Source of the DNA: Leucoraja ocellata
Lineage: Eukaryota
Assembly (NCBI GenBank): GCA_036785375.1
Contig: JAWMAR010000342.1
Coordinates: 1,426,001 to 1,490,000, forward strand
Direction: 5' to 3'
Length of the DNA: 64,000 nt
Within the stretch, counting starts at the first letter, position 1. Each line of letters begins with the position of its first letter. The notes under the pieces are model-generated. The model was not told the origin of the DNA, ran no database searches, and saw only the letters and a program-made list of their open reading frames with translations. A program made the translations under genes and the position numbers. Shown piece by piece: positions 1 through 64,000 of the stretch.

Positions 1-588
1 GTACAAATTTGGTGGTGTAAGGTTAAGAAAGTTGGGGTAAAATGTTCCTTCCTGTCCTCGGTGAAATATATTAGTGGAATAGTTTTTCATATAATTTGAC
101 ATTTTTCATTAATCCTGGAGTAGAATGTGACACGTTAAATTCAATTCAAATTTGCCATAACGGATTAAGATAGTTAATTCCATAAAACCACCAAGCTGTT
201 GCACCAATTGTTAAATAACCAACAATTAGCAATGCATTGACAGCAAGCAGTTTACTGGAAAAGTTAACTGAACTACTTGGTGGGTAATTAAAAGTTGGTT
301 CTACTGACACTTCAGCCTACTTATCTTCAATTTCTGTCATCAGACATACGATAATGTATCTCTGATTCTAATAAAAAATTGTTCAGTAGTTAACTGGGTT
401 TTAATTCACATAAATTATAATAGGTGTTGATGTATAATTGATCTGCTCTTACTTGGTTTGGTGTGAACTGGATTAAGAATTAAATACTAGAATTTATGCC
501 ACCGTATTTTTACCAAATTCACATAGTTAATGCAGGCATTATCAGGCGGCCAGTTTTTGATGGAACTGAGTATTGGTTATCGTTTCAG

Positions 589-734
589 ATCATGTGTGGA
601 CAGAGGTGTATTCAACCTCCCAGAAAAGGTGGCTGCATTGTGATCCCTGTGAAAATGTCTGTGACAAACCACTCCTGTATGAAATTGGATGGGGGAAAAA
701 GTTGTCTTATATTTTTGCGTTTTCAAAGGATGAG
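589..734 (+). CDS. NGLY1: NGLY1 (peptide:N-glycanase) internal coding exon, transglutaminase-like core
   Basis: ttcag|AT...GAG|gtaag. Encodes (D)[48 protein letters not shown] with the catalytic His (HVW) and Asp (HCD). Upstream exons lie outside the window. Confidence 0.97.
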
Positions 735-960
735 GTAAGATTTGGAATTGTATACTTCCTGATTGGTTAACAATCACTTTGAGGGTTCTACACCTGGAGA
801 GATTTCAGAACTGAGTGCAGATTCTGGAAAGGAGACCAAGGTGGCTGTCAGCCAAAGTTATTGTAAACATCTTTTTAAATTATTTAATGCCCCAATTATA
901 CAGTTCAATAAGTAATGCACTTGCATTACAAAAATATTACTTATTTTATTATTTATTTTT

Positions 961-1185
961 CACCCATCTGCCAATCAACCCTCACTCACATCCACCTGTC
1001 ATTTACCAGGCTTTGCCCCACCCATCACTCTCTTTTCAAACTTTCTCACCCCTACTCCCATCCGTGTGAAGAAGAGTCCTGACCCGAAACATTTTCTATT
1101 TCCTTCTGCAGATGCTGCCTGATCCACTGAGTTCCACCAGCACTTTTTTCTTACACAAGATATGCATACTCGTGTCTCCATTGGA
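961..1185 (+). mobile_element. degenerate Penelope-like terminal repeat fragment
   Basis: gtgaagaagagtcctgacccgaaac...gatgctgcctgatccactgagttccaccagcac, the same family as 59655-60290. Confidence 0.7.
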
Positions 1186-1734
1186 GCTAATAGTGTTCAA
1201 AACATTCATGGTCATTCCCTTATGATGCTGTTGTACTATGTTTACATATCTATTGTGCTACTTTAAGTAAGAATTTCATTGTTCCATTTCGAGACATATG
1301 ACAATAAAATACTTTTGACTCTCTTGATGCTGATTGGGAGGGAATCGGGTGCAGTCACTAGTTATTGTAGATGGTCACTGTGGTCAGAGTACGTTTGTGA
1401 GAAGATGCAGAGTCTAATGCACTGATCAACAGAAGAGGTCTTAGGAGCGGCAAGTACTCATAGGCCATGGGACGAGCATCGAAAATGTGTCTAGAATTTA
1501 ACTTTTGTGACCCATGTCTGGTATCTACTTGAAAGTTGGCACAGATTTAGATAAAATATAATTGAGAAGAAATTCATAACTTGTCAGTGCCAAAAGTTGA
1601 ACACTAATTAATTAAGATGAGTAGAAAATTAGATTGGAAAAAGTAATAGCGCCCTCTTGTGATCAATGCTCATATTACTAGGGTAGCCTAATTCCGTGCT
1701 GCGGTCTATTTAAATCATATAGTATTATACCATA

Positions 1735-2544
1735 CTAGACCAAGTGGGACCCGTTGCGTCCCCTCACTGCGCGGTTGCGGTAGTGGGGGGGGGGCGGCCT
1801 GCAGCGTCACACACGCACATGCACACACATTAACCACCCCCACGATATTATATTAATATCCATTCGCTCCTTTTACCCCATCCTCGCGAGAGAGGGGGGA
1901 GATAGGAGAGAGGCGGGGGGGGGGGGGACAATGGAGGGGGGGAAGGGAGGTGGGGAGAGAGGCGAGAGAGGCCGGGGAGAGGAGGGAGGGGTGAACCCAA
2001 CCCAAGAAGGTTCCGATCCGAGAGAGGGGGGGGGGGGGGGGGGAGAGGAGGAGGAGAAGGATGGGGTATGGGGACCCAACCCGCGAAGGTTCCAACCCGA
2101 GACGGACCCGAGAGCTCTAGTATAGGGCCCGACTTGCTCATTCTCCAAAGCCTGGGGGGAAGAGAGAGCCCGGCAGCGAGCGGGTTTATCTCCGGTAGAT
2201 TCTTTGGTCTTCAGTCGACGGGCCGATTTTGAATAACGGTGAGAGGGGTGGGGGGGGGGGGGGGGGGGGTGTTGTCACTCGCAGTGTGAGCAGACGGCAG
2301 GCAGATAGATCCATTGTGACGTCATCAGTGAAAAACAGGCATTTTGATTTCAAAGTTTTATCATATTTGTGAACATTTTCATTAATAACAAGAAATAAAG
2401 CACAACATTTTCTGATAAGCCGGTTTCGGACTCCAGGGGGTAAATCTCTACTGGAATGAGTAAAAATGTTACCATTTTTGTTGCAGTCTCTGTTGCAGTC
2501 TCTGCAAAATGTTACCATTACCTCGTCATTTTTTCGAGAGGATG
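1735..2544 (-). mobile_element. non-autonomous Helitron (3' end; runs into gap)
   Basis: Minus-strand 3' end: GGGAC..GTCCC hairpin followed by ACTTGGTCTAG|T. Same terminus as the copies at 38180, 53162 and 57094. Confidence 0.7.
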
Positions 2545-2746
2545 NNNNNNNNNNNNNNNNNNNNNNNNNNNNNNNNNNNNNNNNNNNNNNNNNNNNNNNN
2601 NNNNNNNNNNNNNNNNNNNNNNNNNNNNNNNNNNNNNNNNNNNNNNNNNNNNNNNNNNNNNNNNNNNNNNNNNNNNNNNNNNNNNNNNNNNNNNNNNNNN
2701 NNNNNNNNNNNNNNNNNNNNNNNNNNNNNNNNNNNNNNNNNNNNNN
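2545..2746. other. assembly gap
   Basis: Run of N. Confidence 1.
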
Positions 2747-2865
2747 ATAGTTATAAAATCAAACTTTTAGTTATATATTTTTTAATATATATATATGTGT
2801 ATATATATATATATATTTATTTATATATATTTATCTATATGTATATATATATTTATATATATTTA

Positions 2866-4020
2866 TAATCAAACTAAAAGTCTGATTTTAGAAAAAAACG
2901 CCGCCACTTACGGCTGTGATTTTTGGCAATCTTACTCAGCGCCCCCCCCCTCCGCTGTGCAGGACCAGAGGATTTTTCCCATCGATTAAAAATAAAACAG
3001 TTATTAGTGCTTAAAAAATGTTGAGATTCTCTCTCCTGAAGGCCACACCCCTTCCGGAGGGAATATAAAACTCGGAAGTGTTGAGTGCCTCAGTCAGTCT
3101 CTGCAAGATGGGGGAGCGAGAGAGTCACGTCTCTCAGTTTGAGCTATGAATAACACTGAACATATGTCTACTAAACTGCGTGGTTTTACTGACCTGTCAG
3201 TGCCCTTAATGTGGTTTGAAAATATAGTTTGGAAATACTAAAGCTGTGTTGCCTTGGGTTTGTTAATGCTAAAGCTATGTTGCCTTGGGTGTGGAAATGA
3301 TAAAGCTGTGTTGCCCTTGGTTTGGAAATGCTAAAGCTGTGTTGCCTTTGGTTTGGAAATGCTAACGCTGTGTGCTTAAATAAAGTTGCCTTGCCCAGTT
3401 AAAGTTGCCTTGCCAATTAAAGTTGTTTGCTCAATTAAAGTTGCCTTCTATATAATTACTAGTCTAATCTTGACCACTTCCTGTTTGCTCTTTATATTGA
3501 TTTTATAAAAATCGCTACCACGTACGGCTGTAATTTTTGGCCATCTTACTCAAGAGTCCCCCTCCACTCGTCAGGTGCTGAGGATTTTTCCTATCGATGA
3601 AAAATAAAAGAGTTATTAGTGTTTAAAAAATGTTGAGATTCTCTCTCCTGTCAATCACGCTATGAAGGCCACACCCCTTCTGGTGGGAGGGGTGGAGGGA
3701 CTATAAAACCCAGAAGTGTGGGTGTGGCTCAGTCTCTGCAGGATGGAGGAGGGAGAGGTCACGACTGGCTGTCTTTATTGGCCTTGCACCCTGCTTGAAG
3801 TGGTAAGAAAATGCACTTGAATTTGGTGGCCTTGCACCCTGCTTGAAATGGAATTTCAAGGAATAGCCGTGAGTCAACTGCCAGCCCACCAGCCGTGAGT
3901 GAGTGAGTTGCCAGCACAACAGGCTTGAGTGACTGTGCTGTCAGCCCAATATTGGAATTGGTGGAGAGGTGGAATATTGTGTTGGGGGACCAGCCATCCC
4001 GTGTGATACTGGGAACCAGC
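2866..4020 (+). mobile_element. composite non-autonomous Helitron with internal ~30-bp tandem repeats (3230-3450)
   Basis: Reverse complement of 48577-49504 plus 52941-53160. Two AT-rich 5'-type starts (~2866 and ~3447), preceded by (TA)n. Confidence 0.7.
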
Positions 4021-5416
4021 GCGGGGGTGGGGGGGGGGGGGGGGGTGTGTGTGTGTGTCTTTCCCCCTCTCCCCCTTTTTCTCCCCCCTTGACTGTAGTC
4101 CGACTGGAGGTGTATTTTGAGTGAGACTGCTGTAGAGGTCCCCACTGACTGCCCGTGTGCAGAGTGGGGGTCACGGCCAAAGTGTGACTGGGGCAGTGCC
4201 AGGCTGGGGGACAGACCTGAAAGGCATCTTCCAGTTGCTTTAAGAGGAAAATGAGTGAGACTGCCACAGAAGTCGTAGGTTTTATCAGCTCCTGAACGTG
4301 CCTAATTAATACGTCAGGGCACTATGTTACGTACATAGGCTCCGCGGTCAGAACACTTCTCGGCAATTGATCGCAGGCAGCTCCGTGATTAGATGTTAAA
4401 GAAGACCCTTCTTTGACTTCAAGCTGACATGTGACAACTTTTAATTTGTTCAGGAAAGTTCAAGTCCTCAACTTCAGCCTCAAGATCTGATATCTCACAT
4501 TATAAGAGGTTGAAATTTAATTAATCAACATCCATGCAGGTTGATTTTCATAAATTCTGACTTTAGAGCTTACCTTCCAGTTCCAGTTGCTTCACAATGT
4601 TTCACTGGTTCCATGACTTGGCTGTCCTGTTTGTGATGCAGCACCTTAGCAGCGACTTTGCTTTCCAGACTTTCTTCCACTTCTATCCAGTTAGCTGCAC
4701 ATTCTTCACACTTCATAATGCTTTTCTCACTAAATTCAATTACCTTGCTGTGAGTTTCGACGACATGTATTGCACAGAAGACCAAAGAACCTTCATTGGA
4801 ATCTCCAGTAACACTAACATCAGAAGAAATACTCTCTGCCATGATGTGGGCTCCCTGCCTAGCTAGCCTGAAGCAAAGCGGTCAATTGGCGTCCGACTCG
4901 ATGTCAAATGTGCTTTGATTGACAATTACTACTCGGAAAATTGGAGGTTTTTCCTCATATTTAAAAAAAAATGTGCATGTTTTGTTCTTGAGTTTCAGGT
5001 ATTATTTCTATAATATTTTTACACAATATGTTATAAATATGGGTAGATATGTGATTAGGGTCACAAAATGAAATGAAAAAGCACCTCGGCCTATGGTCTA
5101 TCAGTAATATAGAACATTTTATTTGAGGGGCTTTTCATTCTTGAGACAGTGTAGACCACTTCGGTACTCATGGTGTTTGTATAATTGATGCAGCTACGAT
5201 TCTGATAATAGTCATTGTTGCGGAGCACACTAATGTGCCCTTTGGCCCATCACAACCATGCTGATCTTTTTGCACATCTGCACTAATCACTCTTGCCAAC
5301 ATTAAGAAACTCTACCTATTCAAACGCCCACCTAAATGTCCATTTAACATAGTGATTGCATCTGATTCTACCTCTCCTGGCAGCATGTTTTAGATTGGAA
5401 ACACCTCCCATCTTTA

Positions 5417-5703
5417 TAGAAACATAGAAAATAGGTGCAGGTGGAGGCCATTCGGCCCTTTGAGCCAGCACTGTCATTCATTGTGATCATGGCTGATCGT
5501 CCCTTATCAATAACTCGTGCCAGCTTCTCCCCATATCCCTTGACTCCACCAGCCCCTAGAGATCTATCTAACTCTCTCTTAAATCCATCCAGTGACTTGG
5601 CCTCTACTGCCCTCTGCGGCAGGGAATTCCATAAATTCACAACTCTCTGGGTGAAAACGTTTTTTCTCACCTCAGTCTTAAATGACCTCCCCTTTATCTT
5701 CTC
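5417..5703 (-). mobile_element. CR1-type LINE 3' end
   Basis: (TAGAAACA)n tail. The minus-strand translation contains KIKGRSFKTEVRKNVFTQRVVNLWNSLP, typical of the CR1 ORF2 C-terminus. Confidence 0.85.
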
Positions 5704-6067
5704 ATAGCCACAACTCATAAACAGTTCATCTTCCAACGTTTAATCCTGCTCACCCATGATTCCAGTACATTATCCAGCTGCCAATTGAGCAGCACACGGA
5801 ATTTAAAATGTTGATCTTTGTGTTTGATTTCCCTCGTGAACTTTCAACCCACTTTGGTCTGGAAACTCTCGGGACTCTAATATTGTTCCAACTATGGTCT
5901 GGTACATCACTCCTTTTCCTCCACCCTTAAGAGTTTCATCAATCCGGGCCCTTACAATTATAGCAGAAATCAGATCTCTTTGCTGTTTGATAATCTAACT
6001 ACAAACTGAAGCCTTTGATTATTATTTGTTGAATGAAATTTGTGTGATGCCCCAATTACTCTTTCAG

Positions 6068-6178
6068 GTGGTTGATGTCAGCTGGAGATATTCATGCAAG
6101 CATACAGAGCTTCTGACTCGTAGAACACAACTTGGGGAAGGATTGCTGCGACAAACTATTAATAAATTAAATTCTGAG
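6068..6178 (+). CDS. NGLY1: NGLY1 coding exon
   Basis: ttcag|GTG...GAG|gtgaa. Encodes [37 protein letters not shown], in phase with the previous exon. Confidence 0.95.
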
Positions 6179-7376
6179 GTGAATGTAGTGCAAAGATGTA
6201 AATATAATTGTGCTAATAATTTTGTTTTTGGAAAATAAAGCAGTTAGTAGAAATAATAAACGCAGAAACAATTATGCTTCATAGTTCATACAACAAGCCT
6301 TAACATTAATCTTGTACTGAACTTTTTTACAATACATTACTTAATATAAATTACTTCATAGTTCGAGTGAACCATGTTAAAATCTTTAACCAATGAGAAG
6401 ATTTTTTCTAATATCATTAATTTACAGTAATTATTTGTACAATTCATCGTCTACCCTTGGGAATGGGAGCAAGAGAAAATCTCCTTTTCCCCACTATCCT
6501 TGGTTCTCAGTCTCTTGCTTATATTCTCCTACATAAGATTGCAAGAAATGGAACAGGGATAGACAAAGAGACCACCTGCCCCACCTGCTGTGCGTTTCAG
6601 TAAGATCATGGCTGAATGTCTACATTTATTACATTTTCCAGTTAGCTCAGAATCTGTCAATTTCAGTTTTGAATATACTGCACCACCATTCTTGGGTAGA
6701 AATGGCAAAGCAACTAAGCTTCGAGTGAGGACATTTCTGATTATTGACGTCCCAAATGACCAAAACATTATTCTAAGTCCCTTGTTCCAAACTCTTCAAC
6801 GAAGGGGAAATTCCATTCTAGTTTCTGCCCCATGAGATTCCCAACAGTTTTAGATGTGTTCAATTAAGTTACTAAATATTTTTCTTATTTATTTGCAACA
6901 TAGATTTAGTTGAGTTTATTGTCACATGTAGTAAGGTACAGTGAAAAAAGATGGAGGCTACATTGGCTCGGCTCATAGTGATGTCCCATTTCCCTGCCAA
7001 TTTCCAGAGTAACTTATTCTCCCTATATTTTCTTAACCCTCACCCCATTCTCCTTCACAGATTCTTCAGCTTTTGTCCACACACTCATTACAATCTATTG
7101 GCCAATAAATCTACCAAACTTAGTGTTTTTAAGATGTGGAATGAAATTGACAATGGTGACACTGGTAGCAGAGCTATTCACTAAATGCAGTTGGTTAAAT
7201 GCTGCAGTGAGTATTGGCAATAAAGGAAAAGCAATAAATCCAATCAGAAATTATTTTTTAAAGTTAGTCTTATAATTAAGGGTACTGTGTAATATGATTT
7301 GAACAAGATGGCCTCAATATACATGGACCCATCTGGTTAACCTGAAATGTGGTTTCACTCTGTTTTATAATTGCAG

Positions 7377-7547
7377 AGAAAACACTTCCTTCCACAAGAG
7401 AGGAAGCAGGAACTTTTGGAACGGTACATTGTTGAACTTGTCGAATTCATTTCGCCAAAAACCCCAAATCCAGGAGAACTCGGTGGAAGAATATCAGGTT
7501 CTGTATTGTGGAAAGTAACTAGAGGAGAAACTGGAACTCGTGCTCAG
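7377..7547 (+). CDS. NGLY1: NGLY1 coding exon
   Basis: tgcag|AGA...CAG|gtgat. Encodes [53 protein letters not shown] (conserved [10 protein letters not shown]...RGE motif). Confidence 0.95.
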
Positions 7548-8293
7548 GTGATCACTGTTACTTATTAATTTGAAAAACATAGACAATGACCACCATTGTT
7601 GCCCAAATTAAATTTGGCTTATTGGGCATTGACTTTTTTTATAAGATCATACTTTGATAATTAGAAGCTTTCCATTCACCTCTCCTTTGCTATCTTCTGG
7701 GATTCAGAATTTGTCTATTCCACACATGCAAGCAAACACAATTGGACTATAAAGCATGTTCCTTTGCCATTTGTAAGTGACATTGGCCTCTAGTTTTGAT
7801 TACAATTTAAGGGCACCTCTTTGCTAAATTGTGTTTGAAGCATTACAGTGAATCTTAAGAGTTTTTGTTGGATTGTTTCCAGGTGAATGTGGCTGTCTGT
7901 TTTGCATGAAGCATTATGTGAATGCTGTACATTAGTTTAGACATGGAACTTGTTGAAATCTTTACTAATCTTGAAAATTTTGATATGATCATTGACCTTT
8001 TCACCTCATGTCGTTTCCCTCCAAGCATTGATCATGTTAACCTCCTCTTTCTCACTTGAGTCGCAGTGGGTCTTAAAACCTTCCTAGTTCCCCCAGACAT
8101 AGAGGATTCCTACTTGATGATCTTGCAAAAGTGGCATTTGATAATTTGAATATTTGTTTTTACTCACATCGGCTGCATTAAATCTTCCCAAATCTTTGGA
8201 ATCATTTCCTGCATCTGTTAGAAGGACCTTTTTGATGTATAGGCCTATGTTCATTTCTTGCGAGCCACTCATAAAATAGTCATGTTAAACATA

Positions 8294-9925
8294 CAGTGCC
8301 CTCCACAATGTTTGGGACAAATACCCATCATTTGTTTGCCTCTGTACTCCACAATTTGAGATTTGTAATAGACAAAATCAAACTTTTAAAGTGCACATGG
8401 TCAGATTTTAATAACGGTATTTTTATACATTTTGGTTTCACCATGTAGAAATTACAGCAGTGTTTATACAATGTCCCCCCCCCCCCCCTCCCCATTTCAG
8501 TGCACCATAATGTTTGCGACACATGGCTTCACAGGCGTTTGTAATTGCCCAGGTGTGTTTAAATGCCTCCTTAATGCAGGTATAAGAGAGCTCGCAGCAC
8601 CTAGTCTTTCCTCCAGTCTTTCCTTCACCTTTGGAAATGTTTATTGCTGTTTATCAATATGAGGGCCAGTTATACCAATGAAAGTCAAAGAAACCATTAT
8701 GAGACTGAGTAACAAGAATAAAACAATAGAGACATCAGCCAAACGTTAGGTTTACCAAAATCAACTGTTTGGAACATCATTAAGAAGAAAGAGACCACTG
8801 GTGAGCTTACTAATCGCAAAGGGACTGGCAGGCCAAGGAAGACCTCCACAGTTGATGACAGAAGAATTCTCTTTATAATAAAGCAAAATCCCCAAACACC
8901 TGTCTGACAGATCAGAAACACTCTTCAGGAGTCAGGTGAGGATTTGTCAATGACCGCTGTCCGCAGAAGATTTCATGAACAGAGGCTACACTGCACGATG
9001 CAAACAGCTGGTTAGCTGCAAAAATAGGATGGCCAGGTTACAGTTTTCCAAGAAGTACTTAAAGAGCAACCACAGTTCCGGAAAAAAGTCTTGTGGACAG
9101 ATGAGACGAAGATGAACTTATATCAGAGTGATGGCAAGAGCAAAGTATGGAGGAGAGAAGGAACTGCCCAAGATTCAAAGCATACTACCTCATCTGTGAA
9201 ACACAGTGGTGGGGGTGTTATGGCCTGGGCATGTATGGCAGCTGAAGGTACTGGCTCACATCTTCATTGATGATACAACTGCTGATGGTAGTGGTATAAT
9301 GAATTCTGAAGTGTATAGACGCATCCTATCTGCTCAAGTTCAAACAAATGCCTCATAACACATTGGCTGGCGATTCATTCTACAGCAAGACAATGATCCC
9401 AAACATACTGATAAAACAACAAATTAGTTTTTCAAAGCTAAAAAATGGTCAATTCTTGAGTTGCCAAGTCAATCACATATTCTGAACCCAATTGAGCATG
9501 CCATTTTTATGGTGAAGTAATAAAAATGGCCCCCAAAACAAGCATAAGCTAAAGATGGCTGCAATACAGGCCTGGCAAAACATCACCAGAGACCACACCC
9601 TGCAACTGGTGATGTCCATGAATCGCAGACCTCTAGCAGTCATTGCATGCAAAGGATATGCAATAAAATACTAAACATAAGTACTTTCATTTACATGACA
9701 TTGCTGTGTCCCAAACCTTATGGTGCCCTGAAATGAGGTGACTATGTATAAACACTGCTGTGATTTCTATATGGTGAAACCAAAATGTATAAAAATGGCC
9801 TTTATTAAAATCTGACAATGTGCACTTTAACTGCATGTGATTTTTTTTCTATTACAAATCTAAAATTGTGAAGTACAGAGACAAATAAATGATGGGTCTT
9901 TGTCCAAAACATTATGAAAGTCATG
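8294..9925 (+). mobile_element. full-length Tc1-family DNA transposon (IR/DR type) with disrupted DD34E transposase
   Basis: TA|CAGTGCCCTCCACAATGTTTGGGACAAA ... TTTGTCCAAAACATTATGAAAGTCATG|TA with ~230-bp inverted repeats. Motifs LWTDETK, QQDNDPKH and PSQSHILNPIE, with 34 residues between D and E. Confidence 0.92.
8659..9674 (+). pseudogene. Tc1 transposase pseudogene
   Basis: HTH-like IRDISQTLGLPKSTVWNIIKK and GRPRKT motifs, with in-frame stops (e.g. TAG ~9425) and frameshifts. Confidence 0.88.
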
Positions 9926-11099
9926 TACATCTGGTTAAATTGACAGTTGTAGCATGAATTGCAGTTCCACTGTACTATTCCTAGTGTTATCTCCTTTTAT
10001 CATTTGTGTATGACAAATAAAATATTTAAATCATGATTTTAAAAACTTGATTGTCATCTGTCTAGCTGAACGTGGAAATTCCTGTGGCGTTATTATAATC
10101 ATTCAGGGCATCTTGCGTTAATACATCACTTAAAGTAATGTGGAATGTGTACCAGTTAAATACTGAATGTGATCACTAAACATCAGACGCAGGAGTAGAT
10201 CAGTTGGCTTGCTCCACCATTCAGTAAAATCATGGCTGATCCTAACTTGGCCTCTACGTCACTTTCCTACTCTCTCCCCATAGCCTTCACTTTCTTGTAA
10301 CTCAATTGTCGTGTCAATGTCCATTTGAATATATTCAATGACTGTCTTCCGAGATCTGTGGTATTAAAAAAAATCCCCAAAAATGACTATCCGAAACTAT
10401 AAATTCTTTTTTTTAACCTGCCTTCAAATTAAGTATATCTTTCCTTTACTCCAGAGGCTAAAACGGCATGAGCAATGCCCTACAGAAATGCATTAAAATG
10501 TTCCTACTTCAATACTTATCCTTTGCAACATAGGCCAACATTCCTTTGGCCATCCAAATGACTGGTCTTCTCCAGGTTATAGCAGGGTTCCAGTTCTGAA
10601 AACTGTTCGTATCTAGACAATATGAAATTTGGAAAGGTGGCCGCAAACCAAATTCCCACATGACAGAAGATGATTGCAAACCTGCAGCAGCAGCTAAATC
10701 TATGCAGCCAGTCTCCTAAAGCTTTACATATCAGGGTTCGTAAACTGGAGGGGACCTGTACTTGTTTTAGCTGAATGCCAACTCCTGGTGGGTCATGGAC
10801 TGGAATCCCCAAATCTTTATGTATTGCAAAGTTTTTGGTCACTTTACACAAATAACATATTTTTGTTCCAAAGCAAATAACCTCATGTTTCCATGTTACC
10901 CATATTATACTTTATGTGCCCACTTTTAGCATGCTCTTTTAATTTATTTTGACACGCTTCTCACAACCTGCTTTCCCACTGGTCCTTTTTTGTGTTGTAG
11001 GCAAATATGGCAAGAAAACACTTGGCTTCCTTTTATATGTCATTAGTACAGCTTGTGAATGGTTAAGAACCCAGCATTAAACCCTGTGCCACCCCACTA

Positions 11100-11680
11100 A
11101 TTAGTCGTAGAGTGATAGTGTGGAAACAGGCCATTCTGCCCAATTTGCCAATACCAGCCAACATGTCCCACTTGCTTGCGTCAGGCCCATATCCCTCCAA
11201 ACCTGTCCTATCCAGGTACTCGTCTAACCGTTTCTAACGTTGAGACAGTCCCTGCCTCAACTACCTCCTCTGGCCGCTTGTTCCATACATGCACCACATT
11301 TGTGTGAAAATGTTACCCCTCAGATTCCTATTAAATCTTTCCCCCTTCACCTCAAACTTATGTCCTCCGGTCTGGGCAAGAGACTGCTAGTGCATCTAAC
11401 CGATCTATTCCTCTCATGATTTTATACACCTCTATAAGATCACCCCTCATCCTTCTGCGCAACAAGGAATAGAGTCCCAGTCCAGTGAACCTCTCCCTAT
11501 AGCTCAGACCCTCTAATCCTGGCAACATCCTCGTAAATCTTCTCTGTACACTTTCCAGCTTGACAACATCTTTCCTATAACATGGTGCCCAGAACTGAGT
11601 ACTGAGAACAGTTCTCGCCTATAATGTGGTGCCAAGAACTGAACACAATATTCTAAATGCAGCCTCACCACGTTCATACA
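11100..11680 (-). mobile_element. CR1-type LINE 3' fragment
   Basis: Minus-strand VRLHLEYCVQFLAPHYR plus CR1-like 3'UTR; a short internal duplication lies near 11570-11645. Confidence 0.75.
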
Positions 11681-11827
11681 ATTGTTGATTGCCAATCTGA
11701 AAGTGAACCATTTATGCAAACTGTTTTCTACTAGTTAGCACTCTGGTGCAGTAAATTATTCTGTGATATCTCATCAAATGTTTTCTGGGAATCGCTTTTT
11801 CATTTTTAAAAATGATCAGAAAACTCT

Positions 11828-12370
11828 ATAGAACATAGAACGATTTAGTACAGGAACAGTCCCTTTGGGCTACGATGTTTATGCCAAACATGATGATCAG
11901 TTGAACTGATCTCATCTGCCTGCACATGATCCATATCCCTCTGTTCCCTACACTTCCATGTGCCTATCTAAAAGCCTCTTAAATGCCACTATTGTATCTG
12001 CCTCTGCCACCACCCTTGGCAATCCAGGCCCCCACCACCCTCTATATAAAAAACCTTGCGCTGCACATTTCCATTAATCTTTCCCCCACTCACCATACAG
12101 CTATGGCCTCCAATTTTGGATATTTCCATCCTGTGGGGGAAAAGGTTCTGACTGTCTACCCCATCTCTGCCTCTTATAATTTTATATACATCTATAAAGT
12201 TTCCCCTCAACCTCCGACGCTCCAGAAAAAACAATCCAAGTCTATCCAACTTCTCCCTGTAGTTGAAACCCTTTAATCAAAGCAGCCACATCTTTCCTGT
12301 AATGGGGTGACCAGAACTGCTCGCAAATGTGGCCTAACCAAAGTCCTATAGAGTTGCATCATGACTTTCA
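11828..12370 (-). mobile_element. CR1-type LINE 3' fragment
   Basis: atagaacatagaac tail and minus-strand LDRLGLFFLERRRLRGNFIDVYKIIRG. Confidence 0.8.
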
Positions 12371-13869
12371 ACAGATTGGTCAACCATGATTTTTCTTTAT
12401 GAAAAATGTTAACTTTGCTTGCTTTAAGATTTTCTACCAGCTATTACATCCTGCAAATGGATCCAGCATTTTCTCATTCACAGATTTTACGCAATGATTT
12501 TCTGGTTTCTGTCTTGTTACTTGAATACGAAACATTACAGTTTTCTAATCCTCTGGGACCTGTACAGAGTCTAGAGAATTATGGTAGATTACAACCCATG
12601 CATCCATTATTTGCTTTTATAAACTTTAGTTTGCCTAGTACTTTTTCTCGAGTGAGAGATATTATTTTTTGACCCTCTTTCCCTTTAGCTCTTTAATTAT
12701 TTGTTATTATTGGGATATTATTTTAGAATAATTCACCATCTCTGCTATCTACTTTCCCTTATTAATTTCCCAGTCTCATCCCTCCAAAAGACCAACCTTC
12801 TCTCCCTTTTGTGCATACCAATCAAAGCTTTTTCTCCTTTTGTTATTTGCTAGTTTATATTCATATTCTGTCTTTTCCCTCTTTTTCAGTCATTCTAAAA
12901 TATTCTCAAATTTCTAGCTGAACGCTAATCTTTGCAACATTATATGCCTTTTCTTTCAATTTGATACCTTCTGGAACTTCCACTTTGGGTAGCCACAGAT
13001 GGTGTATATTTAATCTAGATACTTTTTTTCGCTAGAATGTACCTTTGCTCTGATTTATGAAATAACCCCTCTGTAAGCTGTTGCTGGCATTAGCCTGGAA
13101 AAGTGATTTTATTTGAAGTTTGGGACGCCAGTTTTGGACCCAAGTTCCTTATTTCAAAGTGAACTTGAAATTTGACAATGCTGTGATCATTCCTTGGGGA
13201 AATCAGTACTGTGAGATCATTAACTAATTCTGTCTCATTACATAATGCAGATGGTAAATAACATGCTCCCTGATTTGGTTTCTCAACATATTGCATCTGG
13301 GAATCCATCCCAAATGCATCCTGTGAACTTGTCCTCAAGATAACATCAACAATTTGATTTATCACGTCCATTGACGATTAAATTCACATGATTATTGCAG
13401 TACCTTTCTTGCCAGCCCCCATTATTGTTTGATTTGTATTCCAAATTGAGTTTTCAGCTCTGATGGAGTTAATTCCTATAATTCACTTTGATGTTTCCTG
13501 TAGTGAAAAAAAGCAGTCTGCAACGTTCCAATCCTTTTTGACTCCTGCTAGTGGGAATAGCCTGATTTTTGTTTGCCCCTCTCCATGATATCTTTTCTGA
13601 CACTTTCCTGTCTGGTGTTCTACTTAAGAAATTGGAGTTGCAATAGTGCAAATTATGTATTAAGAGTGTTATGAATTTTGCACAAGAAATTTCACACTGA
13701 TTCAACTAATTTACCCAGTATAATAATTTTGCATATTTAAAGCACGTGGAGTTATTTTTACTTTCTACCCGGAAATGTTATGTTTTACGATAATGTAATT
13801 AACAATGTTCACAGAGACTTCTGTGGTATGGGGCTTAATTTTTCACCTTGTAATTATCTTCCTGCACAG

Positions 13870-14055
13870 AATCATGGATTCAGTTTTCTAGCTACTGAAA
13901 AAGAAAAAACAGCAAAGTTATTTCATCTCAAATACAGTGCAGCTGAAAATAACTACATTCGAGTCTCCAATGACAATGAAATCATTCATAACTGGGAAAA
14001 AGGTGTTTGGAAAATGAATTCCGTGCTTCGAAAGGTTGAACAGGACTGGAAAATG
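13870..14055 (+). CDS. NGLY1: NGLY1 coding exon, PAW domain start
   Basis: cacag|AAT...ATG|gtatg. Encodes NHGFSFLATEKEKTAKLFHLKYS...WEKGVWKMNSVLRKVEQDWKM. Confidence 0.93.
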
Positions 14056-15300
14056 GTATGGCTTTATGTACACTGCTTTCTTAAGGGGTAAAGCCTTGTA
14101 ACTTTACGTTCGGGATTTTAATTTTAATACATTTCTGATAAACTTTGGGTGAAATCAAGTGTTTCTGTTTAATTGCCGTAAAGCTGATCCAATGGTTCTA
14201 ATAATGGAGAACAATGGAGAACAGACAGTAAAAACCAGAAAAGGTTTTAACTGAAGACCTCTGACCAAAGGCTGCTCAAACAATGTCTTCAAATTGTCAT
14301 GCTAATATTGGTCAAGACTTTAGACTGATATTTGATTTCTGGGAAGAGGTTTACAGATTTAGTACATGATTTTATGGGAAAATGGATTACTACTGAGTCT
14401 CAATCTGGCTTCTGGAGAAACAGCATTTGTCTCACCGTTGGGATTAAGTGCTTTAAATTGTTGCAAGTTATTCATAATCCAATCAATGTTTTTTTGTTAT
14501 TTATTCACAAGACGTGACAAGACATTTTTTTCCCTTTAAAGGCGGCTTCAACCGGGTACTTTACCAAAGGTACTAAACAAAATTGAGTTGTGGAATTGCA
14601 GACTAGATATGTTTCTTTGTTAAAATGTTATACACTTGTGTTTAAAAGGAAAACGTAGTGTTTGATCTCAGCCTCAAATACTTATGTTTAACCATGTGCA
14701 TTTACTTTGGATCTTTAGCTTCAGAATAATGAGTTCAATCTTTTTCTTGAGTTGAAAGATACTTGATCTTTACCTAGATAACCTCTTGAAAATATGATTT
14801 ATTTTGCATTGTATGGATTATGTAATTGAAATATTGAGCTGTACTTACAGATGGCATTTTAAAGATTAGCATTGTTATAATATAATCTTGCTCATTCTCA
14901 ATGACATTTTATTTTATAACTGTCAAAGATAAAGGTCGTTGAATATGATTTCTGCTTCATTGCTAAGGGCTCAATTTGTACACAATTGTGTTGATAAAGC
15001 TGTATTTCGAACTTTAGCTATTGTATTTATGATGTTAAACATCCATAGCTGGCCTGTAGGATTGGTAGATAGCTGCAGGTGAATTGTTGTTGGACCTGTT
15101 GTTCAACAAGACCACGTGACAATTCTACTTTCCAATATGACTAAAATTCAGCAGTATCTGGTTTGTAAATGTTTTTTTTTAAGAAAGGCCACTTGTATCC
15201 TTCCTCCCTGTTTGTGCTTTCTTTAATTTGCATTTCTTACTATGGAGCAGTTGTGTCAAACATGAAATAGCTGCATAATTGTAATATAATGCATCAAGCT

Positions 15301-16101
15301 ATAATAATAATAATAATATATTTTATTGTCATTGCACGTCAGTGCAACGAGATTTAGTATGCAGCTCCAACCGATGAAAAAGAAAAGTAAAATAAATAAA
15401 TAAGCTGTGTGTCGTGACCATCCGAGGGAGACAGTCCAGGGGGGGTGGAGGGCACTCAGCAGGGCCGGTTCAGAGCCGCTATAGCTCTTGGAATAAAGCT
15501 GTTTCTGAGTCTGGAGGTTCGGGTGTAGAAGGCCTTGTAATGTCTGCCGGAGGGAAGTAGTTCAAACGGTCCGTTACAGGGGTGTGATGAGTCTTTATGG
15601 ATGCTGACGGCCTTCCTGAGGCACCGTGTGTGGTAGATGCCCTCCAAGGCTGGTAACTCTGTCCCAATGATCCTCTGCGCTCTGTGGACGACGCGCTGAA
15701 GAGCTCTCCTCTTCGCCTCCGTGCAGCTGAGATACCACACAGAGATGCCATACGTTAATATGCTCTCTGTGGTGCAGCGGTAGAAGGTTGTCAGCAGCTG
15801 TTGGGGCAGACCAGTCTTTTTTAATGTCCTCAGGAAGAACAGTCGTTGCTGTGCCTTCTTGACCAGCGCAGCGGTGTTGGTGGACCATGTGAGGTCCTCT
15901 GAAATGTGAGTGCCCAGAAACTTAAAGCTGGACACTCTCGCCACACTTTCCCCGTAAATGGAGATTGGGGCGTATTCTCCATTATGGGACCTCCTGAAGT
16001 CAATAATCAGCTCCTTGGTCTTGGAGGTATTTAGTGACAAGTTGTTACGTGTACACCAGTCCGCCAGGTTCTGCACCTCCGCCTTGTATTTTGTTTCATC
16101 C
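15301..16101 (-). mobile_element. 5'-truncated Rex/Babar-like non-LTR retrotransposon (RT C-terminus)
   Basis: Uninterrupted ORF 15456-16115 with WCTRNNLSLNTSKTKELIIDFRR, FKFLGTHISEDLTW, KKAQQRLFFLR and TSRLRNSFIPRAI, plus a (TTA)n tail at 15301. Confidence 0.85.
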
Positions 16102-16773
16102 ATAGGATGAAACAAAATACTATTTTGCTATTTATGCAAAAGAAGAATCTTGAGTGGAAATGTAACAGTAGTTGGGAGTCTCTTTCTGAATCTTTTTTTA
16201 CCTGAGCCATTAGATACTGTATTTTTATTCTCAGTTGCTTTAGTCAAAGCTTCTGTGCAGATTCAAAGTACAAAGTGTAAGGGACATCTGAATGTGCATA
16301 AAGAAGTAATACAGGAATGAAAATATCAGTAAGTTTGCATTTCTTGTAGTGCAGACCATGCTAAGAGTTGGCATTTATGATGACAGTATTGTACAGAGGA
16401 GGAAGGTGGGTGAGGGAAAACAGAAGTCTCTTATGCAAGCTAGACCAAGATCTGTAAACAATGGGAGAATTGAAATGTATGTCGTGTTTTGTTTTGTAGT
16501 GGTGTAAAAAACATGCATACACTCAGATTAATTTCCAATTAATGAAGTCATATCTGTCATTTGTTTTATTTTTTATTATTGGTTTTAAATTGTCATTCCC
16601 ACCATCGTAGTATCAAAAATTAGCCTCTTCAGTATAAATTATTGTCTTGTAATTGTTTGTTGGTCAATTGTTGCTGAACGTGACATCCACAATTTATTTT
16701 ATAAGAAGAATATAATGAATTGTTTACAGAACTATATGCAACTTACTACAGTGTAATATTTCTGTTTAAACAG

Positions 16774-16951
16774 GTATACATTGCTCGAACAGAAGGAGCA
16801 GCATCTGCCAGAGTTAGTTGGAAGTTTGATTGCGGTTCAGTGGGACTGAAGATAGTCAATGTTTCTATTCGATCCACCAGCCAGACATTTCAATCTGGAA
16901 ATATTCAATGGCATCTACATTCAAATTTGACCAATGTAGATCTAAGTGGGG
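16774..16951 (+). CDS. NGLY1: NGLY1 coding exon, PAW domain
   Basis: aacag|GTA...GGGG|gtgtg. Encodes VYIARTEGAASARVSWKFDCGSVGLKIVNVSIRSTSQTFQSG... Confidence 0.93.
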
Positions 16952-17062
16952 GTGTGTATTGCTATGGTATTACTTTTTATGATTTCTTCCCTTGATTCAC
17001 ATAATTTGGAAAAAAGCAGTAGGTAAAAGTGGTGTTAATTATACTTTCTTTCTTTAATTTAG

Positions 17063-17256
17063 ATCAAAACATTCATTCATTTGCTAATTTTAATGGATCT
17101 ACTGAATTAATTTTGGAAGCTGAGATGAGTGGTGGCGATGGCGATGTTGCATGGCAGCATACACAACTCTTCAGACAAAGTTTGGATGATCATGAATATC
17201 CTATGGAAATCATAATAACTCTTAAGGATATTAAGATTAAAGATGAATATCAGTAA
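17063..17256 (+). CDS. NGLY1: NGLY1 last coding exon
   Basis: tttag|AT start. Encodes ...[40 protein letters not shown]..., with TAA at 17254-17256. Confidence 0.94.
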
Positions 17257-17468
17257 CATCAACAGAAGATTTCAAATTCAAACCATGTTTGTTTTTATAT
17301 TAATATTCAATAGAACAGAAATTTGCACTAAAAATATTTTGTATCATTATTTGCAAAGTATTCAAGATTTTCATTGAATCTTGATTGACTTACAAAAACA
17401 CTTGTCTACAAAGGAGAATATAATTAAAATACAAAGTATAAGGGTTTTTTTTCCAGTATCATTTGGTG

Positions 17469-17474
17469 AATAAA
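17469..17474 (+). terminator. candidate NGLY1 polyadenylation signal
   Basis: AATAAA ~210 nt after the stop codon, followed by GT/T-rich sequence. Further AATAAA hexamers lie near 17923-17936. Confidence 0.5.
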
Positions 17475-18254
17475 AGTTGACATTTCGGGTTTTATATTGT
17501 GTTTTCAATGTTACATAATATATCCATTATGGTGTAAATGGATCTAAAACAATACATGCCTATTGCACAAATTAGCTGCCGTGTTTACACATTACTTCAT
17601 AATTGGATATTGATTGCTTTATTTTCAAACGTCTTCACAACATGATGTCATATATAAGAGCAATTTTTGAATCACTTTTTTAAATGACCATTAAACTAGC
17701 ACACTTTGATGAATTTTATGTATTTTTATATCCTTTATAGCTAATGCTGGATACTTTAATTTTGTATCTTTAGAATTGCTCTATTATTGCCAGAGCTGTC
17801 ATTACTTGACATAATGTAGATAGGAGAGGGGCCCAACAGAACATTTCCATGAATGTGATTTCCACGATCTACACAATGAGGGTAAAAAAATAAACAGTTT
17901 TAACAAGATAACATCTTAGCCTAAATAAACAATAAATGGCTTAAACTTTGCTTTCTCTTCAGATTTAATGTTCATGCACGCTGCACATCTGCTGCATTTA
18001 TTTCAAATGTGTGGTTTGTTGCAATACTGTTTCTAAACACAGCAATGTTTGTCCATATGTACATTTTACCACAAACCTATTTCAGACAGATTTTGATAGG
18101 AATGATACAAGAAAATATTAACGAACTATAGAAAGGGTGTGTCATTGACAATTTTCAGTAAATTGTGACACGATTCATTTTTGTTGGCAAGTTTGAGGCC
18201 ACAGAGTGTTTAGTCTAAATTAGTGGAATAAAGCACTAATGGCTAATATGTTTT

Positions 18255-18471
18255 GGAAGGAACTACAGATGCTGGTTTATACCAAAGATAGACACAATGT
18301 GCTGGAGTAAATTAGAGGGTTAGGAAGCATCTCTGGAGAAAAAGGATGGGTGATATTTCAGACCCTTCTTCAGACTTTTCCCCTCTTCTGGAAAATTAAT
18401 CTTCCAACCCTTCATTTCTCTCCAGAGATGCTGCCTGACCCACTGAGTTACTCCAGCACTTTGTATCTATC
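18255..18471. mobile_element. two Penelope-like terminal repeats in inverted orientation
   Basis: 18255-18375 is a minus-strand copy and 18410-18471 a plus-strand copy of tctccagagatgctgcctgaccc..gagttactccagca. Confidence 0.75.
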
Positions 18472-20450
18472 AATGGCTAATAAGATATTTTTTATCAAAG
18501 GAAGGTTGGGTTATTTTAGAGTGAAAGAATTGTTTTGGTTACGTAAATGACAACAGGGACCGTATCTTGTAGGAAATGCTGTACATGCTTGGGTTTATTT
18601 CTCAGCAAACGTAAAGATTTAAAATTCATAAGAAATGTATAGACAAGGATAATGAAAATGTTTACATTTCAAATGAAAACAAAATACTTAAGTACTCTGC
18701 AAGTCAGGTGACATTTATGGAGAGAAAAGATTAACATTTTTAGAACAGTTTTAATGAAATTGGAAGAAATTGGCAGTAATCCAAAGAATCTGATTTACGG
18801 TATGTGGTGATAGCGCCCACCGATCTCGCTAAGTACTAATAAGATTTGAATTATTATTTCAGATTTCTAGTCTCAAGGAGAATTTACTTGATATTCATAC
18901 GTAGCAGCGTTCTGATCTGGAAGTTATAAATAAATTAGTTGCCATTAAATCCAATATAAACTTTATCCAGAGTTGTAGAAATGTAATACAAATTACTCTG
19001 TGAACTTGTATTTCAGTAGCATTCTTCATAGCACAAAAACAATTCATTATATTTTTCAGGACTGTTATAAATTATAATTTGATAATCAGCCACAATAAGA
19101 ACTTGGGTTAGGAAATAGATAGATTTCAAGGAGCACCTTGCACCTACTGAGAGGTAAATTAGAAACATAGAAAATCAATGGTTGATTCTATTACTGCCAG
19201 TAAAAGTGATCAAAATCAGAGGTGTATAAGAAAGCAGAATTATTAGGTGCTAAACATTTTAGTGATGGTGCTTATGAGGCTTTTGTCGGGAGGGATGAGA
19301 ATTACTTTTGAGATGTTTGGCTTGTTCAGCAAAATGTATGGTGGCAGAAAAGTATTTTGGGATTTAGAGTATGGCATTTTGGATGGCCTTGTTTATTGGC
19401 TGTAGAACGAAGGAAGCTTCCTAGGAATGGCTTGGAATGGTAAAGCCTAGTGATATTGAGAATGGGCGAAGGGTTTCAGAGTATGTGCTGAGGCAGTTGC
19501 AAAGTTTGGTGCAAAATGAGCAGAAGTACAAATATATGTCAATATGTAACACAAGGCTCTATGTAAAGTCAGATTTGACAGGATCTGAACATCCTGGTTT
19601 ATGATGAAACCAGGATGTAGAATCATTGCAATGGCTAGGGAAAATGAAGTAGATGGCTTTTTGCCTGTTTAGTTGGGAAGAAATTTCTGATCTTTGGAAA
19701 TGGATGTAGTATTGACAATTTGGAGCACGGGGGGTATTTATGGTCATGGTGGTAAGGTGAAGAAGGAGTCTAAATGCCCCTCTCCCTCTCTTATTTCTTA
19801 CGTTTATGACAGTGTTTACATTTTTATATGATCAGCAAATTTGGAATTTAATTTGCACTACATACTTGATGGGTGTCTTCAACTTCCCCAGTTACTGAGA
19901 TGTAGTACCACTTTTATGTAATAACACTTTTCATAGAATTTTCAATTGGATGTGTATATTGCCTTCAAGTTAAATCATACTTTACTGAGCAAGCAAAATT
20001 ACAGTTTATCCCTAGATTCCCAGTTCACCAAGTTTGGTAGTGGCTAACATTAAAGGTAAAGGCAACCCCAATGTAGGCAAATAATGGAAAAAGGAATAAA
20101 CAAGTAATTAGAAAAGGATAGTTATTAAACTAATAACAGCAAATTGCTGGCATCTCAACCAAATTAATCGAGGATAAAGTTATGTTTCCATGTTGCTAGT
20201 TCTACGCAAAACACTAAAAAACTACGGTTGTATTTTTGACGTTAAATTATTCAAAATTGTTGATTTTCTGATATACTATTTGTATACGTTTAGTTGTATT
20301 TCTTAAAGCATTCCAGGGTGGAACCATAAACTAAGAATTGCGTCAATAGAACCGAGAATGTTGGAGAATTTGAAGAGCTAATGCTAGTAGAATGGATTTA
20401 ACTGAATAAATAAAGCAAGCTGTAGATGATTTTAGATCATCCTCGTCCGT

Positions 20451-20526
20451 AAACTCAGCGGGTGCAGCAGCATCTATGGAGCGAAGGAAATAGGCAACGT
20501 TTCGGGCCGAAACCCTTCTTCAGACT
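20451..20526 (-). mobile_element. young Penelope-like terminal repeat with hammerhead-like core
   Basis: 20451-20523 is the exact reverse complement of 33950-34022. Confidence 0.85.
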
Positions 20527-20759
20527 ATGCGGTCTTCACACTGACAAAGAATCTTTGACTCCATGTTACTGCCAGGAAAGCAACTCCTGTCCTCAGATAA
20601 ATGGTTGGGGGACATGAATGAAAGATAAATACACATGGCAGTTTCCATTATTCAAAACTGTGGGAAATGTGTAGTCTGCTATTATTTTTGAGAGCGATAA
20701 AAATAACGTTGAGTGTTGACCCCTCCAAATGCTGATGCTGAACCAACTTCAGCATACCC

Positions 20760-21900
20760 CTGATGAAAAGCCGGCCGCCGGCCACGCCGACCCAACGACG
20801 CCGTCATCATTGACACAGAGATCCTTCTACACCAGATGCATCAAGGACGTCACGCCGGAACCGAGTCGCTGATGACCTAGCATCTTTGCTGCTAAGTGGG
20901 TGGGGAAGCCGGTGAAGACGGAGGCAGGCGGGCGATTGGCGGGGGTGGCCGGCAGCCGCCAGTCGGTGTGTGGCTCGCTCGGTGGGTCTGAGTGAAGCCG
21001 GCGGCGGGCGGGCGGGCGGGCGGGCGGCTCGAGCGAGCGAGCGAGCGAGCGGCGACGGTGACGCTGTAGCTTCCTCGCGCTCCCATTGTCTGGGGTGGCC
21101 GCGTGAGAGAGAGAGAGCGAGCGAGCGCGCGCGTGCGCGCGGGCCGGCCGTTGAGACGTTGGTTTAACGGCCCGGAGGCCCCGCCAGGCCGCTAGCAGAG
21201 TTCAACCGTCCTCCATTTTATCATCAGGAGCCGGCGGAGCGAGCGTTTTCAGTGCGGGCATTTTGTTTACGTGTTTGCAGTCGTTCAAAGACAACGATCG
21301 GGAAGAAGAAGAAGAAAAGCAGTTTGCCCCCTCCCCTCCCCCCTCCCCCTCCCCATCCCTGTTGGTCCAAACCCTGTGCTTGTTGAACGCCGCGATGGCG
21401 GCCTCGCACTGAGGCGGGGAGAGACAGGCCGGGTGTAGGCGAACAAACGGCGATCGGCTTTCAGCCGTGATCGCTCCCGACGCCCATTCTCCTCGGGCCT
21501 CCGTCGATACCCGGCGAGTGGCGAGAGCGTGGGCCGGCCGGCCGGGTGGGTGGGTGGGCGGGCGGTCACTGATGAGACGGGCAAGGCCGGGGGAGTGAAA
21601 GATCGGCCGGCTTGAAGCGACCGCCGACCCGGGGAGCGAGCGAGCGAGCGAGCGAGCGATCTAGCGATCCCCTGCTCAGCCCTGACTCTTAAACAGCCGG
21701 CCGGCACCTTGCAGCGGCGGCGGAGACGGTGCGAGTGGTGCAGTCCTTCGGAAGATGTCTACGGGAGACGGAGAGGCCGGAGGTTTGACCTGGGTGGTAA
21801 GTGTGTGTGTCAGCTGCGGACTAGGCTGGGCCGAACAACCCCGATCAGTGTGTGAGAGGGAGGAAGGGAGCGGTGCCGCTCACCAGGCCCAGTCCGCCCG
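20760..21900 (+). promoter_or_regulatory. CpG island / TOP2B promoter and 5'UTR
   Basis: Abrupt GC- and CpG-rich block in an AT-rich background. Contains GGGCGG boxes, an inverted CCAAT (GATTGG ~20934), a CRE-like GACGTCA (~20846) and (GCGA)n tracts, and ends at TOP2B exon 1. Confidence 0.85.
21755..21796 (+). CDS. TOP2B: TOP2B coding exon 1
   Basis: ATG MSTGDGEAGGLTWV|gtaag. The LTWV end matches the end of vertebrate TOP2B exon 1. Confidence 0.88.
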
Positions 21901-22289
21901 TTCCGGTGGATGGCTGGATGAATGCTGGGGCGACTACAGAAACCAGCCAGTGTTTTTTTTTTAAATTAGAAACGAGCAACGTTTCTTTACAGAGCCAATG
22001 ATTCAAACGCGCTAGGAGTTTTGCTAGTTGTTTTAAGATTCCTAGCGTCTCCATCTGCGTTTAATCCCGGCTGTCATTCGGCGTCTGTTGTAACTTGACG
22101 CCATTCACGGTATCACACATGACAGAGGCAGGAAGTAAACTTTCGGGCTGTGAAGTATTGTATTTCATTGAAGAAATCACAAGACCATATAGTTGACGTA
22201 AATTTGAACAGTTACAACTTTTCTAATGTACATGGTGGGATTCCGTTCAATCTCCTGTTTCAGTAATGATGAATATGAATGATGAAAGG

Positions 22290-23160
22290 TTTTGGAACCT
22301 CTTTACAATTTATACAAATGGATGAAAGTACCAAAGGCTGGTTTCTAAATTCGCTGACGACACAAAAATAAGTAAGGAAGCAAGTTGTCAAGAGGACCAA
22401 AGAAGCTACAAAATAATATAGGTTTTTAAAAAATGGGAAATTATTTGGCAAATGAAGAATATTTATGCAAATGTGATTGACTGTTTTTGGCAGGAACAAT
22501 AAAATACACTATCTGAATGGTGAGAATCTGCAGTTCAGGGATGCAGAGGGATTGGAGTGACATAGTGTACATAAGGTAATATGCTAGTGTCTGAAAGTTA
22601 TTATGAAGGGAAACTGAAAGTAGCAAGGTTTTGCATTGGCCATTTCTGGAGTGTTGAGTACAGTATTGATCTCCCATTTTAGAAAATATGTTTTGCATTA
22701 AAAGAAGTTCAGATGTTTACCCAAATAACAGCTTGACTGGGTGGGTTATCTTCTGAGGAACGCTTGGACAAGCTGGGCATGTGTCTGTTCGAATTTAAGG
22801 AAGTCAGAGGTAATATAATTGAAACATGCAATACCCATCAGGATCTTGGGAGGATGGATGCAGAGAAGATGTTTCCTTTTGATTCTAAGGGGGGCTGCCC
22901 ATTGATGGAAGATTAAGTATTTTTTTCCTTTCAGGACATTGAGTCTTTGGAATTCACTTCCTCAAAGGATGTTGGAAGAAGAATCGGATTCTATTTAATT
23001 TAGTAGATAGATATTTGATAAGCAAGGTGATATAAGCTTACCAGGAAGACAAGAATTCAAAATTGAGATTATAATCAGATCAGCCATGACCAAGTTAAAT
23101 GGCAGAACAGGCATGAGGGGTTGTGTGGCCTACTTCTGCCAAGAATGTGTATGTTTGTAA
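22290..23160 (+). mobile_element. old degraded CR1-type LINE
   Basis: Remnants of KFADDT (ctaaattcgctgacgacac) and a CR1-like 3'UTR (gatcagccatg..aatggcagaacagg..ggcctact). Confidence 0.6.
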
Positions 23161-25089
23161 GTATTTTATATGGTCTTCAACTCTTCTACAATTTATTTAA
23201 TGTAATTTCACACCTAACTGAATTTAGTGGTACTTCACCTGAATGTATTCACCTAATCTGAATGAGCATGTTTTACATTTTCACCTGATTGAATTAATGA
23301 ATCAATCTGGATGGTGAATATTTAACAATGGGGTTGGGATTGCCCCTTAGCAGATGTGGATATTAACTTGGGAATCACAGTTCATTGAATCCATGGCAAA
23401 AAGTTTTCAGTTGTTTATTGGACTTAAGACAACTTTATTGTTTAGAGTCATAGAATATGGAATCCTTAAGGCACAGACTAAGGCCAATTAATCCATTGGG
23501 TTTGTATTGGTTGTTTGTGGACCATTTAAGATAACACCCACCCTTTAACAATGTCCTGTCCCTTATCAAATGTTTTTAATCACCTTTGCAATTATGTTTC
23601 AGATCATAACCATAGCATGGGTAAAATCTATTCCCTCCTATTTGCCTGCTTCATTTGTCAATCTCATTTGATTCAAAGAGTAACAGTTCTGCTTACATTT
23701 TTTATTGTTGTGATGCAGTTCCATTTATCTTCTTTCACCCTGTGGAGGGAGATACAGAATTGATGTATTGATTTAATGACTTTTCAACAGAACGTTTTGC
23801 TTTTCAATTGCTCTCAACGTTCATTGTTTGCCATCTTTGATACTTCACAGAGCATGGTCCCAGTATTACCAATTTCATCTTATCACTAATCATTTGTCAA
23901 TAAAATAATTGTAATTAATTTTCTGTTCATTCTGTACGTCCTCCACTTCCTTATTAAGATACGATGACCAGACAATTGAGCCCAAACCAGCTTTTAACAA
24001 AGTTTAAAAATATCCTGTCTGTTTGGTGATCACTTTAATTACTGTTCCAGATTCAATGCACAGCTAACTGCCCAAGTACTGTAATTTATGCAAATATCCA
24101 CTTCGGTCCTTTTTTTTCTTCCATACCATTTTAGAACTGACATTTGGTCTATATTGACTTTTCACATTTGCCCGCCCACATTTTTTGGCAATCTTTTTAA
24201 TCATCCCCCCCACCCCCAAGTTTGATGTAACTTACAGATGTTAAAATAACCCCACTTCCAATCAGTAAAGCTGTGGCCCGAGCACTGCCCCTTGGTGAAT
24301 GCAGGTGTTACAATCCAGTAGTCTAAATATCAACTATTTACCATAGATTTTTTGCTTTTTCTTTCCTGAGATTTTATTCATCATTCCAAGGTCTCACTTT
24401 TGCTACCCACCCTTTTGTTTGACACTTTGTCTTATAAGCTCACTGTCTCTATCTTTTGGGAGATGCTTTTGCAGAAGCCATGATAAGTTGTTAGAATAGA
24501 TTTTGTAGTTGCAATTATGGTATGCTGCTGATGAAAAATTTAAGGCCTAGTATTCTGGTGGCACTAGATCGATGAAGTAGGAATTGGCCTGGCAATAGGC
24601 TATGCTTGATTTATTCACTCACATGGCTGCTGAAGGGCCTTGTGGTCGCCTCCACTGACCTGTGACCACACAAATGCAGCATCCGCTGCCGCTCTGCTTA
24701 CGTAAATTGAGGATGGAATGCACCGCTTCCCGAGCTGATCACAGGACTTTAGGCCGCCAACATTCCCCTTCACCTTTAAATCCATTGTGGAGGAAGAACA
24801 ATTATAGAATAAGGGAAAAGATTTTAACTTTCACTATTTATAATGGCACAAATTTAACTGCAACTATTCATTGCCTTTTCATTCAAAAATCATTGATTTA
24901 AGTATGTTCCAGGATTTAATCTAAAGTAATGCAAAATTAAGGGAGCAGTAGTGATAGTAATGGAAGCCTAATTTGTTTTTTGGTTGAAATTAGGTTGAAA
25001 TAAAAGATTTAAAAAAAAACAAGGAATGATAAATTTCTTATGAAAAAACAGCCTTGTGGCTACATCATTATGAAATACGTCATCACAGA

Positions 25090-25470
25090 GACAGAGATAT
25101 CCACATCTTCAAACCTCATCTGCATTTGGTGCGACACCAAATGTAGACTAGGTGACCACTTTGCTCAATACTTGTACTTGATCCATTAAAGCATGCTGGA
25201 TCTCCTGGTTACTAACCATTTTACTTCCTCTTTTCATACTACCTTTCTGTCCTGGGCTGCCTCCTTTAGCAAACTAGTGGAGCAACACCCCATGTTACAC
25301 TTGGGTAGCTTACAACCTAATGGTATGAACATTGAAATATCCAATGCTAAGTAAACTCTGTCCCCCCCACCCTGTGCAACATATATCCTTACCTCTGGCT
25401 TTACATTTCACTTCTCTCCTTATATGCCACTTCTGTCACTAGCCTTTGTCACATACTCCATTATCTACCT
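25090..25470 (+). mobile_element. degraded Penelope-like GIY-YIG fragment
   Basis: Homologous to the reverse complement of 59990-60290 (ctgtcctgggc..ggagcaacac..ttgggtagcttacaacc..ggtatgaacattga). Confidence 0.65.
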
Positions 25471-26594
25471 CCCTATGCCACATAAATGGAAAATAAATGT
25501 TGTAATTGAAGTTGACAAAAACAGTCATTATACAATGTCAATTACAATAAATATAACACATAGTTGCCAGAGTATTATCTTTCTGCTAACTGCTCATTTG
25601 CAAATAAATTACCTGCTGAATTGATCCCATTTTTGAAAATACTTGCAGGGAAAACACACCCATCATGGGATTACTTAGGTAAGATTGGGATTTCATGGGT
25701 TCAAATTCAGGAGTGTTTCATTTATCATATGCACCGCTTATGAATCGGCACAATGAAAGTCTTACTTGTTCTAAATACTATGATAGTGCAAAATCCAAAG
25801 TATGTAGAGCAACCATAAGGAGTGCCAAATCCATAATTTGGTGATGAAGTGTGATTGTGATTAGGTGGTCAACAACTTGATGGCTGATGGAAATAGCTGA
25901 TTTTAAACCTGGAGGTAACAGATGTCAGGCTTTCTTTCTAAAGATAGCAAAGAGAAGAGAGCATGGTCAGTGTGATGTGTGTCTTTGATATCAGCAGCAC
26001 CTCCTGTTGATTCCTTTGATGGTGGGTAGGTTGTCAGGTCCACCACTTTCTGGTCACCTTCACTCTTGACCATTTGAATTACCGAACCAGACTGTGATGC
26101 ATTGAGTCATTATGCTCTCCAATGTGCACCTGTAGAGGTTTGGTAGGTAATTGCATCTCATGATGAATACACTCTTCACACTCAAAGCATAGCATCATGA
26201 TAAGGTAGAATTGGCAACGTACACGCACTATCTGATAGTGCTTATCCCTCGTGTGACGAACCGGGCAAAACATTCCAATTGTGAAAATAAGCTGCTCAAC
26301 ACAATTTTATTAATTTGTCAACGATGCACACTTGAATGGACTACTCATCAGCATATTAATTATGCTTCCAGAGTCCCTGACAGTATAGGCACTCATTAAA
26401 AATTTAGCTTTGTCAGTAGTATCTCATTTAGTCCTGCCCCATAACCCACAAGGAAGATATTTTAAAATATTGAATATGAGCATGAGGCAAAAGCTGAAGT
26501 CTCAGGGTACAACCAATTACATGGTAATGATAGGAAATTATTTTCCCCATTTGTATAGCATTTTAACAGTAAAATAGCACCAATGCACAGCAAG

Positions 26595-26760
26595 TCTGCA
26601 TTGCCTCACAGCAGGAGAAACTTGTGATTAATCTACTTCTATCCACGTGGAAGTTTGTATGTTCTTCCTAGAACTGCAAGGATTTTGTCCAGTGCTTCAT
26701 TTCTGCCCATGACTCAAGATGTGCCATTTAAGTTGCTTCTAGCGGTAGGTGAGTCAGATA
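26595..26760 (+). mobile_element. degenerate tRNA-derived V-SINE-like fragment
   Basis: gcattgcctcacagc...gtggaagtttgtatgttcttcc... resembles the V-SINE core. Confidence 0.45.
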
Positions 26761-26764
26761 ATCT

Positions 26765-27020
26765 GTAGTGGTCTCGTTGCCACCTTCCCTTCAGCCAACA
26801 ATGGTCCATTCTATATTTTCCTTGAGGTCGTCCCCTTTGATCTCTTGTTACCTTACCCTTCTGTATCCCAATGTTTCCCTCTCCCCTAACTCTCAGTCTG
26901 AAGAAGGGTCTCGACTCAAAACTTCACTCATTCCTTCTCTCCAGAGATGCAGTGTGTCCCACTGAGTTACTCCAGCATTGTGTGTCTATCTTTGGTGTAA
27001 ACCAGCATCTGCAGTTTCTT
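26765..27020 (+). mobile_element. Penelope-like 3' end / terminal repeat
   Basis: Colinear with the reverse complement of 59660-59940; degenerate core ctgaagaagggtctcgactcaaaac at 26898. Confidence 0.75.
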
Positions 27021-28261
27021 TGTACATATTAAAGAATAATTTGCACAGCTGCTGGCAAAAACTCGCCACACAACCACGCTATTTTTAAACGGGAAATCAG
27101 CCCTCCCCAGAAAAGGTAGAAAAATCATTGATACCCGACTAAGCCATGCCCACTCTTTTCCTGGACAAATAAAATCATCAAAGACTATATGTTTTAGACA
27201 TTCAGAATCTAAAACTTTCTTTTTTAGAAAGACAGGTAAGTAATTAACAGAGATTTGCTGATAACCATTACTTAATGCAGTCACTCATCGCCATTCCCTA
27301 TCATTGAAATGAAGTGAAGAAATCTGTGGAATTGATTGTAACTCGATTGATTTCCTCCACCATGGCCCTCAATACATGGTTCCTGATGTGGCTACTGCTC
27401 AACCTGCAGAAAGTGGGTGAACACAGCCCAGTGCACACAGGCATCCAGTCCACCCTCACGGTACATTACACCAGGAAGGCTAGATCTGTTATCATTTGCA
27501 CGACACAGTGAAATTCTTTTGCACATCCCACAAATTCACAGTCACCATATTTAGCCGCTGTTTACAAAGAAAATGTCCAGTATCCACATGCTGAATGCCC
27601 AGGTAAGCCCCAGGCTACTGCAGGCATGCTACTCCTCGCCTGACTACCTGTGTCCTGAGGGGGGAGCGCCTCCTGCAGCTGACCTTGAAAGCGCTGGAAG
27701 CAATACCCTGGTCCATCCTTCACATCCTAGTAGTCAGCGGCTCCACCGACTCTTCTGCCTTCCCTCTGCAGGCAACAACATGCTAGCCTGTTGCCACAGG
27801 ATGCCAGGTTTCAGTTCTCACTGGCCGACTGCTCCGTCCTTGCTCTCACCGGCCGCTGGGTCAGCTTTTGCAACGCTCTGCGGTGGCCGCCAGGTCCGTT
27901 CTTGCAAGGCTTTGCGGCAGTCGCTGGGTGCTTCCTTTCCCATGCCGCAGCCACCGGGTGCTTCCCTTTTGCGTTGCCATGGGGGCCGCCGGGAATTTGC
28001 CCTTATTCCCTTTATCTCCTCCCCCTCTGGGAGGAGATGTAGGAGCTTGAAAGCCAAGATGTGAGATTCTTCCCTCGTGCTATCGGACATCTACACCAAT
28101 AACCTTTTTCACACGCTGTCATGTACTCTTAATTTATAATTCTACCTTATTTGGTTATCTTGTTATTGCACTTCAATATTTAGTTTGAAACTATTATAGA
28201 TTGCACTACAATCTCTGCACAATTCTGCTGTTTTGCATTTATCCGGATTTTATTGAAGTTA

Positions 28262-28614
28262 AGGGCCTGTCCCACTTAGGCAATTTTTTAGGTGACTAAG
28301 CTGTCGCCACATGGTCGCTAGGGTGTCGCTTGTATGGTAATTTTCAACATGTCGAAAGATTTCCGGAGACAGTCGGCCACAGTGAGTTTGACGCCAATGA
28401 GCGTAGCTTGACTTCTGACGTAGGTGCTGTCGCAGTTGTCGTCAGGTTAACGTAGGTTGTCGCCGGTGTTAACTTCATTATTTTTTTTGTTAAAGTAATG
28501 ATTCTATTTCAAATTTTATGTTGAAGGGGGATCCAGTCGCCGGTTTTTCGACGACCTGCTACAACTATGGCAGTTGTCGGCAGTCGCCTAAAAATAGCCT
28601 GTGGGACAGGCCCA
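28262..28614. mobile_element. PIF/Harbinger-type MITE
   Basis: TIRs GGGCCTGTCCCAC / GTGGGACAGGCCC extending imperfectly to ~35 bp, with TTA on both sides. Confidence 0.8.
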
Positions 28615-29540
28615 TTACGAGAAAAAAATCTCAAATATTATAATAGCCAATGACCATCTTTTGCAATCGCTGAAATAGAAAGTGAACCGCAGCAACCTTA
28701 ATTTATAGTAAATTTATAGCGATATCATTTTGAAAGTTGAATATTTTTGATAATGAACCATGTTTTGGATTTTCTGTCATTTCTCAATGAGCCAATATCT
28801 AACTTCAGACTTTTATGCCTATGCAGTTTAGTACCAAAATGTAAAATGCATCATCATTGATACAGTTTGTCTGTATAACCTGCATTTTTTAAAGTAGTTT
28901 TCACCAGTACAATGCAAAACCATAAAAACTTTTAAACTTTTTTGAAACCTTTTCCTATGAAATAATCTGAAAATTTTGTCTTAAAAAATGAGGAACAAAT
29001 GGGTTTTAATGCTGATTAGCAAGCAATCTGGCCATTTAAGAATTAATTTGCTGCATTAATTTGCTATGATCCAATTTGTAAATTGGAAACAACTTTCAAA
29101 ATGTAGGATTTTATTCTGTCTATGAGAATTCTTTAATGTGATTTTCTGTTCATCTACTATGACTTCATAGTTACGTTGAACTAAAACGTGATAGTACTTG
29201 GCATCAGATGAGAGCAAAACAATAGTTAAATATTTTATGTGAGCTCTCTGAGTTGAACAGTCGGTGTTACTGGTTTGCTACTGGTTGTAATTTTCTGGTT
29301 ATTTTGGAACTGGCCAATAATAGTTTGTAATCATAACTGTATAATTTCTTCGGTGAAATAATTCTATGGTTTCAAACTTTCCTTGTATGCAATGTGTGAT
29401 GAGGTCTAGATTTGGTAAATTTGACCTGGCATTCCTCTTGGAACATTAAAAAAAAAATCTGGTTCATAGTTATGAAAATATGGTTTTAATCCAATTATAT
29501 AGTTTCCTATAGTAAAATTTTAACAACTTTTGTTCTGCAG

Positions 29541-29729
29541 ACATTGTTCAGCAATCAGAAAGGTCTTGCAAATAAGGAAGAAATAAATGCTAAAGCTGAC
29601 ACTTCAAAAAAGATGTCAGAGGCTTCCAAGAAAATGTCTGTGGAGAGAGTTTATCAGAAGAAAACACAGTTGGAACACATCCTCCTCCGTCCTGACTCGT
29701 ACATTGGTTCAGTGGAGCCTGTAACCCAG
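29541..29729 (+). CDS. TOP2B: TOP2B exon 2
   Basis: tgcag|ACA...CAG|gtgag. Encodes TLFSNQ...SVERVYQKKTQLEHILLRPDSYIGSVEPVTQ. Confidence 0.96.
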
Positions 29730-30065
29730 GTGAGAAATTATTACTTGCCTGTCGCATTCATGGTTAATGTGAAATGAATGAATTTGTAGTCTTTCAAATA
29801 TTTTAATAACAAGTAGTCACTGATAGAAACTATAGGTTTTAAATATTGCACTGAGAGTCATAAATTCTTATAAACTAGAAACAACCCCGTTAACCCACTG
29901 CATATGCAGACCATCAACCACCTATTTACACTAATGCTCCAAGAATCTTTTTTTTTCTTATTCTCCCCATACTTCTATCAATTTATCCCAGGATCTCCAT
30001 TCACTGATATACCAAGAGCATTTCTACAGTTGCGTAAATCCATATGACTTTGGGATGTGGGAGAT

Positions 30066-31235
30066 AACATAGAATATAGGTGCAGGTGTAGGCCATCTGG
30101 CCCTTCGAGCCAGCACCGCAATTTAGTATGATCATGGCTGATCATCCAAAATCAGTACCCCCTTCCTACTTTCTCCCCTTATCCCTTGATTCTGTTAGCC
30201 CTAAGAGCAATATCTAACTCTTGAATACACCAGTGAATTGGCCTCCGCTGCCTTCTGTGGCATTGAATTCCACAGATTCACAACTCTCTGGGTGAAAAAG
30301 TTTTTCCTCATATCAGTCCTAAATGGCTTACCCCTTATTCTTAAACTGTGACTACTGGTTCGGTACTCCCCCAACATCGGGAACATTTTTCCTGCCTGCC
30401 CAATCCATTAAGCCTGTCCAATCCATTAAGCCTGTCCAATCCATTAAGAATTTTATGTTTCTATAAGAAACCCTCTCATCCTTCTAAATTCCAATTAATA
30501 TAAGCCCAGTCGATCCATTCTTTCATCATATGTCAGTCCCGCCATCCTGGGAATTAACCTGGTGAACCTGCACTGCACTCCCTCAATAGCAAGAATGTCC
30601 TACCTCAAATTATGAGACCAAAATTGCACACAAGACCCCAGGTGTGGTCTCACCAGGGCCCTGTACAACTGCAGTAGGACCTCCTTGTTGCTATACAGCT
30701 GCTCCTCAACTTTGCCCCTCTCCCTCTCTCTCCCTCTCCCTCTCCTCTCCCCCCCCCCCCCCCCCCGATACCTTGCATTAGAAACAGCTGACTCAATCGA
30801 CCTAGCATCAAGATAAATAGGAGAGAAAGTGCACGGGCTAACGTTAGATACTAACAAGTCAGCTCAGGCGAGCGAGTGCGTCTGCTCAACAGAGGACCAT
30901 TATACCACAGGAAAGCAATTTTAATTAAACAGTAAACATTACCGCTTAAATTATCAACGCTGCCACGAGGCCAGGCCAATGAAATATGGTTTCTACTGAA
31001 TGTATCGCTTTTGCACAATCGTAATGTCGAAATATCGTAAGTCGAAGCATCGTCAGTCGAGGAGCATCTGTACTTAAATCCTCTTGCTATGAAGGCCAAC
31101 ATGCCATTTGCTTTCTTCAATGCCTGCTGTACCTGCTTACTTTCAGTGACTTGATGTACAAGGACACCCAGGTCTCGTTGCACCTTCCCTTTTCCTAATC
31201 TGACACCATTATATACCTGCCTTCTTGGTCTTCCT
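30066..31235 (-). mobile_element. CR1-type LINE 3' fragment inserted in a V-SINE-like repeat and split by a MITE
   Basis: Translations RKNFFTQRVVNLWNS, LYRALVRPHL and QRDLGVLVH. The host SINE resumes at ~31271 (aaccagagcattggagaaaaccc). Confidence 0.8.
30696..31070. mobile_element. Tc1/mariner (Tigger/pogo-like) MITE
   Basis: TA|CAGCTGCTCCTCAACT ... AGTCGAGGAGCATCTG|TA. It interrupts the CR1 at a TA that is single in the paralogous CR1 near 51138. Confidence 0.8.
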
Positions 31236-31466
31236 CAATGTGTGATGAGGTCTAGATTTGGTAAATTTGAAACCAGAGCATTGGAGAAAACCCGCACAAC
31301 CAAGGGAAACATGCATACTTGAACAGCACCAGATTTCAGGATTGAACCCAAGAATTATCCAAAAGGGAGGGAGTGAACTGATATGGCATGTTTTCTCAGA
31401 TTAAAAAAAAGATTTGGTAAATTGGAGAAAGGAATGATAATGAAGTTTCAAACCCTTCTGCTAAGG

Positions 31467-31979
31467 CAAGGGTCGGCAACCTTGTTCTGCATAGGGGCTG
31501 GGACGCATGTGTGTGAGCGGATGGCGGGCCACATTTATCACGTGTACACATGGATATCGTCCCCATCCCGCCCCGGATGGCAGGCATCAAATGACGTGTT
31601 CACAGAAAGTAGTCAAAAATGCTGGAGAAACTAGCGGGTGAGGCAGCCTCATGCAATCCTTGCGGTTCTTTCTTAAACGTGTTCACAGAAGGTGCACGGC
31701 CGTGCCTTGCTTTGCGCAGGATGTGGTACAGCCAGTGCCTAGCAGCTGCTCAGGGCTCTCGGCCGCTGGTTGTGGCACCCGGCCACTGCTCAAGGCGCCC
31801 GGCCGCTGGTCGGGTCTCTCGGCCGCTGCTCAGTGCGTCCGGCCGCTGCTCGGCCGCTGGTCGGGGCTCTAAGCCACTGCTCATGACGCCTGGCAGGGCC
31901 GGATGATTACGGGGAAAAAGATCCGCTTGCGGGCTGGATGATTTCGGGTTACGGGCCACATTCCGGTTGCCGACCCCTG
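31467..31979. mobile_element. hAT (Charlie-type) MITE
   Basis: TIR CAAGGGTCGGCAACC / GGTTGCCGACCCCTG with a perfect 8-bp TSD TGCTAAGG and an internal GC-rich tandem repeat at 31745-31890. Confidence 0.9.
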
Positions 31980-32138
31980 TGCTAAGGGAACTGAATCTGT
32001 TTCATTTTGAGGAGGGACAAGACTACATGGCATGTTTCAGGCCTTTGAATTCATGTATACTTGATTTATAAAAAGGAAACTCTTCTATGGAGGATTGCCT
32101 AATAGAGGAAATTGTAAATTCAGGATTTTTTTTTTCAG

Positions 32139-32229
32139 GCAATGTGGGTATACGATGAAGAAGTCGGTATGAACTTGAGGGATATTACCTTTGTTCCTGG
32201 CTTGTACAAAATATTTGATGAGATTCTAG
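32139..32229 (+). CDS. TOP2B: TOP2B exon 3
   Basis: ttcag|GCA...G|gtaag. Encodes AMWVYDEEVGMNLRDITFVPGLYKIFDEIL. Confidence 0.96.
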
Positions 32230-33059
32230 GTAAGCACTTTTTTTCCCCCACTTCAACTGCCATTTTAAGATAATTGTAGCGTGAAACTCGTCCAGTTGTT
32301 TGGAATTTCCAGTGGTTTGACATCTGGCTTCTGCATTAGTCTGGTACATGAGGTGGAGTCTTGAGTGCGAGATGAATGTAATACTGCAGGGCTCTAAATT
32401 AACGGTTGCCCGGGTGCCAATGACCGCCCAAAGTGCCGCCGGGCAACCTAAACGCCGAGTCATTTTGCCCGGCTTGGCACTGCAGATACTGGTTTATACC
32501 GAAGATAAACACAAAAAACTGGAGTAACTCAGCGGGTCAGGCAGCATCTCTGGAGAAAAGGAACGTGGCGTTTCGTGTCGGCAACAGCTGTATTGCGGGG
32601 CAAAGATATTAGGTGCGTGGTGACGAAGGGTTGGAGCGAATGACGGGCTCCGCACAGCGGCAGCAGCGGCTTCGATAGCGGCTCCAACTCCTCCTCCTCC
32701 CGCACCCCGCCCGCCCTGATAGCGGCCGCTGCCTGTAAATCCGCCAAAGGAGCTTTCAAAACAAACCCTCCCGCACGCCAAGGCCGGGGGGAAGGAGGCC
32801 TCATGCCGTCTGAAGCAGCTGCACCAAAGATCCTATAGCTGTAAGATCTTTGAGCTGCACTGCTCGGCCCCGCACCTTGCTGTTGGCTGGCGGAGAAGGG
32901 GAGGCGGTGGAGAGAAGATCCCAACCGCCTCTCCCTTTGGCGGTGGACAGGGACGGCCAAGGCAGGGGAGACACCCCCCTACATCCCCCTTATCCTGGGA
33001 CCCTTCCTCTCCATCCCGTGCTGATCACCCTATCCACCTCACATTGATTCTCCTGCCAC

Positions 33060-33500
33060 TCCTGCCACTGGTCCCCCAATTCATCCTGTACTTACCCCCA
33101 TTCCCATCCATCCTGCACTTCATTCATCCTGCACTGATCTGCCCATTCATCCCGTACTGACCCACCCTCTATTTACCCTGCACGATTCCCCCCCCCATCC
33201 ATCCTTCACTGATCCCCTCATTCATCCTGTACTGATCCCCTCATTCATCCTGTACTGATCCCCCACTCATCCTATACTGATCCCCTCATTCATCCAGTAC
33301 TGATCCTCCATTCATCTTTTATTGATCCCCCATTCATCTTTTACTGATCCACCCCGTCCATCCTGTACTTATCTCCTCATTCATCCTGTTCTCATCCCCC
33401 TCATTCATCCTGTACTGATCCCCCTCATTCATCCTTTACTGAACCCCCCATTCATCCTGTACTGATCCTCCCTTCCAACCCGTACTGATCCCCCCCCCAT
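33060..33500. repeat. ~20-bp minisatellite (CATTCATCCTGTACTGATCCCC)n inside the transposon
   Basis: Visible tandem units. Shorter versions occur at 50260-50440 and, on the minus strand, 54740-55030. Confidence 0.9.
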
Positions 33501-33950
33501 TCAACACCACTGACATCCCCCGTGCTCTCCCCTCGCAATTTTACATACTCCAACCAACACGTACTAATTCACCTCCCTCAATTCATCCATTCTGCACCGA
33601 TTGCCTTCTCAACCCCCCCCCCCCCCCCCCGCCATCTATCCACCCTGCACCGATTCACCCCCCCCGACCCCCGACCCTATTGTGCTGGAAATGTCTTCAG
33701 AGCGAACATTGACTATGTTTGATAACGGAATGCAATCAAATGTGGTTTAATTCCCAATGTTATTATTTGTTTTAGTCCATAAGGATGGATTAATTAAATT
33801 GTGAACATGTGAAACATTAAAACCGCAGTGTTTGATTGTCACTGCTACCGTTGACACGTTATTACAGAAATCATTTTAACAGCAAATCAATGCTCTTAAT
33901 ATGGAGTATCAGTACTGTAGTTATTTAACGAGCAACATTCACAACTATAC

Positions 33951-34043
33951 TGAAGAAGGGTTTCGGCCCGAAACGTTGCCTATTTCCTTCGCTCCATAGA
34001 TGCTGCTGCACCCGCTGAGTTTCTCCAGCTTTTTTGTGTAACC
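33951..34043 (+). mobile_element. 93-nt Penelope-terminal-repeat insertion with 13-bp TSD
   Basis: TTCACAACTATAC occurs at 33938-33950 and 34044-34056, and only once in the paralogous site near 54296-54310. Confidence 0.9.
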
Positions 34044-35129
34044 TTCACAACTATACGTTGGATTTATCCAAAGTTTTAATTCTACAGTCGGTCATATACA
34101 TCACAAATTTGGTCAGGAGATATTTCAGTTGAAATTTTAACGTTAATTCTGAAGCGGGAATGATGGAAACAGTGTTTATCAATAATTTTTTTTTAATCTG
34201 GTGCGTACAAACTGGGTATCATCATTGCTGTTCACAACACATACATCTAATCTGAATGTCCGGTAATGTGGGGTTTTGACACCTTTAAACATATTACCAA
34301 AAGAACATTGGCTGCAGTTATGTACTTTGGCCATCTCTTGTCAGTTAGTGTAATGTTTAACCTGTCAGATGGGTATTGTCGGTTTTAACAGCTAATATCA
34401 TAAAATGCCTTTAGAAATTTCCTTGCAACCTGCATATTTTGTTATGGATAAATAATGTGGGAAGTGGGAGTGTTTCTGTACCAATAGCAATAACGACCTA
34501 TGCTATGGCCATGTCATGGTAATTTTCGGTCCTTCACAGAAAATAATGCATGCATCAATCTGTGTAGTGTGCATGGTTAAGCACGTATGTTACCATGGTC
34601 CAGGATTTATTGACACAGGTTGATCATACGCTGAATAATCCAACCACATTTTTGTTTGGAAGTGGAAAGAGTTGAGATACTGTAGTATAATTTTGCTGCA
34701 TATCATTGTGGTATATATCATGTCTTGATTGGTGAATATGTTTAGTTTGTGACTATTTGAAGCAGAAATAATATGTGAATGCTTCATTGAGCATAATTCC
34801 GACTGGTAACTACGCACTTCGTCCGAGCACATTATCGCAAGCGTCATGCAAACCGTGTTAAATGATCACCTAAAATGTCATTTGGCAACCTAAAAAGCTG
34901 CCACGGTTGCCTGGCTGGCAACAGGGAAAAAAAGTTAAGTGAGAGCCCTGTACTGGGTGCTCAAGAAACTCAAGGCATCTAGAACAAAACAGCCCACTTG
35001 AGTGATATGAGCCACCATTAAATATAGGTGAAGTTGTGGAAGACTGCTGGCAAATGTTGTGCCTAGATTTATGAAGCGCTGCAAGGAAAAGCCTGGAACT
35101 ATAATAGGTCAGTAAATCTAACATCTATA

Positions 35130-35660
35130 GTCAGACAGTTATTAGAGAGTATTCTGAGGGATAAGTTATGCAAGCTTTTAGATAGTCAAGGGCTGATTAG
35201 GGATAGTTGGTATGATTTTGTATATTGGAATCAGTGTCTCATGAATCTGATTGTTTTTTGAAGATGCTACCAGGCTGGGACTGTATATTCCTTGGAGTGT
35301 AGGAGAATGAGTAGTGATTTTATAGAGGTGTATATGATCGTGAGGGGACTAGATGGGGCAGGTGCACAGTCTTTCACCCAGAGTAGGGGAATCACGAATC
35401 AGAGGACTTAGATTTAAGGTGGGAGCAGCAAGATTTAATAGGAATCTGTGTGGCAACTTTATCACATGTGGGTATATGGAATGAGCTGCCGGAAGAGGTA
35501 GTTGAGGCAGAAATTATAGCAACATTTAAAAGACATTTGGACAGGTAAGTGGATAGGAAAGGTTTAGAGGGACAAACGCTGGCAGGTGGGACCTAGCACA
35601 GGTGGAACATATTGGTCAGCATGGATAAACTGGTTCAAAGGGTCTGGTTCCATGCTGTAC
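35130..35660 (+). mobile_element. degraded CR1-type LINE 3' part
   Basis: tggaatgagctgccggaagaggtagttgaggcag..catttaaaagacatttggacagg.., a CR1 ORF2 end and 3'UTR. Confidence 0.7.
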
Positions 35661-35732
35661 GTGGCTGTAGCATGTGCAATCTAAGAAATGCACTAGATGC
35701 TTATGTAGTTGCTTATCTAGGCTACTTATCTA

Positions 35733-36396
35733 CAGGGCTCGAAATTAACGGTTGCCTGGGTACCATTGACTACTCAAAGCGTCGCCGGGCAACCTAAACA
35801 CCGAGTCATTTTGCCCGGCTTGGCAACCAGATACTGGTTTGTACCGAAGATAGACAAAAAACTCCGCGGATCAGGCAGCATCTCAGGAGAAAAGGAACGC
35901 AACGTTTTGTGTCGGCGGTGACGGCGTGGGAAAGATACTAGATGCGGGATGACGAAGGGTAGCAGCGAATGACGGGCCCCGAACAGCGGCAGCAGCGGCT
36001 CCATTTCCTCCTCCCGCACCACGCCCGCCCTGATAAGGGCCGCTGCTTGCAAACCCGCTAACGGCGCTTTAAAAAAAAACCCTCCCGCACGCCGAGACCG
36101 GGAGGAGGGAGGGAGGGGGAGGCCTCAGCGTGCGGGAGGGTTTGTTTTTAAAGCGGTTATCGCCGTTAGCGGGTTTGCAAGCAGCGGCTGCTATCAGGGA
36201 GGAGGAGGAGATGGAGCCACTGTCGCGGCGGCTGCTGCTGGGCGGGACCCGTCATTCGCTCCGACACTTCTGAAGCAGCTGCACCATAGATCCTATAGCT
36301 ATAGGATCTTTGAGCTGCACCGCTCGGCCCCGCACCTTGCTGTTGGCTGGTTGGGGAGGGAGACGGTGGCGAGGAGTTCCCAACGGCCAAGGCAGC
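35733..36396 (+). mobile_element. truncated copy 2 of the CAGGGCTC transposon
   Basis: Left TIR cagggctcgaaattaacggttgcc and colinearity with 32387-32960; no right end. Confidence 0.85.
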
Positions 36397-36672
36397 TCCC
36401 TTCCAAGTTGCTACAACCCTGAACTTTAAATATTGCAGAGGTAGTCAATGGAGTAAAAAATTGGTGATTATCGCTACTTCATCAATGCTGAGTCAAAAAT
36501 GCTATCCAGTTGTACTTTTCAGTCTACTTTATTTTCAGTGGCTGGTAATGGTGATCTATTATAGTATAATGTATAAAATGAGGCAAAGATCATTCCCATT
36601 CAAATAAGTTATTATTTTATGTGTGGTAGATATTTTTAGCTGTATAAAAAAAGTGGCTTTGTTTTGTTTTAG

Positions 36673-36736
36673 TTAATGCAGCTGATAACAAGCAGAGGGA
36701 CAAGAACATGACCTGTATCAAAGTTTCAATTGATGT
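36673..36736 (+). CDS. TOP2B: TOP2B exon 4 (GHKL ATPase N box)
   Basis: tttag|TT...GT|gtaagt. Encodes (V)NAADNKQRDKNMTCIKVSID. Confidence 0.95.
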
Positions 36737-38179
36737 GTAAGTCTTTGCATATGTACTTTGCATATTGCATGTCCATTGTCAGATATACGTTGTATTGCTT
36801 TTCTTTCCATTAGAATTTAAGAATGATTTGCTGGCTTACTTATTCTATTGATGACTGTTTATCAATTGATAATTGATATTAAAAAAAAATATTCTATTTA
36901 TAATTATTCTATTTATAATCAAAGGTGTCGATCATTAATTTGATAACCGTTAAAGCTTAATAATCGATATTGATTAAGTCAATTGTTTGTAAACAAATTG
37001 TGTGATGGTCGTCTTATCTGACGTGATTTGATTTGCTTGTACGTTTGCCTGCTTGTGTGTCTAAATTTCTATTCTTCACTTTAATTTTCACCATGTTCAA
37101 ATAGGGATCAAGGGATTAGTTTCCCACCTTCCTCCCTGGAGTCCCAGTGAGCCACGTTACAAACTTATATGAGTTTTCTAGGAAATTCTTAATGCTGTAC
37201 CTTGTAGCAAACAAAATATCATCTATGCACATCAACAAGTGTGAATAAAATTGTTGTGGCATTAAGTGAAGTAAACATGTGGAGATTAGCCAGAGATTGA
37301 AGAGATTGTTACAGAGATCGCAGAACACTTAAGTGGGGTAGATGTCGGGTGTGTAGACAAGATTAAACAATGTATAATGGGTGTCATCATTCGCTTATAT
37401 GAGATAAACAAATAAGGCTTGGGGTTAGAGTATGTAGCTGTGTGGCGGGACAATTCAAATCACAAACTGGAAAAGCACCTACTGACCAAAAAGATAAGCT
37501 TCATATTAAAGAAACATTATTCAAGCTTGATATTTTGTGAAAGAGCATCTTATTTGAAGTGTATACATTTTAATTTATTTTCATGGGCATTACACAAAGA
37601 TGTGAGTGAAGCAGTAATTGTTTACTTTTAGACATTGCATGTTTTCACAAAATATTGAAGAGGGCTATTGCTCCAAGAAATAAGGACAATTATTTAAACT
37701 TCAGTTGGATCAGTAAGCTGGAGGAAAAGATTCAAGACAATTTTTTCCCGAATGGGTGAAGATTTTTAAGTTGGTGTGATCTATAATGTACTATCTGAAA
37801 GGATAGTGGAAGAATAGTTCATATTAATTTTCAAATAGGAATTTGATTAATAATTGGAAAGATAATTGCATAACGTTTAAAGAGATGGTGGAATGTAGAA
37901 AGATGCTATAAAGATTTCATTTTGAATTTGCTTAGTATTTCACTTTCATTGAGTGGCAGCAGAAGTGTGGTATTGATGTTGAAATCCTGCATTTTGCTTT
38001 TGAAGAACAGTTAAACTCCAATAGTCTGCTATTCAACTTTTCATAAAATCCAATAATTTGTAACATGGCTCACCGGGACTCCAGTTCCCATGCTTCCATT
38101 AAACTCGCTGGGTTTGTAGGAAATTTTATTATACTACTGTGTAACATTTTTTTTAAGTATCAGAGAATATTAATTAGAA

Positions 38180-38420
38180 CTAGACCAAGTGGGACCCGTT
38201 GGGACCAGTCTCCTCAACGCGCGGTTGCGGGGGGGGCAGCCTGCGGCGTCCAACACACACACCAACACACACTACACTAACCTCCTCCCCCTGATATTAT
38301 ATTAATATTCATTCACTCCTTTTCTCCAATCCCCCACCCTATCCACTCACACATAGTCCCCAACTGCAAAGGCACGGCTAGAGAGGGAGAAAAGCTTGGA
38401 TCCCTGAGTTTTTAAATGGC
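38180..38420 (-). mobile_element. Helitron 3' fragment
   Basis: ctagaccaagtgggacccgttggg..., similar to 1735-1880. Confidence 0.7.
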
Positions 38421-38545
38421 TTTGCATGTATTTTTGATGTGTTGCAAACTGTAATGTGCCATTTAGTCCATTCATTAAAAAAAATAATAAATCACTCGTA
38501 TTGGAAGATAAATCCTTATTTAAATGGCTTTTTGTGTTCTTCAAG

Positions 38546-38691
38546 GGATTCCAATATTATTAGTATTTGGAATAATGGGAAAGGCATTCCAGTAGTGGAG
38601 CACAAAGTAGAAAAAGTATATGTCCCTGCGTTAATTTTTGGACAGCTCTTAACCTCGAGTAACTATGATGATGAAGAAAAGAAAATCACAG
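38546..38691 (+). CDS. TOP2B: TOP2B exon 5
   Basis: tcaag|G...G|gtaag. Encodes DSNIISIWNNGKGIPVVEHKVEKVYVPALIFGQLLTSSNYDDEEKKIT. Confidence 0.96.
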
Positions 38692-38790
38692 GTAAGAACT
38701 GTGTTTGCCATGACATTAAATTGTGAAAAATATTTTCAGCAGTTGATGGGATTGATGCCAATAAATTTGTTAATTTTTTGGATTTTGTAG

Positions 38791-38888
38791 GTGGAAGAAA
38801 TGGCTATGGTGCTAAACTTTGCAACATATTCAGCACAAAGTTTACAGTAGAGACTGCTTGTAAAGAATATAAAAGCAGTTTTAAACAG
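38791..38888 (+). CDS. TOP2B: TOP2B exon 6
   Basis: tgtag|GT...CAG|gtaag. Encodes GGRNGYGAKLCNIFSTKFTVETACKEYKSSFKQ. Confidence 0.96.
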
Positions 38889-38954
38889 GTAAGATGTGAT
38901 TTTAATCCATTTTAATTGATTGGAAGATGAGGAAACATTGTAGTTTGACAAAAG

Positions 38955-39112
38955 ACAATAGGTGCATGAGTAGGCCATTCGCCCCTTCGAGCCAGCACCA
39001 CCATTCAATGTGATCATGGCTGATCATCCCCAATCAATACCCCGTTCCTGCCTTCTCCCCATATCCCATGACTCCGCTATTTTTAAGAGTCCTATCTAGC
39101 TCTCTCTTGGAG
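38955..39112 (-). mobile_element. CR1 3'UTR fragment
   Basis: Near-identical in structure to 5430-5580. Confidence 0.75.
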
Positions 39113-39386
39113 AGCAGTAGCGTTGAGATGGAGGGGATTGGGGATCATGCCAGCAACTTACTCACCGCTGCCGCAGCGCTCCGGGCGCGGAGCCACCGCA
39201 TTGTGGCCGGCGAGGGAAATAGCTTGGGTGGCTGCGAGCGGCCGCCCGGACCAGACAGCGTCACCGGCCGTCTCTGTCTCTCAGCGCCTACTGCCGGCCC
39301 ACCCGCCAGCCAGCCACGGTGTCTTTCGGCACAGGCGCACCCGATGGAGGTGGTGGTTGGTGGGTAGCTATTGGGCGAAGGGCTGG

Positions 39387-39580
39387 NNNNNNNNNNNNNN
39401 NNNNNNNNNNNNNNNNNNNNNNNNNNNNNNNNNNNNNNNNNNNNNNNNNNNNNNNNNNNNNNNNNNNNNNNNNNNNNNNNNNNNNNNNNNNNNNNNNNNN
39501 NNNNNNNNNNNNNNNNNNNNNNNNNNNNNNNNNNNNNNNNNNNNNNNNNNNNNNNNNNNNNNNNNNNNNNNNNNNNNNNN
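39387..39580. other. assembly gap
   Basis: Run of N. Confidence 1.
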
Positions 39581-41035
39581 CTGGGTGCTTCAGCCAGTCC
39601 CGGGCTCGCAGGGACCTGGGCGCTACAGCCAGTCCAGGGGCAGGCGACTTGGGAACTGCAGCTACTTATACAATGATACTGCTACACTCGGTTATAGCGG
39701 TCTATCAGCAATAACGGACACAATCATCCCCCCCCCCCCCCCCCCCCCCCCCCCCTCTCCCTATGGTCTGTTATAACAAAGGTTTATTATAATGGCCCAA
39801 ACCTTCTATTGAAATCTTAATGAGCCGCCAACTGAGCCATGCTATTTTATTGCCTACACCTCAGTATGATTTCCCATTGATCCCTTTTCCTTCTAGAGCA
39901 GGTGTAGATCTTTGACTAAGCTGCACACATAACAGAAATCATGTATTATCTTTCTGCTGACTGGTTAGTACACAACACAAGCTTTTCACAGTACCTCGGT
40001 GACAATAAACTAAACTAAGAAATAGTTTGATTCACTCTGCAATTGTAGACATGTTGCACCAGATAAAAATATGGGTACATTTCATAGTGTTCATTTGGGG
40101 TTAGGTTGTTAGGAGTTATCTGTACAAACATGAGTATTGATGTATTGTTACATCAAAATGTTTTATTTCTCTAGTCAGTGACTGCCAAAGCAGAGAGATA
40201 ACACATACTGTACAGGAATATGAGAACAAATACAAATTTCATGTTTTTCTACTGTACCACAAATTACAATTTTAAAATTTAAATGTGTGCTCCTGATCTT
40301 CCTTTTGTTCACACTTATGTGCCCAAATACTCAAACCTCCACACCAATCTCCACTGTCTTTTCTCCAGTTTTTTCCACATACCCCTGCTTAAGCTCTTCA
40401 GAATGTACACGTGCATACATAGGTACTCTTCTCAAGTTTGTGTGAAATACTTGGAATCGTACTCAATCTAACTATCTTTAAATATTTGTTGAATCAAAAT
40501 TTTGACGTTTTGGAGTTTTGTGCTAAATACATGAATGTGCAAAGGACAAGGGAGGTAAATAAATACTTCTACCCAAATATAACCTGTTTAAGCTCCTCCC
40601 ACATTCATTCTTAAAAAATCACCCATAGCCAAAAATGTTCTTGCTGTGCTTTTCTGAAATCTTATTTAGATATATTTGTTGTTGCTGATTTAGAGCTTGT
40701 GCTTGTATTATTTTCATTAAATCTTCCAGCATTTTATTGAATTTGGCATTAAGTTTGGAATACTCGTCCTTATGCTGAGGAATGTATTATTTTGATAATC
40801 GGACCCTGGTTTCATCTACAAAAATGTGTAATTAATTCATCCTTTATATTTTGTATGTGACCTTCTATAATTATTATCCTATTAACAAAGGCAGATCACA
40901 TGATTTTTTTGTGTGCAATCATTCTTGAGGTAACTTCCATAAGGCAAAAGCAGTGATATTTGTTAAATTTGTGCCTAATCTATGAACAAAATTAAATTTT
41001 AAAATATTTCAAAACATTTTATTTTCTTAATGCAG

Positions 41036-41248
41036 ACGTGGACAAATAATATGAACAAATCATCTGAGTCAAGGATTAAATATTTTGATGGAGATGATTA
41101 CACATGTATTACATTCCATCCTGATCTGTCAAAATTTAAGATGGAAAAACTGGATAAAGATATAGTGGCCCTTTTGACGAGGAGAGCTTACGATGTAGCT
41201 GGGTCATGTAAAGGAGTCAAAGTCATGCTTAATGGAAAGAAATTGCCA
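41036..41248 (+). CDS. TOP2B: TOP2B exon 7
   Basis: tgcag|ACG...CCA|gtaag. Encodes TWTNNMNK...YTCITFHPDLSKFKMEKLDKDIVALLTRRAYDVAG...NGKKLP. Confidence 0.96.
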
Positions 41249-41649
41249 GTAAGTAATTATTAAATGCACGTTTAGATTGCAATTTTTGCCGGATATTTTG
41301 GAATAGTCCATAGATAAAAATATTCACCAGGTCAGGCAATATCTTTGGACAGAGAAGACAACTGGTGTTTGAGGTTGATGACCTTTTCAGAACTGGGAAA
41401 AGTCAAAAATAAAACAAGTTTTTTTAAATTCAGCTGAAGTGGGGGAGGGGCATTTTAGACAACCAAATAAGGGTGGAGGACAAAAGATTTAAAACAATAT
41501 GAGACTGCGGGTTCAAACAGTATGATACAAGCAGGGTGAAACTGAGTTGAAAAGACATGTGAATCATAAATTGTTGGTCTGGAAAAAGCATCAATAAGAG
41601 AAGATTAAAAATTACAATAAAGGGAAATAAGCTCTGAATGCTCAACCAA

Positions 41650-42375
41650 AAAATACAGTCCTAGAGAAACTCTGCAGATCAGGCAGTATCTGGGGAGGAA
41701 ATGGACAGGTGATATTTTGGGTCGGGATCTTTCTGCAGACCTGTCGTGAAAAGAAAGTTGAAAAAGAGGTGGAAGCAAGGTAAGGCGTTGCAAGTGATAG
41801 GTGGTGATTGGCAGGTCAATAACGTTAGTGATAAAGTCTAGAGGTGAAAAAGAGACAAAGGGAAAGAAAAGAAAGAGTGAAATATAAAGTCGGCAGAGGG
41901 ATACAGGTGAAAAGAGACTGTGGGTAGAGAGGGAGGTTAAAAAGGAAATTAGATAAATCCACCTTCTTACCGCTGGCTTGTAAGTTCCCCAAGTCAAATC
42001 TGTGATGCTGTTCCTCCAATTTGCATATGGTCTCACTGACAGTGGAAAAGGCGTAAGGCGTGTAGGAATGAGAAGGGGAGTTAAAATGTTTGGCAACCGG
42101 GAGATCACGTAGGCCAAGGCGGACTACGTGTTCAGTGAAATAATTCCCAAATCTACACTGGGGTCACGCTGATCTATCAGACCCCACTCCAGGAACACCA
42201 GATACAGTAGATGAGGTTGGAAGAGGTGCAAGTGAATCTCTGGCTCACCTAAAAGGACTGTTGGGGTCCATGGATGGAATCGAAGGAGGAGGGGTATGCT
42301 GCCTGACCCACTGGTTTACTCCAGCATTTTGTGTCTATCTTCGGCATAAACCAGCTTCTGTGGTTCCTTCCTACA
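41650..42375 (-). mobile_element. Penelope-like element fragment (GIY-YIG region) with inverted terminal repeat at its 5' junction
   Basis: 41950-42270 is homologous to 59990-60290, and 42296-42375 is a plus-strand terminal repeat. Confidence 0.72.
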
Positions 42376-42849
42376 GCCTTTACCTTATAACAGGAAAGAT
42401 GAGGAGGATTTGGAGAGGGCACAGAAAAGCTTCATCAGGATGTTGCTGGGATTAGAGGGTATTAACTTAAACTGTTTTCTTTGGAACACTGGCGGCTGAA
42501 AGGAGACCTGATAATTATATAAACCTCTATGAGAGCATTGATAAGATGACAGTCAAATCATTTTTCAGAGTGGAAATCCCAAATTCTCAACCGCATAGAT
42601 TTAAGTTTAGAGTGAGACCGTTTAAAGAAAATATGTTGCGCAAGTTCTTTTTTTTATATGGAGTGGTGCATACCTGGAACGAGCTGCCAGGAGTGGTCTT
42701 GGAAGCAGACATAAATGGGGTTGAGAGGGGAAAATAGAACAGCTATAATCGAATTGTGGGGTAGACTTAATGGGCCAAATGGCCTAATTCTGCTCCTATT
42801 TTTTATGGTATGCAATGTATGTTGAACTGTGTTCTTGCTAACCTTTTAG

Positions 42850-43023
42850 ATAAATGGATTCCGGAGTTATGTGGATCTTTATGTCAAAGATAAGTTGGAT
42901 GAGACTGGCATTGCACTAAAGGTGGTTCATGAAGCAGTGAATGATCGCTGGGAGGTGTGTCTGACCATGAGTGAGAAAGGCTTTCAGCAAGTCAGCTTTG
43001 TAAATAGTATTGCTACCACGAAG
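42850..43023 (+). CDS. TOP2B: TOP2B exon 8
   Basis: tttag|ATA...AAG|gtcag. Encodes INGFRSYVDLYVKDKLDE...RWEVCLTMSEKGFQQVSFVNSIATTK. Confidence 0.96.
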
Positions 43024-43129
43024 GTCAGTATTTAAAAAAGGGTATATTATCAAACAATGCTTTTTAAAAGATCTCGCCTAACTTTCTTGCAAATTAAAAA
43101 TATTTCAAAATTTGATGTTATTTTCAAAG

Positions 43130-43231
43130 GGTGGTAGACATGCTGATTATGTGGTAGACCAGATTGTAAGTAAGTTGATTGAAGTGGTGAAAAAGAAAAA
43201 CAAGGCTGGAGTATCAGTAAAACCGTTTCAG
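43130..43231 (+). CDS. TOP2B: TOP2B exon 9
   Basis: caaag|GGT...CAG|gtatg. Encodes GGRHADYVVDQIVSKLIEVVKKKNKAGVSVKPFQ. Confidence 0.96.
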
Positions 43232-43321
43232 GTATGTTTTTAGTAGAATTTTAGTAAAACTTGACAAAATAAACAAATTTGAGAACGAAGATAACTTCAG
43301 ATGTGTTTTTCTTTTGCAAAG

Positions 43322-43459
43322 GTAAAAAATCATTTATGGGTCTTTGTCAATTGTCTAATTGAAAACCCAACATTTGATTCACAAACAAAAGAAAACATGA
43401 CTATTCAGCCAAAGAACTTTGGATCCAAGTGCTTACTTACCGAGAAGTTCTTCAAGGGG
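43322..43459 (+). CDS. TOP2B: TOP2B exon 10
   Basis: caaag|GTA...GGG|gttag. Encodes VKNHLWVFVNCLIENPTFDSQTKENMT...EKFFKG. Confidence 0.96.
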
Positions 43460-44953
43460 GTTAGTATTTCGATGTTAATTTGTCAAAATGTACAACTTTG
43501 ATTTCATACATTGTGTACAGGTAGGGGACATTGGTTAGGGTTAAAGTTCTTAACCTGAACTAGAACTCTCAACCTGTCACCTTTTGATGTTAATTAACTC
43601 TCATTCAAATAATTTCCGGGTTGATGGCTTAAATCTTTCAAGGAGGTTGCTTACTTCTCTTTTTATAGGATTTCCTACTTAATGTTCATCAGACCTCTGG
43701 AAACACTGCAGGTAAAAAAGAGGGTAAACGTGTAATATCCACTTTCCAGCACTGGTTTGTGGACTTTGAGGAGTAGAATTTTTTTCAGGCCAACAAACAC
43801 TTCCTCCAAACACTTTCTACCATGCCACATCACTGACATTCTGTGATGATCACCCTCCTTTCTCAACATAGCTCCACTCTCACCCACATTTTCATTGGAG
43901 CATCATTAAATGTTGCAAAGTAGCAATACATAGCACAGGTACCATGCTTCTTACCTTGATTGTTACTTGGTTTTCAGTGGCATAACCTAAAGCAATATAT
44001 TTAAACATAGATATGTTCATATTTTACATTGTTAAAGCCACCAAGTGGAGTTACTTACTATCACTCTCTGTTGAGTTTACCCCACACCCCCAAACACAGA
44101 CAATTAACTTAAGCTAGGAAGCAAAGACAAAGGCAAAAATATTTTTGTTTCAAAACTTAAACTTGACTTTCTTGTTACTATTTTCACTGCGGTTGGCAGT
44201 AACTCGGTCAAGTTGAAACAGAGTTAAAAATCCTCACTCATGTTTTGATTTCAAAGCTATATCCTATCCAGTACAAAACTGGTTTGTTTAGCTTCAGATA
44301 TCAATCTGTGAAGAACTAAACTTATCTTTGTGACATCCTTCACTCCAATAAACTTAATTTTATCTTAGATCAACCACTCGTATCCTAACCATCACCAATT
44401 TCCACCTTTCTAATCGCTTCAAGATATTCATGTTTGAATTTACTTATAGCTACTTGCCCCTCTTGCCTTTCATCTTTTTTTCACGGTTATCCAGATAGTG
44501 TGGTTGGTAGCAGTGTTTGCTTTACTCTGAAACTTGTTCTCTAAAACTCTACTTTTGCTTTTTTTGGGGTTTTAGAAAGTACTCTCATAGCCAGCATTTC
44601 TTCCAAGTTTTTAATTCCCTCTTCATTAGTTAAGGATAGGTTCCTGCTCATTCCCCCTCCAGGAATATTCTAGGTTTTAGACAAATTATATAAATGCCAT
44701 TTTCAGATTCATTAAAGATATTTTTGTAATTAGATCATTGTGTTGATTTAGAATAAGTTAGATGATTGGATTGGGAAAAGGAGAGCTAAGAGGATCCAGC
44801 AGAAAACTGGAGCCAAATGCTTTACTCCTCCTGTTTCCTATTTTATGTTTTATTGCATTTTGTATTGTTAAAATGAAATAGATATTTCTTGAATGGATTG
44901 TTTTTTTTTCTACATTGTTTTACAAGGAATGAAAATTTCTTTGGTCCTTCCAG

Positions 44954-45092
44954 GCAAACAACTGTGGCATTGTTGAAAGTATATTAAATTGGGTAAAATT
45001 TAAAGCCCAGACCCAACTTAACAAGAAGTGTTCCTCAGTAAAACACAGCAAAATTAAAGGCATTCCAAAATTGGATGATGCCAATGATGCAG
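44954..45092 (+). CDS. TOP2B: TOP2B exon 11
   Basis: tccag|GCA...G|gtaca. Encodes ANNCGIVESILNWVKFKAQTQLNKKCSSVKHSKIKGIPKLDDANDA. Confidence 0.96.
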
Positions 45093-45317
45093 GTACAGTA
45101 AGTGCTTTTGCTTTCAATTCTGCTAGAACACTGATGACATAATTTATCATATCCTTGGTTTAAAATAAAGTAGTCTTTGGAGAATTAAAAAAAAAAATCA
45201 GAACTACAGTGGTTTAAAAAAGGCCCTTCAAATATTTGTGTGCAAAACACTTTCGAAAATTCATTTAGCATTAGTTTTTAACATGTAAACTAAAGGACGT
45301 GCATATTTTTCTAACAG

Positions 45318-45475
45318 GTGGAAGGCATTCGACAGACTGTACTTTGATTCTGACAGAAGGAGATTCAGCCAAATCCTTGGCTGTGTCAGGTCTAGGTGTA
45401 ATTGGCCGTGATAGATATGGTGTATTCCCTCTGAGGGGTAAAATTCTCAATGTCCGGGAGGCTTCACATAAACAG
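45318..45475 (+). CDS. TOP2B: TOP2B exon 12 (TOPRIM EGDSA, PLRGK)
   Basis: aacag|GT...CAG|gtatg. Encodes GGRHSTDCTLILTEGDSAKSLAVSGLGVIGRDRYGVFPLRGKILNVREASHKQ. Confidence 0.97.
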
Positions 45476-46834
45476 GTATGATCTCACATTAGTAGTGTCA
45501 AATTGCATTGTATACATTAACTTGGAATGAAGAATGTGCTATTTTGACCTCGTATGCAAATCTATTTAATGTAAAAACAATTGTGAATGAAGCATTTGAG
45601 TGAGTGCTGTACTTGATAAAAAAAGTGCGTTTAAAATGCCTAAGCACATGTAGTTTGCAGGTTGTTTTATATTAGCAAGTTTGTACTTCAGATTTATTTT
45701 TATATTCCTATTAGAACAACCGCGGACCCGTTGTGTTCCGTTCCCCCCAAAGTAATATTCCACCAATCTGCGCATGCGCGGCCCACACTGCGCAGGCACG
45801 ACTGCCGCGTTCAAAGTTGTGCTGTTGACGGCAGAAATTGTTAAAGTTAATAAAGTGAATAGAGGAGCCGTTTGTAAAATAGAACAATACTTATCCGTGG
45901 AGCCGTTGTGTCACCGTTGTGAGGCCAGGCAAGTACAGGCGGAGAAATAAAATGGCAATATGAAAATCGGCAAAGGGCCCAACTGCGCACGCGCGGATAC
46001 CGGGCCCACTGTGCACGTGCGGGTATTAATCAACCATTCACCCATGGCCCCCGACTGTGTAGGCACGACTGACGGGCCGCAGTGTTGTGTCATTGGCGGC
46101 AGAAATTAAGTTGAAGTTAATAAAGTGAAAAGAGGACCCGTGGAGGCCTTTGTAAAATAGAACAAAACATACCCATGGGCCAGGCAAGTACAGGCGGGAA
46201 AAATACCCAAAATGGCGATCTGAAAATTGGCACTGGCCCCGACTGCGCACACGCGGATACCGGGCCCACTGCGCACCCGCAGGGAAACGGCATCATTTTG
46301 CATTGCTGCCACGTCACCCGGCACCATTTTCAATTGTGACGCGCCTGACGGGCCTCCTCCAACTGCGCATGCGCAGCCGGCAAGTGGGGATGCTGTTTTA
46401 AGTAAATTTAAGTTTTAAATGTCAATACGTTGTAAAATATAACATCAATCTGAACGAAACTTGGCTAATGCACATTGCAGGACAATGGTGAGTAAGGTGG
46501 GCCAAAAACTGTAGCGCTATCGTTTACCGTTTTGGCAGAGTTTTGGGAACAAATGTATAAACAAACAAGATGAGCGTTTTGGTAATATATACCAGCCCAA
46601 GTGGGACCGTTTCCCCCAACACAATCCATCACTCACCCGGGGGTGGCGTCGGAGGAAAGTTCTGGAATCTTTTTGTAAAACGTTGCGGGACGGCATCTGT
46701 GCTCCCCGGAGCCAATGAATGGACTTGACTTGGTTCCCCGGAGCAAATCAATCCCTACATGGGGGAGGGGGGGGGGGGGTGAAATTTCTGGAATCTTTTT
46801 TTGTAAAACGGCAATCAATCCTTCCCACGTGAAA

Positions 46835-47195
46835 ACCCCCACCCCACACACAATAACCCCCCACACACTCACTAAGCCACCCCCACACACACTAGCCCCG
46901 CCACACACTAACCCCCTCCCCACAATCACGACCCCCCCCACATGCACTAACCTCCCCCCACACACACTAACCCCCCACACACACGCTAACCCCCCCCACA
47001 CACACACTAACCCCCCCCCCACACACACACATTACCCCCTCCCCAAACACTAACCCCCACCCCACACTCACACTAACCCCCCCCCACACACACTAAACCC
47101 CCCACAACACACTCACTAACCCCCCTCCCCACACTATAACCCCCCCCACACACACACACACACTAACCCCCCCCCCCCCCCACACGCTAATCACA
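46835..47195. repeat. (CACACTAACCCCC)n minisatellite inside a Helitron
   Basis: Visible tandem units. Confidence 0.85.
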
Positions 47196-50100
47196 CGCTT
47201 ATCCCATTGTGATGTCATTGGCAGCTTATGTAAATGAGATCCTATTGTGATTGGACAACTATGAGATCCCATTGTGACGTCATAGCTACTAACTGCCAGA
47301 ATCTCCGATCCAGCTATTAAATATCAATTACTTGTGAAATATAACATCAAACTTGACACGAACGACCATGGGACAAAGGTGAGTAAAGTGGGTGGCAGCT
47401 GAGACCCCATTGTAATGTCATTGTCGGAATGTTCATGGCAGCGTATGTTAATGAGATTCCATTGTGATTGGAGGACTGTGAGACAGTGTTTCCACTTTGA
47501 AGGAAATTACCCGAAATTCGAGAAATTCTGGTTGTCTTTGGGCAATTTTAGGGAAATTAAATAATTACGAGGAATTTCCTGGCATGTGCGACTGCCGCCC
47601 CAACTGCACACGCACGGATCCAATCCGGCACGCGGGATGATTTGCAGGAAAAAAGTATGTACCCGTATACGACCATCTGTGCCTGCGCAGTTCGGGGACG
47701 CCTGTCAGCCGCGTCACAATTGAAAATGACTCCGGTGAGGCAGTACGGACGGCGTCTCCCCGCGAATGTGCTGTTGGACCGGTATCCGCGTATGCAAATA
47801 TAACACCAATCTGGTGAAATATAACATCAATCTAAACTAAACTTGATACAACCACAGGTCAATGGTGAGTAACGTGGTGCAAAAATGTTTGCGCTATTGT
47901 GTACCGTATTGGCGTAGATACTTGAGATTGCATGCAGACAGACAGACAGACGTCCAAACAAGACAAGACTTTTAGTAATATATAAACCAAGTGGGCCCCG
48001 TTCCCCCAACGCAATATTCCACCACTCACCCGTTCCCCCAACGCAACCCGTTTCCACTACTTACCCGTTCCCCCAACGCAATATTCCACCACTCACCCAG
48101 AGCCCTGGCGGGAGGCCTGGTCCCCCAACGCAACCAGTTCCCCAATGTAAGATTTCACCACTCCCCTGCCTCCCCCAGCACTGGACTTAAAATAAAAATT
48201 CCAATTACACTTCTCCTGCCTCTCCCAGCACTTCCAATTCCACTTCCCATGGCCCTTCCCCTCCTATTTAATCACTTGCTGCCAGGACCACGACTAAGTG
48301 TTCTATGATGGCAACATTGTTGCAAATATCGGGTGAAGGACTGTGAGATCCCATTGTGAAATTATAGCTGCAACTGCCAGCACTGAAGTGTTGAAGTGAA
48401 TTTAGTAAACTTAAAAACGTGATAACTTGTAAAATATAACATCAATGTGAACAAAACTTGATATAAACAACCACGTCAATGGTGAGTACGTGCTATTGTC
48501 TACTGTTTTGGAGTAGTTCCTTGAGCTCACTCAATCACAGACACACGCATACAAGACGAGACTTTTAGTTTTGAAATAGACTAAGTGGGACCCATTGGGT
48601 CCTAGCATCACACGGGAGGGCTGGTCCCCCAACGTAATATTCCACCTCTCCACCAATGGCAATATTGGTGGGGGGGTGGGGGGGCTTTCTGGAGCGCTAG
48701 TATGGACATTGTGGGCCGAATATATTCTTGGGCTGGCGGCTCAGTCACTCAAGCCTGCTATGCTGGCAGCTCACTCACGGCTGGTTGGCTGGCAGTTCAC
48801 TCACGGCTATTCCTTGAAATTCCATTTCAAGCAGGGTGCGAGGCCACCAAATTCAAGTGCAGTTTCTTACCACTTCAAGCAGGGTGCAAGGCCACCAAAT
48901 TCAAGTGCAGTTTCATACCATTTCAAGCAGGGTGCAAGGCCACTAAAGACAGCGAGTCGTGACCTCTCCCTCCTCCATCTAGCAGAGACTGAGCTACGCC
49001 CACACTTCTGGGTTTTATAGTCCCTCGCCCCTCCCACCAGAAGGGGCGTGGCGTTCATGGCATGATTGACAGGAGAGAGAATCGCAACATTTTTTAAACA
49101 CTGATAACTCTTTTATTTTTCATCGATGGGAAAAATCCTCGGCACCTGATTTCTAAAATCAATATAAAGCGCAAACAGGAAGTGGTCAAGATTAGACTTT
49201 TAATTATATAGAAGGCAAGGCAACTTTAATTAGGCAAGGCAACTTTAGACAATACAGCTTTAGCATATCCAAACCAAAGGCAACACAGCTTTAGCATTTC
49301 TAAATCAAAGGCAACACAGCTCTAGCATTTCCAAACTATATTTTCCAACTACATTAAGGACACTGACAGGTCAGTAAAACCACTCACAGTTTAGCAGACA
49401 TGTGTTCAGTGTTATTCACAGCTCAGGCTGAGAGACGTGACACTCTCGCTCCCCCATCTTGCAGGGACTGAATGAGGCACTCAACACTTCCGGGTTTTAT
49501 AGTCCAGGGTTCGAAATTAGCGGTTGCCCGTGTGCCATTGACCACCCAAAGTGCCTCCGGGCAACCTAAACGCCGACTCATTTTGCCCGGCTTGGCACGC
49601 AGGTTCTGATTTATACCGAAGATAGACACAAAAAAACTGTAATAACTCCGCGGGTCAGGCAGCATCTCTGGAGAAATGGAACGTGACGTTTCGTGTCGGC
49701 CACGGCTGTATTGCGGGGCAAAGATACCAGGTGCGGGGTGACGAAGGGTCGGAACAAATGACGAGCTCCGCACAACGGCAGCAGCGGCCGTGACTGCGGC
49801 TCCGTCTACTCCTCCTGCACTCTGCCCGCCCTGATAAGGGCCGCTGCTTGCAAATCCGCTAACGGCGCTTTCAAAACAAACCCTCCCTGCACGCCGAGGC
49901 AGGGAGGAGGAGGGGCAGGGGGAGGCCTCGGCATGCGGGAGGGTTTGTTTTGAAAGCGCCGTTAGCGGATTTGTAAGCAGCGGCCGCTATCAGGGAGGAG
50001 GAGGAGATGGAGCCGCTGTGCGGGGCCCGTCATTCGCTCCGACCCTTCTGAAGCAGCTGCACTGCTCTGCCCCGAACTTTGCTGTTGGCTGGCGGAGGAG

Positions 50101-50702
50101 GGGAGGCGGTGGCGAGGAGATCCCAACAGCCAAGGCAGCGGGGCGATGTTGTCCGAGGAGCGCTGGCCTTCCTTCCTCCCCACCTCGTCTCTCTCTCTCC
50201 CTCTCTCCCTCGCCCCCTCTCCTCCTCTCTCTCTCCTCTCCCTCTCTCTCTCTCCTCTCCATCCTGTACTGACCCACCCTCCATTTACCCTGCACCATCC
50301 CCTCATTCATCCTGTAGTGATCACCCATTCATCCTGCTCAGACCCTCCGATCCACACTGTACTGACCCACCCCCCCATTCATCCTGCGCTGATCTCTTTC
50401 CCCCCCCCCCCCCATCCATCCATCCAGTACTGATCCTCCCATTCAAGAAGAATGGGGGGAACAGTCTGAATAAAGGTCTCGGACCCGAAACAATGCCTAT
50501 TTCTTTTGATCCATAGATGCTGCATCACCCGCTGAGTTTCTCCTGCACGTTTGTCTATCCCTATCCATCCGTACTGAACCCGCCTATTCAACAGCACTGA
50601 CATCCCTCGTGCTCTTCCCTCACAATTTTACCTACTCCAACCATCACATACTAATTCACCTACCTCAATCCATCCATTCCGCCACCGATTGCCTTCTAAA
50701 CC

Positions 50703-50902
50703 NNNNNNNNNNNNNNNNNNNNNNNNNNNNNNNNNNNNNNNNNNNNNNNNNNNNNNNNNNNNNNNNNNNNNNNNNNNNNNNNNNNNNNNNNNNNNNNNNN
50801 NNNNNNNNNNNNNNNNNNNNNNNNNNNNNNNNNNNNNNNNNNNNNNNNNNNNNNNNNNNNNNNNNNNNNNNNNNNNNNNNNNNNNNNNNNNNNNNNNNNN
50901 NN
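50703..50902. other. assembly gap
   Basis: Run of N. Confidence 1.
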
Positions 50903-52560
50903 TTTATGTTTCTATAAGATATCCCCACATCCTTCTAAACTCCAGTGAATACAAGCCTAGTCTTTTCAATCTCTCCTCATATGACAGTCCCGCCATCCCA
51001 GGGATCAATCTCGTGAACCTTCGCTGCACTGCCTCAACACAAGGATGTCCTTCCTCAAATTAGGAGACCAAAACTGTACACAATACTCCAGATCTCACCA
51101 GAGCCCTTTACAACTGCAGAGGAACCTCTTTACTCCTATACTGAAATCCTCTTGTTATGAAGGCCAACATTCCATTAGCTTTCTTCACTACCTGCTAAGC
51201 CAACTTTCAGTGACCAGTGTACAAGGATGCCCAGGTCTCACTGCACCCCCCCCCCCCCTTACCTAACCTAACCCTATTGAGATAATAATCTGCCCCCTTG
51301 TTTTTGCCGCCAAAGTGGATAACCTCACATTTACCTATATTATACTGCATCTGCCCACTCACTCAACTTGTCCAGGTCACCCTGCAACCTCCTAACATCC
51401 TCTTCACAGTTCACACTGCCACCCAACTTTGTGTCATCCGCAAACTTGCTAGTGTTGCTCCTAATTCCCTCTTCCAAATCATTAATATATATGATAAACA
51501 GTTGCGGCCTCAACACCGAGCCTTGCGGCACTCCACTCGCCACTGCCTGACATTCTGAAAAGGACCCGTTCACTCCTACTCTTTGCTTCCGGTCTGCTTG
51601 CCAATTTTCTATCCATGTCAACACCCTACCCCCAATACCATGTGCTCTAATTTTAGTCACCAGTCTCTCGTGTGGGACCTTATCAAAGGCTTTCTGAAAG
51701 TCTAGATACACTACATCCACTGGCACCCCTTCATCCATTTTACTTGTCACATCCTCAAAAAATTCCAGAAGATTAGTCAAGCATGATTTCCCTTTCATAA
51801 ATCCATTTTGACTTGGACTAATCCTTTTACTGCTATCCAAATGCCCCATTATTACCTCTTTAATAATTGACTCCAGCATCTTTCCCACTACCGAAGACAG
51901 GCTAAATGGTTTGTAATTCCCCGTTTTCTCTCTCGCTCCTTTCTTGAAAAGTGGGATAACATTAGTTATCCTCCAATCCACAGGAACTGACCCTGAATCT
52001 ATTGAACATTGGAAAATGATCATCAATGCGTCCACTATTCCTAGACCCACCTCCCTGAGGACCCTGGGATGCAGACCATCAGGCCCAGGGGATTTATCAT
52101 CCTTCAGTCCCATTAGCCTACCCAATACTATTTCTCGCCAAATGAAAATTTCTTTCAGTTCCTCTACCCCCTTAGTTCCTCTGTCCTCCAGTACATCTGG
52201 GAGATTGTTTGTGTCTTCCTTAGTGAAGACAGATCAGAAGTACCTATTCAACTCTTCTGCCATTTCCTTGTTGCCCATAATAATTTCACCCCTGTCTGCT
52301 TTCAAGGGACCCACATTTGACTTTGCTACTCTTTTTCCCTTAACATATCTAAATAAGCTTTTACGGTCCTTATTTATATTCCTGGCCCGCTTCCCTTCAT
52401 ACTACTTCTTTTCAGCCCGTATTGCCCATTTTGTTTCCTTCTGTTGACCTACGAAAGTTTCCCAATCCTCTGTCTTCCGGCTACTCTTTGCTGTGTTATA
52501 CATCTTTTCATTTAGTTTTATTCAATCCCTGACTTTTCTTGTCAGCCACGGTTGCCTTCT
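50903..52560 (-). mobile_element. CR1-type LINE ORF2 (RT) fragment
   Basis: ORF 51340-52125 with KSPGPDGLHP, YLDFQKAFDKVPH, SGVPQGSVL and KFADDTKL, with frameshifts around it. Confidence 0.92.
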
Positions 52561-54203
52561 AAAAGGCTGACAAGACAAGATAACCCAACCACATTTTAGT
52601 TTGGAAGTGGAAAGAACTAATAGAAATTGCATTAATTGCAATGTGTAAAAAGAGTTGAGATATTGTCTTATCATTTTGCTGCATGTCATTGTGGGATATA
52701 TCATGTCTTGATTGGTGAATACTTTTAGTTTGTGACATTATTTGAAGCAGAAATAATATGTGAATGCTTCATTGAGCATAATTCCGACTGGTAACTACGC
52801 ACTTCGGCTGAGCACATTATCGCACGCGTCATGCAAGCAGTCTTAAATGACCACCTAAACTATCATTTGGCAAACTAAAAAGCTGCCAAGGTTGCCCGGC
52901 TGGCAACAGGGAAAAAAAGTTAAGTGAGAGCCTTGTAGTCCCTCCGGAAGGGGCGTGGCCTTCAGGATAGAGAATCTCAACTTTTATTAAACACTAATAA
53001 CTTTTATTTTTCATCGATGGGGAAAAATCCTCTTGTGCTGCGCAGCGGAGGGGGACTCTGAGTAAGATGGCCAAAAATCACAGCCGTAAGTGGCAGCGTT
53101 ATTTCTACAATCAATATATAGAACAACAGGAAGTGGTCAACATCAGACTTTTAGTAATATACTAGACCAAGTGCAGACCCGTTGGGTCTGTTCCCCCAAC
53201 GTGTGGTTGTGGGTGGGGGGAGGCGGCATGCAGCGTCACACACTAACTACCCCCCCCCTCTCGCACTCACGCTAATGGAGGGGAGGGGGAGAGAGGGAGG
53301 GAGGGGGGGAGAGGGGGGGGAGAGAGGGGGTGGAAGAGAGAGGGAGGAGGAGAGGGGGGAGGGAGGGGGGGAGAGGGAGGAGGGGGGGGGGGGGAGAGAG
53401 AGTGCCTTTTTACTTCAACCCAAACCCAAACAGCTATTTGCAGGCAGTGCTTTTTTACCTCTAACTATATTTTCATTTTCAAACCAAATTAAGGGTACTC
53501 ACAGTGCTGTAGACATTTGTCAGTGTCATTCAAAGCTCTGATTGAGGCACACCACTTGCAGAGACTGATTGAGGCACACCCTTTCCTGGTTTTATAGTCG
53601 CTCCCCCTCCCTCCAGCAGGGGCAGCAGAGAGAATGGGGAATGTTGTAAAAACATTAATATCTCTGTCAATTTTCATCGATGGGAAAAGTCCTCGGCACA
53701 CACGCGGCGGAGGGGGGCTCTGAGCGAGGTGGCCAAAAATGACGGCCGTAGGTGGCGGCGTACTCTCGGAAACCGCAGCACAGAAAGCCGAAACCGGTCA
53801 AGAACAGAGTTTTAGTAATATAGATACTAGACCAAATTCAAACCCACTGGGTCTGTTCCCCCCAACGCTGAGGCTGCACATGCACACTAACCAGATGGGT
53901 GGGGGGGGGGGGGAAGGGAGGGGGGATGGGGAGGGGCAGAGAGGGGGAGGGGGAGAGAGGGTGGTGGGAGGAAGGAGGAGGAGATGGGGAGAGGGGAGGA
54001 GGAGATGGAGAGAGGGAGAGGATGAAGGGTGGAGATGTGGGAGAGATTGGGGAGGGGAACAGGGGGGGGAAGGGAGAGAGTGGGGAATGGGGAGGAGAGG
54101 AAAGCGGGAAGGGGAGAGGGGTGGGGGAGGGGATGTGAGAGGGGTGGAGAGAGGGGGAGGGGGAGGGGGGAAGGGGGAGAGATGGGTGGAGGGGGAGAGG
54201 GGT

Positions 54204-55683
54204 CAGAATTAACATTAAAATTTCAATTGAAATATCTCCTGACCAAATTTGTGATGCATATGACCGACTAGAAGTAAAACCTGGATAAATCTTACCGAAT
54301 AGTTGTGAATGTTGCTCATTAAATAACTACAGTACTGATACTCCATATTAAGAGCATTGATTTGCCATTAAAATGATTTCTGTAATAACGTGTCAACAGT
54401 AGCAGTGACAATCGAACACTGCGGTTTTAATGTTTCACGTGTTCACAATTTAATTAATCCATCTTTATGGACTAAAACAAATAATAACATTGGGAATTAA
54501 ACCACATTTGATTGCATTCCATTATCAAACATTGTCTATGTTCACTCTGAAGACATTTCCAGCGCAGTAGGGTCGGGGAGGGGGGGGGGGGGGGGTGAAT
54601 CGGTGCGGGATGGATAGATGGGGGGGGGGGGGGGGGTGAGAAGGCAATCGTTGTGGGATGGATGGATTGATTGAGGCAGGGGAATTAGTGCATGGTGGTT
54701 GGAGTAGGTAACATTGTGAGAGGAAAGCGCGGGGGATGTCAGTGGGGATCAGTACAAGATAGATGGGGGGGATCGATACAGGATGGGTGGAGGGGTTTAG
54801 TACAGGATGAATGCGGGGAATCAGTACAGGATGAATGTGAGGATCAGTACAGGATGGATTGGGGAGGGGGGGGTCAGTGCATGATGAATGGGGGGAATCA
54901 GTACAGGATGAATGGGGAGCAGTGCAGGATGGATGGGTAGGGGGGTCAGTACAGGATGAATTGGGGCACCAGTGTAGGAAGGATGGGGTGTGGCAGGAGA
55001 ATCAATGCGAGGTGGATAGGGTGATCAGTGCAGGATGGAGAGGAAAGGTCCCAGGATAAGGGGGGTGTACAAGAGAGAGAGAGAGAGAGAGAGAGGGTGG
55101 GGAGGAAGGAAGGTCAGCGCTCCGTGGACATCACCGGCATCATCGCCCCGCTGCATTGGCCGTCCGTGTCCACCGCCAAGTGCCGCCGCCAAAAGGGGAG
55201 GCAGTTGGAATCTCCTTGCCACCCCCTCCCCACCTCTGTCACCAACAGGAAGGTGCGGGGCCGAGCGGTGCAGGTGCTTCAGGTGGCGGAAGGGGGCCTC
55301 CTCCCTCCTCCCATCCTCGGCGTGCGGGAGGGTTTGTTTTGAATGCAGTTATCGCAGTTGGTGGAGTGGCACGCAGCGGCTGCTATGAGGGCGGGCATGG
55401 TGCAGGAGGAGGTGGAGCCGCCACTGCTGCCGTGCGGGCCTGTCATTCGCTCGGACCCTCCGTCACCTCGCATTACAGCCATCACCGCCGCCGACCAGAA
55501 ACACCACTTATTCCTTTTCTCCAGAGATGCTGCCTGACCCGTTGAGTTACACCAGTTTTTTGTGTCTACGGTATAAACCAGTATCTGCAGTATCAAGCCA
55601 GGCGAAATGACAGGGCTTTTAGGTTGCCCGGCGGGACTTTAGGTGGCCATTGGCACCCGGGCAACTGTTAATTTTGAGCCCTG
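54204..55683 (-). mobile_element. truncated copy 4 of the CAGGGCTC transposon
   Basis: Ends ...gttaattttgagccctg at 55683 and is the reverse complement of 32387-34150 without the 93-nt insertion. Confidence 0.85.
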
Positions 55684-58600
55684 GGAGGGGTGTGTGTGGG
55701 CAGGAGGTGTGTGAGGGGGTGGAGGTGAAAAACGGATTAAAACTGCGAGGCGCTTTAAAACCAGAGGTTTTTTAAAAGTAAACGGGATAAAAGCAGAGCC
55801 TGAACACAATCTCAGTTAATGAACACCAATTAATTTGATCAAAATGGAGTCTTTCCTGTGTGATCAACCATTGGTAGGGGGAAGAGGGGGTTGAATGAGC
55901 CGAGGGGGTGTTGGCTGCATTTTTGAGGCAGCGAGGGGGAAAGGGTGAAAGGGGCGAATAACCCGAGGGGGGAGGGGGTGGGGTTGTGAATAACCCGGGT
56001 GAGGGCGGGGGGTGTGGCACTCGGCAGCTTGAAAGCCCATTGTGATTGGTTCACTGAGAGTGGCATTGTGACATCATCATTGGAAGCTCCTGGAAAAAAA
56101 GGCTGTCCGTTACCGTTGGCAATGTCCCATTGTGATGTCATTTCTGGCACTCGGCAGCTTGAGAGCTCATTGTGATTGCTGCACTGTGAGTGGCATTGTG
56201 ACATTAGAAAGTCCTGGGAAAAGGCTTTGTGGGAGAACCTTTTTTTGCCTTTTTTAAAAAAAAACTTGAATCGTCAATAACTTCTGAAATATCTATCTAT
56301 CTATTATTTAATATATAAAACTCAAATCCATCCGTCCGCCTGCAGTACGGATCCCTTCCTGCCTTTTGATTCGTTGACGGCTGCTCCTTCCTATCAGCTT
56401 CCAACACACTTCGAAACAAAGTTGCAAGACAGGAACACTGAACTTTTCACTGCTGCAGCAGGCAGGGGAGGTGCAATTGAGGGAGGCAGGGGAGTGCTGG
56501 AAACTTACATTTGGCAACGGCTTCAGTTCCATTGGAGGAGACGGGTGCATGGTGGAATATTGGGTTGGGGGAATCACACCATTGGGGGAGCAGACCCAAC
56601 GGGTCTGCACTGGGTCTAGTATATATATAAAGGTCTGTGGCTGCCGCCTGCCGTCCGGCTGCCAGCTGCCTTTCTTCCTTTTGATTCGCTGCTCCTTCCT
56701 GTCAGCTTCCAACACACTTCGAAACAAAGTTGCAAGACAGGAACACTGAACTTTTCACTGCTGCAGCAGGCAGGGGAGGTGCAATTGAGGGAGGCAGGGG
56801 AGTGCTGGAAACTTACATTTGGCAACGGCTTCAGTTCCATTGGAGGAGACGGGTGCATGGTGGAATATTGGGTTGGGGGAATCACACCATTGGGGGAGCA
56901 GACCCAACGGGTCTGCACTTGGTCTAGTATACGATAAAATCTTGTGAACCTGATTACTACGCGGAGGGGGGAAATGCGAGTCAGATTATGTAAACATTTA
57001 AACGCTAGCCCGTAGCGTTTTGAGGAGGGTAGAAAAACACATACGGAAACAGACACACACGCATACATACAAGATGAGACTTTTAATAAGATACTAGACC
57101 AAGTGCAGACCCGTTGGGTCTGCTCCCCCAATGCAGCCGTTCCCCACCCGTAGCCCCCACGGGAGACGTGGTCCTCCAACCTTTAACAAAGGATTTTATT
57201 AAAAATGTGTACGACGAAATTTAATGAGGAGTGGTTACTTGGAATGATGTGAAATCTCTACCGAAATGGGAAAAATCAGGGCGTTTGTGGGTCGGGTGTT
57301 GTCGTGGCAACGAATCAAAGGCTGGCAGCCACAAGTCAGAAACACACACAGCCACACAGCCAGACACACACACAGTTATTATATAGATATAGATAGATAG
57401 GTACAAATATAGATACAAACAAGATGAGAGTTTTATAGATAGATAGATAGATTGATTTTGATTTGCTATTTTTGTATGCCAATTTCACAACTAAAGCTTG
57501 TCTTTATTTATTCCACATTAATGTATCCGTTTTCATGACAATTAAGTCAATATCTGAAGATGTCTTTGAGGAACCTGTTGTCATCTAAATTTGAATAGAT
57601 TAGTTTAAATACCAGAATAAAGTTAAATAGGTGTATCTTTTTGTGTCAAATTTCAGAACAAATTGTTGCACTTGCAAATCATGCGCAAGTTTTAAAATAT
57701 TTACATTTTGAACTAGTAACTAATAAAACATCTGAACTGCAATAGGCGTTTAAAATGGGATAGCTGCTACAGGCATCTGAAACAAAGTTGGCATGAATAC
57801 CTTTCTTTTTGCAATTTTTCTCACTTCCCCTTTGAACATAACTGTTTTGCAAATGTCATGCTCTAATTTTTAACCTAGTATAACAATCTAGGAAATAGCA
57901 GTAGGAGAAGGCCATGTAACCACCTCAAGTCTGCTCTATTTTTCTGTACAATCATGCCCAATCCCTACAACCCTTGATTCTCCTATCGTCCTAGATAACT
58001 CAACACCCACATCTAGGACAAAGAATTGCAAAGATTTACATCCTGAGTGAAAACAAAGTCCTTATTCCTAGTCCTAAATGGCTGATCCTTTCTTTTAAGA
58101 TTATATCACTGTCTTGTACATTTGCATGCTTTCAAAAATATCTTCTCTGCCAAACCTACCCAGAACCCTGTCTCACTAAGAATATCAGATATTCTTCAAA
58201 CTCCTGGGAATAGAGATCCATTTAATCACTTCTCATAATATTGTCCTAATCCCAGGAATTGATCTGGTGAATGTTTACACCAAAAAAAATGGTCTCGAAA
58301 ACAAGGAGACAAAGGAGACTAAAGCTAATGGTGTGGCCCAAGAGTGGTCAGGCTTACTTCTGTAAACCGATTTCCTTGTTGCAACTTATTTTCATACATA
58401 ATGTAACAAACCTGGTTTGCATACCTGGTTACATTACAGACAATTCCTTCATCTAAGGCATTAACGTAGAATCTAACCATGTAATGTTCTATTTCTTATT
58501 CTTGATGCATGACAATGAGTTGGCCAAGTGAAAATTACTTTTTATAAACCCCTGCCGTTTATAAACATGAGAAACACAGCATGAATAATTGTCACATGCA

Positions 58601-59298
58601 ATATTTAACTGCTTTTAAGGTACCAACTCATTTGAAACGTGTGTATTTCCTGTCTGTTAATGGAATTGGATTTGTAAGAGCAGAAGAACATACCGTTTAC
58701 AAATCAATCTTCTAATTTGTTCCAGATTTTGCAATCAGAAGTTTAAGAAAACACATTGCGCTCCCCAGTCTAATCTCTTAAATCCTTTAAGACAACTTTT
58801 TGAAAAGGAGCCGAAAACATTTCTTTAACTTCTGCTTTGGTTTCAAGAATGCCATGCATTTGAATCTTACAACTGAAGCAAAATTGATGTTTAGCAACAA
58901 TAATATTAATTGCACAGTACACTGTAATCCTTTGACAAATAAAACGTTCCTCTGATCTGTTTAAATAATACCATGAGTAACTTGAATTCCCTTTTTAGCA
59001 TGGCTCTAATGTTTTGGGTTTGTCAAACATACTCAAAGGCAATAAATCTTAGCAATACTTCTGTTGTTAAATAGATAACAGAAAGGAGGACTAAGTTTAG
59101 TGTATTGTACATTTTGCTATTGAAACACACTGCAGCAATATTTGCTAACTTGATATTTTGTATTTTGTTTCATATCATATACTAGGCGTTTCTATATTGT
59201 TTCCTCTTGTATATGTTACATACTTTTAGTTTGTTATGTTATTAAAATACTGTGGCGGGAGTTCCAGAACAGTAAATTTATGTTATTTTGTTGTGCAG

Positions 59299-59424
59299 AT
59301 AATGGAGAATGCAGAAATCAACAACATTATCAAGATAGTAGGTCTTCAGTACAAGAAAAGTTATGATGATGCAGAGTCATTGAAATCTCTTCGCTATGGC
59401 AAGATTATGATCATGACTGATCAG
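59299..59424 (+). CDS. TOP2B: TOP2B exon 13
   Basis: tgcag|ATA...CAG|gtcag. Encodes IMENAEINNIIKIVGLQYKKSYDDAESLKSLRYGKIMIMTDQ. Confidence 0.97.
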
Positions 59425-59654
59425 GTCAGCATATTATATAAAATTCATCTTAATTAAAAATGCATACATGAGGGTATCCTGCATAAATATTACAGGAAGT
59501 CTGTTTCATGAGCACGCAAACTGACACAGTACTATCAATGTTCTGGGAATCAGTGCATAAGATCTGTTAAGACAAATCAAGGACTACAAATTGCTTATGA
59601 CAATCACAGTATCTCTGAGAGCTTTAGGTTTTCAGAGTCAACCTAACCAAATCA

Positions 59655-60290
59655 GAATATTGTGCAGGAAGGAACTAGATGCTGGTTTACTCTGAAGATA
59701 GACACAAATTGCTGGAGTAACTCAGCTGGATAGGCTGCATCTCTGGATATAAGGAACGGGTGACGTTTCGGGTCGAGGCCCTTCTTCAGATTGAGCATCA
59801 GGGGAGAGGGAATTACAGAGATCAAGTGTAAGAGATCAAAAGAGATGCAGATCAAGGAAAATGTAGAATTGACTATTGTTAGCTAGGAGAAGGTGACAAC
59901 AAAGCAGACAGAGATACAATGTAATCAGATGGACAGTCAGACTGGTCAGAGAACCGGGAAGGGGGAGGGATGGAGTGAGAGGGAAAGAAAGGATAACTAA
60001 GTTAGAGAAGTCAATATTCATACCGCTGGGGTGTAAGCTGCTCAAGCGAAATATGAGGTGCTGTTCCTCCAATTTGGGCTGGGTCTTGCTTTGACAATTG
60101 AGGAGGCCCAGGACAGAAAGGTCAGTGTGGGAATGGGATGGGGGGGTTAAAGTGTTTTGCAACCGGGAGATCAGGTAGGTTTAGGCAAACTGAGCGGAGG
60201 TGCTCAGCGAAACGTTCGCCAAGCCTGCGCTTGGTCTTGCCGATATATGGGAGTCCACACCTGGAACAGCGGATACAGTAGATGAGGTAT
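59655..60290 (-). mobile_element. Penelope-like retroelement 3' part: GIY-YIG endonuclease, 3'UTR and terminal repeat
   Basis: Minus-strand LIYCIRCSRCGLPYIGKTKRRLGERFAEHLRSV ... LEEQHLIFRLSSLHPSGMNIDFS (GIY-YIG with CxxC). Confidence 0.85.
59760..59789 (-). ncRNA. minimal type I hammerhead ribozyme-like motif
   Basis: Minus strand CTGAAGA-A-GGG(CCTCGA)CCC-GAAACGTC: conserved core boxes, 3-bp helix II and palindromic ACGT helix III. Helix I is weak. Confidence 0.6.
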
Positions 60291-60449
60291 TTTATTTATG
60301 TTTGTGATTGAAATGTTCCATGCATCTGAAAAGATGACTTCCCTAACAACCCTGTAAAGGATTTTTAAGATTGATGTAGTGACTGCAATTGTAATCACAT
60401 TGGTATAATTCGGAGCTTGGTGTTTGTGTTTTGGTGCTTATAAAACTAT

Positions 60450-61560
60450 ACAGCATGGAAACAAACCATTTGGCCCAACTTGTCCATGCCAACCAAGGTG
60501 CCTTTCAGGGCTAGTCCCATTTGCCTGCATTTGGCCCACATTCCTCTAAACTGTTCTTATCTGTGTACCTGTCCAAATGCCTTTTAAATGTTATAATTGT
60601 ATTGACATCTCGCAGCTTGCTTTATATAGCTGCAACACTTTATGGAAAAGGTTGCCCCTCAGATCCCTTGACACAAGTCCTCTCTTACTGTAAAGTTATG
60701 CCCAATAGTTTTGCTTTCTCCTACATTGGGAAAAAGTCTGTAACAGTCCATCTTATCTATGCCCCTCATGATTTTATAAATTCACACCCTTGCCTCTTAT
60801 GCTCCAGAGTGGGGATAAAGGCTGCCTTTCCAGTCTCTCAAGTTGTCCAGCCGCAACAACATACTTGTGAATCTTTTCTGCACTCTCATTTGATCACATC
60901 CTTCTTATAGTGTGATGACCAGAACCACACTCATGTAAGATGACGACCTGGCTCTTGTACTTAATGCCTTGTCCGATGAAGGCAAGTATGCCAAATGCTG
61001 CCTTCCACCTTGTCTACCTGTGTTGCAACTTTTAGAAACTATGTACTTGTACCCTGGGGTCTCTCTGTTCTACAATGTTTCCCAGAAACCAGTGTATGCC
61101 TTGACCTGGTATAACTTCCCAATATGCATCATTTCACACTTGTCTGAGTTAAATTCCACCTGTCATTCCTTGGCCCACTTTCCCAGTTGATCTAGACCCC
61201 TGTTGTAACAAGAGGCAACCTTCTTTGTTATGCGCCAACAGCGTCATTATTTATTTATTTAATAAAATAATTGTGTCATCCGTAAACTTACTTATCATGC
61301 CACTACATTCTCATCTAAATCATTAATATAACCTTCAAGATGGAAACAACTATCCACTGCCACTCTCTGACTCGTACCATCATACTAATTTAGTAGGTAA
61401 ATGGTTACCTCACCTAGGATCTAACCTTCCAGGTCAGCCTATTATGCAGGACCTTGTCAAAAGTTTTGCTAATGTCCCTGTAGATCATATTTATTGCCAT
61501 GCCTTCGTCAATCCTCTTGATTGCCTCTTTGAAAACCTCAATAACAAATTTGTGAGACAC
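60450..61560 (-). mobile_element. degraded CR1-type LINE
   Basis: CR1-like 3'UTR at 60450-60600 and RT remnants (gtgtcatccgtaaactta = KFTDDT; ggaccttgtcaaaagtttt). Confidence 0.65.
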
Positions 61561-62702
61561 TATTTCTCACGCACAAATCTCTTGGTTCACTTTTGTGTGG
61601 CATCCCTATTTAGTTCCAGCAGTATCCATCATTGGATTTGCCTTCAAATTGATAATATGGCCGAGGAGAGTTCATTCTTTCCTCTATTGATGTTTTGAGA
61701 ATGGCATCCTTACTGGCTTACTGTTGTTCACTGTTGGTGTTTGGTGTTGGTGTTTGTGTCCTCACTGTTGTTCACGATGAAGCAATGCCAGGACAGCTGA
61801 TAGTGCTTCATTGTAAAGTAGTGGGACAGCCTTTGCAAAAAAGACCTTGTACGGTCTGCTTCAGATTTTTCCACTTCTATTTTATGTGGTATGGGAGCCT
61901 GCTTAACCTTAGCCTGCATAACACCCAGGTAACTTTATCCACGAATAACCTCAAATTCAGGATTTCTCTGAAGAAGATTTGGATTTGCGGAGAGCAGTTC
62001 GCAGTGAAAATTGATCTGACATCCTCCTTAATCTTGTGGGATAGACCATCATCTCATGAATATGGTTCCAGATCTGAATGGAAAATATAAGTGAAAGAAA
62101 AATGGTTAAGACATAACGAAAATCAGGCGCATAGGAAGGAGGAAAAATGAAGTTGATAGATTTTTTTGAAAGATGGAGCAAATTATTTTTCTTATCCACA
62201 CAAACCTATGACAAAATAATCAAAAACTGATGACTGTACTTTATCTCATTCTTTTTCATTAGACCTTAGCACACTTAATTACCTAATTTTTGTTTTTTAT
62301 GGTAATTCCACTTCAAAATAATGCTTTGGCAGTGAAGTGTTTAAGATGGGCGTGGTCTCTCAGAGAGGATCTGTGTAAATGTGATTGAAAATTCTTTCTT
62401 TCTGACTGTTTCCTGGACCAGTGTTGCAATACTGAAAGCTTTGGGTCATGGAATTTCATACTTTGATTATAGGGTAAGCAAAAAAATAATACCTGTAAAA
62501 ACCAATGCAAAAAACTTTGGTATGTAAAGAGAGGCAAATCCATTGCAGTAAAAGAAAAAAGGATAACTATCACTGAAGCAAACATCATGAAGACTGCTAT
62601 GAACGAAAGATTTGTTGAATTGTACAAGCAAAAATCTTTGAAGTTTATAATTATGATGATCAAAAGAGTTGATATTAATTTGCATATTTTTAAATGTTAC
62701 AG

Positions 62703-62813
62703 GACCAGGATGGCTCTCACATCAAAGGCTTGCTGATTAACTTCTTTCATCACAACTGGCCATCTCTTTTGAGACATCATTTCTTGGAGGAATTCATTAC
62801 TCCTATCGTAAAG
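62703..62813 (+). CDS. TOP2B: TOP2B exon 14 (TOPRIM DxD)
   Basis: tacag|GAC...AAG|gtgag. Encodes DQDGSHIKGLLINFFHHNWPSLLRHHFLEEFITPIVK. Confidence 0.97.
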
Positions 62814-62903
62814 GTGAGTAAACCTTTGCCACCATCTAAATCTTATTGCTGCAGATAAAAATAAATATATGTAGTACTATTTATTATTATTTTTTTAATA
62901 AAG

Positions 62904-63009
62904 GCTACCAAGAATAAACAAGAATTGGCATTCTACAGCATTCCTGAATTTGATGAATGGAAAAAACACGCAGAAAACAACAAATCTTGGAAAGTAAAAT
63001 ACTACAAAG
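62904..63009 (+). CDS. TOP2B: TOP2B exon 15
   Basis: taaag|GCT...G|gttcg. Encodes ATKNKQELAFYSIPEFDEWKKHAENNKSWKVKYYK. Confidence 0.95.
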
Positions 63010-63253
63010 GTTCGTAATATAAAAGCTTAATTCAAAATAGTCAAGAGTAAGAACCGAGGAGGTGGTGTACACCTGACCATTTAATTTAGTAATTTTGTAT
63101 TTTTGCGCAGCTGGCAACAAGTTATTTTAATACTGATATACTTTCGAACTGGAGTTTGATTCTGCCAATCGCAGGTACTCATTAGAGCTAAAGTTAAGTA
63201 ATAATCATATTAAATACACATATAATTACTGGAATATGTGATGTCTCATACAG

Positions 63254-63363
63254 GTCTCGGTACCAGCACATCAAAAGAGGCAAAAGAATACTTTGCTGAT
63301 ATGGACAGACACCGCATAATGTTTCGATATAATGGCCCAGAAGATGATGCCGCAATCACCCTG
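63254..63363 (+). CDS. TOP2B: TOP2B exon 16 (gene continues beyond window)
   Basis: tacag|GT...CTG|gtatt. Encodes GLGTSTSKEAKEYFADMDRHRIMFRYNGPEDDAAITL. Confidence 0.96.
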
Positions 63364-63624
63364 GTATTTTAAATAAATCCATTGAATGCTTTTCAAAGAC
63401 GGTTTAGCAATTAAAATTTACATTCTGTACTATTATTGTAATTAAACATTATGATTGCATTATTGGCATTTGTTACAGGAGTACTAAAATTAACATCTGG
63501 TGATTAAAAGCACTAAAACGAATGTGTTTTTAGTCCAAATGATTTCAATATCAATGGATTTTAAGTTAGTTTATAAACTTTTTTTTAATAACTTGGCTAT
63601 AGTGAGTTAGTGAATAATTAGTTC

Positions 63625-64000
63625 AATTCAATTCAACTTTATTGTCATTGCACAAATACGAGTATAGGTACAACAAAATGCAGTTTAGCATCTGGTCATA
63701 GTCATAGTGCAAGATAGTAGAAGTAAAAATAAAAATACAAAATAAGCATACAATAAAAATAAAAAATACTGGTTAACAATGTGTGGATTGTGGATGAATT
63801 AAAACTGGTACATAGGCAAATAACTATACAAATGGGAGAGTCTAAAGATAGCTAGCGACGGGACTCTGAATTCAGCAGTGTAATGGTGTTGTTGAAAAAG
63901 CTGTTCCTCAGCCTGCTTGTGCGAGACCTGAGGCTCCTGTACCGCCTCCCTGATGGGAGGAGGGCAAACAGTCCATGGTTAGGGAGAGAGTCATTAGAAA
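63625..64000 (-). mobile_element. Rex/Babar-like LINE 3' end (continues beyond window)
   Basis: (TTCAA)n tail and aagctgttcctcagcctg...cctgtaccgcctccctgatggg, homologous to 15495-15560. Confidence 0.7.

Follow-up and report, generated by a model that had tools for sequence, protein, structure and literature searches.

A 93-nt insert lying between two TOP2B exons of Leucoraja ocellata is the end piece of a young, very common autonomous Penelope-like retrotransposon and not a separate element, which makes it ordinary transposon debris in an intron. It probably arose when reverse transcriptase (RT), primed inside the element's RNA, copied the end of the pLTR (+1/+2 to +94), ran off the 5' end of that RNA, and the product was integrated.

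The insert and its surroundings

The insert was studied in a 64,000-nt stretch of DNA, hereafter the window. Element positions are counted from the C of CTGAAGA (+1, window 33950). The main features are:

32139..32225, + strand: TOP2B exon upstream of the insert (peptide match, human TOP2B residues 82-109)
33938..33950, + strand: left TSD copy, whose last C doubles as hammerhead core position +1
33951..34043, + strand: insert, tailless at its 3' end, corresponding to pLTR +2..+94 of a putative Neptune-type Penelope-like element
34044..34056, + strand: right TSD copy, whose first three bases (TTC) equal the element's next bases (priming microhomology)
36672..36734, + strand: TOP2B exon downstream of the insert (peptide match, human TOP2B residues 111-131)
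54297..54309, - strand: unfilled site of a paralogous host copy (one mismatch)
20451..20526, - strand: another young stub, from -3 to a break at +73

The 13-nt repeat TTCACAACTATAC occurs at 33938-33950 and 34044-34056 and brackets the 93 nt of the insert (33951-34043). With up to one mismatch, this site has three matches against 0.11 expected, the third being a single site (54297-54309, minus strand, TTCACAACTATTC) in a paralogous host repeat that has no insert. The initial annotation had proposed a duplication-flanked insert with an empty paralogue in the same window, and positions and site matches bear this out, as they do its remark that the last C of the left TSD completes CTGAAGA. The boundaries are ambiguous, since both target and element are matched by TTC on the 3' side and by C on the 5' side. 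The insert lies in sense orientation between two consecutive TOP2B exons, as annotated; the peptide matches confirm the intron, which is presumably number 3.

The window contains 14 other matches to the family. The annotation had seen several solo copies beginning near CTGAAGA, which holds for two of the 14 (20451-20526 and 50463-50560). The copy at 50463 and four 3' fragments (32509, 35859, 49626, and 55511) are located within host-transposon copies, and since inserts at the position of the former recur in other host copies, the window copies inside host transposons likely travelled with their host. The window also carries a head-to-head pair of the older family (18301-18457), a hairpin with weak scores to Rfam miRNA families, and RT reading-frame fragments of other retrotransposons at 15459-16127 (minus strand) and 51343-52233 (minus strand), which we take to be LINE-like.

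The parent element

An internal 33-mer of the insert has 76,260 exact matches in the 3.44-Gb genome. Long copies extend upstream into an ORF with an RVT_1 domain (E 5e-5) plus a GIY-YIG domain at the C terminus (PF01541, E 6e-4), both below the Pfam curated cut-offs. The RT domain lies upstream of the pLTR on the same strand, a YIDD motif is present in four copies (L014, L078, L085, and L089), and the translations contain a CX4CxxC linker motif (CNRKRCNTC). According to the accessible text of PMC8557442, an element with a CX2-5CxxC motif between its RT and EN is a Neptune or Nematis element; judged by this motif, which Nematis also has, the parent appears to be a Neptune-type EN+ Penelope-like element. 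Further Penelope traits are partial tandems, inverted 5' copies, and a one-sided tail of 30-40 nt (L167, L173, L331, and L333). In the partial tandems L167 and L173, the sequence runs via a tail of ~35 nt into the 5' UTR, with a likely ATG at +167. The annotated origin from a Penelope RT/GIY-YIG element and the reading as a pLTR piece are thereby supported.

The exact 93-mer terminates many ORF-bearing copies (e.g. L003, L014, L081, and L089), and sequence variants are common to short and long copies in both sub-families, which identifies the insert as a pLTR stub and not as a lineage of its own.

Ends of the copies

The end sample comprised the first 100 listed 33-mer matches, on contig C1 up to 6.03 Mb, of which 99 were retrieved; after removal of ten segmental duplicates (nine by script, L047/L060 by eye), 89 copies remained. 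Starts fell in -6..+1 in 31 copies (12 at -2, four at +1), in +2..+11 in 17, in +12..+41 in eight, and in -12..-7 in two, while the remaining 31 started between -28 and -1576, two long ones being truncated by the locus edge. Thus, 31 of the 64 copies reaching +1 end within 7 nt. The mode is -2, two nucleotides before the core, and not the predicted hammerhead cut at +28/+29. When another 100 short copies were scored by eye, -2 was again most frequent (27 rows, 25 unique), followed by -3 (13), -5 (7-10), -4 (7), +1 (4-8), and -1 (5), and eight rows were internal 33-nt duplications. Genome-wide, matched junction patterns gave 1146 hits at -2 vs. 213 at +9. Of 30 copies with a start at -2, six adjoin the TSD without filler. 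The sampled and genome-wide counts agree with the annotated idea of a defined, non-random 5' end; a start exactly at the core does not hold, because the family mode lies 2 nt upstream and the focal copy is 2-3 nt shorter, with a join of 1-nt microhomology. Between 0.2 and 2.8 Mb of the sampled contig (G000:C1), ten insertions are duplicated with near-identical flanks in mostly mirrored order, which suggests either a sizeable inverted duplication or an artefact of the assembly.

The 3' ends fall at ~+94 in 56/90 and at ~+130 in 34/90 copies. Among 96 tailless copies, an in-range TSD could be identified for 44 and measures 13-16 nt in 36 of these 44, so that the duplications, whose lengths the annotation had proposed to survey, occur in other copies as well. 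Microhomology at the 3' junction averages 1.55 nt in the 44 copies vs. 0.66 nt by chance, and the highest of 2000 null means was 1.23; no strong target consensus emerged from the 44 sites. In 17 of 19 head-to-head pairs, a single arm is tailed; two tailed arms occur in none. Junctions of inverted copies at -5 are clearly shaped by the palindrome TCAG-T-CTGA, which is centred at -1.

ORF-bearing copies lack the pile-up at -2: among ~12 that reach +1, a small and partly selected sample, two start in -6..+2 and nine carry long upstream pLTRs. A splice of the ORF end to the acceptor-like site CAG/TCTG was considered and found neither in the loci examined nor in the RNA joints shown.

In four RNA runs from 2026 under the same species label, stubs occur inside other transcripts and coverage past the tail is low; all four contain loose ends at -2, whose flanks are mixed. 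No start or end point of a molecule was seen among the rows shown, although such points would be hard to see in oligo-dT or single-cell libraries. Likewise, no joint of a circular or unit-length RNA was seen in the rows shown from these four poly(A)/single-cell runs, library types unsuited to the purpose.

The hammerhead motif

The insert begins inside a putative ribozyme:

33950..33979, + strand: minimal type I hammerhead motif, by sequence, with an architecture as in the accessible part of PMC4209133

The motif consists of CUGAAGA, an extra A, helix II (GGGU-UUCG-GCCC), GAAA, and a palindromic ACGU, with a predicted cut after +28 (33977, GUU). It has the core boxes, the extra base after position 9, the G10.1-C11.1 pair, the palindromic 15.2-16.2, and the NUH triplet of a minimal type I hammerhead. 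Helix II is closed by U-G in the young family and by U-A in older ones. Helix I comprises just 2 bp in intact copies (-1 with +29 and -2 with +30) and is missing from the focal stub, where target DNA (TA) replaces its 5' strand at -1 and -2. The focal hammerhead therefore likely cannot cleave and, judging from its sequence, is likely a dead passenger. A search of the window against Rfam gave no hammerhead, the insert folds no better than shuffled sequences (z 0.42), and the best folds of insert monomer and dimer differ from a hammerhead. Type III or trans cleavage at the AUC/GUC near -2 was dismissed on inspection, as the required helices are unpaired. A 33-34-nt internal duplication of helix II-GAAA recurs in L201, L206, L212, and RNA joints, usually beside an inverted junction.

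Permuted arrays

The junction of tail and UTR has 172 exact matches in the genome. We fetched 70 loci, counting overlaps and duplicates, which cover most of the first 100 matches, and found 50 distinct loci with the permuted form [..q][p..+94 or +130], in which the ORF start is rejoined to the pLTR; the rest comprise ~11 ORF-bearing copies and a few unclassed loci. The end q lies in +164..+300 in 48/50 junctions, 16 of them at +262..+271. The start p lies in -283..+57 in 49/50, with six at -4..+3 and three at +29/+30. Because p is upstream of -13 (at -17 or beyond) in 40/50, templates spanning -2 exist. Units measure 163-546 nt (48/50 junctions), mostly each with its own junction.

Arrays of two to four units are found within single insertions, e.g. 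L339 (G000:C205:4.35 Mb), L340, L341, and L343 (of the set L309-L378). An identical junction is repeated up to four times per insertion in L339, L340, and L341, and is shared by both inverted arms in L315, L324, L336, and L341. This recurrence suggests a circular or terminally redundant template. Regarding the search for tandem arrays proposed in the annotation, head-to-tail arrays do exist elsewhere in the genome, with longer units. The permuted arrays look like retrozymes in the making. The focal insert itself is a single incomplete unit and lacks the head-to-tail repeats with complete hammerheads of non-LTR retrozymes.

What sets the 5' end

In the mechanism that we favour, RT would start at two internal sites, ~+94 and ~+130, close to the RNA 5' end where pLTR and ORF meet, as modelled on the anole Poseidon element. 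The target would receive a staggered cut of ~13-16 nt and priming would use 1-3 nt of target-RNA microhomology, both of which are reflected in the genomic junctions. The peak at -2/-3 would be where the RNA physically ends, with transcription start at the initiator-like TCAGTCT as the most likely origin. The run-off cDNA could then be joined to the target, giving a stub like the focal insert, could pair head-to-head with a second cDNA, giving inverted copies, or could transfer to the homologous 3' pLTR and continue into the ORF, giving long copies.

The permuted arrays provide a control, in which passes over +1 beyond the first array unit were counted by eye. Only 1/26 array passes stop in -6..+1 vs. 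31/64 ordinary copies (Fisher P 2e-5), or 1/21 when counted per locus (P 2e-4). Restricted to single-junction loci, the control is weaker (1/11, P 0.02; 2/11 counting -7, P 0.10), and arrays might have grown as DNA, which would weaken it as well. The rarity of stops in array passes indicates that the peak is likely a physical RNA end, probably a transcription start, and unlikely to be a pause. We take TCAGTCT to fit the initiator consensus (YYANWYY, TCAKTY). In line with this, pLTRs contain a start site or promoter in Penelope and Chlamys, as described in the accessible portions of PMC2377424 and PMC8557442. The start mode of -2 is one base off the initiator A (-3), which counts against reading it as a transcription start. 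No excess of G precedes -2 (G 33, T 45, and C 22 of 100 rows; ~31% expected, P 0.67) and hence there is no trace of a copied cap. A cap-G signal in an earlier sample (16/25 G), which included many inverted or micro-duplicated junctions, was discarded when the cleaner sample gave 33/100.

The negative cap-G result, the one-base offset, and the missing peak in ORF-bearing copies leave some room for RNA processing as the origin of the end at -2, a reading that we consider rather unlikely. Here, a 5'-3' exonuclease would trim the RNA to a protein-bound hammerhead, or a nuclease would cut it. The position -2 is the first base of the 2-bp helix I (U-G/G-C), the permuted junctions reveal RNAs reaching far upstream, and the 3' limit is clustered at +262..+271, as expected from a protein-protected fragment. 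Against processing speak the fit of TCAGTCT to the initiator consensus, the start sites in the pLTRs of the elements named above, and the weak hammerhead fold, which would be a poor barrier alone.

Considerably less probable is a separate non-autonomous unit of ~93-130 nt, SINE- or retrozyme-like, with its own master and mobilised in trans, as the initial annotation had suggested. Short copies do number in the tens of thousands, with sharp ends and TSDs, motif-bearing head-to-tail arrays exist in the genome, and non-LTR retrozymes derive from pLTRs according to the accessible text of 10.64898/2026.07.22.740005. Yet a master lineage did not appear, as ORF-bearing copies end in the identical 93-mer and variants are common to short and long copies in both sub-families; an array of 93-nt units was met in none of 378 loci read for other purposes, and the arrays that exist have the longer units and mostly individual junctions described above.

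A still more improbable explanation is that RT, working on ordinary long templates, pauses at a sequence or structure such as the TCAG-T-CTGA palindrome or the C-rich tract. The palindrome's effect on inverted junctions is in its favour, but permuted arrays were copied across the same sequence with a stop in 1/26, and TSD-to-GT joins are blunt.

That the hammerhead cut sets the end of the unit is hardly credible and, for the focal stub, is refuted by position, since the cut lies 28-31 nt downstream of the start of both this insert and the main peak; simple stubs have no peak at the cut site in a 100-row junction sample covering +18..+35, where two or three junctions at +29 were found among ~40 informative rows (~60 rows having been removed as anchor-matched inversions, duplications, or variants), and cleavage is unnecessary for insertion in vitro as far as PMC11167929 could be consulted. 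Starts at +29/+30 do exceed expectation among the permuted junctions (3/50 vs. 0.29, P 0.003), L037 of the older sub-family starts there too, L343 is a TSD-flanked two-unit array from +29, and both arms of L033 begin at +29; these few loci indicate that a minority of templates may be ribozyme-cut.

Returning to run-off at the RNA 5' end, we tentatively extend it to a full cycle, which is possible but not the likelier case. In this cycle, internal priming near the RNA 5' end would yield a strong-stop cDNA of 95-130 nt that is integrated or strand-transferred to the 3' pLTR, and small, circularised, protein-protected RNAs would be copied round and round into retrozyme-like tandem arrays, de novo and one insertion at a time. 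The circularised fragments would mostly end ~100 nt into the ORF, and a few would be opened by the hammerhead.

A re-used target site

The insert is located in a host repeat:

32387..34950, + strand: host repeat, non-coding and DNA-transposon-like, 2.56 kb, with ends CAGGGCTC...GAGCCCTG

The focal host copy has TACTG on either side. Further copies with CAGGGCTC ends lie in the window from 35734 onward, at 49400-50700, and at 54200-55600. Close to its left end, the host repeat contains an old pLTR fragment in antisense, and a second stub (50463-50560) is present in one of its sub-families. The 21-mer of the target site has 619 exact matches in the genome and is filled in 1/30 of those fetched, and a junction search returned eight matches, seven of them at the focal host site:

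Window 33938-34056: focal stub
L151: stub similar to the focal one
L152: 720-nt copy, older type
L154: tiny fold-back
L155: inverted pair
L156: 71-nt copy
L158: inverted copy, left flank lost

Seven inserts at one site compare with <0.1 by chance. Five of them retain both repeats, and all five have ...ACTATAC as their right boundary; the target AACATTC is similar to the RNA priming site AACCTTC. A re-used site with a fixed boundary that resembles the priming site points to a fixed target cut and a 1-nt join, and not design, as the source of the C that completes the core. A single origin of these inserts through amplification of the host was rejected, because their lengths, sub-families, and architectures differ and the filled copies do not form one clade in a poorly resolved tree; L151 and the focal copy, with flanks 94.7% alike, may share one origin. 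As a single case, three bases (+26..+28) are missing from the insert of L156, precisely where the cut is predicted. The re-used site is a natural replicate in which the target sets the cut and the form of the insert varies.

Relation to known systems

The following comparisons hold as far as the accessible text of the cited papers describes each system. The parent resembles EN+ Neptune-type PLEs (PMC8557442) in having RT followed by a C-terminal GIY-YIG, a CX4CxxC linker, and a hammerhead in the pLTR, as well as in its heavily 5'-truncated copies, partial tandems, inverted 5' copies, and a 30-40-nt tail at one end. It differs in that about two-thirds of the sampled copies are non-coding stubs (start at -12 or later) and in the sharp 5' peak. 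As in target-primed reverse transcription (TPRT) by Anolis carolinensis Poseidon in vitro (PMC11167929), two internal RT starts, a tail apart, would match the 3' ends seen in the genome, the two strands of the target would be cut and extended, and a dispensable hammerhead lies ~100 nt upstream. The Poseidon priming site is non-homologous to the target and its ORF starts inside the hammerhead (PMC11167929), whereas here there are 1-3 nt of microhomology, a re-used site resembling the priming site, and a likely ATG ~35 nt past the tail.

Metazoan PLE hammerheads (PMC4209133) share CUGANGA, the unpaired base after position 9, G10.1-C11.1, the palindromic 15.2-16.2, and an occurrence mostly as single dispersed motifs or opposite-strand pairs; in contrast to them, helix I here has 2 bp when intact and is absent in the stub, and the young sub-family has a GUU triplet. 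Non-LTR retrozymes (PMC7229834; 10.64898/2026.07.22.740005) likewise have a type I hammerhead, a PLE origin, and long TSDs, with a unit size similar to that of the permuted arrays. Unlike them, the focal insert is monomeric, with an incomplete ribozyme and no lineage of its own, and the arrays are mostly not cut-to-cut.

Retroviral minus-strand strong-stop DNA arises by priming near the RNA 5' end and run-off, and a terminal repeat allows its transfer. By analogy, the product proposed here would be similar, but target-primed instead of tRNA-primed, so that the short product can integrate; transfer would again be the step leading to long copies.

Solo pLTRs, tails, inverted copies, and dispersed minimal hammerheads have been published (PMC3846280, PMC4209133), as has the PLE origin of retrozymes (10.64898/2026.07.22.740005, PMC7229834), again by the accessible text of these sources. 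Among the listings of a literature search over papers free of subscription, and in the papers cited here, there was no account of a sharp 5' peak or of strong-stop stubs.

Implications

The steps after internal priming were left unvalidated in PMC11167929, as far as its accessible text goes, and the family statistics bear on them, that is, on how Penelope-like elements rebuild the pLTR and their tandem or inverted structure. With ~76,000 near-identical copies, this young family offers testable coordinates, namely an RNA start at -3/-2, RT starts at ~+94 and ~+130, a protected 3' limit at ~+267, and a cut at +28/+29. Finally, the permuted arrays represent a possible route by which retrozymes may arise from pLTRs.
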